A stretch of DNA of 64,000 nt from Octopus sinensis (Eukaryota): NCBI RefSeq assembly GCF_006345805.1, contig NC_043010.1, positions 66,278,001 to 66,342,000 of the forward strand. Reading direction: 5' to 3'. Made by a program: the position numbers and the translations under genes. Below the pieces are notes generated by a model, which did not search any database, was not told the DNA's origin, and saw only the letters and a program-made list of their open reading frames with translations. Of the stretch, positions 1 to 64,000 are shown in pieces (position 1 is the stretch's first letter; each line of letters begins with the position of its first letter).

Positions 1-212
1 ACTCTTTATTCTTTACTCTTTTACTTGTTTCAGTCATGTGACTGTGGCCATGCTGGAGCACTGCCTTTAGTCGTGCAAATCGACTCCAGGACTTAGTCTT
101 TGTAAGCCTAGTACTTATTCTATTGGTCTCTTTTGCCGAACCGCTAAGTTACGGGGACAAGTGATGTTAGGGGACAAACACAGACACACAAACATATACG
201 CACACATACATA

Positions 213-263
<51 letters not shown>

Positions 264-433
264 GTATGTATGTATATAGACGATGGGCTTCTTTCAGTTT
301 CCGTCTACCAAATCCACTCACAAGGCTTTGGTCAGCCTGAGGCTATAGTAGAAGACACTTGCCCAAGGTGTCACGCAGTGGGACTGAACCAGGAACCATG
401 TGGTTGGTGAGCAAGCTACTTACCACACAGCCA
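1..433 (-). mobile_element. tRNA-headed SINE, family A
   Basis: Reverse complement of the 27356-27753 copy; AAAAGAGT tail at window start. Confidence 0.85.
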
Positions 434-499
434 TGGAAACTTTACTATGACATAAGAAAATAATTAATAACTAACCATTGTCGTTTTTGTCTTACACAG

Positions 500-598
500 A
501 TCACAAGTCAGTTGCAGAACGAGCAGAAGAACTGATGCGACCATTTCTTCACGAATTCCTCACAGCTGCCTATGAAGATTACGACATTGTTATATGGT
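500..598 (+). CDS. UBLCP1: Ubiquitin-like domain-containing CTD phosphatase 1, internal exon
   Basis: AG at 498-499, GT at 599-600; encodes (D)[32 protein letters not shown](S), matching the remembered UBLCP1 segment [34 protein letters not shown]. Upstream exons lie outside the window. Confidence 0.93.
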
Positions 599-744
599 GT
601 GAGTAGTTGATTTTATTTCCAATGATAATTTTGTTTCAGCTCATGTTGTATTGATAAGAATTGTTGATGCTGTTATTGTAGAGTACCTCCATTCTTTGTT
701 ATGCATTATTCATTCACAGGTCCGCCTGGCTGGCTCCCATGCTG

Positions 745-2885
745 GTGGCACATAAAAAGCACCATCTGAACGTGGCCAATGACAGTACCCCCTGACTGGC
801 TCCCGTGACGGTGGAACATAAAAAGCACCATCCGAACGTGTCCGATGACAGTACCCCCTGACCGACTCCCGTGATGGTGGCACATAAAAAGCACCATCTG
901 AACGTGACCAATGACAGTACCCCCTGACTGGCCCCCATGACGGTGGCACATAAAAAGCACCATCTGAACGTGTCCGATGACAGTACCCCCTGACTGGCTC
1001 CGTGACGGTGGCACATAATAAGCACCATCTGAACACGTGGCCGATGATAGTACGCCCTGACTGGCTTCCGTGACGGTGGCACATAAAAAGCACCATCCGA
1101 ACGTGTCCAATGATAGTACCCCCTGACTGGCTCCCGTGACGGTGGCACATAAAAAGCACCATCTGAACACGTGGCCGATGACAGTACCCCCTGACTGGCT
1201 CCCGTGACGGTGGCACATAAAAAGCACCATCCGAACGTGTCCGATGACAGTACCCCCTGACTGGCTCCCGTGACGGTGGCACATAAAAAGTACCATCCGA
1301 ACGTGGCCGATGACAGTACCCCTTGACTGGCTCCCGTGACGGTGGCACATAAAAAGCACCATCCGAACGTGACCGATGACAGTACCTCTTGAGTGGCTCC
1401 CATGCCAGTGGCACATAAAAAGCACCATCTGAATGTGGCCAATGAAAGCACCTCCCGACTGGCTCCCATGACAGTGGCACATAAAACGCACCATCTGAAC
1501 GTGTCCGATGACAGTACCCCCTGACTGGCTCCCGTGACGGTGGCACATAATAAGCTCCATCTGAACACGTGGCCGATGACAGTACGCCCTGACTGGCTTC
1601 CGTGACGGTGGCAGATAAAAAGCACCATCCGAACGTGTCCAATGATAGTACCCCCTGACTGGCTCCCGTGACGGTGGCACATAAAAAGCACCATCTGAAC
1701 ACGTGGCCGATGACAGTACCCCCTGACTGGCTCCCGTGACGGTGGCACATAAAAAGCACCATCCGAACGTGTCCGATGACAGTACCCCCTGACTGGCTCC
1801 CGTGACGGTGGCACATAAAAAGTACCATCCGAACGTGGCCGATGACAGTACCCCTTGACTGGCTCCCGTGACGGTGGCACATAAAAAGCACCATCGAACG
1901 TGAACGATGACAGTGACAGTACCTCTTGAGTGGCTCCCATGCCAGTGGCACATAAAAAGCACCATCTGAATGTGGCCAATGAAAGCACCTCCCGACTGGC
2001 TCCCATGACAGTGGCACATAAAACGCACCATCTGAACGGGGCCTATGACAGTACCTCCTGACTGGCTCCCATGCCGGTGGCACATAAAAAGCACCATCCG
2101 AACGTGACCGATGACAGTACCTCTTGAGTGGCTCCCATGCCAGTGGCACATAAAAAGCACCATCTGAACGTGGCCAATGAAAGCACCTCCCGACTGGCTC
2201 CCATGACAGTGGCACATAAAACGCACCATCTGAACGGGGCCTATGACAGTACCTCCTGACTGGCTCCCATGCCGGTGGCACATAAAAAGCACCATCTGAA
2301 TGTGGCCGATGACAGCACCTCCTGACTGGCACCCATGACAGTGGCACATAAAATGCACCATCTGAATGTGGCCAATGACAGCACCTCCCGACTGGCTCCC
2401 ATGACAGTGGCACATAAAACGCACCATCTTAACGGGGCCTATGACAGTACCTCCTGACTGGCTCCCATGCCGGTAGCACATAAAAAGCACTATCTGAATG
2501 TGGCCGATGACAGTACCCCTTGACTGGCTCCCATGACAGTGGCACATAAAACGCACCATCTGAACATGGCCAATGACAGTACCTCCTGACTGGCTCCCAC
2601 GACGGTGGCACATAAAAAGCACTATCTGAACGTGGCCGATGACAGTACCCCCTGACTAGCACCCGTGACGGTGGCACGTAAAAAGCACTATCCAAATGTG
2701 ATCAATGCCTGGGCCGCTTGACTGGCTCCTGTGCCAGTGATATGTAAAAAGCACCATCTGAACGTAGCTAATGACAGTAATCCCTAACTGGTTCCCATGC
2801 CAGTGGCATGTAAAAAGTACTATCCGAATGTGATCGCTGCCAGGGCTGCCTGACCGACTCCTGTGCCAGTAGCATGTAAAAAGCA
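745..2885. repeat. About 32 copies of a 66-bp minisatellite with higher-order structure, in a UBLCP1 intron
   Basis: Unit GTGGCACATAAAAAGCACCATCYGAACGTGKCCRATGACAGTACCCCCTGACTGGCTCCCRTGACG; starts at 745, 811, 877. Confidence 0.95.
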
Positions 2886-3277
2886 CCCAGAACCAGGTTG
2901 GTAAGCAAACTACTTACCACACAGCCACAACTGAGCCCATGCCAAGTTTTGTTAAATGAAGATGATCTAGATGATAATCATAATAAATGTGGACCAAAGT
3001 TAGAAACTTTGATCTGAATAAATGTGGATTGACATTACAAAGTTTTAAAACTAGTTTTGAGTGCAAATATGTAGAGAATCATGAGTTAGGTGTTAGGAAA
3101 GGCATCAAGCTGTTGAAACCATACCAAAATAGATAGTTGGAGCCTGGTGCAGCTCTCCGCCTTGCCAGTTCCTTGTCAAACTGTCCAACCCATGCCAGAT
3201 TGGAAAATAGACTATCAAATGACGATGCCAGGGACAATGTTTCCACTGTTGACTTGACAACAACAATGAGTCATTAA

Positions 3278-3497
3278 CCCTTTCGATACCAACCTGGCTG
3301 AAACTACCTTTGGCTCTCAATACAAATTCTTGTTTTCATAAGTTTTGAATTAAAATCTTCCACCAAGCCTTAGTCACAATTTATGTTCCTAACACTAGCT
3401 TAATGATAACTAAGTTATTTTACTAAATTCTTTGTTATATTTAAAATTAATTGAAAGAAACACAGAGCATCTTAACAGAAATATGGTAATAAAAGGG
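3278..3497. mobile_element. piggyBac-type MITE, family 1
   Basis: TTAA|CCCTTT ... AAAGGG|TTAA. Confidence 0.8.
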
Positions 3498-3528
3498 TTA
3501 AAATATATAATAGAGAAACAATTCTTAA

Positions 3529-3734
3529 CCCTTTCGTTACCAACCCAGCTGAAACCAGCTCTGGCTCTGAGTACAAATTTCTTGTTTTCATAAGTTTTGA
3601 ATTAAAATCTTCCACCAAGCCTTAGTCACAATTTATGTTCCTAACACTAGCTTAATGATAACTAAGTTATTTTACTAAGTTTTTTGTTATATTTAAAATT
3701 AATTGAAAGAAACAGAAATAAAGTAATGAAAGGG
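3529..3734. mobile_element. piggyBac-type MITE, family 1, second copy
   Basis: TTAA|CCCTTTCG ... AAAGGG|TTAA; body nearly identical to 3278-3497. Confidence 0.8.
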
Positions 3735-3992
3735 TTAACCAGTGTCAAATTTATAGAGGTGATGGGTTAACTATAACAAATATTTGAAAAGAAGTGCTTA
3801 ATAAACAAACACGATGAACATTGTGTATTTGTTGTTGTTGTTGTTGTTGTGTGTTGCCTTTCGTGTCATTATGTTGCATTGTTCTCATACATTATACTCT
3901 TTTGCTTGTTCCAGCCCATGGGCTGCTGCCATGCTGGGGCCATCTTTTATATGTCATCTTTTAAATCTGTGTTGTCTTTCCCCTTCTGTCAG

Positions 3993-4129
3993 CGGCGACC
4001 ACGATGAAATGGATTGAGATTAAGATGAAAGAACTCGGGGTAACTAGTCATGTAAACTACAGGATAACCTTCATGCTCGACTATATGGCTATGATTAGCG
4101 TACACACTCCAAAATATGGAGTTGTCAAG
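3993..4129 (+). CDS. UBLCP1: UBLCP1 internal exon
   Basis: AG 3991-3992, GT 4130-4131; phase fits previous exon (T+CG=Ser); [45 protein letters not shown]. Confidence 0.94.
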
Positions 4130-4186
4130 GTCAGTAACATTTTGTGTATATATATATATGTGTGTGTGTTTGTGTGTTTTCTTTTA

Positions 4187-4602
4187 TACTCTTTTACTCT
4201 TTTACTTGTTTCAGTCATTTTGACTGCGGCCATGCTGGAGCACCGCCTTTAATCGAGTAACTCGACCCCGTGACTTATTCTTTTGTAAGCCCAGTACTTA
4301 TTCTATCGGTCTCTTTTGCCGAACCGCTAAGTGACGGGGACATAAACACACCAGCATCGGTTGTCAAGCAATGCTAGGGGGACAAACACAGACACACAAA
4401 CATATACACACACACTTATATATATATATACATATATACGACAGTCTTCTTTCAGTTTCCGTCTACCAAATCCACTCACAAGGCATTGGTCAGCCCGGGG
4501 CTATAGCAGAAGACACTTGCCCAAGATGCCACGCAGTGGGACTGAACCCGGAACCATGTGGTTGGTTAGCAAGCTACTTACCACACAACCACTCCTGCGC
4601 CT
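4187..4602 (-). mobile_element. SINE family A, full length
   Basis: Head GGCGCAGGAGTGG, box B-like GGTTCAGTCCC, internal (TA/CA)n, AAAAGAGT tail. Confidence 0.88.
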
Positions 4603-5005
4603 TTATATGTTGTTTCATTTATTTATTTGCGTCCAACCCATGCTAGCATGGAAAACGGATGTTAAACAATGATGATGATGATCCAGAAGTGCAATAGACA
4701 ATGATGATGATGCAGGTTTTTCTCAGACCTTCAAACTATTTTTCTCTGAACTTCAAACATGAACGGCACTATAGCCGGATATGTTTCCATGGGAAATTAC
4801 AAATGTTGCTTGTATAACAGTAACATTTGTTTACAGTTAGCAGGTGGTGTCAAGAGAAGGAGATACATACACACACACACACACATATGGTGGGCTTCCT
4901 TTAATTTCCATGTACCTTATCTCCTCACACTGTTTTGGTCAGCCCAAAGCAACGATAGAGGACATCTATGCAAGCTGCTGCACAATAGGATTGAACCTGA
5001 AACTC

Positions 5006-5042
<37 letters not shown>

Positions 5043-5047
<5 letters not shown>

Positions 5048-5359
5048 CGGTGGCACATAAAAAACACCATCCGAGCGTGGCCGTCTGCCAGCCTCGTCTG
5101 GCACCTGTGTCGGTGGCACATAAAAAACACCATCCGAGCGTGGCCGTTTGCCAGCCTCGTCTGGCACCTGTGTCGGTGGCACATAAAATCACCCACTACA
5201 CTCTCGGAGTGGTTGGCGTTAGGAAGGGCATCCAGCTGTAGAAACACTGCCAGATCTGACTGGACTGGTGCAGCTTTCGGGCTCCCCAGACCCCAGTTGA
5301 ACCGTCCAACCCATGCTAGCATGGAAAGCGGACGTTAAATGATGATGATGATGATGATG

Positions 5360-5391
<32 letters not shown>

Positions 5392-5720
5392 TATATATAT
5401 ATGTGTCGGTGGCACATAAAAAACACCATCCGAGCGTGGCCGTCTGCCAGCCTCGTCTGGCACCTGTGTCGGTGGCACATAAAAAACACCATCCGAGCGT
5501 GGCCGTTTGCCAGCCTCGTCTGGCACCTGTGTCGGTGGCACATAAAATCACCCACTACACTCTCGGAGTGGTTGGCGTTAGGAAGGGCATCCAGCTGTAG
5601 AAACACTGCCAGATCTGACTGGACTGGTGCAGCTTTCGGGCTCCCCAGACCCCAGTTGAACCGTCCAACCCATGCTAGCATGGAAAGCGGACGTTAAATG
5701 ATGATGATGATGATGATGAT
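5043..5720 (+). mobile_element. Two tandem copies (period 359) of an RTE-type 3' end with (GAT)n tail
   Basis: 5043-5360 and 5402-5720 appear identical, each with 63-bp GGCACATAAAA modules and a CCAACCCATGCTAGCATGGAAAGCGGACGTTAAATGATGAT end. Confidence 0.85.
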
Positions 5721-6301
5721 ATATATATATATATAATAGTATTTGATGATGTAAATGGTTCTTTTTTCCTTCTTAGACAATTATAGAGTTTGAGAGTACT
5801 TGAGCAAAGACAACATCAGGTTGAGGAAACTGTTTAACCTTGTTATAGACATAACAACCACAATCAAAATACACCCGGTACACCCTGTGATTTGGTTAGG
5901 GATAAAAAAGGGCATCAAGGCACAAAAACCAAGCAAAAAATTAAATGAGGGAGAGAGAGAGACACATACACACACACAGATGTGGTCCTCCAACTTGGCT
6001 ATGAGAGACGTTGTTCTAAATAACAACAAACTCAGACTGTAGTTAGGGTACAGGGTACAAGGCTAGCAATTTCAACTAACTACCTGTCCAACCCATATCA
6101 GCATGGAAAATGTATATAAAATGGTGATGATGATGAAGTTAGAGGAGACGGAGAATAGTAGCCGAGACTTTTGTTAAGCCTGCCTGCTTGGACAAGTGAA
6201 ACCAATGCGGCCAACATCCAACCTGACCATCTGCACACAAAAGAATTATAATTCTATGCTATATGAGCTTATTTGAACGTTATTATTGTATTTCCTTTCA
6301 G

Positions 6302-6415
6302 GTCAAGCCTTTGGGTGTCATTTGGGGAAAATTCAGCCACTGGTCAGCAAAGAATACTATCATGTTCGATGATGTCCGACGTAACTTCCTGATGAATCCA
6401 CAGAGTGGTTTAAAA
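6302..6415 (+). CDS. UBLCP1: UBLCP1 internal exon
   Basis: AG 6300-6301, GTAAG at 6416; 38 codons [38 protein letters not shown] including the conserved NTIMFDD..RNFLMNP motif. Confidence 0.95.
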
Positions 6416-6704
6416 GTAAGGGAATGGCTTTTGTTTTGTATTTTTTAAACTTTAGCCAGTTAGTCATGTGATATTACTATTAACCCCTTTTCACTGTTAT
6501 TTAAACCCTTATCAAACAACTACCACTGAGCATTCTCTCTCTCTCTCCCTTTCCTTTTCTTCTCTCTCGCCCCCTCTTATCGCCTCTTTCGTCTCTCTTC
6601 CCTCTTCCCTCCCACCTGTTCTTCTTTCTATCTTTTCTCTCTTCACTTCCAATGTTGTATTCAGGTTTAACTGTATTACCTTGCCTATTCTCTTCTCACC
6701 TCAG

Positions 6705-6832
6705 ATCCGACCTTTCAAGTCAGCTCATGTGAACCGTAGCACTGACCGAGAACTTCTGGAGCTCTCAAAATATCTTAAGGTCATTGCACCACTTGAAGAC
6801 TTCGGCCATCTGAAACATTCACACTGGGAAAG
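6705..6832 (+). CDS. UBLCP1: UBLCP1 penultimate coding exon
   Basis: CAG acceptor 6702-6704, GTGAG at 6833; IRPFKSAHVNRSTDRELLELSKYLKVIAPLEDFGHLKHSHWE(R). Confidence 0.94.
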
Positions 6833-7165
6833 GTGAGCACCATGTATCAATTTCAATTCCTTTTTACAATTTAACCATTTGGGGAAAATGCTGGGTCTAC
6901 AGCAGTGGTTCTCGACCTTTTTAGTATCTGGGCCAGATTCAAAGCCTGGTTTTCGGGGCCACACCCAAAATGTGGGCGGGGACACACTCAAAAAATATGG
7001 AACAAGTCAGTTAAAGAAAAATTTATTATATCTATAGAGTAAAGACCATCAGAAGCCACCAGACTCCAGTCTAATTTGGCATGCTTTCTACAGCTAGATG
7101 TCCTCCCTAATGCCACTGACTGCTTTTATGTGGCACTGCCACAGGCACTTTTATGTGATGCCACT

Positions 7166-7375
7166 TACTCTTTACTCTTTTACTTGTTTCAGTCATTTGA
7201 CTGCGGCCATGCTGGAGCACCGCCTTTAGTCGAGCAAATCGACCCTGGGACTTATTCTTTGTAAGCCCAGTACTTATTCTATCGGTCTCTTTTGCTGAAC
7301 CGCTGAGTGACGGGGACGTAAACACACCAGCATCGGTTGTCAAGCAATGCTAGGGGGACAAACAAACACACACAA

Positions 7376-7412
<37 letters not shown>

Positions 7413-7582
7413 CATATATACGATAGGCTTCTTTCAGTTTCCGTCTACCAAATCCACTCACAAGGCATTGGTAGGCCCGGGGCTATAGCAGAAGACACTT
7501 GCCCAAGATGCCACGCAGTGGGACTGAACCCAGAACCATGTGGTTGGTTAGCAAGCTACTTACCACACAGCCACTCCTGCAC
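7166..7582 (-). mobile_element. SINE family A inserted into an RTE 3' UTR
   Basis: Full SINE-A; RTE 3' UTR sequence resumes on both sides. Confidence 0.85.
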
Positions 7583-7654
7583 TTGGGAACTTTTACATGT
7601 CATCACATGGGCACTTTTATGTGGCATTGCCATGAGTGCTTTACACCACCAGAA

Positions 7655-7890
7655 AGAAGTATCGGTCTTAGCATATCTGCTGTGGAGTAAAGGTCTTCCT
7701 GAGTACAGCAAGGTGCCAGGTATCTCGGTCCTTTGTCATTTCACCCGAACGGTTTAGCTTCCTGAGGTCACTCTTCAGTACTTTATCCAATGCTTTCCTG
7801 TGTCTCCCACTATTACATGTTCCATCCACTCTGAGAGATCGGCACTTCTTTATGGAGCTGTCAGCAGCCATCCTTGTCATATGAGCACGT
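7655..7890 (-). mobile_element. RTE-clade LINE ORF2 C-terminal relic
   Basis: GRHRKALDKVLKSDLRKLNRSGEMTKDRDTWHLAVLRKT resembles RTE GRPRKTW..V..DL......M..DR..W. Confidence 0.7.
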
Positions 7891-7897
7891 AATTTCT

Positions 7898-8503
7898 TAT
7901 TTTATTTACTGCCCACAAGGGGCTACACACAGAGGGGACAAACAAGGACAGACAAATGCATTAAGTCGATTATATTGACCCCCAGTGCGTAACTGGTACT
8001 CAATTTATCGACCCCGAAAGGATGAAAGACAAAGTCGACCTCGGTGGAATTTGAACTCAGAACATAGCGGCAGACGAAATACCTATTTCTTTACTACCCA
8101 CCAAGGGTCTAAACACAGAGGGGACAAACAAGGACAGACAAACGGATTAAGTCAATTACATTGGCCCTCAGTGCGTTACTGGTACTTAATTTATCGAGCC
8201 CGAAAGGATGAAAGGCAAAGTCGACCTCGGTGGAATTTGAACTCAAAACATAGCGGCAGACGAAATATCTATTTCTTTACTACCCATAAGGGGATAAACA
8301 CAGAGGGGACAAACAAGGACAGACATAGGTATTAAGTTGATTATATCGACCCCAGTGCGTTACTGGTACTTAATTTATCGAGCCCGAAAGGATGAAAGGC
8401 AAATTTGACCTCGGTGGAATTTGAACTCAGAACATAGCGGCAGACAAAATACCGCTAAGCATTTCGCCCGGCATGCTAACGATTCTGCCAGCTCGCCGCC
8501 TTG
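7898..8503 (-). mobile_element. SINE family C with a triplicated 185-bp body
   Basis: Head GGCGAGCTGGCAGAATCGTTAGC at 8502; units at 7928, 8114, 8299; TSD-like 17-mers at 7881-7897 and 8504-8520. Confidence 0.8.
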
Positions 8504-8589
8504 ATGAGCGCATAATTTCTGTCAGATAACTTCATTTTCTCTCCTACTTCTGTTCTATTCATGTCTGCAATAAATCATTTCTTTTCTAG

Positions 8590-8716
8590 ATACAAATCAA
8601 AAAGAAAGTACAATGACATAGCCTCGACATCATCAAGGTCTTCAAGCGGCAGAGAATCTCGTCATTCTAAAGATGGAAACGATCATACACCCTCACACCG
8701 AAATCAGGAAGGATAA
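8590..8716 (+). CDS. UBLCP1: UBLCP1 terminal coding exon
   Basis: Pyrimidine tract plus TAG 8587-8589; AG+A completes Arg, then YKSKRKYNDIASTSSRSSSGRESRHSKDGNDHTPSHRNQEG, TAA 8714-8716; AATAAA at 8795-8800. Confidence 0.8.
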
Positions 8717-11158
8717 ATTTTTTTCTTTTAATGAGTACCATTTATTTTAATTATATATATTTTTTTCTCAACCTCCTGTCTCTTGCAATTGTTTAATAAA
8801 ATATAACCAATTTTTTTGGTTAAAACTGGAAAAAGGTAAACCATGTGAAAACTGTCATGGTTTAATATAATATAAAATAGAAAAAAAGATGATGAGAGAC
8901 GTTTGTATCCCAACCACATAGTTTCGGATTTAGTCCCACTATGTGGCACCTTGGGTATTAATATCTACGAAAGAGAAATATATTTATTGGATATGATAAT
9001 AGTAATTAAATAAATTCTAATCGGGAAAATAGGAAATATTCATAGAAATGTTAAATATGAAGCAGACAATTATATATTTAGTTATATATTTAATTATATA
9101 TTTAATGTTCTGTCATAGTTATCTTGCATTTAGAGGCTTACTGAAACTAAGATAATTATATAAATATCCTATTTCGTTCAGTAGCGGTTAATTCCTTTCA
9201 GCTGCGATCAATCTTTGCTTTTCTCACTCATCCTCTCGTCTCTGTAGCCAATAAAATTCGTACATTTATTCTGGTTATTCACAGGGGTTTAGTTCCAAAA
9301 AACACAGTGATAAATAAATAAATCGTCTCCACGCACTTCGTAAATGGAATGACTGGTAGATTCAGTGACACCAGACTCGTGGCCCTCAGCAGTGAAGCTT
9401 CCCACAGTCACATAGTTTCTTGATCGTTTCTGCCTTTTCCTATGGAAGATTTACTTGTCTGCATTGTTAGGATCGGGCGCCTTCGTATTTTTTGGTTCCA
9501 TGCAAATGGGGGTATGTAAATCCGTGCAAAACATATGCCACCTCATGGCACAGTTGTGTAAACAAAAGCAGTAGTCAAAGCATTCTGAGTAGCTGAGCAT
9601 TGTGGGTGGTTGCTGGGGCCACATCTTTGCATTCCAAGCAGAATCTCTGACTGATCGTTGACCCATGTTATCACAAATCAATTTGTGATATAAGGGTAAC
9701 CTGGTTCACAAGAGAGCATATTCAGTTAACATGTATCCGGCAAAATACTGAGGTTGCTGTCATCAATAAAAAAAAATCCTCCCATTCCTGAGTGGGGTGG
9801 TCAGTGAGTGAAAGATGTTGCTCTAGCATGGCCACATCCTAATGGCTAAGATCAATAAAAGATCTTTAATCACATTTACATTTGTTTATCTCTGACTAAG
9901 AATGCTTCAAGCAAAAAATCTAGTATGTTTATAGTCAAATGGTGCTTTGGTGAGTTTGCTTCTTTTTGGAAGACATTCCTAGTCATGTAACCCTTGGTCA
10001 CCCTTGATGAAAGGTATTCCAGCCATGACCATTCCATCTCTCTCTTTTTTTTTTTTGTTTTTAGATAAACTATATTCAGGACCACATCATTTAACGTTCT
10101 CTTATTTTGTTATAGATGGTAGGGTGTGATATGCAAGGAATTTCTGCTATTTCTAGCAGGTTGGATGACCGCATATACGCTTCCTTGATGGCTCTAGACA
10201 TCTGACTAGAAGTAAGGTGGTACTTGTTGTTACTTGGGAATGGTCTATTGACTGACCCTCATGAAAGCAAAGCATTCTTGCTTCCAATATCAGGAGATTG
10301 TCATTCATTGAGAATTCTCTTTCTCTCTCTCTCCCTCATACACACAAGACCAAATGTTTTTTAAAATATGAACAGGATTTCAGTATAAGAAAGAATAAAT
10401 TAATAAGTCAATCCTTTTAATCTACCAATATATGTGTGTATTTGTGTAAGAGTCAATGAGAACTTTTCTCACCACTTTGACAAAAAAAAAAAAAAATCGT
10501 AAACAAGTCATCATATTGATCAGGATGGTGATAGCAAATTTAAGAAATGTGTATCTGTAAATTTACAGACTCTTCTAACCCTCTATTTCGACATCAGTAT
10601 ACTGAACCAGATGTCATTATCATAACTAATGGTTGTGTGTGTATGAATGAATGAAAAAAGAAGGTAGCAAGCTGGCAGAATTGTCAGCATGCTGGACAAA
10701 ATGCCTCACAATATTTCTTCCAGCTTTATGTTCTGAGTTCAAATTCCACCAAGGATGACTTTGCTTTCATCTTTTTAGGATTGATAAAATAAGTAACACT
10801 TGAGCACTGGGGTTCGATGTAATCACCTGAACCCCTCCTCCAAAATTTCAAGCCTTGTGACTCTAGCAGAAAGGATATGTGTGTGTGTATGTATATATGT
10901 ATGTACGTACATACCCGTGTGTGTGTGTAAGTTGGCAAACTGGCAGAATCGTTAGCATGCCAGACAAAATGCTTCACAGCATTTCTTCTGGTTTTACATT
11001 TTGAGTTCAAATTCTGCCAAGGTTGTTTTTGTTTTCATCCTTTTAGGGTCGATAAAATAAGTACCACTCAAGTACTGGAGTTGAGGTAATCGACTAACTC
11101 TCTCCTCCAAGATTCCCAGCCATGTGCCTATAATAAAAAATATGTGTGTGTGTGTGCG

Positions 11159-11735
11159 CGTATGTGATGGCTATCCACTCGTGACTGAGGAAGACTATTG
11201 CTGACCTTCAGGAACATCGTGCACTCTAGGACTAACTTATATTTTGCATTTGCGGCTCTGTTGGTGGCTAAAGGGCCCTGCTCTTCACAAGCATACACGA
11301 TTGCAAACAAAGCTTTCCCCATCACTACACTAGCAGTGCGCTTTCGAGCAGCACGCTTAAGTTCTTCATGCAGAATACGTGCTCTCTCAAAAGTGTCGAA
11401 CCCCGCTCCTTAACCTGCTTCCTCCATCTGTGGTGATGACAGGTATTGCTCTCCTAGTCAGTCTCCTACATATCAAAGGCCTTTAATGAGGACTTGACGC
11501 AGTCCTTAAATCACAACCTTGGTTTCTGCCGGGGTCTCTTTCCATTCACAAGTTCTCCGTATAGCATCTGCTTAGGGATCCTGCTATCCTTCATTCTAAT
11601 AAGGTGTCCAGTCCAACATAACTGGTGCTTGTGCACCATCTCCTCAATAGCCAAGATATCAGCTGTCCTCAGGACCTGTGTGTCTGGAGTTTTTAATGTC
11701 CAGCCAACATTCAGAATGTGTCTCAGACATCTCTG
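11159..11735 (-). mobile_element. RTE/BovB-like LINE ORF2 3' relic
   Basis: HQLCWTGHLIRMKDSRIPKQMLYGELVNGKRPRQKPRL is a typical RTE post-RT motif; stops follow. Confidence 0.85.
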
Positions 11736-12330
11736 ATGAAAGCGTGTATGTATGTACATATATACACACATATACATATCAACTGTTATACGTACTCATT
11801 TTCCGACTTTATATATGTATTAACTTTTACAAGGAAAAGATTAATAACTTCGAAGTTTTGGCTTGCTCACTTGTATCAGATTATCTGATACTGGTAAGCA
11901 AGTGAAACCTTTCATGTCCTAGTTACTATCGGCCTCTCCTTCATAAAATTTAATAAATATGTGCTCTACTTAAAAATAGAATAATCCTTAAACTTAACCC
12001 ATTAGCATTTAATCTGGCCATATCTGACTAAAATATTCTACCTGTTTTATGTTGAAACCATATTGATCAGGCTTCTCACAACTACCCTACAATATCGGTT
12101 TAGAAATAAACAAGCACATTATATTAATTTTGAAGCTACAAGATAATGTATGATTAATTCAAAACAATGTGAACAAGAGCATTCAGAGAGCACAAACCTC
12201 TGCCGAGGCAACACCAACGTCCTCTTATCGATTAGCCAGAGATGATTTTTAAAATGAGAATATCTGAAATAAACTCGACTGCTCTCACAAACAAGAATAC
12301 TTAAAAACAACCTGACCGCTCTCAAAAATT

Positions 12331-12541
12331 AAGTCAAAAAAGCAGGAAAAATAATCTACAATCCTTGTCCAGTACTGGATCAATCCCAAAATCTAATCAG
12401 TTCATGCTGGTTACAAGGCCAAACATCCCTGAAGCTTTTCATTCAAATCCAACCAGTGGTTCGCGAGATACCTTGTCCTCAGACAAACAAACAAACACAA
12501 CTGAAAACAATACCTCTGCCTTTGCTAAGGCGGAGGTAATA
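12331..12541. mobile_element. Helentron/HINE-like non-autonomous element
   Basis: (CAAA)n near the end and terminal stem-loop ACCTCTGCCTT-TGCT-AAGGCGGAGGT followed by AAT. Confidence 0.55.
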
Positions 12542-13335
12542 AATTAGCATTACACTTGACAGAGTTATCTGATTGCTAAATTCGGGTCAAGTTGGAAAAG
12601 AATAGCACTATTAAGACGATTAGAAGCGCATTGTGACCAGTGATGTAAAACAGGCATCAATGGTCTCGTTGATACTGTGAGACCGTGATGTATTTATACA
12701 CAACACAGTCACACTAACATATGTATCATCATCCTCTTTTCAATATTTGCTTTTCCATGTTTGGAAGGATCAGGTGAAATTCATTAAGACAGATTTTCTA
12801 TGGCTAGATGCTCTTCCTGTCACTAAACCTCACCTGTTTTCAAGTAAGGTAATATTTCCCCTTGACCAGACACATTCTCATAGATATTGTAACGGAATGG
12901 CACTGCTTGTATGATGGTGACACTTGCTTACAACTATTACACAATGTTAAGACAACAAAACAAACACACACTTTTATATATATATATATATATAATATGA
13001 GGGAATATTATTCCAAACTTACAGGGAAAAATTCAATTTAGAAATACTAAATCAAATTTCACAAAATATAATATATATATAAAAATTAGAATAAAACCAC
13101 CTTTCATCAATTCAATTATGAAAAATTAAATTGTTCCATTTAGAAAAATTACATATTATAGAAAGATTAAATATAAGATAAAACATACAACAGTGATTAA
13201 GTAATGTGCAAAATAATAAATATATTTGGTATATATATATATATATGGTGCCCCAGCATGGCCTCAGCCGGATGGCTGAAACAAGTAAAAGAGTAAAAGA
13301 GTATATTATATATACACACACACACACACACACAC

Positions 13336-13690
13336 AAGAAAATTCAGAAAATGGAGATGTAGTATTATTATCTGCAAAAATCCAACATATCCTCTTACAG
13401 CTGTTTTAATTTAGCCTAAAAGATTAAATTACAATAATTAAAAATCATTATATTAGGCAAAATCTCATCAGAGGGGTAGAAAAGACATACTGTTGATTTG
13501 AAAATACAACACCTAGTAAGCTAACAGTATAATCTTTTCTACCCTTCTGATGATATTCTGCTGAATACAATGATTTGATTATTATAATTTAATCTTTTAG
13601 GCTAAATTGAAACACCTGTAAGAGAATATGTTAGATTTTTGCAGATAATAAATTATATTTATGCTAAATCTTCATTTTCTAAATTTTCTT
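13336..13690. repeat. Foldback inverted repeat (MITE-like), about 355 bp
   Basis: Arms near 13336-13495 and 13525-13690 are reverse complements, e.g. TTATTATCTGCAAAAATC/GATTTTTGCAGATAATAA. Confidence 0.9.
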
Positions 13691-13854
13691 TTGAATATTT
13701 CTAAACCAAGATTTATATTTAGACCTATTATTTTATGAATATTATTATTCACTAAAAATACTTAGGCAATGAACCAGTAATTCATTGGATATTATTATCC
13801 CTTAACGAGGCTATTTTAACTTCTAACTGAATGTGTGTGTGTGTGTGTGTGTAA

Positions 13855-14192
13855 GAGCACCATCTGAGCATGATCATTGCCAGAGCGGCTAACAGGCCTC
13901 TGTGCCGATGGCACGTAAAAGGCACCATTCGAGCGTGATCGTTACCAGCATCGCCTTACTGGCACCTGTGCCGGTGGCATGTGTAAAAGATTTGAGCATG
14001 GCCGTTGCCAGTACCGCCTGACTGGCCCTCATGCCAGTGGAACGTAAAAGCATCCACTACACTCTCCAAGTGGTTGGTGTTAGGAAGGGCATCCATCTGT
14101 AGAAACTCTGCCGGATCAAGATTGAAGCCCTCAGTCAAATCGTCCAACCCATGCGAGCATGGAAAGCGGACGTTAAACGATGATGATGATGA
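13855..14192 (+). mobile_element. RTE-type 3' end with GGCAC modules and (GAT)n tail
   Basis: Same body and tail as 5043-5360. Confidence 0.75.
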
Positions 14193-14195
14193 TGT

Positions 14196-14276
14196 ATGTA
14201 TCAGGAAAATAAGACAAGGTATAAAAAGCTAAAATCATTTTAGCATTTTCTACCTTGTCTTATTTTCCTTATACAT
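14196..14276. repeat. 81-nt hairpin
   Basis: ATGTATCAGGAAAATAAGACAAGGTA...GCTAAAA TCA TTTTAGC...TACCTTGTCTTATTTTCCTTATACAT. Confidence 0.85.
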
Positions 14277-14370
14277 ATCAACTCATGTTATTTTTCAACC
14301 TTCTACGTATATATATATATATATGTATATAGGCTTCTTTCAGTTTCAATCTCCCAAATCTATATCATGT

Positions 14371-14742
14371 GTGGAAGCACTCCGTCGGTTACGACGATGA
14401 GGGTTCCGGTTGATCTGATCAACGGAACAGCCTGCTCGTGAAATTAACGTGTAAGTGGCTGAGCACTCCACAGACACATGTACCCTTAACGTAGTTCTCG
14501 GGGATATTCAGCGTGACACAGAGAATGACAAGGCCGGCCTTTTGAAATACAGGTACAACAGAAACAGGAAGTAAGAGTGAGAGAAAGTTGTGGTGAAAGA
14601 GTACAGCAGGGATCACCACCATCCCCTGCCGGAGCCTCGTGGAGCTTTTAGGTGTTTTCACTCAATAAACACTCACAACACCCGGTCTGGGAATCGAAAC
14701 CGCGAGTCCGCTGCCCTAACCACTAGGCCATTGCACCTCCAC
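14371..14742 (-). mobile_element. tRNA-headed SINE family B
   Basis: A box TGGCCTAGTGG, B box GGTTTCGATTCC; perfect 11-bp TSD CTATATCATGT at 14360-14370 and 14743-14753. Confidence 0.9.
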
Positions 14743-15536
14743 CTATATCATGTAACCATAGGAAATCTGCCTCACTGAATTTCATTTAATCCATGTCAGC
14801 TTGGAAAAATAAATGCTCATGCAATGATGATGATAAAAACACATATACACACACACATATTCGTTATTTGGATGCAAAAATATAATTATGATGATATCCA
14901 CCCTCTTGCCCAGCTCTAAAAAGATTTTTTTATAAATGTAAAAAAATTATCTTTTCACCACAAGAACAATCAATTTTATTTTCCTTTCACTTTTTTCTTC
15001 CATTTCACTCGGTTTAAATTAACAATTTTCATACCAGATTTGTGTTTGTGTTTTATTTTTGGTACTTGTATCCCTCTTTCATTATGCCTTCATTTTTCAC
15101 CTTTATCTTTATCTCACCATATATATATATATATACACACACATATACATATTTGATGGCCTATCTCTCAACTTACATTGTTTTCAGTTGCATCTTTTTC
15201 AACTTTACATCATTTCTTTTTTTTATTTTTAAGAAACTTATGGAAAAAAAATTAACCTTATCCTCAGTCAATTTATCTGCCTTTATGTCAGTCTTAGCGA
15301 ACTTATTTAAAAGCATAAAAATTTAAAATAAGAAAAACATACCTATAAACCACTACTGAAGTGGAAAAACCATATAAAATTCTTGTGAAAATATGTTCAA
15401 ACCATTTATTAAAAAAGATATGCTAAGAAATTTTAAAAAAATTTGTTTGGTATCATTTTCAAGTTAAGATGCATGTCTTAGAACCAATTATCAACATAAT
15501 TTGAGATATATATATATATGTATATGTATATATATT

Positions 15537-15716
15537 TGTGTATTAAGGCTATCATTGGTTTCATGTTAAGAAAAATATCTTAATATCTTAACAATTTTTC
15601 AAGCCAGTCACATGGAAGAATAGTGTTTGTTTGCATTCTTCCATGTGATTGGCTTGAAAAATTAAGATACAAAGACATTTTTCTTAACATGAAACCGATG
15701 GTAGCCTCAATACACA
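15537..15716. repeat. Foldback inverted repeat, about 180 bp
   Basis: TGTGTATTAAGGCTATCATTGGTTTCATGTTAAGAAAAA pairs with TTTTTCTTAACATGAAACCGATGGTAGCCTCAATACACA; inner CAAGCCAGTCACATGGAAGAAT arm also pairs. Confidence 0.9.
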
Positions 15717-16193
15717 GATAAAGAAATTTTGTCTACCAATGCGATGTTGAGCCCTCATTCTCATTGCTTGACACACACACACACACACGCACACACATTT
15801 ATATTCTCCTAATCCTTTCGTTCTCTCTCTCTCTCTCTTCCTGTCTCTCATTAGACAAGGTTATACATCCTCAAGTACCTTTCTGCTAAAATATGAAGCA
15901 ATACCAAATGCCTAAATTTGTGGCTGGAGAAATATATTGAGAAATGTAAATATGTGTAGTTATAGAGTAATAAAGATTTCATTGCTATCATTTGAAAATG
16001 CTCTTGTTTCTGTTATTTAGTCACAGATCAGATCAACCCTGATCATAAGACATTCCAAATGTGACCATCCAGTCTTTTTTTTTAAGACAGTGCATCTAGT
16101 ACTATATTATCCAATGTGGCCTTTCCTTAAAAAATTTTTTATATCATCACTCCTTGTTGTGGTGGTGTTGGTGGGAGGATAGATACAGTAAAA

Positions 16194-17691
16194 CAGTGGT
16201 TCTCAACTGGGGTTCATATGACCCATGGGCGGCGTCCACATGGCTCTTGGGTGTCCATATAGGATTTTGTTGTTAAAGTTTTTATCTGCAATAAATCAGT
16301 TATACTTTGACGATACATAAAATATTTTAACAGTATTTTTTTTATACAATTCCTAATAATATTTTATCATAGAAATATAATAATATAATAATTTTTCAAC
16401 CCTTTAGCATTTAAACTAGCCATATAGGCAGAGGAGTGGCTGTGTGGTAGGTAGCTTGCTTACCAACCACATGGTTCCAGGTTCAGCCCCACTGCATGGC
16501 ACCTTGGGCAAGTGTCTTCTACTATAGCCTTGGGCCAACCAAAGCCTTGTGAGTGGATTTGGTAGACAGAAACTGAAAGAAGCCCGTCATATATATGTAT
16601 ATGTATACATATGTTTGTTTGTGTGTATGTCTGTGTTTGTCCTCCCAATATCGCTTGACAACTGATGCTGGTGTGTTTACGTCCCCGTAACTTAGCGGTT
16701 TGGTAAAAGACACCGATAGAATAAGTACTAGGCTTACAAAGAATAAGTCCTGGGGTCGATTTGCTCAACTAAAGGCGGTGCTCAAGCACAGCCGCAGTCA
16801 AAAGACTGAAACGAGTAAAAGAGTAAAAGAGAGTATATCTGGCCTAAATATTTTACCTGGTTTATGTTCAAACCAGCTAGATCTGGCTTTTTGCACAAGT
16901 CTGACAATGTCATTCTGAAAATAGACAATCACATTCGTTGAAACTGCAGAGCCGCAAGATAATGCATGATCAATTCAAAACAATGTCAATAAGGCTAAAA
17001 GAGTAAAGACCCCTTTCAGTCAGGAATGACCATAGGACTGCACCAAGAAATTTCCCCTCCAAGGCACAAATCTGGGCACAGCTGTTTATGGAAGACCAAC
17101 AGTCATCCTGCATACCAGCTTCCTGTCTCCATGCCACCAATGTTATCCAAAGGAAAGGCAAAGGTTGATACAGCTCTGCACCAGTGATGCTGCAACTCAT
17201 TTCTACAGCAACATGAAATAAAGTGTCTTGCTCAAGAACGCAACACACAGCCCAGTCCGGGAATCGAACTCGCTACCTCATGATTGTGAGCCCAACACTC
17301 TAACCACTAAGCTACGTGCCTGTGAATAAATAAGCCTTACATTTGATGGAGTCATCTGAATGGTAAAAGGTTAAGATGGCGAGCTGGTAGAAACGTTAGC
17401 ACGCCAGGCGAAATGCCTAGTGGTATTTCGTCTGCCGCTACGTTCTGAGTTCAAATTCCACCAAGGTCGACTTTGCCTTTTGGGGTCGATTAAATAAGTA
17501 CCAGTTATGCACTGGGGTCAGTATAATCGACTTAATCTGAGTGTCTGTCCTTGTTTGTCCCCTCTGTGTGTAGCCCCTTGTGGGTAGTAAATAAATAGGT
17601 AAAGGGTTGAACATTGAATATCTGTGAGCATCCACCCAAGTGAAATAGGGATCAAAAGGGTGCATAGCTAAAAAATGGTTGAGAACCACTT
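16194..17691. mobile_element. hAT/Charlie-type MITE carrying nested insertions
   Basis: Left CAGTGGTTCTCAAC, right GTTGAGAACCACT; flanks CAGTAAAA/CAGTAGTG are a partial 8-bp TSD. Confidence 0.6.
16427..16832 (+). mobile_element. SINE family A nested in a piggyBac-type MITE (family 2)
   Basis: Splits the MITE sequence GCCATAT|CTGGCC. Confidence 0.85.
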
Positions 17692-20397
17692 CAGTAGTGT
17701 TGCACAAAATAATACCTTGCAGCAGTTAGTTAGACTTTGATTTCAAACATTTTGAGGATTGATCTTGCTTTTCATCCCTCCTGGCACTCCATCAATTACA
17801 GTGATGAAGGCTCCAGTTGAACTGATCGACGGAACAGCCTGTTTATGAAATTAATATTTAAGTGGCTGAGCACTCCACAGATATGTGTACCCTTAACGTA
17901 GTTCTCGGGGAGATTCAGTGTGACGAGGCTGGCCCCCCTTTGAAATAGAGGTATAACTCATTTTTGCTGGCTGAGTGGATTGGAGCAGCATGAAATAAAA
18001 GATCTTGCTCAAGGACACAGCGCAATGCTGGGAATCGAACTCCTGACCTTATGGTTGTAAGCTGAATACCCTAACCACTAAGCTATGCACCTTCACCAAT
18101 ACCAATGTACTAATGGTATACTCTGAAGTCAGTTTAATCAAATACACACTTTGCCCCTAATTTGTAACCCGTTTTCCTCTTCCAGAAGTCATCATTAAAT
18201 AGTGGGGGGGGGGGGCATGGCTATGTGGTTAAAAAAAGTTTGCTTCTCAACCACAAGAATTCAGGTTCAGTTCTACTATGCAGCACTTTGGCCAAGTGTC
18301 CTCGTCACTTAGCGGTTCAGCAAAAGAGACCAATAGAATAAGTACTGGGCTTACAAAGAATGAGTCCAGGGATCAGATTGTTCAACTAAAGGCGGTGCTC
18401 CAGCATGGCTGCAGTCAAATGACTGAAACAAGTAAAAGAGTAAAAAGAATATATCCTGGGCTGACCAATGCCATGGGAGTGAAGTTGGCAAGTGGAAACT
18501 ATACAGAGCTGATTGTACGTATGTGGACCCATACAGTTTCTGGGTGGCAAAGGCCTCGGCAATGTTGGGAAGATGATTTAGTCAAACAATTTGGGCCAAA
18601 GAATGGTGCAATCAAGAAGGAATTGGAAGTGCATTGTGACTATCAATGTATAACATCATCAGCCTCTTTCCTGACACACAACCACTTACCTCAGTTCCAC
18701 TCCCTCTCTCAACCAAGTCATCTTTGTCTTGCATCAAACTTGGCGACTGCACTGGGGCTGGTGCCACATAAAAAGCACCTAGTACACTCTGTTAAGTGGT
18801 TGGTGTTAGGAAGGGCATCCAGCCATAAACAGACAATTGGAGCCTGGTGCAGCTTTCCAGCTGGCCACATCCTATCAAATCATCCAACCCATGCCAGCAA
18901 GGAAAACAGACATTAAATGATGATGATGTGTCTGTGTTTGAGTATGTTTACATATGTATCTGTTTGTGAGAATATTTACATCATGCAATCACCTGAACAA
19001 TCACAGAGCTGCAGACAGTGTTATCATCGAGAGGTAAATATATATTTTTTAACAAGTGTTATCACCATTTCCCTGTTAACAAATCATTTTGTGCTTCCAA
19101 AGCTGACTTGAAGATAATTTCTCTTCCTTGAAAAACTTCAAAAAACAGGTAAAGGTTATTGGCATAAAAGGCATCCTACTGTAAAACACTACATCAATCA
19201 TTTATCTTTATATATACATATGTATATATATATATACATATGTATATTGTTGTGTGTCTATGTTTGTTTCCCTACCATCACTTGACAACCAATGGTGGTC
19301 TGTTTACATCCCCGTAACTTAGCAGTTCAGCAAAAGGGAATGATAGAATAAGTACTAGACTTACGTAGAATAAGTCCTGGGGTCTATTCGTTCGACTAAA
19401 GGCGGTGCTCCAGCATGGCCACAGTCAAATGAGTGAAATAAATAAAATAATATGTAGAGAGAGAGAAAAAGAGAGATAGAGAGAAAGAGTACTGTTCTCT
19501 GATAGTAAAATTAACAAAATAGTATCTGTCTGGGGAGAGATAAATTGAACCGATAAATATTATTTAATAAACACAATATATATTTTTACGAGCTAATAGT
19601 TTCATGCGATGAAAACATCGCAGAGTGCCTTTTTTAACACGTGTGGTGCCTTCACGCAATCCTCAGGCTATGCCCACATGGCATAATAAGCTGTGCGTGG
19701 GTGCGTGTATGGATATCCATGCTGTTGTTGTTATATATATATAATGTATTGAGTATTAAAGGAAGTAGTGAGTACTTAGTATGAAAGATTAAGAAAATGA
19801 GAGAGACTGAAAAAACGTGTTAACGATACGAGATACTTTATTAGACTGCCGTTGTTGTACAAGGTATTTGTCGTGGCGGGAAACTTACTGAATGTCCTTG
19901 TATCAAGGGAGACAATGGGCAACGTTGATTGTTCATGTTTGTTGTGATGATTACATAACACATGCATGCGTGTGCACGCACACACACACACACACAAATA
20001 CATGTACAAAAATAACGATCCGGAGAATGCTAAGCATCATTTCTTCCCACTTTATTCTCTGAGTTCAAATGCTGCAAGGGGTTTACTTTGCTTTTATTCC
20101 ATAGAATTCGATAAAATAGGTACCAGCTGAGCTGGGGTCGATGTAATCGACTCACCCGCTCTCACGAAACTGCTGGATTTGTGCCAAAATTGGGAACCAA
20201 TTTAAGATACGTGTGTGTGTTTGGCGTGTGCACGTAGATACGTGTGTACAAGAATATGTATTAAAATTGCAGGATGTAGCTGTTGGGAGATAATTGGCGT
20301 TTATTTCTAGCAATTCGTGCGACCACCTTAAAGTTTCCTCATTTTATCATTGGTAAATTCGAGGTTCTAGTAATAGCGAAATAATTAAACTGGCATC

Positions 20398-20729
20398 TTG
20401 GGCAAGTGTCTTCTACTATAGCCCCGGACCGACCAATGCCTTGTGAGTGGATTTGGTAGACGGAAACTGAAAGAAGCCTGTCGTATATATGTGTATATAT
20501 ATGTGTGTGTGTATGTGTTTGTGTGTCTGTGTTTGTCCCCCTCGCATTGCTTGACAACCGATGGTGGTGTGTTTACGTCCCCGTCACTTAGCGGTTCGGC
20601 AAAAGAGACCGATAGAATAAGTACTGGGCTTACAAAAGAATAAGTCCCGGGGTCGATTTGCTCGACTAAAGGCGGTGCTCCAGCATGGCCGCAGTCAAAT
20701 GACTGAAACAAGTAAAAGAGTAAAGAGTA
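20398..20729 (+). mobile_element. SINE family A, 5'-truncated
   Basis: Starts at TTGGGCAAGTGTCTTC and ends AAAAGAGTAAAGAGTA. Confidence 0.85.
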
Positions 20730-22772
20730 TATGCTACAAAATAAAAAAGAAAAAAAAAACGAAAAGAAATAAAAAAAAATATCTTGGCATTAGTCTACCT
20801 ACAACACTATCATATTTAGTTTGATCTGTAATTGGTAATTAGCAGATCTATAGAATTTTTTCGCGTAAAACCGATATAAACTGTTCTAAGCATCACATTC
20901 AAATTCACACAAACACCTGTGAAAAAATACGGCTTGACAGGGATTTTAAATAATTTTTTTTTTTTTTTGTCAGAACAGAAAGAAAGCTTAGATCATCTCA
21001 TATTGTTCCTTGAAATGGTTTTTAACCGTCAAAAACTTGAAGCCATTGTGCCGCACTCGACAGAGAGGCTAATTTGTTTGCTTAACCCAATATAACGCGA
21101 GGGGATGTTTAGTAAAAACTGGAACTAACTTTGACAATTGACAGGTATCATTATTAAAAGACCCCTCCTCTTTCACTTAGTTATATTATATTTTCTCTCT
21201 TTCTCCCCCAACTTATTCTTCTTGCGCATTACATGTAACTCACTACCTCATAAGTATTTAGAATCATTCCTAATTACATAGAAAATTGATTAAATTTTAA
21301 TTGGAACAAAGAATAAAGTATAAAAGAAAAGCATATAATAATTAAATAAATGGTTCGCTTCGCAAATAAATTCAAGGGACGTAATTTTCTCAATGAAAAA
21401 ATGAAAACGGAAACAAAAGGTGAAATGTTCACTATTCTCATAGAATACTCAACCATCTTTTCCTTATCAAATGACTTGTTTAGAATAATTAAAATATTTT
21501 TTTATTTTACTTTTTTTTTCCCATATTTTCGTAAACTGTAAAGATTATCCCCTTTGAAATATACACAATGAACAGTAATATTTTTCCTGGAATTTCACAG
21601 ACGAGGGATTTATTCTCAGGTAACACCGTTTCAATAGAAGAAGGCAAATAAATGTATTGAATAAAAACGATGATGACCAGATAAGTTGAATTGCTGATTT
21701 CCTACAATCGTTTACTCCAGGTATTACCATTTGTTTACTGTAAAAGCTTTCGATTTACGTCCTTAAACTTTTCTTTCTAATACTTTTTTCTTCGTCGTGA
21801 ATATTTAACCCAATTAAAGAAAAAATTTCAGTAACTAACAACGTTTTCATATCTCTTTCATGTCATACACTCCTGTTTAATTGTTGCTTTCTGATTAATT
21901 ATTTCCAAGAATTCTGTATATCTTACTTACTTAACCTGAATATATACATATAGATATATCAATTTCTTGTATATCCACATTAAGTCAGATAGACAGAATG
22001 CTATTATTAACCAATATTGCTTCCGTCGCTAATCACGTATCTCTTTCTGCTTAATTACTCCTATTTTAGCCTTTCTAATTAAGACCCTTTTTAAACAAAC
22101 TATTTATTTAGACAACGTATTTTCACTCGGATTAAATCCCCTTATTTCTCTTACGAAGAGAAATAATTATGAACCGTTTAATACATCAATATTTCTAAGA
22201 GATAACTGATTTATAAGTAAATGACTACGGCTTCTACAGACACTTAACTTCATTTATCCCCTTTTATATACACTCTCTACTATATTTCGGAAAATACATT
22301 CAGCGCGTTTGCAAGAATACCCTATTTCAAATGAGGAATATCTATATCACATTTCCTCCTCCTCACCCCAGGGATTGAACTTGAAAACTCTTAACTCTGG
22401 TGTAGGTTTTCCACACTATTGTACACTACAGTGCACTTATTTAGTACGACCACAGCTTCTTCTAAACGATATTAGTTCCAAACGATAATTCGCTGAAGTG
22501 GATTGCCGTAATTTCCGTTCAGTTCTTTTGATGATCATTAAAATTTATATGATTTAGTCATAAGTCCCATTGTTTAAAAAGTGAATCACATTGAAAATAG
22601 GCGCGTTTTTTTTTTTTTTTTTTTTAATCTTAAAGAATGGAGAATTTTCCTTTCGCACGATTTCATTTGCTTTTTACTCGTATTTCCATCTCACATCAAA
22701 ATATTTACCAGAAAAGGGTTTGTTAACTGTCATATGTTACTAATTCATGCGTGACAGACAGACACACACACA

Positions 22773-22822
<50 letters not shown>

Positions 22823-23144
22823 ATATATACTTAATGTGTGTGTGTGTGTGTGTGTATATATACTTAATGTGTGTGTGTGTGTGTATATATACTTAATGTG
22901 TGTGTGTATATTTTATATACGCATAGTTATGTGTATATGTGTATCTATATATAGGTATGAGTGGGTGGGTGTGTATTGAAAAGTTGATATTTCAGACGAA
23001 ATAACATAAGTCAACCTTGGTTTAGAGCTTCATGTAAATCCTTGTATATCCAGTGTAAAGATTATGCAATCTCTAGTTTCGAATAAAACATATTTTGTAT
23101 CCAAATCTCTGGTTTTATTCTGCTCTCATATACGTGTGTGTAGT

Positions 23145-25630
23145 CTTTCTTTTATTTTTTCATTGGTTTCAGCCAGGGGCTCTGACCATGTTGGGGCACC
23201 ATCATTGGCATTAATGCTATTTTATTTTAGACTCTTTTCCCAGCTCTGTCTCCAGAATCAGTTCTGGTGATGCAGTGATTTGGACAAAGATGCCCGCCTT
23301 TATTTTTCTTGCCACGATGCTGGTTCATCTGGTATCTCAGATAAAGATTTGTCTAAATGTTCTTTGACACATCCACTTCCCATGGATCTATGAGGCCTTT
23401 TGAAAAGTCATAAGCCTCTGAACCCTAATCTCCTTACTCTTGCTGGAGAGGATGGGATCTTTGGTTATTATGCAGTGATGTCCAATCCTATCCAGTCCAG
23501 TGATTGGTATAGATTTCAGTCCAGAAGTTGGATGCTAGACCTTACACGTTCTTCCAGATATATATATATGTGTATATGTATGTATCACTGCATATCTTTC
23601 ATGTTTTCTCTCTTGGTAGTAGAGCCTCAGTTCTTTTAGCCTCCCAGCAAATCATCTGTTACATTGGAGCAATCTTGTTGATGTGGTGGCGTTAGAATGC
23701 CTTGAGTTCTGCTGCTAGTTCAAACGCTTTATGTTGGCTGTAATTGGGTAATTCAGATGAGCAAGAACAAATGATCCCAGATACTGGAATGATGCATTAC
23801 CACTCACATGGATTCCCAGGTCATGCTGACTCTGACTATAGGGTCACAATGTGCCCTAGTCCTGTGAATTCTGTTTGTGAGCTGATAGCAAAGTGATTGA
23901 AATTTCTCAGTATTGAACAGTATGTTTTCTTCAACCCACTTCTATCTAGTCTTCAAGGCCTTTGACTACTTGTGATACTTTTGCACCATCAGCATTGCCT
24001 GGGAAGGCCACCACAATCAGTAGTGGTCCCAGTACAGTACCCTGAGGGACTCCACTTAGAATTAATGTCTTTTCAGAGAGAGTGCCAGTGGCTGCAACTG
24101 CTCCAATCTTTTAAAAAGTCATGCAGCTACTCCCTTAGTTTTCCAATTATGCCAAAGTCATGCAGTTTGTGACATATTATCCCTTGATCAACTTTATTAA
24201 ATGCCTTGGCAAGTTGAGATACAGCACATCCACATTTGAATGATTGACTTGTTTCAGCACCCAGTCAAAGTGTTGTAGGAGCTGATAAGGCACCACTTTC
24301 CTTGGCAGAAGCATGTTAGTGAGCATACTCTATTCTTTTAGGAATATAACCAGCTTCCTTCTGAGTTCCATGACTTAGCTACATAAGTTGTCAAAAAGAT
24401 AGGCCTGTCATTTTTAGCATCTGCACTGCTCCCTCTTTTGTGGATAGGATGTATGATACCTTCTTTTAAGATTTAGGAAAGTTTGCCTCTTGCAAAGAAG
24501 CTCAGGAAAAAAATCAGCAGTGGCTTTGTGAGAGATCTCTTGCATGTCTTTAAAAGAATAGCTGGAAAAAACCCATCAGAGCTTGCCACCAAGTTCAAGT
24601 TGATCTCATCAATGGCCAGTATTACATCTCTGTAAAAACCATGTTAAAACAGACATTGAGGCTTGGTGCAGTCTTCTGACTTGACAGCATAGAAGATGGG
24701 CATTAAATATTGGTTACGATGATGATGAATTGATAGTTGTCTCTTCCCAATGGAAAGGTGAAAACTCCCTGGAATTGTTTATTAAGTATTTCACTTATCC
24801 TCCTGGGATCTGTAGTCAGTGATCCCGATCTTGAAGCAGGTTCTTTTGAAAATTTGTAAGGCCTTGTGGTTTGTTTTTATATTTTCAATTACCCTGGTTT
24901 CTCTTTCTCTCCTTTCTCTTTCATGAGAGAGGCTGAGTGTGTGTTCATTCTCTACCTCTTTGCGGTCGGGTTTCTCACTGTCATTAATTCCTTTATTTAA
25001 GCAATTTGAAATCTTTATTTTTCATCTCATAAGAACTCTCCTGTCTCCAAGAATAATGCTTTTGTATATATTGGTTCTCCTCTCAGGAACAAAAATGCAT
25101 CTGGCTGGCATTATTGACATAAATTCTCTAAGTTCATATCTGTGTCTTGCATACAGTCTTTTTCACCAATATTGTTTGAGGATCTCTTTTTGAACTAATT
25201 TTCTGTTAGCCTTGTAGAAGCCCACAATGCATAGTTTGGGGGCTTCTTGTGTTGTATACATTTTTTTAATCAACTTTGAATCTTACATTGTCAGTACTAT
25301 TATGTTGTGGTCAGAGAAATTGTTGGCCACACTTTCACATTGTGGATAAGATCCATGTTATTGGCGAAGCAGAGGTCTAAGATGCAGTTCTGGATTGGGA
25401 ATAGTATTGTTTGTTCCATAAGCATCGTTTCCTGATTCTGTTTGCATGTCATTCCTGAGATTATGTTGCCTTTGGGCCATCTGTTGTTCATGAATTTGGA
25501 GCTGTCCTGTGGAGTTATATTTGTGTATTGATCTGGTTTCATTGATACTTCTTTTATCATTCTAAGGCTTCCCCCAAATTTATCATCATGATTTGAGGCA
25601 TCAGATGGCTGATATAATGTACTTATTACC
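23145..25630 (-). mobile_element. CR1-clade LINE relic (post-endonuclease region, RT, C-terminus, 3' UTR), heavily disrupted
   Basis: NCILDLCFANNMDLIHNVKVWPT; LAKAFNKVD (near 24200); SGVPQGTVLGPLL (near 24020-24055); KEHLDKSLSEIPDEP (near 23330-23375); A-rich tail near 23150. Confidence 0.85.
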
Positions 25631-27064
25631 ACATCATGTTGCTTATCTTTACTATAAATATATCACAGACTGAGTTTGTATGTTCAAATTCTTCATTCTC
25701 CCTTAGCTTCCCAACTATGTGGTTCTGGGTTCAGTCCCACTGCTTGGCACATTGGCTAAGTGTCTTCTACTATAGCCTCAGGCCAACCAAAGCCTTGGAG
25801 ACAAAAAAACTGAAAGATGCCCGTCATACATACATACATATATATATATGTGTGTGTATGTATGTATGTTTGTGTTAGTCCCCCACCATCGCTTGACAAC
25901 TGATGTTGGTGTGTTTACATCCCTGTAACTTACGGTTTGGCAAAAGAGACTGATAGAATAAGTACTAGGCTTACAAAGAATAAATCCAAGGGTCGATTTG
26001 TTCAGCTAAAGACAATGCTCCAGCATGGCTGCCGTCAAATGGCTGAAACAAATAAAATAATTTATATGAACAGAAAATAAAGGAAATCACAAATGCGTGA
26101 GGCTGTGAATGCTGCTTTGAAAATCAGCTCAGTTACCCTTTTGAAGACAGGAAAAAGTGGTTGATAAGCCTGGTGGGTTTTTTTCTCTGTAGAGATTTTT
26201 ACCTGTCTTCTAAAGAGTATTTACCCAATTTTCTAAGCTGTCTCTATGGCCATCCTGTGTTCAAGAATCCCTTTATATTCTGTAGAATACTGAATATTTT
26301 TATTGGGCGACGAAATTCATCGATTTAAGAGATATGGCTGTTATTTCTAGCACATGCCAACACGACCCTCCTCGTTTGTTTATCAATATCGATTGCCAGA
26401 TCAAACTGGGCCTGGTGCAGCCTTCTGGCTTCCCAGACCCCAGTTGAACCGTCCAACCCATGCTAGCATGGAAAGCGGACGCTAAACGATGATGATGATG
26501 ATGATAATGCAGCAAATGATTTCAGCTCAAAAGAGAGCATAGGATTGGTTAAAATTCGAAAAATTAAACTACGTTAAACAAACGAATTACAAATTTATCA
26601 AAAAAGCCAAGTGAAAATAATGTTTTCTTTTGACACATTCTACCAGTATACGAAGTTTCAAATTGTTTAGTTAACTAGAAATTGTGTTGAATTCTGTCTA
26701 TCAAAAGGAAAAGATCCTAAGTTTGTTTGCAATGTGTGTGTGTGTGTGCCAGTTATGAAACACTGGTGTCGGCCACAACTATGATCTCACTTGATGTGAC
26801 AGGTCTTCTCAAGCACGGTATTTGGTGATATGCTGTGATTGAGAAGACCTGTCGAGCCAAGTTTGATTGTAGCCATAGCTGATGCCGGCAGCATGTAAAA
26901 AGCACCCACTACATTCCTGGAGTGGTTCGTATTAGGAAGGGCATAGAGCCATAGAAAACAATGCTGAATTAGATTAGAACCTTGTGCAGCTTACCAGTTT
27001 TTCAGTCAAATCATCCAACCCATACCAGCATGGAAAACGGACATTAAATGATGACAATGATCTG

Positions 27065-27104
<40 letters not shown>

Positions 27105-27355
27105 ACAAGTGCAGTGTGGAAGGTGTTTATAGGCCATTTAAGAAACACACAAAAACTGTTAGATTCACTTCAACATTTAAATTTAATTAGCCAAAATATT
27201 TTCATCGCTTTGAGACCGCGACCTGTTCACTGACAAAATTCCGTGCTGCACCTTCCATGCTGCAATTGTTTTCGTTCCAACACACAATCTCAGATCAGGT
27301 CACTTGCTATGCGAGTACATCTCCGTAATATAATATATATATATATATATATATA

Positions 27356-27753
27356 GGCGCAGGAGTGGCTGTGTGGTAAGTAGCTTGCTAACCAACCACA
27401 TGGTTCCGGGTTCAGTCCCACTGCGTGGCATCTTGGGCAAGTGTCTTCTGCTATAGCCCCGGGCCGACCAATGCCTTGTGAGTGGATTTGGTAGACGGAA
27501 ACTGAAAGAAGCCTGTCGTATATATGTATATATATATATATATATATGTATGTGTCTGTGTTTGTTCCCCTAGCATTGCTTGACAACCGATGCTGGTGTG
27601 TTTACGTCCCCGTCACTTAGCGGTTCGGCAAAAAGAGACCGATAGAATAAGTACTGGGCTTACAAAAAGAATAAGACCCGGGATCGAGTTACTCAACTAA
27701 AGGCGGTGCTCCAGCATGGCCGCAGTCAAATGACTGAAACAAGTAAAAGAGTA
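27356..27753 (+). mobile_element. SINE family A, full length (reference copy)
   Basis: A box TGGCTGTGTGG, B box GGTTCAGTCCC, CORE-like TTGGGCAAGTG, tail GGTGCTCCAGCATGGCCGCAGTCAAATGACTGAAACAAGTAAAAGAGTA. Confidence 0.9.
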
Positions 27754-28063
27754 TATATATATATCAGCCTTCACTAGCACCACAACTTCGAGCTTGCATA
27801 AAAGTCAGCCTCTCTGAACGTCGTCCAACCCAAGCAAGCATGGAAAAGTGGACATTAATATGATGTTGATGGATGGTGATGATGATATAAATACCACACA
27901 TGCACACACAAAATCGTTATTCATTTATTTATTTATTTATTTATTGCAGATTTTCTGAAACCTTTTATTGGGTGGAAAGATGCATCCTTCAAACTCAATG
28001 ATGCGAGACAACTTAGGCTCTCGTCCGTCACCTGAATGGTAAGTAGCAGAGTTTATACTTTAA

Positions 28064-28282
28064 CCCTTTAGTATTTAAACCGGCCATATCCGGCCAAAAT
28101 AGTTAATCTGTTTTATGTTCAAACTGACCAGATCCAGGCTCTCACAGCTACCCTACAATGTTATTCTACATTAAGTAATTACACTGTCAAGATCTTGAAG
28201 ATATGAGATAATGCATGACTTATTCAAATCAATGGGAATCAATAGGCATTATGTTTGATAGAATAACCTGAATGCTAAAGGG
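28064..28282. mobile_element. piggyBac-type MITE, family 2
   Basis: TTAA|CCCTTTAG ... CTAAAGGG|TTAA. Confidence 0.8.
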
Positions 28283-28520
28283 TTAATCTTCAATATCAAC
28301 CTGGCTAATACATGTACATGTCTGTGTGTCTGTGAGATGCGGACAGAAAGGAAAATGTAATAATAGTAATATAGGAGCAATGTCTACCAATAATACTATC
28401 TTTTATCTTTTACTCATGGCCATCCTGGGGTACCAGCTTGGAGGGGTTTTTTGTTGAACAAATCACCTCTACACCTGTACCAAAAATTTCTGCATATTTT
28501 TTATCCTAATTTACCCTTAA

Positions 28521-28740
28521 CCCTTTCATTACTGTATTTATTTTGAGATGCTCTGTGTTTCTTTCAATTACTTCAAATATAGCAAAGAATTTAGTAAAAT
28601 AACTTGGCTATCATTAAGCTAGTGTTAGGAACATAAATTGTGACTAAGGTTTGGTGGAAGATTTTAATTAAAGACTTATGAAAACAAGTCATTTGTACTC
28701 AGAGCCAGAGCCGGTTTCAGCCGAGTTGGTACCGAAAGGG
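28521..28740. mobile_element. piggyBac-type MITE, family 1, opposite orientation to 3278
   Basis: TTAA|CCCTTTC ... GAAAGGG|TTAA; body is the reverse complement of 3278-3497. Confidence 0.8.
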
Positions 28741-28762
28741 TTAAAACACTACAAGACTTTAA

Positions 28763-29021
28763 CCCTTTAGCATTTAAACCCCAAATATTGTACCTGTCCT
28801 TTGTTCAAGCTGACCTGATCCAGCCTCTCATACCTGCCCTACAATGTCATTCTAAAAATGAAAAACTGCATGATTGAAATCATGAAACTATGAGGAAAAG
28901 CATGATGCATGATTAATTCAAAACAATCTTTTACTTGTTTCAGACATTAGACTGTGGCCATGCTGGGGCACTGTGAATAATTAAGTATAACATTTGTCAG
29001 AATAATCTGAATGTTAAAGAG
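28763..29021. mobile_element. piggyBac-type MITE, family 2
   Basis: TTAA|CCCTTTAG ... TTAAAGAG|TTAA. Confidence 0.7.
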
Positions 29022-29130
29022 TTAAAAGTTAATGAGTTTTGTGTGTCAACTTTGTAAAAATTTGAATAGTTTTGACAAAAAAAAATATATCAGACTCTAT
29101 TTGTTGTTTTGTTTTTTTTTTCTTTTTAAG

Positions 29131-30306
29131 GCTCCTTGGCTCAGAGAAGTCGCCCATGCATGACAGTGGTGTTTACGGCTCACTCGGCAAGCAGATGTAT
29201 CCTCAGGGAAGTATGATGCAGAATTACAAAGCAATCCGCTGCAAAGTGTCTCACTGTACCCTCTGCGGAAACACTTTTGCACAGAGTTTGTTCCATAAAG
29301 ACCCAGGACGTCCTTCGGCCAGCGAAAAGCACTGCGAATCTTGTCGAAAGGAGATAATTTTGCGGAATTACCATCGGCCCCATCGCAGCCAGCCTCCCCC
29401 GACCCACATGCATTTGCCTCACCTTCCTACCAATTTATCACAGCTTTCTCAGCGCATGTCCCAAAACAGTTGCTGCAACAACAGCAATGGCAGCACTCCT
29501 AATAGCAGCAACAACAACACTAACAATAATAACAATAACAACACAACAGAAGACATAATATTTCTAACGCCAACGGTCGCAATGGAGTTGGTGACAGTTC
29601 GATGGGAAATTCTTTAGTGAATCCTTTACCAACAAAACCACAACAGCAGCTCCCCCATGCTGATCACACCCCATCACCACCACCACCTCAGCATCCAACG
29701 CCGCCGACATCAACAACCACTGCTCTACCACCACCGCCGCCACCGCCATCATCATTGTCATCGACGCCGTCACCAATATCTCAGGTCATGATGCCAGCAG
29801 CACAGTCTTCAAAACCCAGCCCGTTTCCGAGCAAGTTCTTTCACTGCGACATTTGTGGTCGTGCTTTTGCACTGATAGGCAACATGCAAAAGCACAGGAA
29901 ACTACACTCAGGGGAGAAACCATTCCCGTGCGAGGTCTGTGGCAAAACCTTCGGCCTCCGCGGCAACCTACAGAAGCATCGGATTATCCACACTGGCGAA
30001 AAGCTGTTCCAGTGCAACGTCTGCGGCAAGGCTTTTGCCCTTCGCGGCAACATGGAGAAACACAAAATCATTCATACAGGACTGAAACCGTTTAGTTGCG
30101 AGATCTGTGGCAAAGAGTTTTCACTCCGAGGCAATCTTCAGAAACATAAAATCATCCATTTATCTGACAGTGTCCGCAACATTTCTAGCCGTAAACCTTT
30201 CCACTGTGATATATGTGGCAAGAATTTCTCTCAGAACCACACTTTGCAAAGCCATCTGCAATCCATACATGGATCAGATACCTGTCAAGTGTCTTGTCCT
30301 AGTTAA
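29131..30306 (+). CDS. C2H2 zinc-finger protein exon (5 fingers, Asn- and Pro-rich N-terminal part), with an apparent 1-nt frameshift near 29543
   Basis: Long T-rich acceptor ending AG 29129-29130; in-frame ATG 29156; ORFs 29072-29617 and 29602-30306 join if one A is added in the AAC run; fingers CxxC-x12-H-x3/4-H at 29845-30270 with SGEKP/TGEKL/TGLKP linkers; TAA 30304-30306. Confidence 0.88.
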
Positions 30307-30403
30307 AAAGAAAAGTAACTATTATGTTTGTTTTTTTTTCCAAAGAAGATTGAATATTGTTTAAATTTTTATTTGTGTGTGAAGAAGAGGAGGATGGTGT
30401 GTG

Positions 30404-31088
30404 TGTATAAATATATAGATTATTTATATATATATATATATATGAATCATATATGTATAAATATATAGATTATTTATATATATATATATATATATATGAA
30501 TCATATATGTATAAATATATAGATTATTATATATATATATATATATACATATATGAATCATATATGTATAAATATATAGATTATTTATATATATATATAT
30601 ATATGAATCATATATGTATAAATATATAGATTATTTATATATATATATATGAATCATATATGTATAAATGTATAGATTATTTATATATATATATATATAT
30701 ATGAATCATATATGTATAAATATATAGATTTTTATATATATATATGAATCATATATGTATAAATATATAGATCATTTATATATATGTATATATGAATCAT
30801 ATATGTATAAATATAGATCATTTATATATATATATATAATTATAAATCATATATGTGTATGTATATATATATATATATATAAAAATATAAATCATATGTG
30901 TATGTATATATATATATATATATAAATATAAATCATATATGTGTATGTATATATATATATATATGATCATATATGTATAAATATATAAATCATATATATA
31001 TATATATATATCTATATATATATATATATAAATATAAATCATATGTGTATGTATATATATATATAAATCATATATGTATAAATATATA

Positions 31089-31133
<45 letters not shown>

Positions 31134-31152
31134 TATAAATATAAATCATTAA

Positions 31153-31183
<31 letters not shown>

Positions 31184-31230
31184 ATCATATATATATGTAT
31201 ATAAGGTATATGTATGTATGTTTACAAAAA
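30404..31230. repeat. AT-rich VNTR (unit about 45-55 nt) grading into (TA)n
   Basis: Repeating GTATAAATATATAGATTATTTA(TA)nTGAATCATATAT. Confidence 0.9.
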
Positions 31231-31331
31231 AATATGGCTGCATGCCGAAAGTAAAAAAAGAACAGTGTTTAAATTAAAAGCCCAATAAATATAAAAGAAT
31301 GAATATGAAACAGACACAGGCATACAGTGAC

Positions 31332-31376
<45 letters not shown>

Positions 31377-31430
31377 TACATGCGTAATATATTATTTATG
31401 TATACTTATATATGTACATATAAATTAAAT

Positions 31431-31632
31431 ATAATTATAATTAAGGGTTAATTGCAACAAGTTGCTCAAATCCACATACCGAAAATATTAGAAATAGCAG
31501 TCAAATTGATCACTATTTCCTCTACTACTTTTTATTAGTAGAGGAAATAGTGATCAATTTGACTGCTGTTTCTAATATTTTCGGTATGTGGTTTTGAGCA
31601 ACTTGTTGCAATTAACCCTTAATTATAATTAT
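31431..31632. repeat. Near-perfect 202-bp palindrome
   Basis: 97-nt arms, 8-nt loop CTTTTTAT (31528-31535), two mismatches seen. Confidence 0.95.
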
Positions 31633-31831
31633 TGTAACCCTTACCAAATATGGTCTTTTCCATACCAATAAATCTACTAGGTGAAATTTATTAATTTTAT
31701 TAAATTAATTATATTCCACCCTTTTTTACGTATTAAATTAAATATATATATATATCATACACACACGCAATTTCATATATGTAATAGATAAGGATAAATG
31801 TATACATTTATATATATATAAAACATGTGTT

Positions 31832-31864
<33 letters not shown>

Positions 31865-32022
31865 GGAGTGGTTGGCGTTAGGAAGGGCATCCAGATGTAG
31901 AAACTTTGCCAGATAAGACTGGAGCCTGGTGCAGCCTTCTGGCTTCCCAGATCCCCGGTTGAACCGTCCAACCCATGCTACCATGGAGAACGGACGTTAA
32001 ACGATGATGATGATGATGATAT

Positions 32023-32070
<48 letters not shown>

Positions 32071-32498
32071 TTGTATATATATACATCAAGTTCCTGACTT
32101 GATGAAAATTCATTCCTAATTATTATCCAGCAATCTAGAGCTTGTTAATTGGATGTTATTTTCCCATTAAAAAAAATTGGGGGCAGCAAACGAAAATCAT
32201 TGTGTAAGACGGCCACATTAGTGTCTGTCGGGTGATGGCAGAATGACTGCTGATTTGAAGCAAGTACAACAAACAGTGAGCAAAAGGAGGCTGGAGTTTT
32301 GCCAACTCACAGCAATATGATTTAGCCCTTGGCTTGGGCGACAGGCTTGTATGTCTGCTCATGCATCGTTTCTGTGCTGCATGCATTGAATTTTGCTCAG
32401 AGTTAAATAACATCAACTGAAATTTTCAAGAAAAATAATTTCATTTTGCTTCAAAATTTCTTGTAAATTGAAGGTTTAGAAAACAAGAACTGCTCATG

Positions 32499-32554
<56 letters not shown>

Positions 32555-32798
32555 GATATATATATATATATATACACACATAGATATATATACATATAGA
32601 TATATATACATACATATATATACATATGTATATATATATACATACATATATATATATATATACAGACACACACACATATATATATATCCATATATATATA
32701 TGTGTGTGTGTGTGTGTGTAAAGGGAAAAAACAAAAGACGAAGGCAGGTGGAGTACAAACAAACAAATGTATTAGTATAACGCTCAGGAATAGAAAAA

Positions 32799-32838
32799 GT
32801 CTTTTACATTTCGAGCCTATGCTCTTCGACAGAAAGAT
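32799..32838 (-). ncRNA. Candidate degenerate minimal type-I hammerhead ribozyme motif inside a dispersed repeat
   Basis: Minus strand TCTTT-CTGTCGA-A-GAGC ATAG GCTC-GAAA-TGT-A-AAAGA: stem I 5 bp, stem II 4 bp, minimal stem III; A6 is replaced by U. Confidence 0.4.
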
Positions 32839-33396
32839 ACACAGAAAAAAAACAAGGAAACAAAAAAATGCGTGTAGTAGCTAGCGATCTATCATGAAGT
32901 CCTGACTTCACACAATGTACTTGCATTCAGTATGTGTGTATGTATATATATGTATATATATATATATATAAATATATGTAATAGATATGGATAAATGTAT
33001 ACATTTACATATATATAAAATGTGTATGTGTTTGTATATATATATATGTACACACACACACATATATATTTATTGTGTGTGTGTAAGTATATGTATTTAA
33101 ATGTATAACCCATGTCAGCATGGAAAAAGAGACATTGAATAATAATAATGATAATAATTGTGCGTGTGTGTATATATATATATATATGTTTGTATCTTGG
33201 TGGCCTTAATTCCATTTCTCCAATAATGCTGGTATTTCTGAATTTCAGAAAGAAGAAAGAAAAAAATAAAAACACACCCAAAATTGTAATTTTTCATGGT
33301 ATTCCTTACATAATCTAATGAAACAATTTGGATATTCCCTAACTATAACAGTTCAAAATATAAAATTTTAATTTAAGGTGGGGGTGGGGTTATTTT

Positions 33397-33427
<31 letters not shown>

Positions 33428-33638
33428 AGGTGGTGACCTGATAGACTTGTTAGCACTCCGGGTGAAATGCTTAGCGGTATTTTGTCTGTCACTATGTTCT
33501 GAGTTCAAATTCCACCGAGGTCAACTTAGCCTTTCATCCTTCCAGGGTCGATAAATTAAGTACCAGTGAAAAACTGGGGTCGATGTAATCGACACATCCC
33601 CTCCCCAAAATGGCTGCCCTTGTGGCAAAATTTGAAAC

Positions 33639-33674
<36 letters not shown>

Positions 33675-34873
33675 CACTCCACCAGCAGGAATATACACAT
33701 TCTCAATGGATGTGTTTCACTTTTATATGAATACTTCTAAGCACTGTATAGATGTATGTGTGCGCATTTGGCTGTGTGTGTGTATGTGTGTGGTAATTTC
33801 TAAATGTAAAAAGGAAAAAAAAGATTTTAATAAATGAACAAATCTCATTGAAAATTATAACAATCAATGTAAAGAGACAAACGCAAAAAGAAAGTATAAT
33901 TAAAAAATGAGAAAATTAAATGAAAATTAATGACAAAAATGATAATAATAATAATAAAACTTGGAAAAAAATTTTTTTTTTTTGCCATTTTTGTTATATT
34001 TAAATGAAATGTTATTTCAAATCTTGCAAACTTTAACCACTTCTACCCTACTCTGTGCTGTGCCTTTAATTTATGACTGTTTTTTTACAAGCTGCAGGGA
34101 AATGGAGTTCAGGAATAATAAATTAGTAGGTCAATGGGCTGAGAGACTTGGTTAAGCATTGATACGATCTGAGCTTAAAATCTTACTCAGCTTGACTGTC
34201 TCATGCATCGACCATGTTCGGATAGTGCTTTTTACATACCGCCTGCACAAGGAGCCAGTCAGGCGACACTGGCATTGCCTGACTGGCTCCCCGTGAAGGT
34301 GGCACATAAAAAGCACCATCATACATATATTTATTTACACAAACATACATGTACTCATATATGTACTCACCAGGCACATACCATCAGTAATTACTCAGGG
34401 TAGGCAGTTGGTGACGTTTATGTAGTAAAACACAAAAGAAATAAGCAAAACGCAAGCGCACGGCTGAGTTGTAGGCAGATTTACTTCTGCCTTTATAACA
34501 CATAAGGAAAACGGTGTTGTAGGAGTGTACGCAGCATGTGTACTACAGCAGTACTATGCATAGCTTTAATACTGAGATTGAAAGGCAGGGACGAATTATG
34601 CCTAACTAATCTACAAAGAAATAAAATATTTTCCATTTTATGCATAGTAATCAGAGTAACCTTCATAATGTTATTGAATTAGGTGCATATTTTGCCATAA
34701 AAGGAAAATGTTCCTATCGATCTATCTCATTCAGGGTATGCACTGCCTACCTTGCCTACCCAGGCGGCACGTCCCTGGTACTCACACACAAACACATTTT
34801 TATATATATATATGGTGGTTGTCTACTCCTTATGCAGAGCTTGACCACATCCTGCATCTACACCTTAGAACCA

Positions 34874-35068
34874 TCATGTCATCTCATGTGGCTTTTTAAA
34901 CCAGACAATGTTATGAAAAAGACACCCACATTGATTGCATATCCAACTTGGAGCACCAAGAGCTGCAGTTAAGTTCTTCTCTTTGTGGATCTTAAAATGT
35001 CTTTTGAGGCTTCTGTTAGATTTGCAGACCATCTGGCATACATTGCATTGAAAGGTGTGCACAGACAT
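34874..35068 (-). mobile_element. Probable RTE C-terminal zinc-finger relic
   Basis: CNVCQMVCKSNRSLKRHFKIH and WICNQCG, isolated, no TGEKP linker. Confidence 0.5.
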
Positions 35069-35275
35069 ATAGGCATAATATATGTAAATATAGTACAGCT
35101 CCCTGGCTTATCAGCTCCAGTCAAACTATCTGATCCATGCCAGCATGGAAAACGGATTCTAAACAATAATGATGTGTGTGTGTATATATATATATACACA
35201 GTAGAACTTCGGTTTTCGAATAACTCTGATCATGAATCGTACTTTATCTCCTGTCTTTCTCATATTCATTTAATA

Positions 35276-35391
35276 CAGTAGCACCTCAGTTTACAAATGC
35301 CTCTGATCACAAATAAATCGTGCTTTATATATATATGTATATAAAGCACAATTTATTTGCAATCAAAGGTGTTCGAAAACCAGGTACTACT
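35276..35391. mobile_element. Tigger/pogo-type mini-MITE (hairpin)
   Basis: TA|CAGTAGCACCTC ... AGGTACTACT; arms pair around a central (TA)n; a related lone TIR at 35199. Confidence 0.65.
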
Positions 35392-35981
35392 ATATACATA
35401 TGTATAATATAATATAGGTGTGTGTGTGTTTTTTTGTATCTTGGGTGGGTCATTTTGCCAATGATAAACACATGCACTAGTTTTATTTTATTCGTTTTAT
35501 TATTATTAGTCAATTCTTTAACATGTAATCAATTAACTAATTGATTAATTAATCCTTCTATCACTCAGTCATGTTATTGATGAGGTTGCACATGGTAGCA
35601 AAAGGACTTTGGACATATCTAGATTATTGATTGATTGACTAATAATAATAAATGAAGTGAAATAGAACTGGTGCATGTGTTTATTATTGGCATAATGACC
35701 TCCCCAAGATACAACAAAATTTGTTTCAACTCGAGTTCACTTAAAAAATCTTACAAAAGTGACATATATGTACGAGTGCATGTGTATACACACACACACA
35801 CATGCAAAAAATTTCATCTGACCCATGCAAGCTTGAAAAAGTAGATGTTAAATGATGATAATACACCCGCATGCTTGTGTGTGTGTGTGTATAGACTGTT
35901 GAAAATTTTTGTTTTCCATGTCATGTATATATTGGTGTATACACATAAATCATATTGGTGTATATATATATATATATATAT

Positions 35982-36370
35982 TACTTTTTACTCTTTTATT
36001 TGTTTCAGTCATGTGACTGTGGCCATGCTGGAGCACCACCTTTGGTCGAGCAAAGCGACCCCAGGACTTATTCTATGTAAGCCTAGTACTTATTCTATCG
36101 GTCTCTTTTGCCGAACCGCTAAGTTATGGGGGCGTAAACACACCACCATCGGTTGTCAAGTGATGTGGGGGTGACAAACACAGACACACAAACATATACA
36201 CACACACACACATATATATATATACATATATACGACGGGCTTCTTTCAGTTTCCCTCTACCAAATCCACTCACAAGGCTTTGGTCGGTCTGAGGCATATA
36301 GTAGAAGACACTTGCCCGAGGTGCCACACAGTGGGACTGAACCAAGAGCCATGTGGTTCGTAAGCAAGCT
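35982..36370 (-). mobile_element. SINE family A
   Basis: Match to SINE-A body and tail. Confidence 0.85.
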
Positions 36371-36421
36371 ATATATATATATATACATATGTGAGCATTA
36401 CACGTGTGTAATGTATATATA

Positions 36422-36463
<42 letters not shown>

Positions 36464-37254
36464 TTAAAGCTGTATAATGCATATGGTGGTATAATGGGAT
36501 TGGGTGTTAATGACATCATTGGGGTTTTTTTCCCCTGTTTGCAAAACACATATTTGTATACATGTGTTAAAAAGCAATCTGCCATTCAATGGTTCTCTCT
36601 AATCATTAAATGCCAGTTTAACATATTCAGGTTTACCTTATTTTTTTGAAGTGTAAAATGTCAGCATCTTACCCAGTTTTTTTTTTTGTGTTTTTTGCCT
36701 TTATCATTTCCAGGGTTTGCAATGCAAGATAAAAAGGACCAATTTTCATTTGTTTTATCCCATCGTTTCCCAATTCCATGTCCTAATTCTACTACTAAAA
36801 CAAGAGGCAGTTTTTACTGTATACAGATATATGTAAAGTGGTCCCTTCAACTTGGCAGGGAGATAAATGCATTTTAAGAAATAGTCGTTGTGCTATTAAC
36901 TGTAAGATATGGTCATAAATTCAAATATATCTACAACTTCTCAGTTTTCACTTAAAAAATTTTTTTTTTTTTTTTACCTGATTGATAAAAATTTAATGAA
37001 ACAGGTTGCTCTTATTACTTCTACAAAGTTGAATGTTTAGTTGATAAAAAAGGACCACTTTGTGTAAAATCAATTTTTGCTTTTATATTAACGAATGTAA
37101 AACAATAAAAAATCTCACTGCAATAACCAACGTACTGTTATGTGTGTACATGTTTGCTTGTTTGTTGTACATTTGTTTTTCCATGTTAGCATGTGTATGT
37201 TGTGTATGCATGTTTGAGGAAGCAAAAAGAAATCTCTTAATACACTACATATCA

Positions 37255-37415
37255 TCATCATTTAGCGTCCGTTTTCCATGCTAGCATGGGTTGGACGGTT
37301 CAACTGGGGTCTGTGAAGCCGGAAGGCTTCATCAGGCCCAGTCAGATCTGGCAGTGTTTCTACGGCTGGATGCCCTTCCTAATGCCAACCACTCTGTGAG
37401 TGTAGTGGGTGCTTT
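37255..37415 (-). mobile_element. RTE-type 3' end with (GAT)n tail
   Basis: CATCATCATCATTTAGCGTCCGTTTTCCATGCTAGCATGGGTTGG. Confidence 0.8.
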
Positions 37416-37420
37416 TTACA

Positions 37421-37451
<31 letters not shown>

Positions 37452-37987
37452 TTTTTCCTCCTTCCTTTTCTCTTGGAATTTCCTCTGTCTCCTGTTTCTG
37501 AAGAAGAGCGTCCGCTTGAAATGTAAAACCACCTTTCTTTCCTTCCCTGAGCATCTGCTAATACTTTGCATGTATCACATCCTCGTGTTGTTTTTTTTCT
37601 TGTGTTTGTTCTTCGTTTTTTTAATTTTATTTACTATATTAGAAGCACTCCGTCAGTTATGACGACGAGGGTCCCAGCTGACACGATCAATGGAACATCT
37701 TGCTCGTGAAATTAACATACAAGTGGCTGAGCACTCCACAAACACGTGTACTCTTAACGTAGTTCTCAGGGAGATTCAGCATGACACAGAATGTGACAAG
37801 GCCGGCCCTTTGAAATACAGGTACTACTCATTTTTGCCAGCTGAGTGGACTGGAGCAACGTGAAATAAAGTGTCTTGCTCAAGGACACAACATGCCACCG
37901 GGAATTGAACTCACAACCTTACGATCGTGAGCCGAATGCCCTAACCACTAAGCCACACGCCTTCACATTACTATATGATATATATAT

Positions 37988-38280
37988 GTGGAGGCGCAAT
38001 GGCCCAGTGGTTAGGGCAGCAGACTGGCAGTTGTAGGATCGCGGTTTCGATTCCCAGACTGGGCGTGTGTGTTTATTGAACGAAAACACCTAAAAGCTCC
38101 ACGAGGCTCCGGCAGGGGGTGGTAGTCCCTGCTGTACTCTTTCACCACTCTTTCTCTCTTTCTTCTGTTGGCCTGCTCGCTTAGCCAGCGGGGAGGCGTC
38201 GTTCGAAGGCTAAAACAATGCGAACGCATTGTGACCAGCGATGTGTAGCAACATCTGATGGTCTGGTCGGTCACGTGATA
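37988..38280 (+). mobile_element. SINE with family-B tRNA head and a different tail
   Basis: GTGGAGGCGCAATGGCCCAGTGG...GGTTTCGATTCCC head; tail TGTGACCAGCGATGTGTAGCAACATCTGAT also seen reversed near 61600-61710. Confidence 0.8.
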
Positions 38281-38678
38281 TATATGTGTAGGTGCAGGCG
38301 TGAGGGAGTAGTAAGAAGTTTGCTTCCCAACTACATGGTTCTGGTTTCAGTCCCACTGTACAGCACCTTGGTCAAGGGTCTTGTACTATAGGCGCAGGCC
38401 AACCAAAACATTGCAAGTGGATTTGGTAGACAGAAACCGAAAGAAGCCCATCATATGTATATGTGTGCGTCTGTGTGGTGTTGGTGTGTTTACATCTTTG
38501 TAACTTAGTGGTTTAGCAAAAGAGATTGATGGAATAAATACCAGACTTAAAAATATAAGTTCTGGAGTCGATTCATTTGACTAGAATTCTTCAAGGAGAT
38601 GCCCCAGCATGGCCATAGTCTAATGACTGAAACAAGCGAACGATAAAATATATATATGTGTGTGTGTGTCATTTCATA

Positions 38679-39186
38679 CCGTAAATCCTTGAGTATAATC
38701 CACATTTTTTCCCCAAAATTTAAAGGTCAAAATCCCTAGTGCGTACTATTTACGAGGTTAATAAGGAAAAATATTTTGTAAGCAATGTCCGAGTCTCTAT
38801 TTGCCGTCTGGCAATGTTTATTCAGACGCATTTTGTGGTGTCGGGCGTGAAAATACCTCAAGCTAAGCCTGAAAGCAATGAAGTCATAAAAGAATCATCC
38901 ATAACTTGCAGTAAGCAACATTTACTAAACGTTATTACTGTTATTTCTTTATTTTCTGCAAACAAAATGCACAAAAAAGCTACACGTTTGCATTATGTTA
39001 TATATTCAGTAATAAAGGACGTTACCATATACATTTCTACAAACCAAAGACGTTATATAGACCTCCTTGACTCAAGTTAGAGAAGGGGTGCGTATTATAC
39101 ACAAGGTTTAGGTTTTTCAGAGGTACAGCCCCCAAAAATCCCCTGCGTATTATACTCAAGGGCGGACTATACTCCAGGATTTAAGG
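38679..39186. mobile_element. Tc1/pogo-type non-autonomous DNA transposon
   Basis: TA|CCGTAAATCCTTGAGTATAATCC ... GGACTATACTCCAGGATTTAAGG|TA. Confidence 0.75.
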
Positions 39187-39472
39187 TAGACACAGCATTT
39201 AAATGTGAGCTATTAAGAATTTTATTCTGTGAGAACACAATAATTTAGCATATTTATAAATCATGCCTTATGTCTGCAAGCAATCCTTAAGGCTCCAATA
39301 CACAGCATGGCTGATCTTCGAAAAAAAAAGAACCGAGAAAGGACGCTGGTCTATGAGAAAGAAGTACAAGGAAGGCAGAACAAGAAGACGAAAGGTAAAA
39401 AAAAATGAGAGAAAGGAAAGCCAAGAGTTGCGTCCCCTTTATTGAAATCTTAATGTAGCAAATATCTACTAA

Positions 39473-40665
39473 CTAGCAGTATCGCCCGGCGTTGCTCGGG
39501 TTCGTTTCGACCCTTTAGAATTGGAATTTTTGAAAAGTAAAAATTTTGCATTATTGCAACAACAGTTCCCTATAACATTCTACAACTTCTCAGAACTCAG
39601 ATTAATTCTTCAGCAAATACTGCTGAGATTGAATATTCTTTCCTATGCGCAACCCCTCAACATCTAATTCCAATATCTACGCTTCCAGATAGGAGATTTC
39701 TGAAGTCAGCTGTCGAAATTTGAAACAAACATGAAGAGACTGTCACAAGAAACATCTTGGCCAAAAAAGAAACCAGATTTTAAAAACTTGTCTGCATAAA
39801 CATCTTATGTCACGCATGTCACTGGAAATGTAGAGGACCAATGATTGATCCACTGGAATCTTATGACCATTGATGTAGTTATTCCCAGACCGGGCGTTGT
39901 GAGTGTTTATTGAGCGAAAACACCTAAAGTTCCACGAGGCTCCGGCAGGGGATGGTGGTGATCCCTGCTGTACTCTTTCACCACAACCTTCTCTCACTCT
40001 TACTTCCTGTTTCTGTTGTACCTGTATTTCAAAGGGCCGGCCTTGTCACTCTCTGTGTCACGCTGAATATCCCCGAGAACTACGTTAAGGGTACACGTGT
40101 CTGTGGAGTGCTCAGCCACTTACACGTTAATTTCACGAGCAGGCTGTTCCGTTGATTCGGATCAACTGGAACCCTCGTCGTCGTAACCGACGGAGTGCTT
40201 CCATATTCCCAAATACATTACATAACACACACACACACATCTCCACATTTCTATTCTGCTGTATCAGTCAGACTATCAGATGTTGTTTTATGACGAAAGA
40301 GCGAGACCTCTGAGATATGTTGTGACTGCGAAGACCTGACAAATGAAACTGAGCACTGTATACAATAATTTCATTATTATTATTTTTTTATGGTTGAAAT
40401 ACACCGAAAAATGGCGACACAGCAGTCAAAAAATCGTAAAAAATAGAGATTTTTCATAGAAAAAAAGCACCTTTTTGATGTAAATAATTTTTGGTGTTAA
40501 CACGGTCCGATCTGAATTTTTTCTTCTACGGAAGGAAGAGCAAGCCTTCTTCTATTATACTCTCAATTTTGGTCAACTTGAGCCGCAGGGTCTCAGAGGA
40601 AATAGTGTTAGTTGAAGGCTACCAAACCTGTCACACACAGACAACTTCAGCTTTATATATATAGA
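39473..40665 (-). mobile_element. Non-autonomous Helitron interrupted by a SINE-B
   Basis: Minus strand: A|TC 5' end, subterminal hairpin CCCGAGCAACGCCGGG, CTAG|T 3' end. Confidence 0.75.
39881..40203 (+). mobile_element. SINE family B, 5'-truncated
   Basis: Reverse complement of the 14371-14690 body. Confidence 0.88.
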
Positions 40666-40864
40666 TTCAAGAGGAAGGAGGCTAAAGTTTGTGAAACAAC
40701 GGGCTCAATCTGGAGATTAGTTTCTTTTTCCGCCTTCCCTCATTCCACCTTTTGCTTTCACCTTTCTCTCGCTTTTTCTTAGACCAATGTTCTTTTCTCA
40801 GTTTTTCAGATAAGACCAACCAGAGCCATGCTGAGGGCACCACCTTGAACAATTTTAGTCAAAT

Positions 40865-40982
40865 GCTTACGGCCATATCATGTTGAAAACACCGGTTCTC
40901 GTCCTATCACTGAAGTTAAGCAACGTGGAGCCTAGTTAGTACTTAGATGGGTGACCGCTTGGGAAACCTAGGTGCTGTAAGC
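40865..40982 (+). rRNA. 5S rRNA copy, solitary, probably retroposed (pseudogene or SINE head)
   Basis: 118 nt GCTTACGGCCATATCATGTTGAAAACACCGGTTCTCGTC...GTTAGTACTTAGATGGGTGACCGCTTGGGAAACCTAGGTGCTGTAAGC; helix I GCTTACGGC/GCTGTAAGC pairs fully; no T4+ Pol III terminator follows. Confidence 0.93.
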
Positions 40983-41368
40983 GTCACACACTTTGAGACT
41001 GATAGAATAAGTACTAGGCTTACAAAGAATAAGTCCTGGGGTCGATTTGCTTGACTAAAGGCGGTGCTCCAGCATGGCCGCAGTCTGAAACAAGTAAAAG
41101 AGTAAATGAATCAATCCCAGAATTTATATTTTTTGAATCTGGTATTTATTCTATCAGTCTCTTTTGCTGAACCACTAGGTTACAAGTCAGAGGTGGGGGA
41201 CAAACACACATGCATATATATATGATGGGCTTCTTTCAGTTTCCATCTACCAAATACCATGTGTATTCAAGTATGAGGGATTGCCTTGAGACACAAGACA
41301 TGATATATAAATATGCCAAACTATTGTGTTCCCACTGCATGAAACTGTTGGTAGCTCATTTTTAAATT

Positions 41369-41590
41369 CTCTTTACTCTTTTATTTGTTTCAGTCATTTG
41401 ACTCTGGCCATGCTTGAGCACCGCCTTTAGTCGACCAAGTCGACCCTAGGACCTATTCTTTGTAAGCCTAGTACTTACTCTATTGGTGACTTTTGCTGAA
41501 CCACTAAGTTATGGGGACATAAACACACCACCTTCGGTTGTGAAGTGATGTTGGGGGAACAAATACAGAGACACAAACATATGCACACAC

Positions 41591-41653
<63 letters not shown>

Positions 41654-41817
41654 CGACGGGCTTCTTTCAGTTTCTGTCTACCAAATCCACTCACAAGGCT
41701 TTGGTCGGCCCAAGGCTATAGTAGAAGTCACTTGCCCAAGGTGTGATGCAGTGGGACTGAACCTGGAACCATGTGGTTTGTAAGCAAGATACTTACCACA
41801 CAACCACTCCTGCACCT
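41369..41817 (-). mobile_element. SINE family A, full length
   Basis: Match to SINE-A. Confidence 0.85.
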
Positions 41818-42294
41818 ATACTGTGTCTATATTAAATCATATTTATCTCATTGGATGGAGTGTTTTTTTTTGCTTGTTTATCCTCCAAATAATGAAACAA
41901 TAAACTCTATGTGTATGTATGTATGTATATATATTTGTGTGTATATATATGTGTGTGTATATATATATATATGTATATATATGCATATGTGAGTGGTGCA
42001 TGGCTAAGTGGTTTGGGTCCTGCACTCACGATTGCGAGATTACGATTTCAATTTGTAGTCCTGGTGGTGCATTATGTTCTTGAGCCAAACACATCAACTC
42101 ATGTTGCTCTGCGATCACTCTGACACCTGATGTATGGTACACAGCACACCTGTTCAGATAATGTCGATATGATGGAGAGAGCGAGCTAATGTGTGGCACG
42201 AACCATTGATCACTATAAACAAATCATTTGTGCAGGTCACTTGACAAAAACTGAACATCCTCAATGAGAGTCCATCATCTATACGTGTCTATCA

Positions 42295-42600
42295 TCATCA
42301 TTATCATCATTTAATGTCCATTGTCCATGCTGGCATGGGTGGGACAGTTTGACAGGGCTGGCATGCTGGAAGACTGCACCAGACTCCAGTCTGATTTGGC
42401 ATGGTTTTCTACAGCTGATACCCTTCCTAACGCCAACCGCTCCGAGTGTAGTGGGTGTTTTTACGTGCCACTGGCACAGGTGCCATTTGTGTGACACTGG
42501 TATCTGTCACAACTGCGATTTTGCTCGGTTTGATGGGTCTTCTGAAGCATGACATAATGCCAAAGGTCTTGGTCATTGCCTCCATAAGGCCCAACACTTG
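42295..42600 (-). mobile_element. RTE LINE 3' end (ORF2 end, 3' UTR, (GAT)n)
   Basis: LGLMEAMTKD-like coding end runs into the GGCACGTAAAAAC module and the (GAT)n tail. Confidence 0.75.
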
Positions 42601-42614
42601 AAAGGAACTCAGCC

Positions 42615-42663
<49 letters not shown>

Positions 42664-43020
42664 ATGGAAGCACTCCGTCGGTTACGACGATGAGGGTTCC
42701 GGTTGATCCGATCAACAGAACAGCCTGCTCGTGAAATTAACGTGTAAGTGGCTGAGCACTCCACAGACACGTGTACCCTTAACATAGTTCTCGGGGATAT
42801 TCAGCGTGACAAGACCAGCCCTTTGAAATACAGGTACAACAGAAACAGGAAGTAAGAGTGAGAGAAAGTTGTGGTGAAAGAGTACAGCAGGGATCACCAC
42901 CATCCCTGCCGGAGCCTCATGGAGCTTTAGGTCTTTTCGCTCAATAAACACTCACAACGCCCGGTCTGGGAATGGAAACCGTGAGTCCGCTGCCCTAATC
43001 ACTGGGCCATTGCGCCTCCA
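42664..43020 (-). mobile_element. SINE family B
   Basis: Close match to 14371-14742. Confidence 0.88.
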
Positions 43021-43035
43021 TGATATATATATATA

Positions 43036-43375
43036 TATAATAACAATTTAATAAATAAAACATATGCATGCATACATACATATATGTACATACCTACATC
43101 TATATATATATATATACATGCATATATATATATATGAGTACAGGACACCACAAATAAACGTAGAACACAACGAGAAATGAAAACATAAATTCAAACAAGG
43201 AAATGGCCTTTTTTTAACAACGAAAAAACAGAGTACAAGACAAACAATGCAAGGAATATTCCCCTTCATCAGCTGCCCCTGGTTCGACTCAATGCGTGTT
43301 TCAAAGGTAAGGGCAGAACACAATCCGGCTGAAGCAGTCCTTCCTGCAAAATGAATTAAATAAAATTCTTTTGCA
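43036..43375. repeat. Dispersed repeat, copy 1 (copy 2 at 46806-47125)
   Basis: Shared GAGTACAGGACACCACAAATAAA...CCCCTTCATCAGCTGCCCCTGG...GAATTAAATAAAATTCTTTTGCAGA. Confidence 0.85.
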
Positions 43376-43951
43376 GAATTGTTTCTCGTTTCTCTTTTTC
43401 TCCAAGTAAGTTTTTATTATATATATGTGTGTGTGTATATATGTATATATATATATCTATATATATATATATATATAATGTAATGTATGTGTGTAGGTGC
43501 GGGTGTAACTGGTTGGTTAAGAAGCTTGCTTTCCAACCATGAGGCTTTGGATTCAGTCCCACTGTATAGCACCTTGGGCAAGTATTTACTTTTATAATGC
43601 TGGTCAGACCAAAGCTTAGTGAGGGAATGGAAACTGAAAGGAGCCCTTCATGTATGTGTGTGTAACTTTGTCTTGACATCATAGGATTGTTATAAATGAG
43701 TACCACCATTACACAAGTGGAATCCCTCATTTTCCATTGTCCATCAAAATGTGTTTGGTCATGGGGGTCTATTATCTTGCTTCAAGGCAGGTTAGGATTT
43801 GCAACAGGAAGGGCATCCACTTATAGAAAAATCTGCCTTCATGAATTCCATCTCACCCATACAAGTCTGGAAAAGTGGATGTTAAATGATGTTAATGATG
43901 AATGTCAACAGAGATTTCTTTTTCTTTCTTTTACCATTTTACTCGTTTCTT

Positions 43952-44316
43952 CATAAGTTAAGTTAATTATTTGGCTCAAAAAGCTAAAAGCAAGGCCATG
44001 TAGGGGGACATGGACTTATGTACAGGGTGGTGTTCATCGAAAGAGTTCAGGCCATTTGTGGTCAAGGGAGACTTTGAACCGAGCGGTCGCTGGCATCTTC
44101 ACTATCTCGTCCGGCAGCTTATTCCATGGATCCGCAACCCGGACGGAGAAAGCCCCTCTCCTTCGATTGAGATGAAATCGTCGCAGATAGAGCTTTTCGG
44201 AGTGACCCCGCAGCTGACGCTCTGGAGCAGGAGTGAAGAACAGCTCTTTCGAGAGTTTACACGGCGTTTTTCATAAGTTTCTATCTGATTGATCTGAGCC
44301 ATGCATTCCTACTCAT
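43952..44316 (-). mobile_element. 5'-truncated CR1 LINE 3' end
   Basis: LRGHSEKLYLRRFHLNRRRGAFSVRVADPWNKLPDEIVKMPATARFKVSLDHKWPELFR-stop, then short UTR and AACTT tail. Confidence 0.88.
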
Positions 44317-44592
44317 TTTTCTGTGGCAGATTTTACCCATTTGTTTTCCTCATGGCTTCCACTATTTCATTATCCTTGGACTCACTGGATTTTCTACAAG
44401 TCATGTACTTTTAAAACATTTTTTTTTTCTTCCTTTCATAAGAAAACACTTCACCCTCTGCGTGTGCTCACATCTGTCACATTCCGTTTGCCTTCCCATG
44501 TGCATCACCTAACTTCATTTCTTTTACCAGTTCCTCACCATACTAAAGACATTTCTTCCAACCTCCTTGGACTTTCTGCCAGTGTTATGTAA

Positions 44593-44780
44593 TCTCTTTC
44601 TATATATAAAGCTGAAGTTGTCTGTGTATGGCAGGTTTGGTAGCCTTCAACTAACACTATCTCCTCCGAGACCCTGCGGCGCAAGTTGACCAAAATTGAG
44701 AGTATGATAGAAGAAGGCTTGCTCTTCCTTCCATAGAAGAAAAAATTCAAATTGGACCATCTTAACACCAAAAATTATTC
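44593..44780 (+). mobile_element. 5' fragment of the Helitron family at 39473-40665
   Basis: Reverse complement of about 40485-40665. Confidence 0.75.
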
Positions 44781-45724
44781 TACCTCAATGGCATAGTAAC
44801 TGAGACAGACAGGTGCAGCCCACCCCAACCTTTGGGCTGGCTGGTGTCCATTCTCCTTTGCTATCATGAGGCATTTTTGGAGCTGGATTTTCTACAGGGA
44901 GCATGCCCTTGCTTACTCCCCAACCTCAGTTTCTAGATATGAGTGGTCCCGAGACCAAGTCCTCTACTATGATTGTTAAGAAATGTGGTGGAAAACTAGC
45001 TCATGAAAGCAGGGACGCTACTCCTTGAGACCCCTTTCAGAGCCCCCCAACCAAAATAACACACAAACTACTTTCCGCATATGCCCATCTCTAAACATGG
45101 ATGCAATCTTATATATGCACATACACACCTGGCCCTTTCTTACTTCCCTCATATAACTGCATTCCTACCCTTCATGTCACCCCAACTTTCACCTGTTTAC
45201 AAGCAAGGTAATATTTCCCGCAGAAGACTAGAAACGAACACCATCACTTGTATAATGATGATGCTCTTTCACAACCATCTCGTGAGACAAGGAAATATAT
45301 ACTCCCCTCTGGATGGGACATCAGAGAGGAGTATATTGCGGGGTTACTCAATTGTCACAGCTGAGTGGACTGGTGCAATGTGAAACGAAGTGTTTTGCTC
45401 AAGAACACAACACATGGCCAGGTGCAGGAATCCAAAACAGTTTTACAATCATGAGTCCAACATCCTCCACTAAGCCACGTAACTCCACTATATATATATA
45501 TATATATATACATATACACATGTATATATATATACACACACATATATATATACACACACATGTATGTATATATGTATTTGCCATGATAGATCGCTAGCCA
45601 CTACACATTCTTTATTTTCTCTCTTTGTTTCTTTCTGTATTCCTTTCTGTGGAAAAGGTGTAGTTAGGAACACCCAACTTTGAGGCAGTTACTTTTAGGG
45701 AGCTACTTTGAGGGTAGTTACTTT

Positions 45725-46050
45725 ACATGATCATTACCACTTCGCCTTACTAGCACTTGTGCTGGTGGCACGTGAAACATTCGAGCGAGGTCGTCGCCAG
45801 TGCCACTGGACTGGTTCCTGTGCAGGTGGCACATAAAAAGCACCATTTGGGTGTGGCCGTTGCCAGTACCACAAAACTGGACCTCGTGCCGGTGGCACAT
45901 AAAAGCACCCACTACACTCTCGGAGTGGTTGGCGTTAGGAAGGGCATCCAGCTGTAGAAACTCTGCCAGATCAGATTGGAGTCTGGTTCGCCAGACCTCA
46001 GTCAAATCGTCCTACCCATGCTAGCATGGAAAGCGGATGTTAAATGATGA
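45725..46050 (+). mobile_element. RTE-type 3' end with several GGCAC modules
   Basis: GGCACATAAAAAGCAC modules then ACTACACTCTCGGAGTGG...GATGATGA. Confidence 0.75.
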
Positions 46051-46805
46051 TGAGCACAGTTTATCTCTACCAAATCAACTCTCAAGGCATTGGTTGTCCC
46101 AGGGCAATAATAGGTCATTTTCCCAAGGTGTTGTGCTGTGGAACTGAACCCAAAACCATGTGGTTGGGAAGCAAGCTTCTTAACCACACAGTCTTGCCAT
46201 TTTTTTTCTCTTTTTGTGTGACTTTTAAATGATTTTCTTTCTTTTTTGAGATGACTGATATTTCCATTTTTAATTGCAAGATAACTGGTTTAATTGAAAG
46301 GTTTCCAGAATTATTTTTCTCTTCTTCGTCATCATTGAAGCTGTTGACGTTATCCCCTATCATCGTTGTCATGGTTATGAACACCGTCGTTGTCATCATC
46401 ATCATCAATATTGTTGTTATCACCATCATCCTCACCACCATCACTCTCATTATCATCATCACTACCACCACCACTACCACCATCATCATCATCACAATTA
46501 ATAACAGCAACTATCATAACCAACACTACCACCACAAACACCATCACCTCATCACTACCACCATCACTCCAAGATCACCACCACTATGTTTTGAGACATG
46601 TTCTTTTGATAATTTCAAAGCCCAGCTTTCCATTTCCAGATAGGGTACCTTCCAAATATGGAAATGTTTTCAACACTCCTCACCTTGTATTCATATATAC
46701 ACATACAGATGTACTTACACATTTATCAATCTACTTTCTACTTCTCTCTCTTTATATATATATATATATATATATATAATTATATATATATATATATATA
46801 ATAAC

Positions 46806-47125
46806 AATATAATAAATAAAACATATGCATATATACATACATATATGTACATACTTACATCTATATGTATATATACATGCATATATGAGTACAGGACACC
46901 ACAAATAAATGTAGAACACAACGAGAAACGAAAACATAAAATCAAACAAGGAAACAGACTTTTTTTAACAACGAAAAAACAGTACAGGACAAACAATACA
47001 AGGAATATTCCCCTTCATCAGCTGCCCCTGGTTCGGCTCAATGCATGTTTCGAAGGTAAGGGCAGAACACGACCTGGCCGAAGCAGTCCTTCCTGCAAAA
47101 AGAATTAAATAAAATTCTTTTGCAG
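46806..47125. repeat. Dispersed repeat, copy 2 of 43036-43375
   Basis: Same orientation, few substitutions. Confidence 0.85.
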
Positions 47126-47890
47126 AGGGGTAAAACAAGTGACAAGAACAGGATGTAAAAGCAATACAAATGAAGAAAAAACAGTACAAATAAAGAATAA
47201 CAGGACAAGGAAACCAACAATAAGGGTTTTTGTTAAGCCTAGACGGTGGAAAAATTAGTTAGAACGCATGTGAAAAATTGGCTTACACATACATACAAAT
47301 ACATATATATATATAATTGTACACAGTGTGTTGTTAGCCAGCTGGTGGAGATGTCCTCCTGGGGCTAAAAACAACAGTAGCATCATCCTCCATGGGACCA
47401 CCACATTTGGTTGGCAATTATATTTTACGATTGCATACTGCTACTGTTTACTTCTCGCTCAGAGATTTAATATTGCACGTATATATATATTGCACATATA
47501 TATAATATATATATATATACTCAGGGTAGGATGTTGGCACCCTTTCTGTTGTAAAACACATAAAAAATAAGCGAAACACTTATGACTGAGTTGAAGGCAG
47601 ATTTACTTCTGCCTTTATAGCACGTAAAGAAAATGGTGTTGTAATTATGTACACAGTATGTGTACTACAGCAATACTATGCATAGCTTTAATGCTGTGAT
47701 TGAAAGGCAGGGACGAATTATGCCCAACTAATCTATAAAAAAAAAATTGTATTTTATGGATAGCAATCAGAGTAACCTTCATAATTTTATTGAATTAGGT
47801 ACATATTTTGCCAAAAAAGGAAAATGTTGCTATTGATCTATTTTATTATACTGCCTATCTAAGTGGCACGTTTCTGATACATATAATATA

Positions 47891-47922
<32 letters not shown>

Positions 47923-48989
47923 GTTTGCTCTCCACATTTAACCATTCTACCTTCAAACTTCTCTGCATCATGATCTGAAATGTAAGGTTTTTTTTCTACC
48001 CTGGTGACAGAGACTTGATTTATCCACTGGTTATTTGATTCCATTACAAGCTGCATATGTTGGTGAACTACATCTACTAACATTAAGATGGATTTCTGAG
48101 CCCCTAGAAACAGCTGTTGGACTGATAAACACCTTACCACTTCCCCTTTAATTTTCTCAGTCGTTTGTACTCAGAGTAAGTTTGATCTATTAATATACAA
48201 ATATCTATATATTTATCATCTGAAACCCTTCGGTCTTTGCTTTCATTCTGTTTACACGTATACTTTGTATATGAAACCCAAGCTATTATATTTAATTTGT
48301 TTATCCCCTTAATTGCCTCTATATATACATACCTGTATACCCCAATATACACATAGATATAGGACTAATTCTCAGACAGACACAAAGCAGATCTAGAAGG
48401 AGAGCATGTTACTGACGAGGCGAATAGCAAAGAAAGGACTTTGATTAATTAATCAACAGATTAAACAAATGACCAGTTGGTTGGTTGATTAGATAACTAA
48501 CAAAAAAGTGAAATTGAACCAGTGCATACATTCATTATCATTGGTGTGATGACCCTCCCAAATACTATATATATATAAAGTTGACTTCGCATTTCATCCT
48601 TTTCGGGGTCAATAAAATAAATACCAGTTGACCACTGGGATAGATGTGATCAACTTAACTACCACTAGGTATGAGTTTTAAAAAACTACATTCCTCTGCT
48701 AAGCCATGTTGAGCCAGTGTGGCAGAGTAGGATCATCAAATTAGTATGATCTCAAGTTCAAATTCATGGTTCCCACATCAGACCATGGTTGGTGGAGAGA
48801 ACATGCTGTGAAGTTCCTGTTCTGCGGTGAACTGAACATGGGCAATCCAATCCAATCATTCTTACAACTGGCATTTCATATCTGGTTTCTGATCTTCTGG
48901 CTGGATAAGAAGTGGGTACTCCATATCCTATCCAATGATTGGGAATGTGAAATTCAAACAACCAGACACAAGATATTAATGGTTACACT

Positions 48990-49248
48990 CCGCCTGGCCC
49001 CCGTGCCGGTGGCATGTAAAAAGCACCATCTGATCGTGGCCGTTTGCCAGCCTCGTCTGGCACCTATGCTGGTGGCACGTAAAAAGCACCCACTACACTC
49101 ACGGAGTGGTTGGCGTTAGGAAGGGCATCCAGCCGTAGAAACATTGCCAGATCAGACTGGACCTGGTGCAGCCTTCTGGCTTCCCAGACCCCAGTTGACC
49201 CGTCCAATCCATGCTAGCATGGAAAACGGACGCTAAACGATGATGATG
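48990..49248 (+). mobile_element. RTE-type 3' end with (GAT)n tail
   Basis: Same as 5043-5360. Confidence 0.8.
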
Positions 49249-49910
49249 ACCCCCCCCCTGATATTGAATGATGTTTTACCCTTCTTGTCGGGACTTTGTG
49301 CGTATATATATACATATAAGTATAGGGATGGTATTATTAAAATACCACCACGAGCGGTAAGCGAATTATCAGCCGTACAGGCAAATATTAAAATATATAC
49401 ATACAATATTAGATATGTACATATATGCACAAGGGTACTACATTTTTTCACTTCTATCATTAGCGATATAGGTACTCATGTAGTACCCTTGTGTATATAT
49501 GTACATATCTAATATTGTATATATATACACAATTGTACCAAATTACCGGAGTCATTCTTGTTGCTTATTTTTTATTATAATCACCCCGCAATTTTTTTAT
49601 GGATAACACCATACAAAATTCTGGTGCATCTAAATTAAGTACCATATTCATTTGAATCTAAATTGTTGCTGAACTTATATATAGATTAGCTGTTCAAAGC
49701 AACTGATTTCTTCTGTTAATATTCCAAACTTTAAGCTCTTGTGAATTCGTTCAGGCGCAAAAGTAATTGATCAACTGGTTGGAATTCATAGGACGGTCAC
49801 TGGAGCTAGAAATTCGGTCTTGGGACAAAATGAATCACCACTTTCAAACGAATAAATTCTACATGTGCTAAGTACTTCCCACAACGTGTATACACATGCA
49901 TACACAAATA

Positions 49911-50042
49911 CAGGGTGCCCCCCCCAAAATGTATACACACCTTAAATAATTGTAAATTTGTTATTCTTTGTAAGCCTAGTACTTATTCTATCGTTCTCTT
50001 TTGCCGAACCACTATGTGTATACATTTTTTGGGGACACCCTG
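49911..50042. mobile_element. Tc1/mariner-type mini-MITE
   Basis: TA|CAGGGTG(C)nAAAATGTATACACA ... TGTGTATACATTTTTTGGGGACACCCTG|TA. Confidence 0.8.
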
Positions 50043-50739
50043 TATATACACTATGTATTTTGTCTTAATAAATTCATAACATATACATTACACTAAACGT
50101 GCTTTAAATTTTGGATCTATGCATATCTTAATCTTCGACAAATAATCGAAAGACTCGTATTTACAGAAACGCTACGAGAAATACAAGAACTGGGAAACAA
50201 AGAATCTTGCAAACCAAATCCCAAAATCGAAATATATCTAAACGTTGTAGTTTAGAATTTCGTAAACAATAAATAATAGAATACACCAAATAACAGTATA
50301 ATGTTTTCGTAATTTCTAAGGCAACGTTAACAAGAAGATAATTTCTCGGAGCATTAACCTCTTCTTTAGAATCGAAACCGTTTTTGATATTTATATCGAC
50401 ACAACCTGTCGATCGGTTTTATCTCTCAAGATGAGGTTAATGACCTCCTCCTTCCAGTAGAATATTTTTAACAATATTAGACATTAATATCAATTTCGCC
50501 GCCAAATATTCCGTTAGACTGTAAGTCTGAATTCTCCAATAGTTTTCTCTTTCTTTAGTGAATATTTAGTGAATATTTCCTTACAAAAGAACGACTTAAA
50601 AGCCCGACGCTAAGACTTTAACGGGTGATGTCTTTGACACTAACGCTACCTACATAAGGAAATCGATTAACACATTAACATTTTACGTTCATGCTTTTTT
50701 TTTTTTTGGTCTTACTACAAATTCCAAAAGACGATTTTC

Positions 50740-51614
50740 AGCTAGATCTAAATTCGCTCGCTCCTAGCCCGAAGGGAAACATTTGAATCTACAGCATTTT
50801 TGGTCAAAACCGATGGAGAACATGACGCAAGAAATGGCGCCCAACCAACTTCCTGTTTAAATTTTCTACCATGACATTTACTCTGCTACTTCTGCGCATG
50901 CGTCCGATATTTATTATATAGTTGTCTTGTTAGAGTATCAACATTGGGGCTTAGTTTTATTTCTTAACAAAGCATTTTCAAAAACTTACATAAATATGTT
51001 TTGCACTGTATTAGATACTTGATATTTTTTTTTTATAAATTTTAAAAAATATTTTTAATAAGAAAATTACAAATATAAATATTTCATTTATTTACAAAAT
51101 ATACACACGCATATTCCAACATTAAAAAAACTACATTATATATAGATATATATATAAATATAGATGCATGTGTGTATATATATATATATGCACATATATA
51201 CACACAAAAATAGATCCATACAATAATACTTGAATATATCTTACTCTCGTCCACGTGAGATTAGGTATTGTTGACTCTCCCTCTCTCTATTTGTGTGTGT
51301 ATGTGTGTGTCTCTCTCTCTCTATATATATATATATAAATATATATATATATATGTATATTGTTGCTTGGCTGAAGAGAAGGCAAAATTATTTAATTATA
51401 ATGGAAATAAGAAAGAAATAGAGAATTTCTGAAAGAAAAGAAATAATTTTTTCCGTTCACATTTTTTAAACTCTTTCTAACGACATATCAGAAAGAGGTC
51501 AGTTAGTATCCGCCATTTTCGGATCTTCCTTCTTCACACGGGTGTATTGTTGCTGCATGTTTTCATGACAACGTCATTGATTTAGACATTGTATATTGGA
51601 TTTTATTCTATCAG
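50740..51614. promoter_or_regulatory. Probable housekeeping-type promoter / first-exon region
   Basis: TE-poor, CpG-retaining; AAATGGCG 50832-50839 (YY1-like), ACTTCCTG 50848-50855 (ETS-like), TGCGCATGCG 50893-50902 (NRF1-like), CCGCCATTTT 51510-51519 (YY1-like), donor CAG|GTAAAT at 51614/51615. Confidence 0.5.
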
Positions 51615-52194
51615 GTAAATTCTAAAATTATCATATATGTTGCTAAAGTACCAGTTCTCTCGAATGCTGTGTTTTTTTCACCCCCCAAACCGTCCCCCGA
51701 CTTAGCACCAACCTCAAGTTGTTTACAGATTTATGAAAAAAGAGACAACAAAAACATTCAATTTCCGAGTTTATTCCTACCCATAGGTGTCCTGTTTTTA
51801 CATTTTAACTTCATTCCGTAATCGACCTGTTGACATATTGCACTTTATTCCCCAAGCATTTAATCTACAGGGTCGAATATAGTCGAATTCGTTGAATACT
51901 TTCTCAAGTCTTTCATTTTCTCGCTGATGAAACTATGTCGACCCTCCATTTTGTAACCACACTACACATGTCTTAACATATTTATACTGAATATCTCTCT
52001 CTCCCCCACCAGCAAAATATATTCACACTGTTTATATAGTATCATATACGTTCTGCATTTTTGTTCTTACTTACGCAATGTATTCTCATGATCATTTTGC
52101 ATTTCGTATTATTTTTAACAATTTTATAGATTTTTGTTTTGCATGATATCAAATTACTTCGTTTGCTGTGATACTTAAATGCCTCTAAGATATT

Positions 52195-53232
52195 TGTGTG
52201 TGTGTATATGTATGTATGTGTGTATAAATATATATATATATATGTATGTATGTATAAATATATGTATGTATAAATATATGTATGTATAAATATATGTATG
52301 TATAAATATATGTATGTATATATATATATATATGTATGTATGTATAAATAAATATATATATGTATGTATGTATAAATAAATATATTTATATATGTATGTA
52401 TGTATAAATATATATATATATGTATGTATGTATAAATATATATATATATGTATGTATGTATAATATATATATATATGTATGTATGTATAAATATATATAT
52501 ATATGTATGTATAAATATATATATATATGTATGTATGTATAAATATATATATATATATGTATGTATGTATAAATATATATATATGTATGTATGTATAAAT
52601 ATATATATATGTATGTATGTATAAATATATATATATGTATGTATGTATAAATATATATATATGTATGTATGTATAAATATATATATGTATGTATGTATGT
52701 ATAAATATATATGTATGTATGTATAAATATATGTATGTATGTATATATATATGTATGTATGTATAAATATATATGTATGTATGTATAAATATATATATAT
52801 GTATGTATAAATATATATGTATGTATGTATAAATATATATATGTATGTATGTATAAATATATATATGTATGTATGTATAAATATATATATGTATGTATGT
52901 ATAAATATATATATGTATGTATGTATAAATATATATATGTATAAATATATATATGTATGTATGTATAAATATATATATGTATGTATGTATGTATAAATAT
53001 ATATATGTATGTATGTATGTATAAATATATATATGTATGTATGTATAAATATATGTATGTATGTATGTATAAATATATGTATGTATGTATAAATATATGT
53101 ATGTATAAATATATATGTATGTATGTATAAATATATATATATGTATGTATGTATAAATATATATATATGTATGTATGTATAAATATGTATATATGTATGT
53201 ATGTATAAATATATATATATGTATATTATATA
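52195..53232. repeat. 1-kb compound (TATG)n/(TA)n minisatellite
   Basis: Repeating GTATGTATGTATAAATATATATAT with variable lengths. Confidence 0.95.
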
Positions 53233-53425
53233 AACACACACACAAATATATATTTATATATAGATATTGTAATATTTTATTTATCTATCTATACACACAA
53301 TCGCAAATACGTTATCAGATGGCAGCGTGATGTTAATTTTTGTGGGTTTCGATTTTCACTTTCCAAATTTCAAGAATCAACAAAAAGGAAATAACGATAT
53401 ATTATTTATATGTGATACACATACA

Positions 53426-53475
<50 letters not shown>

Positions 53476-54224
53476 CACACACACACACACATATATAATA
53501 TATATATATATGTATGTATATGTCTGTGTGTGTAAACATTTTGTGCGAGTATTTTTGTGTATATGTGTGTTAATATGTTTGTGTTAGAATATAATTTTAC
53601 ATGTGTGTGTGTGTGTGTGTGTGTATATATAAATACACCTCTATATGTATATATGACTGTATATATTACTGTATATTCCAAGCAAAAGATATTTACAAAT
53701 AAATGTAAATATTTAGATAACGATAGAGCCACGCACTCGATCGCTATACCAGCTAAAAATAACAGCTGAGATAGCCTTCAACTCGTTACTCTACTGTTAA
53801 GGTAAGAATAAATTGAAAGGCCCTTTCATCCCTGATATGCTTAGTCAGAACTGATAGACAAGAGCGATAAGAAACACATACATGTGTGTATGTATGCGTG
53901 TGTTTAGTGCTAACCCACCAAACTCTTGGTCATTGAATCACTCTGCTACTTCACTCAAATTTTAAATATCCATCTATCTATTTATCTGTTTGGTGATGCA
54001 CACGGGGAAAAATAGAATTCAAAACGAGTATATAAATATTTTTAAAAATATGACTGAAGTAGTAGTTACTCTATGGCCAACAGTATATATATATATATAT
54101 ATATATACGACTTAATACTCCGTTCTATGTTTATGCAAACGTAGATATGTAGAAATAATCAACTATATTGTAAACCACTGTGTGTGTGTGTATGTATTTA
54201 TATATATATGTGTATATATATATA

Positions 54225-54560
54225 TATATCTATATATTATATATATAATTGTGTGTATGTATTTATATATATATATAAATATATATGTATATAATTGTGT
54301 GTATGTATTTATATATATATATAAATATATATGTATATAATTGTGTGTGTGTATGTATTTATATATATATAAATATATATGTATATAATTGTGTGTGTGT
54401 ATGTATTTATATATATATAAATATATATGTATATAATTGTGTGTGTGTATGTATTTATATATATATAAATATATATGTATATAATTGACTCTGTGTGTGT
54501 GTGTATGTATTTATATATATATAGATATATATGTATATAATTGACTGTGTGTGTGTATGT
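54225..54560. repeat. About 44-46 nt AT-rich VNTR
   Basis: Repeating ATAATTGTGTGT..ATGTATTTATATATATATAAATATATATGTAT. Confidence 0.85.
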
Positions 54561-55737
54561 ATACACATATATATTCGTGCATACACGTATATTTACTCAC
54601 AAATATTTGATGGAATCATCATTTTACGCCTGATTTCAGTGTGGGCATGGGTTAGACAGATTGTTATGTTCCGAGTCTTACTATATTGTAAGCCGCTGCT
54701 TTCTATGGACTGTCTTTAGTTGTCATTTAGTCTGGTTTCTACGGCTGGATGCTCTACCTACCACCGACCACTTTACAAATTGTGCTGGATGTATTTTTTT
54801 GTTTTTTTGGTTGCACCAGATTTAGAGATATTGTCTTGCTTACCAACCACTCTTAGAGAGTAGAGAGGGCTGGGATACGACTCCACCATGGCACCAGCAC
54901 AGGAGGAGTCGCTTTGTACACAGAGAATATATAGAAAGTACTCAGCTTAAGAAATGTAGACTGTAGAAGGGAATTGGGGAAGAAAACGATGACAGGAGGA
55001 AATCCAGAAACAGGTCGGGGAGAAGGGTAAGGACATGAGTGTGGAGTTCTTAATATCCTAAGACACGTGCATTTTTGTTTTACGAGGCTGAAGAAAGGAA
55101 TTGGAAACTAAAACGATGATATCAGAAAGACAGAAATGGGTGGATGAACCCTTTAGTGTTCACATTATTCTGCCAAAATTAACGCTTCTTCATCTACATT
55201 GTTTTGAATTAATCATGCATTACCTTGTAGCTAAGAGATTCTGATGAGGTAGCTGTTAATTTTTAAAACAATATTGTAGGGTTGGTGTGAGAGACCAGTT
55301 CTGGCCAGTTTGAACATAAAACAGGTAGAATATTTTTGGCCGGATATGGCCGGTTTAAATGCTAATGGGTGAATGTAGCACGAGTATGATGAATATTATT
55401 TGGGTAGCAGGCTGGAGGGCAGTGACTGGTACATGACAAGATGGGGAGAAAAATAAGGGTGAGTGATGAGACGGTTGCAAAAGTAAGAATGTACAGTCAG
55501 TTATTAATATATTCATACAAATAACTCATCTAAGTTTATATATGTATATATACCACACATAAATAATTGATTATATATACTGGTATGGCTGTGTGGTAAG
55601 AAGCTTGCTTCCAAACCACATGGTTCTGGGTTCATTCCCACTGCATGGCACTTTGGGCAAGTATCTTGAACTATAGCCACGAGCTGACCAAAGCCATGCG
55701 AGTGGATTTGATAGACAACTTCTGAAAAAAGCTCATC

Positions 55738-55785
<48 letters not shown>

Positions 55786-56122
55786 GTATTTGTCCCCATT
55801 GCTTAACAACCAATGTTTGTGTTTACATCCCTATAACTTAGTGGTTTGGCAAAAGATACTAATAGAATGAATACAAAGCACAAGTCCTGGAGTCAGTTTG
55901 TCTAAAATCCTTTAAGATTGTGCTCTACCATGGACAAGTAGAATATGTATATCTCTTATGATAAATATATATATATATATATAGACAAATCAAAAATAAG
56001 ACCAAAAGCAGGAAAAACAATAAAAATCAAAAGGACGTACACAATGAATTTATTTAGATTGATTCTCAGAGAAAGTTTAAGATTGGCAAAAAGAAGGGGT
56101 GTGATGTGTTATGCTTTACAAT

Positions 56123-56155
<33 letters not shown>

Positions 56156-56574
56156 TATGTGCAGGCCTGGCTGTGTGACAAGGAGTTGGCCTCCCAACCA
56201 CATGATTCTGGGTTCAGTCCCCACTGCGTGGCACCTTCGGCAGATGTCTTCTACTATGGTCAAAGTGAGTGGATTTAGTTAGCAGAAACTAAAAGAAGCC
56301 TATCGTGTGTGTGTATGTCTGTCTGTGTTTGTCTTCCACCACCACTTGACAACCAGTGTTGGTCTGTTTACATCTCTGTGACTTAGTGGTTCAGTAAAAG
56401 GACCAATAGAATAAGTACTAGGCTTAAAATAAGTCCTGGGGTCAACTTGTTTAACTAAAACCCTTCAAGGCAGTGCCCCTGCATGGTTGCAGTCAAATGA
56501 GTGACACATAAATTGTGTGCGTCAGCGTATACTTATCTATATAATGGAATAATTACTGTGAAGCATTGTGTAGA

Positions 56575-56760
56575 ATATATTGAATAAAAGATCGTGGGTA
56601 AGGCCAGGACACTGCAAAGTAAATGCAAGGCAAATCACAAGAAAACAAAGATATGAATTGATGTAGACTTACCTTGCATTCAATATTTGTTTCCTTGTGA
56701 TTTGCCTTGCATGTACTTCGCATTGTTCTGGCCTTACTCACGATCCTTTATACAATATAT
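56575..56760. repeat. Foldback inverted repeat
   Basis: GATCGTGGGTAAGGCCAG/CTGGCCTTACTCACGATC and ATGCAAGGCAAATCACAAG/CTTGTGATTTGCCTTGCAT. Confidence 0.9.
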
Positions 56761-57500
56761 ATGTTTGTGTGTATTCATGTTTGCCATCATGAGTTCCAAA
56801 TTTGTACAGTGTGTGAAATATTCCATCAACATCGTTCAAACAATGCTGGTATCTACTTCACAAGTTACCTGAGGTTTGGCCCCTGGACTATTGATGCCCT
56901 GTAAAAAATCAAATTCACATCACTTAACAACATAGAGAGAAAACTTCTTTTTTTTTTTTTTTTTTTACCTAAACTCATCTTGCCTTATTCAGTATTATTC
57001 CAAAAGAAGTCGAAGACTAAATGGAACCACTGAAACGGTTCTTGGACAAAATCCTCCAAGAAATACCTGACACATCACCAACATTGAGATACATCTTGGC
57101 AAACAAGAGCTCTGTATGTGGGTGAACTATAACAATGCTTAAAAAAACTAAGCCAGGTTGTACTATTGAGTTACTATTGGCCTGCACTGAAACCCATCTC
57201 ATCTATCTATCAGTGTATATAAATATGTGTGTGAGAGCATATGTATTTACAAATGTGTGTATGTATACATATCTACACATACACACACTATATACATTTT
57301 TACAAGTGTATATGTGTGTGTGTGTATACACTCACACATATACACAATTGTACATAAAGATTTCTATTTTCATATACATGTGTATATTTACATATTCATA
57401 TGTATACATGAACATATGTGTATGTCTGTGTATATATATATAGTTTTTGTATTTAGCTTCCAAGATTCTTTATGTGAATTTGTGTGTTGAAGCCTATTTT

Positions 57501-57789
57501 ATTGTCTGGAGAGAGTCATTCTGTTTTAATGGCTCATTAACACACTTATTGGTTTGATTTCCATTCATTTACTTAATTTTTTTCTAAAATTTTCATTGCT
57601 TTTTGAAACCTCTTCAATAGTCATTGACTCTGTTATCAGAACTGTGTTCTCTTTCTCTTTTTTTCTTGAAAAAGAATGCAGCTCCAATAATGGACAGAGT
57701 CAATGACTATTGAAGAGGTTGCAAGAAGCAATGAAAATTTTAGGAAAAAATGAGTGGAAACTGAACTGGTGACTCTCTCCAGACACAAT
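57501..57789. repeat. Foldback inverted repeat
   Basis: CCTCTTCAATAGTCATTGACTCTGT/ACAGAGTCAATGACTATTGAAGAGG and TGTCTGGAGAGAGTCA/TGACTCTCTCCAGACA. Confidence 0.88.
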
Positions 57790-57817
57790 AATATATGCAT
57801 ATATATATATATATTCA

Positions 57818-58150
57818 TTTACTTGTTTCAGTCATTTTGACTGTGGCCATGCTGGAGCAAATCAGCCCCAGGACTTATTCTGTGTAAGCCTAGTAGTTAT
57901 TCTATCGGTCTCTTTTGCCGAACCACTAATTTATGGGGACGTAAACACACCAGCATTGGTTGCCAAGCGATGTTGGGGGACGCAAACATATACACACACG
58001 CACATATACATATATATATAAATATACATGACAGGATTCTTTCAGTTTCCGTCTACCAAATCCACTCACAAGGCTTTGGTTGGCCAAGGCTATAGTAGAA
58101 GACACTTACCCAAGGTGCCACGCAGTGGGACTGAACCCAGAACCACGTGG
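57818..58150 (-). mobile_element. SINE family A
   Basis: Match to SINE-A body and tail. Confidence 0.8.
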
Positions 58151-58377
58151 TTGTATATGAGTATGCATTCTTTACAGATATGTGTATATGTATGTACATA
58201 TATGTGTATATTTGTGTATGGATTTACACATGTATACTTAGGAGTGTATGTATATATACACATATATGTATATACATATGTGTATATATACATATGTATA
58301 TATATACTTACTACACAGCTACTCCTGCACCTCTATATATAAAAATAAATGAAAGAAGTTGAAAATGCACTGGGATA

Positions 58378-58581
58378 TGTTTAGAATTTTTATTTAAAAA
58401 TGTTTAAAGACTCACCCAGTTTCATAGAGTTCTCTAATTTTCAAAATTGAGATAGAATGATGTGGAGAGTCAGTTGCAGCATATCTCCATGTCTTTCTAT
58501 CACAACTTTTGAAAAAAAATCAGAGATATCTATGAAATGGAGTGAGTCTTTAAAAATGTATTAAATAAAAGAATCTAAACA
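58378..58581. repeat. Older, degraded foldback inverted repeat
   Basis: TTTAAAGACTCAC/GTGAGTCTTTAAA and TTTCATAGA/TCTATGAAA arms. Confidence 0.8.
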
Positions 58582-58770
58582 AATCCCTTTACATTTTCAA
58601 CTTCTCTTTCTTTTATTTTGACCTGTGTGGAATAAAATGACTGTTTTCTATACATATATATATATTTACACGTACATATGTTTATTTATGTATACATGCG
58701 TGTTTGTATATATTTATATGGATATTTACATATATACATGTAAATATACACATACCTATATACATAGGTA

Positions 58771-58822
<52 letters not shown>

Positions 58823-58824
<2 letters not shown>

Positions 58825-58980
58825 GTATTTTAACGTGTATAAGGAATCCTCTAAATTTTGGGGCTTCAAATTTGGAAAAGGTTTTGTAAGGGATTATACT
58901 ATTCCATGTATAAGGAACTCCTGTATTTTTTAAACCTAATTTTTGACAAAATAGGGTTCCATATACACATTAAAATACGG
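58823..58980. mobile_element. Tigger/pogo-type MITE
   Basis: CCGTATTTTAACGTGTATAAGGAATCC ... GGTTCCATATACACATTAAAATACGG|TA. Confidence 0.75.
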
Positions 58981-59155
58981 TATATATATGGATGTATGTA
59001 TATATATATTGTGTGTGTAAATATACGTGTGTGTATATATACATACATATATGTATACATACATATATGCATGTATACGTATATATAGATGCGTATATAT
59101 GTCTGTATGTATATTTGTGTGTGTGTATATATATATATGTGTATAAATATATATA

Positions 59156-59551
59156 CTAGCAGTATCGCCTGGCGTTGCTCGGGTTGTAAGGGAAATAACT
59201 ATATAAGCATTTTTAGAGAGTTATAGCCAAAAAATAGCAAAAAAATGCATTAAAAATTGAAAAAAAATTAAGGTAAATTTTTTTTAAAAATCGTTGACAC
59301 ATTGTAGATATTTTTAGAGAGTTACTTCCCTTATATAAAAGCGAAAAAAATGCATTAAAATGGAAAAATATGATGGTAAATTTTTTTAAAATCGTAGACT
59401 CATCGTAGACGCGCGCTAATACCCAGAAGGGCTCGATATGAATCACGACTATAAGATACCCGCTTTTGGTTAAACTGCACCGCAAAATGTGGGAGTAGTT
59501 AGGAATCTAAATCGTAGGAGACAGACACACAACTTCACTCTTATATAAAGA
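59156..59551 (-). mobile_element. Non-autonomous Helitron
   Basis: Same termini as 39473-40665: A|TC start, CCCGAGCAACGCCAGG hairpin, CTAG|T end. Confidence 0.75.
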
Positions 59552-60334
59552 TGCTTTTTTTTTTCAGTCATAGAGTTAGATTTATGAAGGTCTTCAGTAG
59601 AAAATCCTTCGAATTCTGACTCACTGCTTGATATAATGAAATTCGTATCCATTTTTTGTCAGAATTACAAATTTTGAAAACACAATAGGAACAAATTTCG
59701 GAAAAAAATCTCCCATAATTCACGGAATTAAAATTACACTTCGATTTTTGTACAAAACTGTATTTGAAGTGTTTACGAAGTATAATACGTGTTTTCACGA
59801 ATGTACTAAAGAGATTTACTCTGATATTCTCATTTAAATATGAATAGGTAAATTCGGGCGGTTTGGTAACGAAAGGGTTTATATAAGTGTCGTCTGTTTA
59901 TACATAAACACTGTTTCATACTTTCAGTTTAGTCTTCCTCAAATCATTCTGTCGCTATTTACTCTCTTCCAAGAACATTTTCACTCACTCTTATCTGTTA
60001 GCTTGCCATACATTTTACTCATGTATCTATCAGCGTGATAGACAGAAACAAATATTACATCTAGTTTCACTTTATTCGTTGCACACTGTGTGTATGCGTT
60101 TGCGTGTGCTGTAAACCAGACTAAGAAAAGCATTTGACATACACACCAGAATGTGAGTTTTCTGTAAATTTTGCTTAATTGGAGTTTAAATTTTAAAAAC
60201 TGGACCTGGCAAAACCCGATGCATTCTACTCTTAAAAATGCTAGGTAAATTGTAATTGAAGAAATCCTATATTGTAGATTTCTATAACTGACAAAGGGAG
60301 GCAGATAAAATCTGCCTTTTTAATAATAAGAGAT

Positions 60335-60893
60335 ATATGTATATATATATATTTATATATACATGTTGATATGTGTATGTAGATATATATATGTGTGTGT
60401 GTATATATATATGTATATATGTATATATGTATATATGTATATATATTATATATATATATATATATATATGTGTGTATATATATATGTATATATATATATA
60501 TATATATGTGTATATATATATATGTGTATATGTATATATGTGTATATATGTATATATGTATATTATATATATATGTATATATATATATATATAGTATATA
60601 TATATAGTGTATATATATATATATGTGTATATATATATATGTATATATTATATATATATGTATATATATATAATATGTATATATATATATATATGTATAT
60701 ATATAATATGTATATAATATATATATGTATATATATATATGTGTATATATATATAGTGTATATATATATATATTGTATATATATATATATGTATATTATA
60801 TATATATGTGTATATATATATATATAGGTGTATATATATATATGTGTATATATTATATATATAGGTGTATATATATATATATATATATATATA
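60335..60893. repeat. Long interrupted (TA)n/(TG) microsatellite
   Basis: Directly visible. Confidence 0.95.
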
Positions 60894-61225
60894 GTGAAGG
60901 CGCATGGCTCAGTGGTTAGTGTCGAGTTTACAATCGTGAAGTTGTGAGTTCGAATTCCGGACTGGGCTGCTTGTTGTGTTCTTGAGCAAGACACTTTATT
61001 TCACGTTGCTCCAGTTCACTCAGCTGAAGAAATGAGTTGCGATGTCACAGGTGCCAAGCTGTGTTGGCTGTTGCCTTTCCCTTGGATAACATCAGTGGTG
61101 TGGAGAGTTTAGGCCGGTATGTAATTGTGACTTCTGGTCTTCCATAAACAACCTTACCCGGACTTGTGCCTGGGAGAGTAACTTTCTAGGTGCAATCCCA
61201 CAGTCAGTCATGACTGAAGGGGTCT
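60894..61225 (+). mobile_element. tRNA-headed SINE
   Basis: A box TGGCTCAGTGG, B box AGTTCGAATTCC, CTTGAGCAAGACACTT core. Confidence 0.75.
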
Positions 61226-61316
61226 CAGCATGTATATATATGTGTATGTGTATATATATATATGTATGTGTATGTATATGTATGTGTATATATATATATG
61301 TATGTGTATGTATATG

Positions 61317-61360
<44 letters not shown>

Positions 61361-61401
61361 ATGTGTATGTATATATATATGTATGTGTATGTATATGTAT
61401 G

Positions 61402-61436
<35 letters not shown>

Positions 61437-62788
61437 TTATGTGTATGTATATATATATATATATATACATATTTGTATGAAAGAAAAAAGGTGTTCAGAA
61501 TGCTGGATGGTTGTAAAAATATATATTTATTTACATAGGTATATATATACGTATATGTATATAGGTATATATATGTATATATATTTGCATATGTATATCA
61601 CCGTGACCAAACAGGCTATCAGATTTTGCTACACATCGCTGGTCACAGTGTGCTTCACATTGTTTTCGCCTTCAAATGGCGTTACCCTGCTGGCTAAGCG
61701 AGCAGGCCAGCATATGTATGTATATATATATATGTGCAATTGTATATGTTTATATATGTATATGTGTTTATCTGCATATATATGCATATGTGTATATTAT
61801 TGAATGCTAACAACATTTAAAAGAATTTCAATTCAAGACCCTTAAAGAACTCACTGGGCACCACAGATTGATGTTTATGTATTTTCACATCTGAGTATTA
61901 TATATCACTGCTGTTCATACAACTTCATACAATTTGCTTTTCACTCTTGTGGTGAAACCCTTTTTGGAAAGACTTTCTCTCCCCCTCCCATTTTCCCGCA
62001 TATTATTATTTTTTTTCTTTTTACCAAAAACCCACGTTTTCGGATATGGAGATTCCGGAAAATTGCCAAAAATCGGAATATTGAAATTGCTCTCCACTTC
62101 CCCATTCCCTCCAATTTCTTCATTTTTCTCTTTTCCCGTAACCCTAACCCTAAAACTCGAACCCTTAACACCCTAACCAGGAAAAGTTTGGGAAATTTTT
62201 TTTAGACTCATAATCTCTAGTTTTCTGCATATTTTGACCAAAAAATTTCGGAAAAAAGTTAAAAACGAAGAATTTAGGGTGTTGGGGGTAATTTCAAAAT
62301 GCTGATTTTTGCCAATTTTTTGGCAGATTCATATTCTCCATAGCCAAAAACGGGGATTTGTGTGAAAAAAAAAAAATATAAATTAGGGGTGTTTTTGAAG
62401 GGGTACAAAAGGAAGTCTTGCTTCCTTTGTTACCAGTATAGGTATTGGGCCTCAATTTTTTTGTAGCCTGTTCATATTCTAGCAGCTACACTTGCAAAAC
62501 ATCCTCCTCCACTGATAAATTCACTCACCTTGATTAATATAAGCTATCAACTACAGAATGGATTCTCCTGGGCATTCGAGAAAGTCTATTTGCCCTGTGC
62601 TCTTAGTGTTTATTGCTCTTTTGTATATGAAGTTTATTGCCTGTGATACCACTGCACTCCTTGTATGTCCATTATTCCATATATATATATATATATATCT
62701 GTGTACATACAGCTCTACATGGGTATGTGTATTTGTGTGTATGTACAGATGTTTACATCTATCAATCTATCTGTATATTGTGTGTGTG

Positions 62789-62835
<47 letters not shown>

Positions 62836-62987
62836 CGTATATCTGAGCAAATTTTCATATTTTTGACAGTTTTGCAGTTTGCTTTGGCATAGTTTCTATG
62901 GCTGAATGTCCTTCCTAATGCCAGCCACTTTATAGAGGGTACTGGGTGCCTTGTAAGGGTCACTAGCAGCAGTGATGCTTCATATAC

Positions 62988-63229
62988 ACTCTCTCTTTTA
63001 CTTGTTTCAGTCATTTGACTGCGGCCATGCTGGAGCACCACCTTTAGTCGAGCAAATCGACCCCGGGACTTATTCGTTTGTAAGCCCAGTACTTATTCTA
63101 TCGGTCTCTTTTTTCCGAACCGCTAAGTGACAGGGACGTAAACACACCAGCATCAGTTGTCAAGCATTGCTAGGGGGACAAACACAGACACACAAACATA
63201 TACACCCACAAACATATACACACACATAC

Positions 63230-63264
<35 letters not shown>

Positions 63265-63421
63265 CATATATACGACAGGCTTCTTTCAGTTTCCGTCTAC
63301 TAAATCCACTCACAAGGCATTGGTCGGCCCGGGGCTATAGCAGAAGTCACTTGCCCAAGATGCCACGCAGTGGGACTGAACCCGGAACCATGTGGTTGGT
63401 TAGCAAGCCACTCCTGCGCCT
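62988..63421 (-). mobile_element. SINE family A, full length
   Basis: Match to SINE-A. Confidence 0.88.
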
Positions 63422-63444
63422 ATACCCAATTTTTCTCTCAACAC

Positions 63445-63900
63445 ATTTACATGTTGTCATACATGCGCACTGACATTGCACATCCAGCGGAGCATGCTGG
63501 CTTCATTTTGCTTTTTTAGGCCTTTGTATATCTTCTGCAATCACAACCCACATTTTGCTACTATATAAAATAGCTGTTTGGACACGAGCATCATACAATC
63601 TGCCTTTCACTCTGAGGGAGAAACCCTTTGTTACCAACAAAGGTAATAGCTCTCTGAACTTTGCCCAACTGGTTCTAATTCTAGCAACCATGCTTTCAGA
63701 GCATCCTCCACTGCTAACCTGGCTGCTTAGGTAAAGGGAACTGTCTGCTACCTGTGAAGATGTTCCTTAGCATTGGAGGAAATCTATTTCCTGTGTATTC
63801 TTAGTGATTATAGTTTCTGCGCATCTGCAACTCAAAGGCTACTTTCTCTGTTAACCTTCCTGTGATTCCTCTTCACCTCTTTACATGTCTACAGCTTGCA
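63445..63900 (-). mobile_element. RTE-clade LINE RT C-terminal relic
   Basis: GGGCSESMVARIRTSWAKFRELLPLLVTKGFSLRVKGRLYDARVQTAILYSSKMW resembles RTE RI..GW.KF.EL...L......KGRLY..CVR.A.LYGSETW. Confidence 0.85.
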
Positions 63901-64000
63901 CTGGGTACACCATACAGAATTTCTACTTAGACCTTTTTTTCTTACTTATCTATCTGGGCTGTTTCCCTGAAGGGATTAATAATTTGTCTGCTTTCTTGCT

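What the first reader, a model, noticed from the sequence alone, without database searches (positions are those of the whole stretch)
40855..41108. Full-length 5S rRNA fused to a SINE 3' tail and inserted as one unit (SINE3-like chimera)
Seen: a complete 118-nt 5S (40865-40982) is followed, after a 12-nt linker GTCACACACTTT and with no T-run terminator, by the 3' 110 nt of SINE-A in the same orientation (GAGACTGATAGAATAAGTACT...CTGAAACAAGTAAAAGAGTAA). The cassette splits an older antisense SINE-A (TTTAGTCAAAT|GAATCAATCCC) with AAAT on both sides. Known: 5S-headed SINEs (SINE3) exist in some fish and insects and use a LINE-shared tail; template-switch chimeras of Pol III RNAs also occur. Inference: this is either a one-off 5S/SINE template switch or a member of a 5S-derived SINE family, which I do not recall being described in octopods.
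Basis: partly seen in the sequence, partly recalled or inferred. Interest (0 to 1): 0.8.

Follow-up and report, generated by a model that had tools for sequence, protein, structure and literature searches.

The report
5S rRNA fused to SINE tail
A complete copy of 5S ribosomal RNA joined to the last 112 bases of a common octopus SINE was pasted as one 243-base unit into an older SINE; it is a known kind of retrotransposition by-product, and whether it has also founded a new 5S-headed SINE family could not be settled here.

Summary
Window 40865-40982 is a full-length, nearly intact 5S rRNA (Rfam 103.9 bits). A unique 12-nt linker, GTCACACACTTT, follows. Then come the 3' 112 nt of the window's abundant SINE ("SINE-A"), in the same orientation. 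Removing 40865-41107 restores an older antisense SINE without gain or loss, so both parts entered in one event. Neither part has its own target-site duplication, and both show similar light decay. The most likely mechanism is that a LINE reverse transcriptase primed on a SINE-A RNA tail, copied 112 nt, then switched to the 3' end of a Pol III 5S transcript and copied it to its 5' end. This is the chimeric-retrocopy architecture known from U6/L1 and 5S/L1, and the way 5S-headed SINEs such as HaSE3 and the 5S-tRNA DeuSINEs are thought to arise. No second copy was found in 218 kb of Octopus DNA (53 SINE-A tails) or in the other searchable collections. No whole octopus genome could be searched, so one-off (about 0.55) versus family member (about 0.3) stays open. 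This copy has lost the tail's conserved hairpin. A 2026 O. vulgaris repeat annotation lists four undescribed "5S" SINE consensus families. I rate it a new member of a known kind, of moderate interest.

The parts
40793..40864 (-). Left piece of the host: the 3' part of an older, diverged antisense SINE that the cassette interrupts.
   Evidence: The reverse complement of the joined flanks aligns colinearly with the sense copy at about 38395-38650; blastn of the flanks.
40861..40864 (.). AAAT, the host bases immediately 5' of the insert; first copy of a possible 1-4 nt target-site duplication.
   Evidence: Read directly. The related host-subfamily copy has TAGTCAAATGAATC with a single AAAT.
40865..40982 (+). 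Full-length 5S rRNA copy of 118 nt, starting at +1. It is nearly intact but has G41T in loop C and a broken helix III pair. It is a retro-copy, not a gene.
   Evidence: Rfam RF00001, 103.9 bits, model 1-120. It deviates at 1 of 67 near-invariant columns of 22 distinct eukaryotic 5S sequences. Best identity to any of them is 106/118.
40983..40994 (+). Linker GTCACACACTTT of unknown origin. It ends in TTT exactly at the junction with the SINE tail.
   Evidence: Unique in the window. It is not part of any of 13 aligned SINE-A copies, which have ...GGCAAAA before GAGAC. It does not resemble the trailers of 33 native 5S genes, which have a T-run at or within 1-2 nt of ...GTAAGC (one has ATTCTCTCTTTT).
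40995..41106 (+). The 3'-terminal 112 nt of SINE-A, a 5'-truncated copy in the same orientation as the 5S. It belongs to the TAGG/CCTGG subfamily and carries a 7-8 nt deletion that removes the conserved CAGTC-AAAT-GACTG hairpin.
   Evidence: blastn and MAFFT against window and Octopus copies. It differs from the consensus at 4/112 positions, of which 2 are subfamily markers and 2 are CpG>TpG. It is the only one of 39 tails that lacks the hairpin.
41104..41107 (.). Second AAAT. This is either a duplicated target site or the normal end of the SINE tail (GAGTAAA) plus T, so the duplication is 0-4 nt and ambiguous.
   Evidence: The SINE-A consensus ends ...AAAAGAGTAAA(GAGT)n; read directly.
41108..41287 (-). 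Right piece of the host antisense SINE (its body and 5' side), continuing exactly where the left piece stops.
   Evidence: Alignment of the joined flanks to the copy at about 38395-38650; blastn of the right flank.
41129..41134 (+). TTTTTT in the host flank. This is the first run of four or more T after the 5S start, where a Pol III transcript started from the 5S internal promoter would be expected to end, at about 265-270 nt.
   Evidence: T-run scan. That it acts as a terminator is inferred from the known Pol III termination signal.

Best explanation
This is a single LINE-mediated retro-insertion of a chimeric cDNA. A reverse transcriptase that normally copies SINE-A RNA began at the SINE-A 3' tail by target-primed reverse transcription, at a nick inside an older antisense SINE. 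It copied 112 nt and then, instead of continuing into the SINE body, switched template to the 3' end of a Pol III 5S rRNA transcript. It copied that transcript to its 5' end (+1), and the cDNA was joined to the target. The 12-nt linker is most simply the 3' trailer of that particular 5S transcript, ending in its oligo-U (...AAGC GUCACACAC UUU), or else filler from an extra template jump. The product is a non-functional 5S retro-pseudogene with a SINE tail. It is most likely a one-off by-product rather than a propagating element. Shown here: the anatomy, the single insertion site, the similar decay of both halves, and the occurrence of 5' truncation in this SINE. Inferred: the template switch itself, the origin of the linker, the identity of the LINE, and single-copy status.
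For: (1) One gap. Deleting 40865-41107 restores the host SINE colinearly, with no bases lost or gained, and there is no separate duplication around the 5S or the tail. (2) An RNA origin for the head. The 5S starts exactly at +1 against host DNA and is full length. (3) The tail ends at the normal SINE-A 3' end and is 5'-truncated. Tail-only truncated copies of about 50 nt at 13247-13297 and 28922-28972 show that this machinery often stops early. (4) Similar age. The tail shows 2 CpG>TpG changes and 0 other changes against its subfamily consensus over 112 nt. The 5S shows 1 change in 67 near-invariant columns, plus CG>TG-type differences at positions 17 and 47 relative to its nearest relatives. 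(5) The 5S differs from other eukaryotic 5S sequences partly by compensated pairs (CCTAG/CTAGG, CTTAG/GCTTGG) and keeps all but two standard pairs. It therefore copies a genuine, recently functional 5S rather than an old diverged SINE head. (6) TTT sits exactly at the 5S-side/SINE junction, as expected if the RT landed on the oligo-U end of a Pol III transcript. (7) No second copy was found. There is 1 5S among 21 SINE-A tails in the window. There are 0 5S and 0 junctions among 32 tails in 154 kb of O. vulgaris, O. sinensis and O. bimaculoides DNA. There are 0 junction matches in the metagenome, viral and prokaryote-genome collections, and 0 junction-spanning proteins. (8) The architecture matches chimeric retrocopies and the proposed origin of HaSE3 and the 5S-tRNA DeuSINEs by a switch from a SINE RNA to 5S rRNA (PMC3272025; PMC4824008; PMC11838501).
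Against: Single-copy status is not shown. No octopus genome could be searched, and the collections that were searched hold almost no octopus DNA; the junction-peptide search found only 2 SINE-A ORFs in 5.8 billion proteins. A true one-off should be rare per 64-kb window. The 12-nt linker is longer than the few untemplated bases usual at template jumps, and none of 33 native 5S genes from other eukaryotes has such a trailer. Human 5S/L1 chimeras are mostly antisense and truncated, unlike this sense, full-length copy (PMC11838501). The target-site duplication is at most 4 nt and could be zero. The O. vulgaris annotation lists four '5S' SINE consensus families.
Confidence: 0.55

Rival explanations
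1. The cassette is one copy of a propagating 5S-headed SINE family (SINE3 type). In this reading, a master locus carrying 5S, linker and SINE-A tail is transcribed by Pol III from the 5S internal promoter, reads through because there is no T4 terminator, and is retrotransposed because it ends in the SINE-A tail recognised by the partner LINE.
For: The architecture is that of HaSE3, which has a 5S head plus the body and tail of a tRNA SINE (PMC3272025). Boxes A, IE and C are essentially intact. There is no run of four or more T inside the unit, and the first is 22 nt past its end. The linker is easy to explain as part of a family consensus. Meeting such an element in a single 64-kb window is more likely if copies are numerous. 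The O. vulgaris repeat annotation lists a SINE class '5S' with 4 consensus families covering 9.83 Mb, or 0.35% of the genome, which would predict about 220 bp per 64 kb (PMC13282606). SINE3 families are known to have arisen many times (PMC10886601).
Against: No second copy or linker-bearing fragment occurs among 53 SINE-A tails in 218 kb of Octopus DNA. The 5S head is almost canonical and shows no evident family-specific divergence. This copy lacks the tail hairpin present in 38 of 39 tails, so it is not itself a good master. The published '5S' class may be 5S rDNA arrays: its 7 'recent insertions' average 6 kb each. Type 1 promoters are thought to depend on upstream context (discussion in PMC3272025).
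Confidence: 0.3
2. These are two independent insertions. A 5'-truncated SINE-A, with 12 nt of filler at its 5' junction, inserted first, and a 5S retro-pseudogene later landed exactly at its 5' boundary, or the events happened in the reverse order.
For: Nested insertions are very common in this window; the cassette itself sits inside an older SINE. The 9-mer GTCACACAC of the linker occurs only once more in the window, 353 nt upstream at 40630. That would suit templated filler made during repair of a 5' junction.
Against: The second insertion would have had to hit the exact boundary nucleotide. There is no duplication flanking the 5S alone (AAAT on the left, GTCA on the right) or the tail alone. 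5S RNA has no tail that a tail-specific LINE could recognise. Both parts share orientation and a similar level of decay.
Confidence: 0.07
3. The junction was made at the RNA level before reverse transcription, for example by RNA ligation of 5S RNA to a cleaved SINE-A RNA, as RtcB does for U6/L1. Alternatively, it is an assembly artefact.
For: RNA ligation is experimentally supported for U6/L1 chimeras (PMC6789731, abstract listed). The resulting DNA would look the same as after a template switch.
Against: RtcB needs a 2',3'-cyclic phosphate end, which is typical of U6 and not known for 5S (my knowledge, not tested). The 12-nt linker is not explained by this route either. An assembly artefact would not reproduce a precise nested structure with an uninterrupted host.
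Confidence: 0.08

Closest known systems
HaSE3 of Helicoverpa armigera and related lepidopteran SINE3 families
   Same: A 5S rRNA head with boxes A, IE and C is fused in sense to the body or tail of a co-resident tRNA-type SINE (HaSE1) that uses a LINE-type, non-poly(A) tail. The proposed origin is a template switch from the SINE RNA to 5S rRNA (PMC3272025; PMC10886601).
   Different: HaSE3 is a demonstrated multi-copy family found in several species, each copy with its own target-site duplication. Here only one copy is known. The head is almost identical to a canonical 5S, a 12-nt linker is present, and only 112 nt of the SINE is retained.
Chimeric retrocopies of small Pol III/snRNAs with LINE or SINE 3' ends (U6/L1, U3/L1, 5S/L1; Buzdin-type chimeric retrogenes)
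   Same: A small RNA at the 5' side is joined to a 5'-truncated retroelement that ends at its normal 3' end, and the whole is integrated in one event. Each chimera is an independent, non-propagating product (PMC11838501; PMC4758252).
   Different: Those are made by mammalian L1 with poly(A) tails and 7-15 bp target-site duplications. Human 5S/L1 chimeras are mostly antisense and truncated at loops C or D, whereas this one is sense and full length. The 3' partner here is a SINE with an (AAAGAGT)-type tail, and the duplication is at most 4 nt.
SINE3 of zebrafish and the 5S-tRNA DeuSINEs (AmnSINE1 and relatives)
   Same: They have a 5S-derived Pol III type 1 promoter head on an element mobilised through a LINE-related tail. 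[quoted passage not shown]
   Different: Those are old, diverged, high-copy vertebrate families, and their heads are partial or diverged 5S. Here the 5S is complete and nearly canonical, and no family has been demonstrated.
The 'SINE / 5S' class in the 2026 Octopus vulgaris repeat annotation
   Same: Same genus and the same nominal class: 4 consensus families covering 9.83 Mb (PMC13282606, supplementary table S1).
   Different: The class is only a line in a table. No sequence or structure is given, and the mean of 6 kb per 'recent insertion' suggests that at least part of it is 5S rDNA arrays. Whether any consensus carries this junction is untested.

Membership tests
5S rRNA (Rfam RF00001) sequence | Full-length match to the covariance model above the gathering score | tested here: met
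   103.9 bits against a gathering score of 38, model positions 1-120 of 120, with only two non-standard pairs.
Functional 5S rRNA gene | Universally conserved residues intact, and a T-run terminator at or near the 3' end | tested here: not met
   G41 of loop C, invariant in 22 of 22 distinct eukaryotic 5S sequences, is T here. Of 33 native genes, 32 have a run of four or more T at or within 1-2 nt of ...GTAAGC, whereas here GTCACACACTTT follows and there is no T4 until 41129.
SINE (SINEBase definition, PMC3531059) | Short (<1 kb) interspersed repeat | tested here: met
   A 243-nt unit embedded in unrelated sequence. 'Repeat' is addressed in the next row.
SINE (SINEBase definition, PMC3531059) | [quoted passage not shown] | tested here: inconclusive
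   One copy in 218 kb of Octopus DNA containing 53 SINE-A tails. No whole octopus genome could be searched. This sample excludes only densities of about 1 per 50 kb or higher.
SINE (SINEBase definition, PMC3531059) | At least 60% identity to tRNA, 5S or 7SL RNA over at least 60 nt | tested here: met
   106/118 identity to the nearest 5S genes; Rfam match.
SINE3 (5S-derived SINE) | 5S-derived head retaining the internal promoter (boxes A, IE, C), followed by a body or tail shared with a LINE or another SINE | tested here: met
   The box regions are conserved in the alignment with 22 5S sequences. The tail is shared with SINE-A. The partner LINE was not identified; the one LINE fragment examined has an unrelated 3' end.
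SINE3 (5S-derived SINE) | Independent copies sharing the same head-to-tail junction, each with its own flanks and target-site duplication | tested here: inconclusive
   No second junction was found in the window, in 154 kb of other Octopus DNA, or in the metagenome, viral and prokaryote collections or protein databases. These hold too little octopus DNA to decide.
SINE3 (5S-derived SINE) | Pol III transcription of the element | not testable with these tools
   This needs small-RNA or total RNA-seq, or a Pol III transcription assay. All that can be shown here is the absence of an internal T4 terminator.
Chimeric retrocopy by template switching (U6/L1-type) | 5' part is a small RNA copied to its 5' end; 3' part is a 5'-truncated retroelement ending at its normal 3' end; same orientation | tested here: met
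Chimeric retrocopy by template switching (U6/L1-type) | One target-site duplication flanks the whole chimera, with none around either part | tested here: inconclusive
   AAAT lies on both sides, but AAA may be the end of the SINE tail, so the duplication is 0-4 nt. No part-specific duplications exist, and the host is restored exactly when the unit is removed.
CORE-SINE / octopus OR-type SINE (identity of SINE-A) | tRNA-like A and B boxes plus the conserved CORE domain | tested here: inconclusive
   The heads show TGGCTGTGTGGT...GGTTCAGTCCC and a CCTTGGGCAAGT motif resembling the CORE domain (the resemblance is recalled from memory). ARAGORN calls no tRNA in the window. Octopus SINEs are reported to be mainly tRNA-Core and tRNA-Deu (PMC8967140).

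The most novel reading that the evidence does not exclude
The cassette is a member, or the founder copy, of an undescribed and recently born 5S-headed SINE family in octopods. It would have been created when 5S rRNA was grafted onto the tail of the dominant octopus CORE-type SINE, giving a second and independent Pol III promoter type riding the same LINE machinery in a genome famous for its SINE expansion.
Probability: 0.3. Interest if true: 0.5.

Novelty: new member of a known kind. Interest (0 to 1): 0.35.

Why it matters
As a one-off, it is a clean invertebrate example, not made by L1, of a reverse transcriptase switching from a SINE RNA to 5S rRNA. That event is exactly what has been postulated, but rarely caught young, as the birth step of 5S-headed SINEs (HaSE3, DeuSINEs). 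It shows that the octopus SINE/LINE machinery does this. If copies with the same junction turn out to be numerous, it would be the first characterised SINE3-type family in cephalopods and a dated example of promoter swapping during the octopus SINE expansion. Either way it has little functional consequence for the locus. It is a repeat nested in a repeat, about 10.5 kb downstream of a C2H2 zinc-finger ORF.

Tried and rejected
(1) Searching for the junction elsewhere.
- A degenerate pattern, 5S 3' end + 4-24 nt + SINE-A tail start, gave 0 hits in the metagenome contigs and 0 in the prokaryote genome contigs.
- The 5S 3' end alone gave 0 hits in the viral contigs.
- These collections are not octopus genomes, so the negatives are weak.

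(2) The protein route to the junction.
- A 35-aa ORF at 40947-41054 spans the junction.
- It is not on record, and the first attempt was rejected because the query was too short.
- A 61-aa version with the stops mended found only two ordinary SINE-A ORFs, one from O. vulgaris.
- The search against 1.84 billion representative proteins gave 0 hits.

(3) The orthologous empty-site test.
- The only real gene in the window, a C2H2 ZNF at 29072-30306, has no hit above 71% identity.
- No orthologous locus could therefore be fetched, and the cassette also lies just beyond the 10-kb flank limit.

(4) More octopus DNA. My last protein search, with P0062 as the query, returned only vertebrate and insect ZNFs. 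It was a wasted call that ended this route.

(5) The idea that the linker is a typical 5S trailer. None of 33 native 5S genes with the same termini shows such a trailer; nearly all have an immediate T-run. A variant or dispersed source gene remains possible.

(6) The idea that the linker is SINE-A sequence. Only a 5-6 nt GTCAC match exists 27 nt upstream in one subfamily, which is not the tail's own subfamily. I rejected this as chance.

(7) The partner LINE. The LINE ORF2 C-terminal fragment at 11511-11777 (-) has an unrelated 3' end, so the partner was not identified.

(8) Covariation support for the tail hairpin. 95.7% of cells are paired, but there is only one compensatory change, which is not distinguishable from the shuffles. 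MFE z = -1.74. I treat the hairpin as a conserved inverted repeat only.

(9) The permissive Rfam scan of the window gave only microsatellite-driven miRNA noise.

Full report
**Observation**

- cmscan against Rfam finds one match that reaches its family's gathering score in the 64-kb window: 5S_rRNA at 40865-40983 (+). It scores 103.9 bits against a gathering score of 38 (E = 1.1e-21) and covers model positions 1-120 without truncation.
- blastn confirms that this is the only 5S in the window.
- The complementary ends GCTTACGGC...GCTGTAAGC place the mature 3' end at 40982, giving 118 nt.
- The 12 nt GTCACACACTTT follow at 40983-40994. The linker with its junction to the tail occurs nowhere else in the window, even with 2-3 mismatches allowed.
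- About 20 copies of SINE-A match, and every match begins exactly at 40995.

**What SINE-A is**

- Full-length copies carry a head with tRNA-like A and B boxes (TGGCTGTGTGGT...GGTTCAGTCCC). Next come a CCTTGGGCAAGT motif reminiscent of the CORE domain, an internal (TA/TG)n microsatellite, and a 3' region ending in (AAAGAGT)-like repeats.
- ARAGORN does not call the heads as tRNAs.
- An ORF read through the tail matches a 'hypothetical predicted protein' of Octopus vulgaris.
- The tail is common in DNA fetched from O. vulgaris and O. sinensis (30 copies in 98 kb) and rarer in O. bimaculoides (2 copies in 56 kb).
- The window is therefore octopod, probably from the O. vulgaris group.
- The literature describes octopus SINEs as mainly tRNA-Core and tRNA-Deu types, accompanied by expanded RTE-type LINEs (PMC8967140; PMC9115989).

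**One insertion, not two**

- The flanks of the cassette are the two halves of one older antisense SINE of a diverged subfamily.
- Joining 40864 to 41108 gives ...TAGTCAAAT|GAATCAATCCC.... This is colinear with another copy of that subfamily at about 38395-38650. The single-base gap in my alignment is an artefact of starting the right flank at 41109.
- A 243-nt unit (40865-41107) therefore fills a single clean break.
- AAAT lies on both sides. Because the SINE-A tail normally ends ...GAGTAAA, the real target-site duplication is somewhere between 0 and 4 nt.
- Nothing resembling a separate duplication flanks the 5S alone or the tail alone.
- The 5S starts at its +1 nucleotide directly against host DNA. 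That marks an RNA copied to its 5' end, not a piece of a 5S gene array.

**Age of the two halves**

The tail:
- Against a consensus of 31 tails, it differs at 4 of 112 positions.
- Two of these are markers of a subfamily shared with other copies (TAGG, CCTGG). The other two are CpG>TpG changes.
- It also has a 7-8 nt deletion.

The 5S:
- I compared it with 22 distinct eukaryotic 5S sequences recovered from metagenome contigs that have the same helix-I termini.
- It differs at only 1 of 67 near-invariant columns, G41T in loop C.
- It has one broken helix III pair (ACCG>ACTG).
- Several of its other differences are compensated pairs (CCTAG/CTAGG, CTTAG/GCTTGG). These are genuine lineage-specific features of a working 5S rather than decay.

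Both halves therefore look like lightly decayed copies of similar age. This fits co-insertion and argues against an old, diverged SINE head.

**Mechanism**

- The same tail also occurs as bare 5'-truncated stubs of about 50 nt, at 13247-13297 and 28922-28972. Reverse transcription therefore starts at this tail and often stops early, as expected for target-primed reverse transcription by a tail-specific LINE.
- The simplest account of the cassette is that the enzyme copied 112 nt of a SINE-A RNA and then switched to the 3' end of a 5S transcript, which it copied to its 5' end.
- This is the architecture of chimeric retrocopies (U6/L1, U3/L1, 5S/L1; PMC11838501).
- It is also the step proposed for the birth of HaSE3 in Helicoverpa (5S plus the body and tail of the tRNA SINE HaSE1; PMC3272025) and of the 5S-tRNA DeuSINE heads (PMC4824008; PMC4758252).

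**The linker is the least explained part**

- It is not SINE-A sequence. Thirteen aligned copies have ...GGCAAAA before GAGAC.
- None of 33 native 5S genes examined has such a trailer. Thirty-two have a run of four or more T at, or within 1-2 nt of...GTAAGC.
- The linker ends in TTT exactly at the junction. An RT landing on the oligo-U end of a Pol III transcript would leave this.
- I therefore favour a source 5S copy whose terminator lies 9 nt downstream (...AAGC GTCACACAC TTTT).
- An extra template jump is the alternative. Double jumps are documented (PMC2104539, abstract listed).
- GTCACACAC occurs only twice in the window. The other site is 353 nt upstream, at 40630, inside another repeat. 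The expected count is 0.55 per window, so this proximity is unexplained.

**Can this copy move again?**

- There is no T4 terminator inside the unit, and the first lies 22 nt beyond it, at 41129-41134. A Pol III transcript from the 5S internal promoter could therefore include the whole tail.
- The boxes A, IE and C look intact.
- The tail's deletion, however, removes a perfect 5-bp inverted repeat (CAGTC-AAAT-GACTG). That repeat is present in 38 of 39 tails and forms a hairpin in the MFE fold of the consensus tail.
- One old copy carries a compensated stem, CAGCC...GGCTG. Overall covariation is not distinguishable from the shuffles.
- By analogy with stringent-type LINE/SINE pairs (Kajikawa and Okada 2002, cited), such a hairpin is a likely recognition element. 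On that inference, this copy is probably immobile now.

**One-off or family?**

I could not search an octopus genome. The evidence I could gather is as follows.
- The window has 1 5S among 21 tails.
- 154 kb of O. vulgaris, O. sinensis and O. bimaculoides DNA has 0 5S and 0 junctions among 32 tails. Rfam also finds no 5S in 129 kb of that DNA.
- There are no junction matches in the metagenome, viral or prokaryote-genome collections and no junction-spanning proteins.
- This excludes a very dense family of about 1 copy per 50 kb or more. It does not exclude hundreds or a few thousand copies.
- On the other side, the 2026 O. vulgaris repeat annotation lists a SINE class '5S' with four consensus families covering 9.83 Mb (PMC13282606).
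- The seven 'recently active insertions' of that class average 6 kb, which looks like 5S rDNA arrays rather than SINEs. No sequences are given.

I put one-off chimera at about 0.55, family member at about 0.3, and other readings at about 0.15.

**Comparison and novelty**

- The unit is not a functional 5S gene. An invariant residue is mutated and there is no terminator.
- It meets the structural criteria of a SINE3-type element and of a template-switch chimeric retrocopy.
- The copy-number criterion that separates a SINE family from an RNA pseudogene, at least 100 copies (SINEBase, PMC3531059), remains untested.
- I found no paper describing a 5S-derived SINE or a 5S/SINE chimera in cephalopods.
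- It is best filed as a new member of a known kind. It is a tidy, young, non-L1 example of the event thought to create 5S-headed SINEs.
- A single genome-wide junction search would decide its status.

Noticed in passing
window 40630-40638 and 40983-40991: The 9-mer GTCACACAC of the linker occurs only twice in the 64-kb window. The second site is 353 nt upstream of the linker, inside another repeat. The expected count is 0.55 per window. This could be chance, or a hint that the filler was templated locally.
   Followed up: partly
window 29072-30306 (+): A C2H2 zinc-finger coding region is split into two overlapping ORFs in different frames (29072-29617 and 29602-30306), which suggests a frameshift, an intron or a pseudogene. 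The best database hits are only 69-71% identical (Logan transcript-sized contigs). No close orthologue was found among the annotated O. vulgaris, O. sinensis or O. bimaculoides proteins.
   Followed up: partly
window 725-2832; also 5017-5735: There is a large 66-bp-period minisatellite of 31.8 copies with 86% matches, which produces long spurious ORFs on the minus strand. A related 63-bp unit is duplicated within a 359-bp tandem repeat at 5017-5735.
   Followed up: partly
window 13247-13297 (+) and 28922-28972 (-): These are bare stubs of about 50 nt of the SINE tail, 5'-truncated copies. The first carries a doubly compensated version of the tail hairpin (CAGCC-GGAT-GGCTG instead of CAGTC-AAAT-GACTG).
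   Followed up: partly
window 52000-56000: This is a very AT-rich block (GC 26%) with strong positive GC skew (+0.24). It is built of TA/TG-type microsatellites and gives 350-400-aa 'YIYIH' pseudo-ORFs at 52042-53245. It is also the source of many spurious sub-threshold miRNA hits in the permissive Rfam scan.
   Followed up: no
window 11511-11777 (-): This is a C-terminal fragment of a LINE ORF2-like protein (...LCWTGHLIRMKDSRIPKQMLYGELVNGKRPRQKPRL). Its 3' end is unrelated to the SINE-A tail, so it is not the SINE's partner.
   Followed up: partly
window 40500-40660 and 44535-44771; 38011-38274 and 39743-39997: Two further unclassified dispersed repeat families are present, with shared ORF fragments (...FFFYGRKSKPSSIILSILVNL... 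and ...FRCFRSINTH...). The first lies just upstream of the cassette.
   Followed up: no
loci L034-L038 compared with the window: SINE-A tail density differs sharply between species. It is 30 per 98 kb in the O. vulgaris and O. sinensis samples, 2 per 56 kb in O. bimaculoides, and 21 per 64 kb in the window. This suggests the window comes from the O. vulgaris group and that much of this SINE's expansion is lineage-specific.
   Followed up: partly
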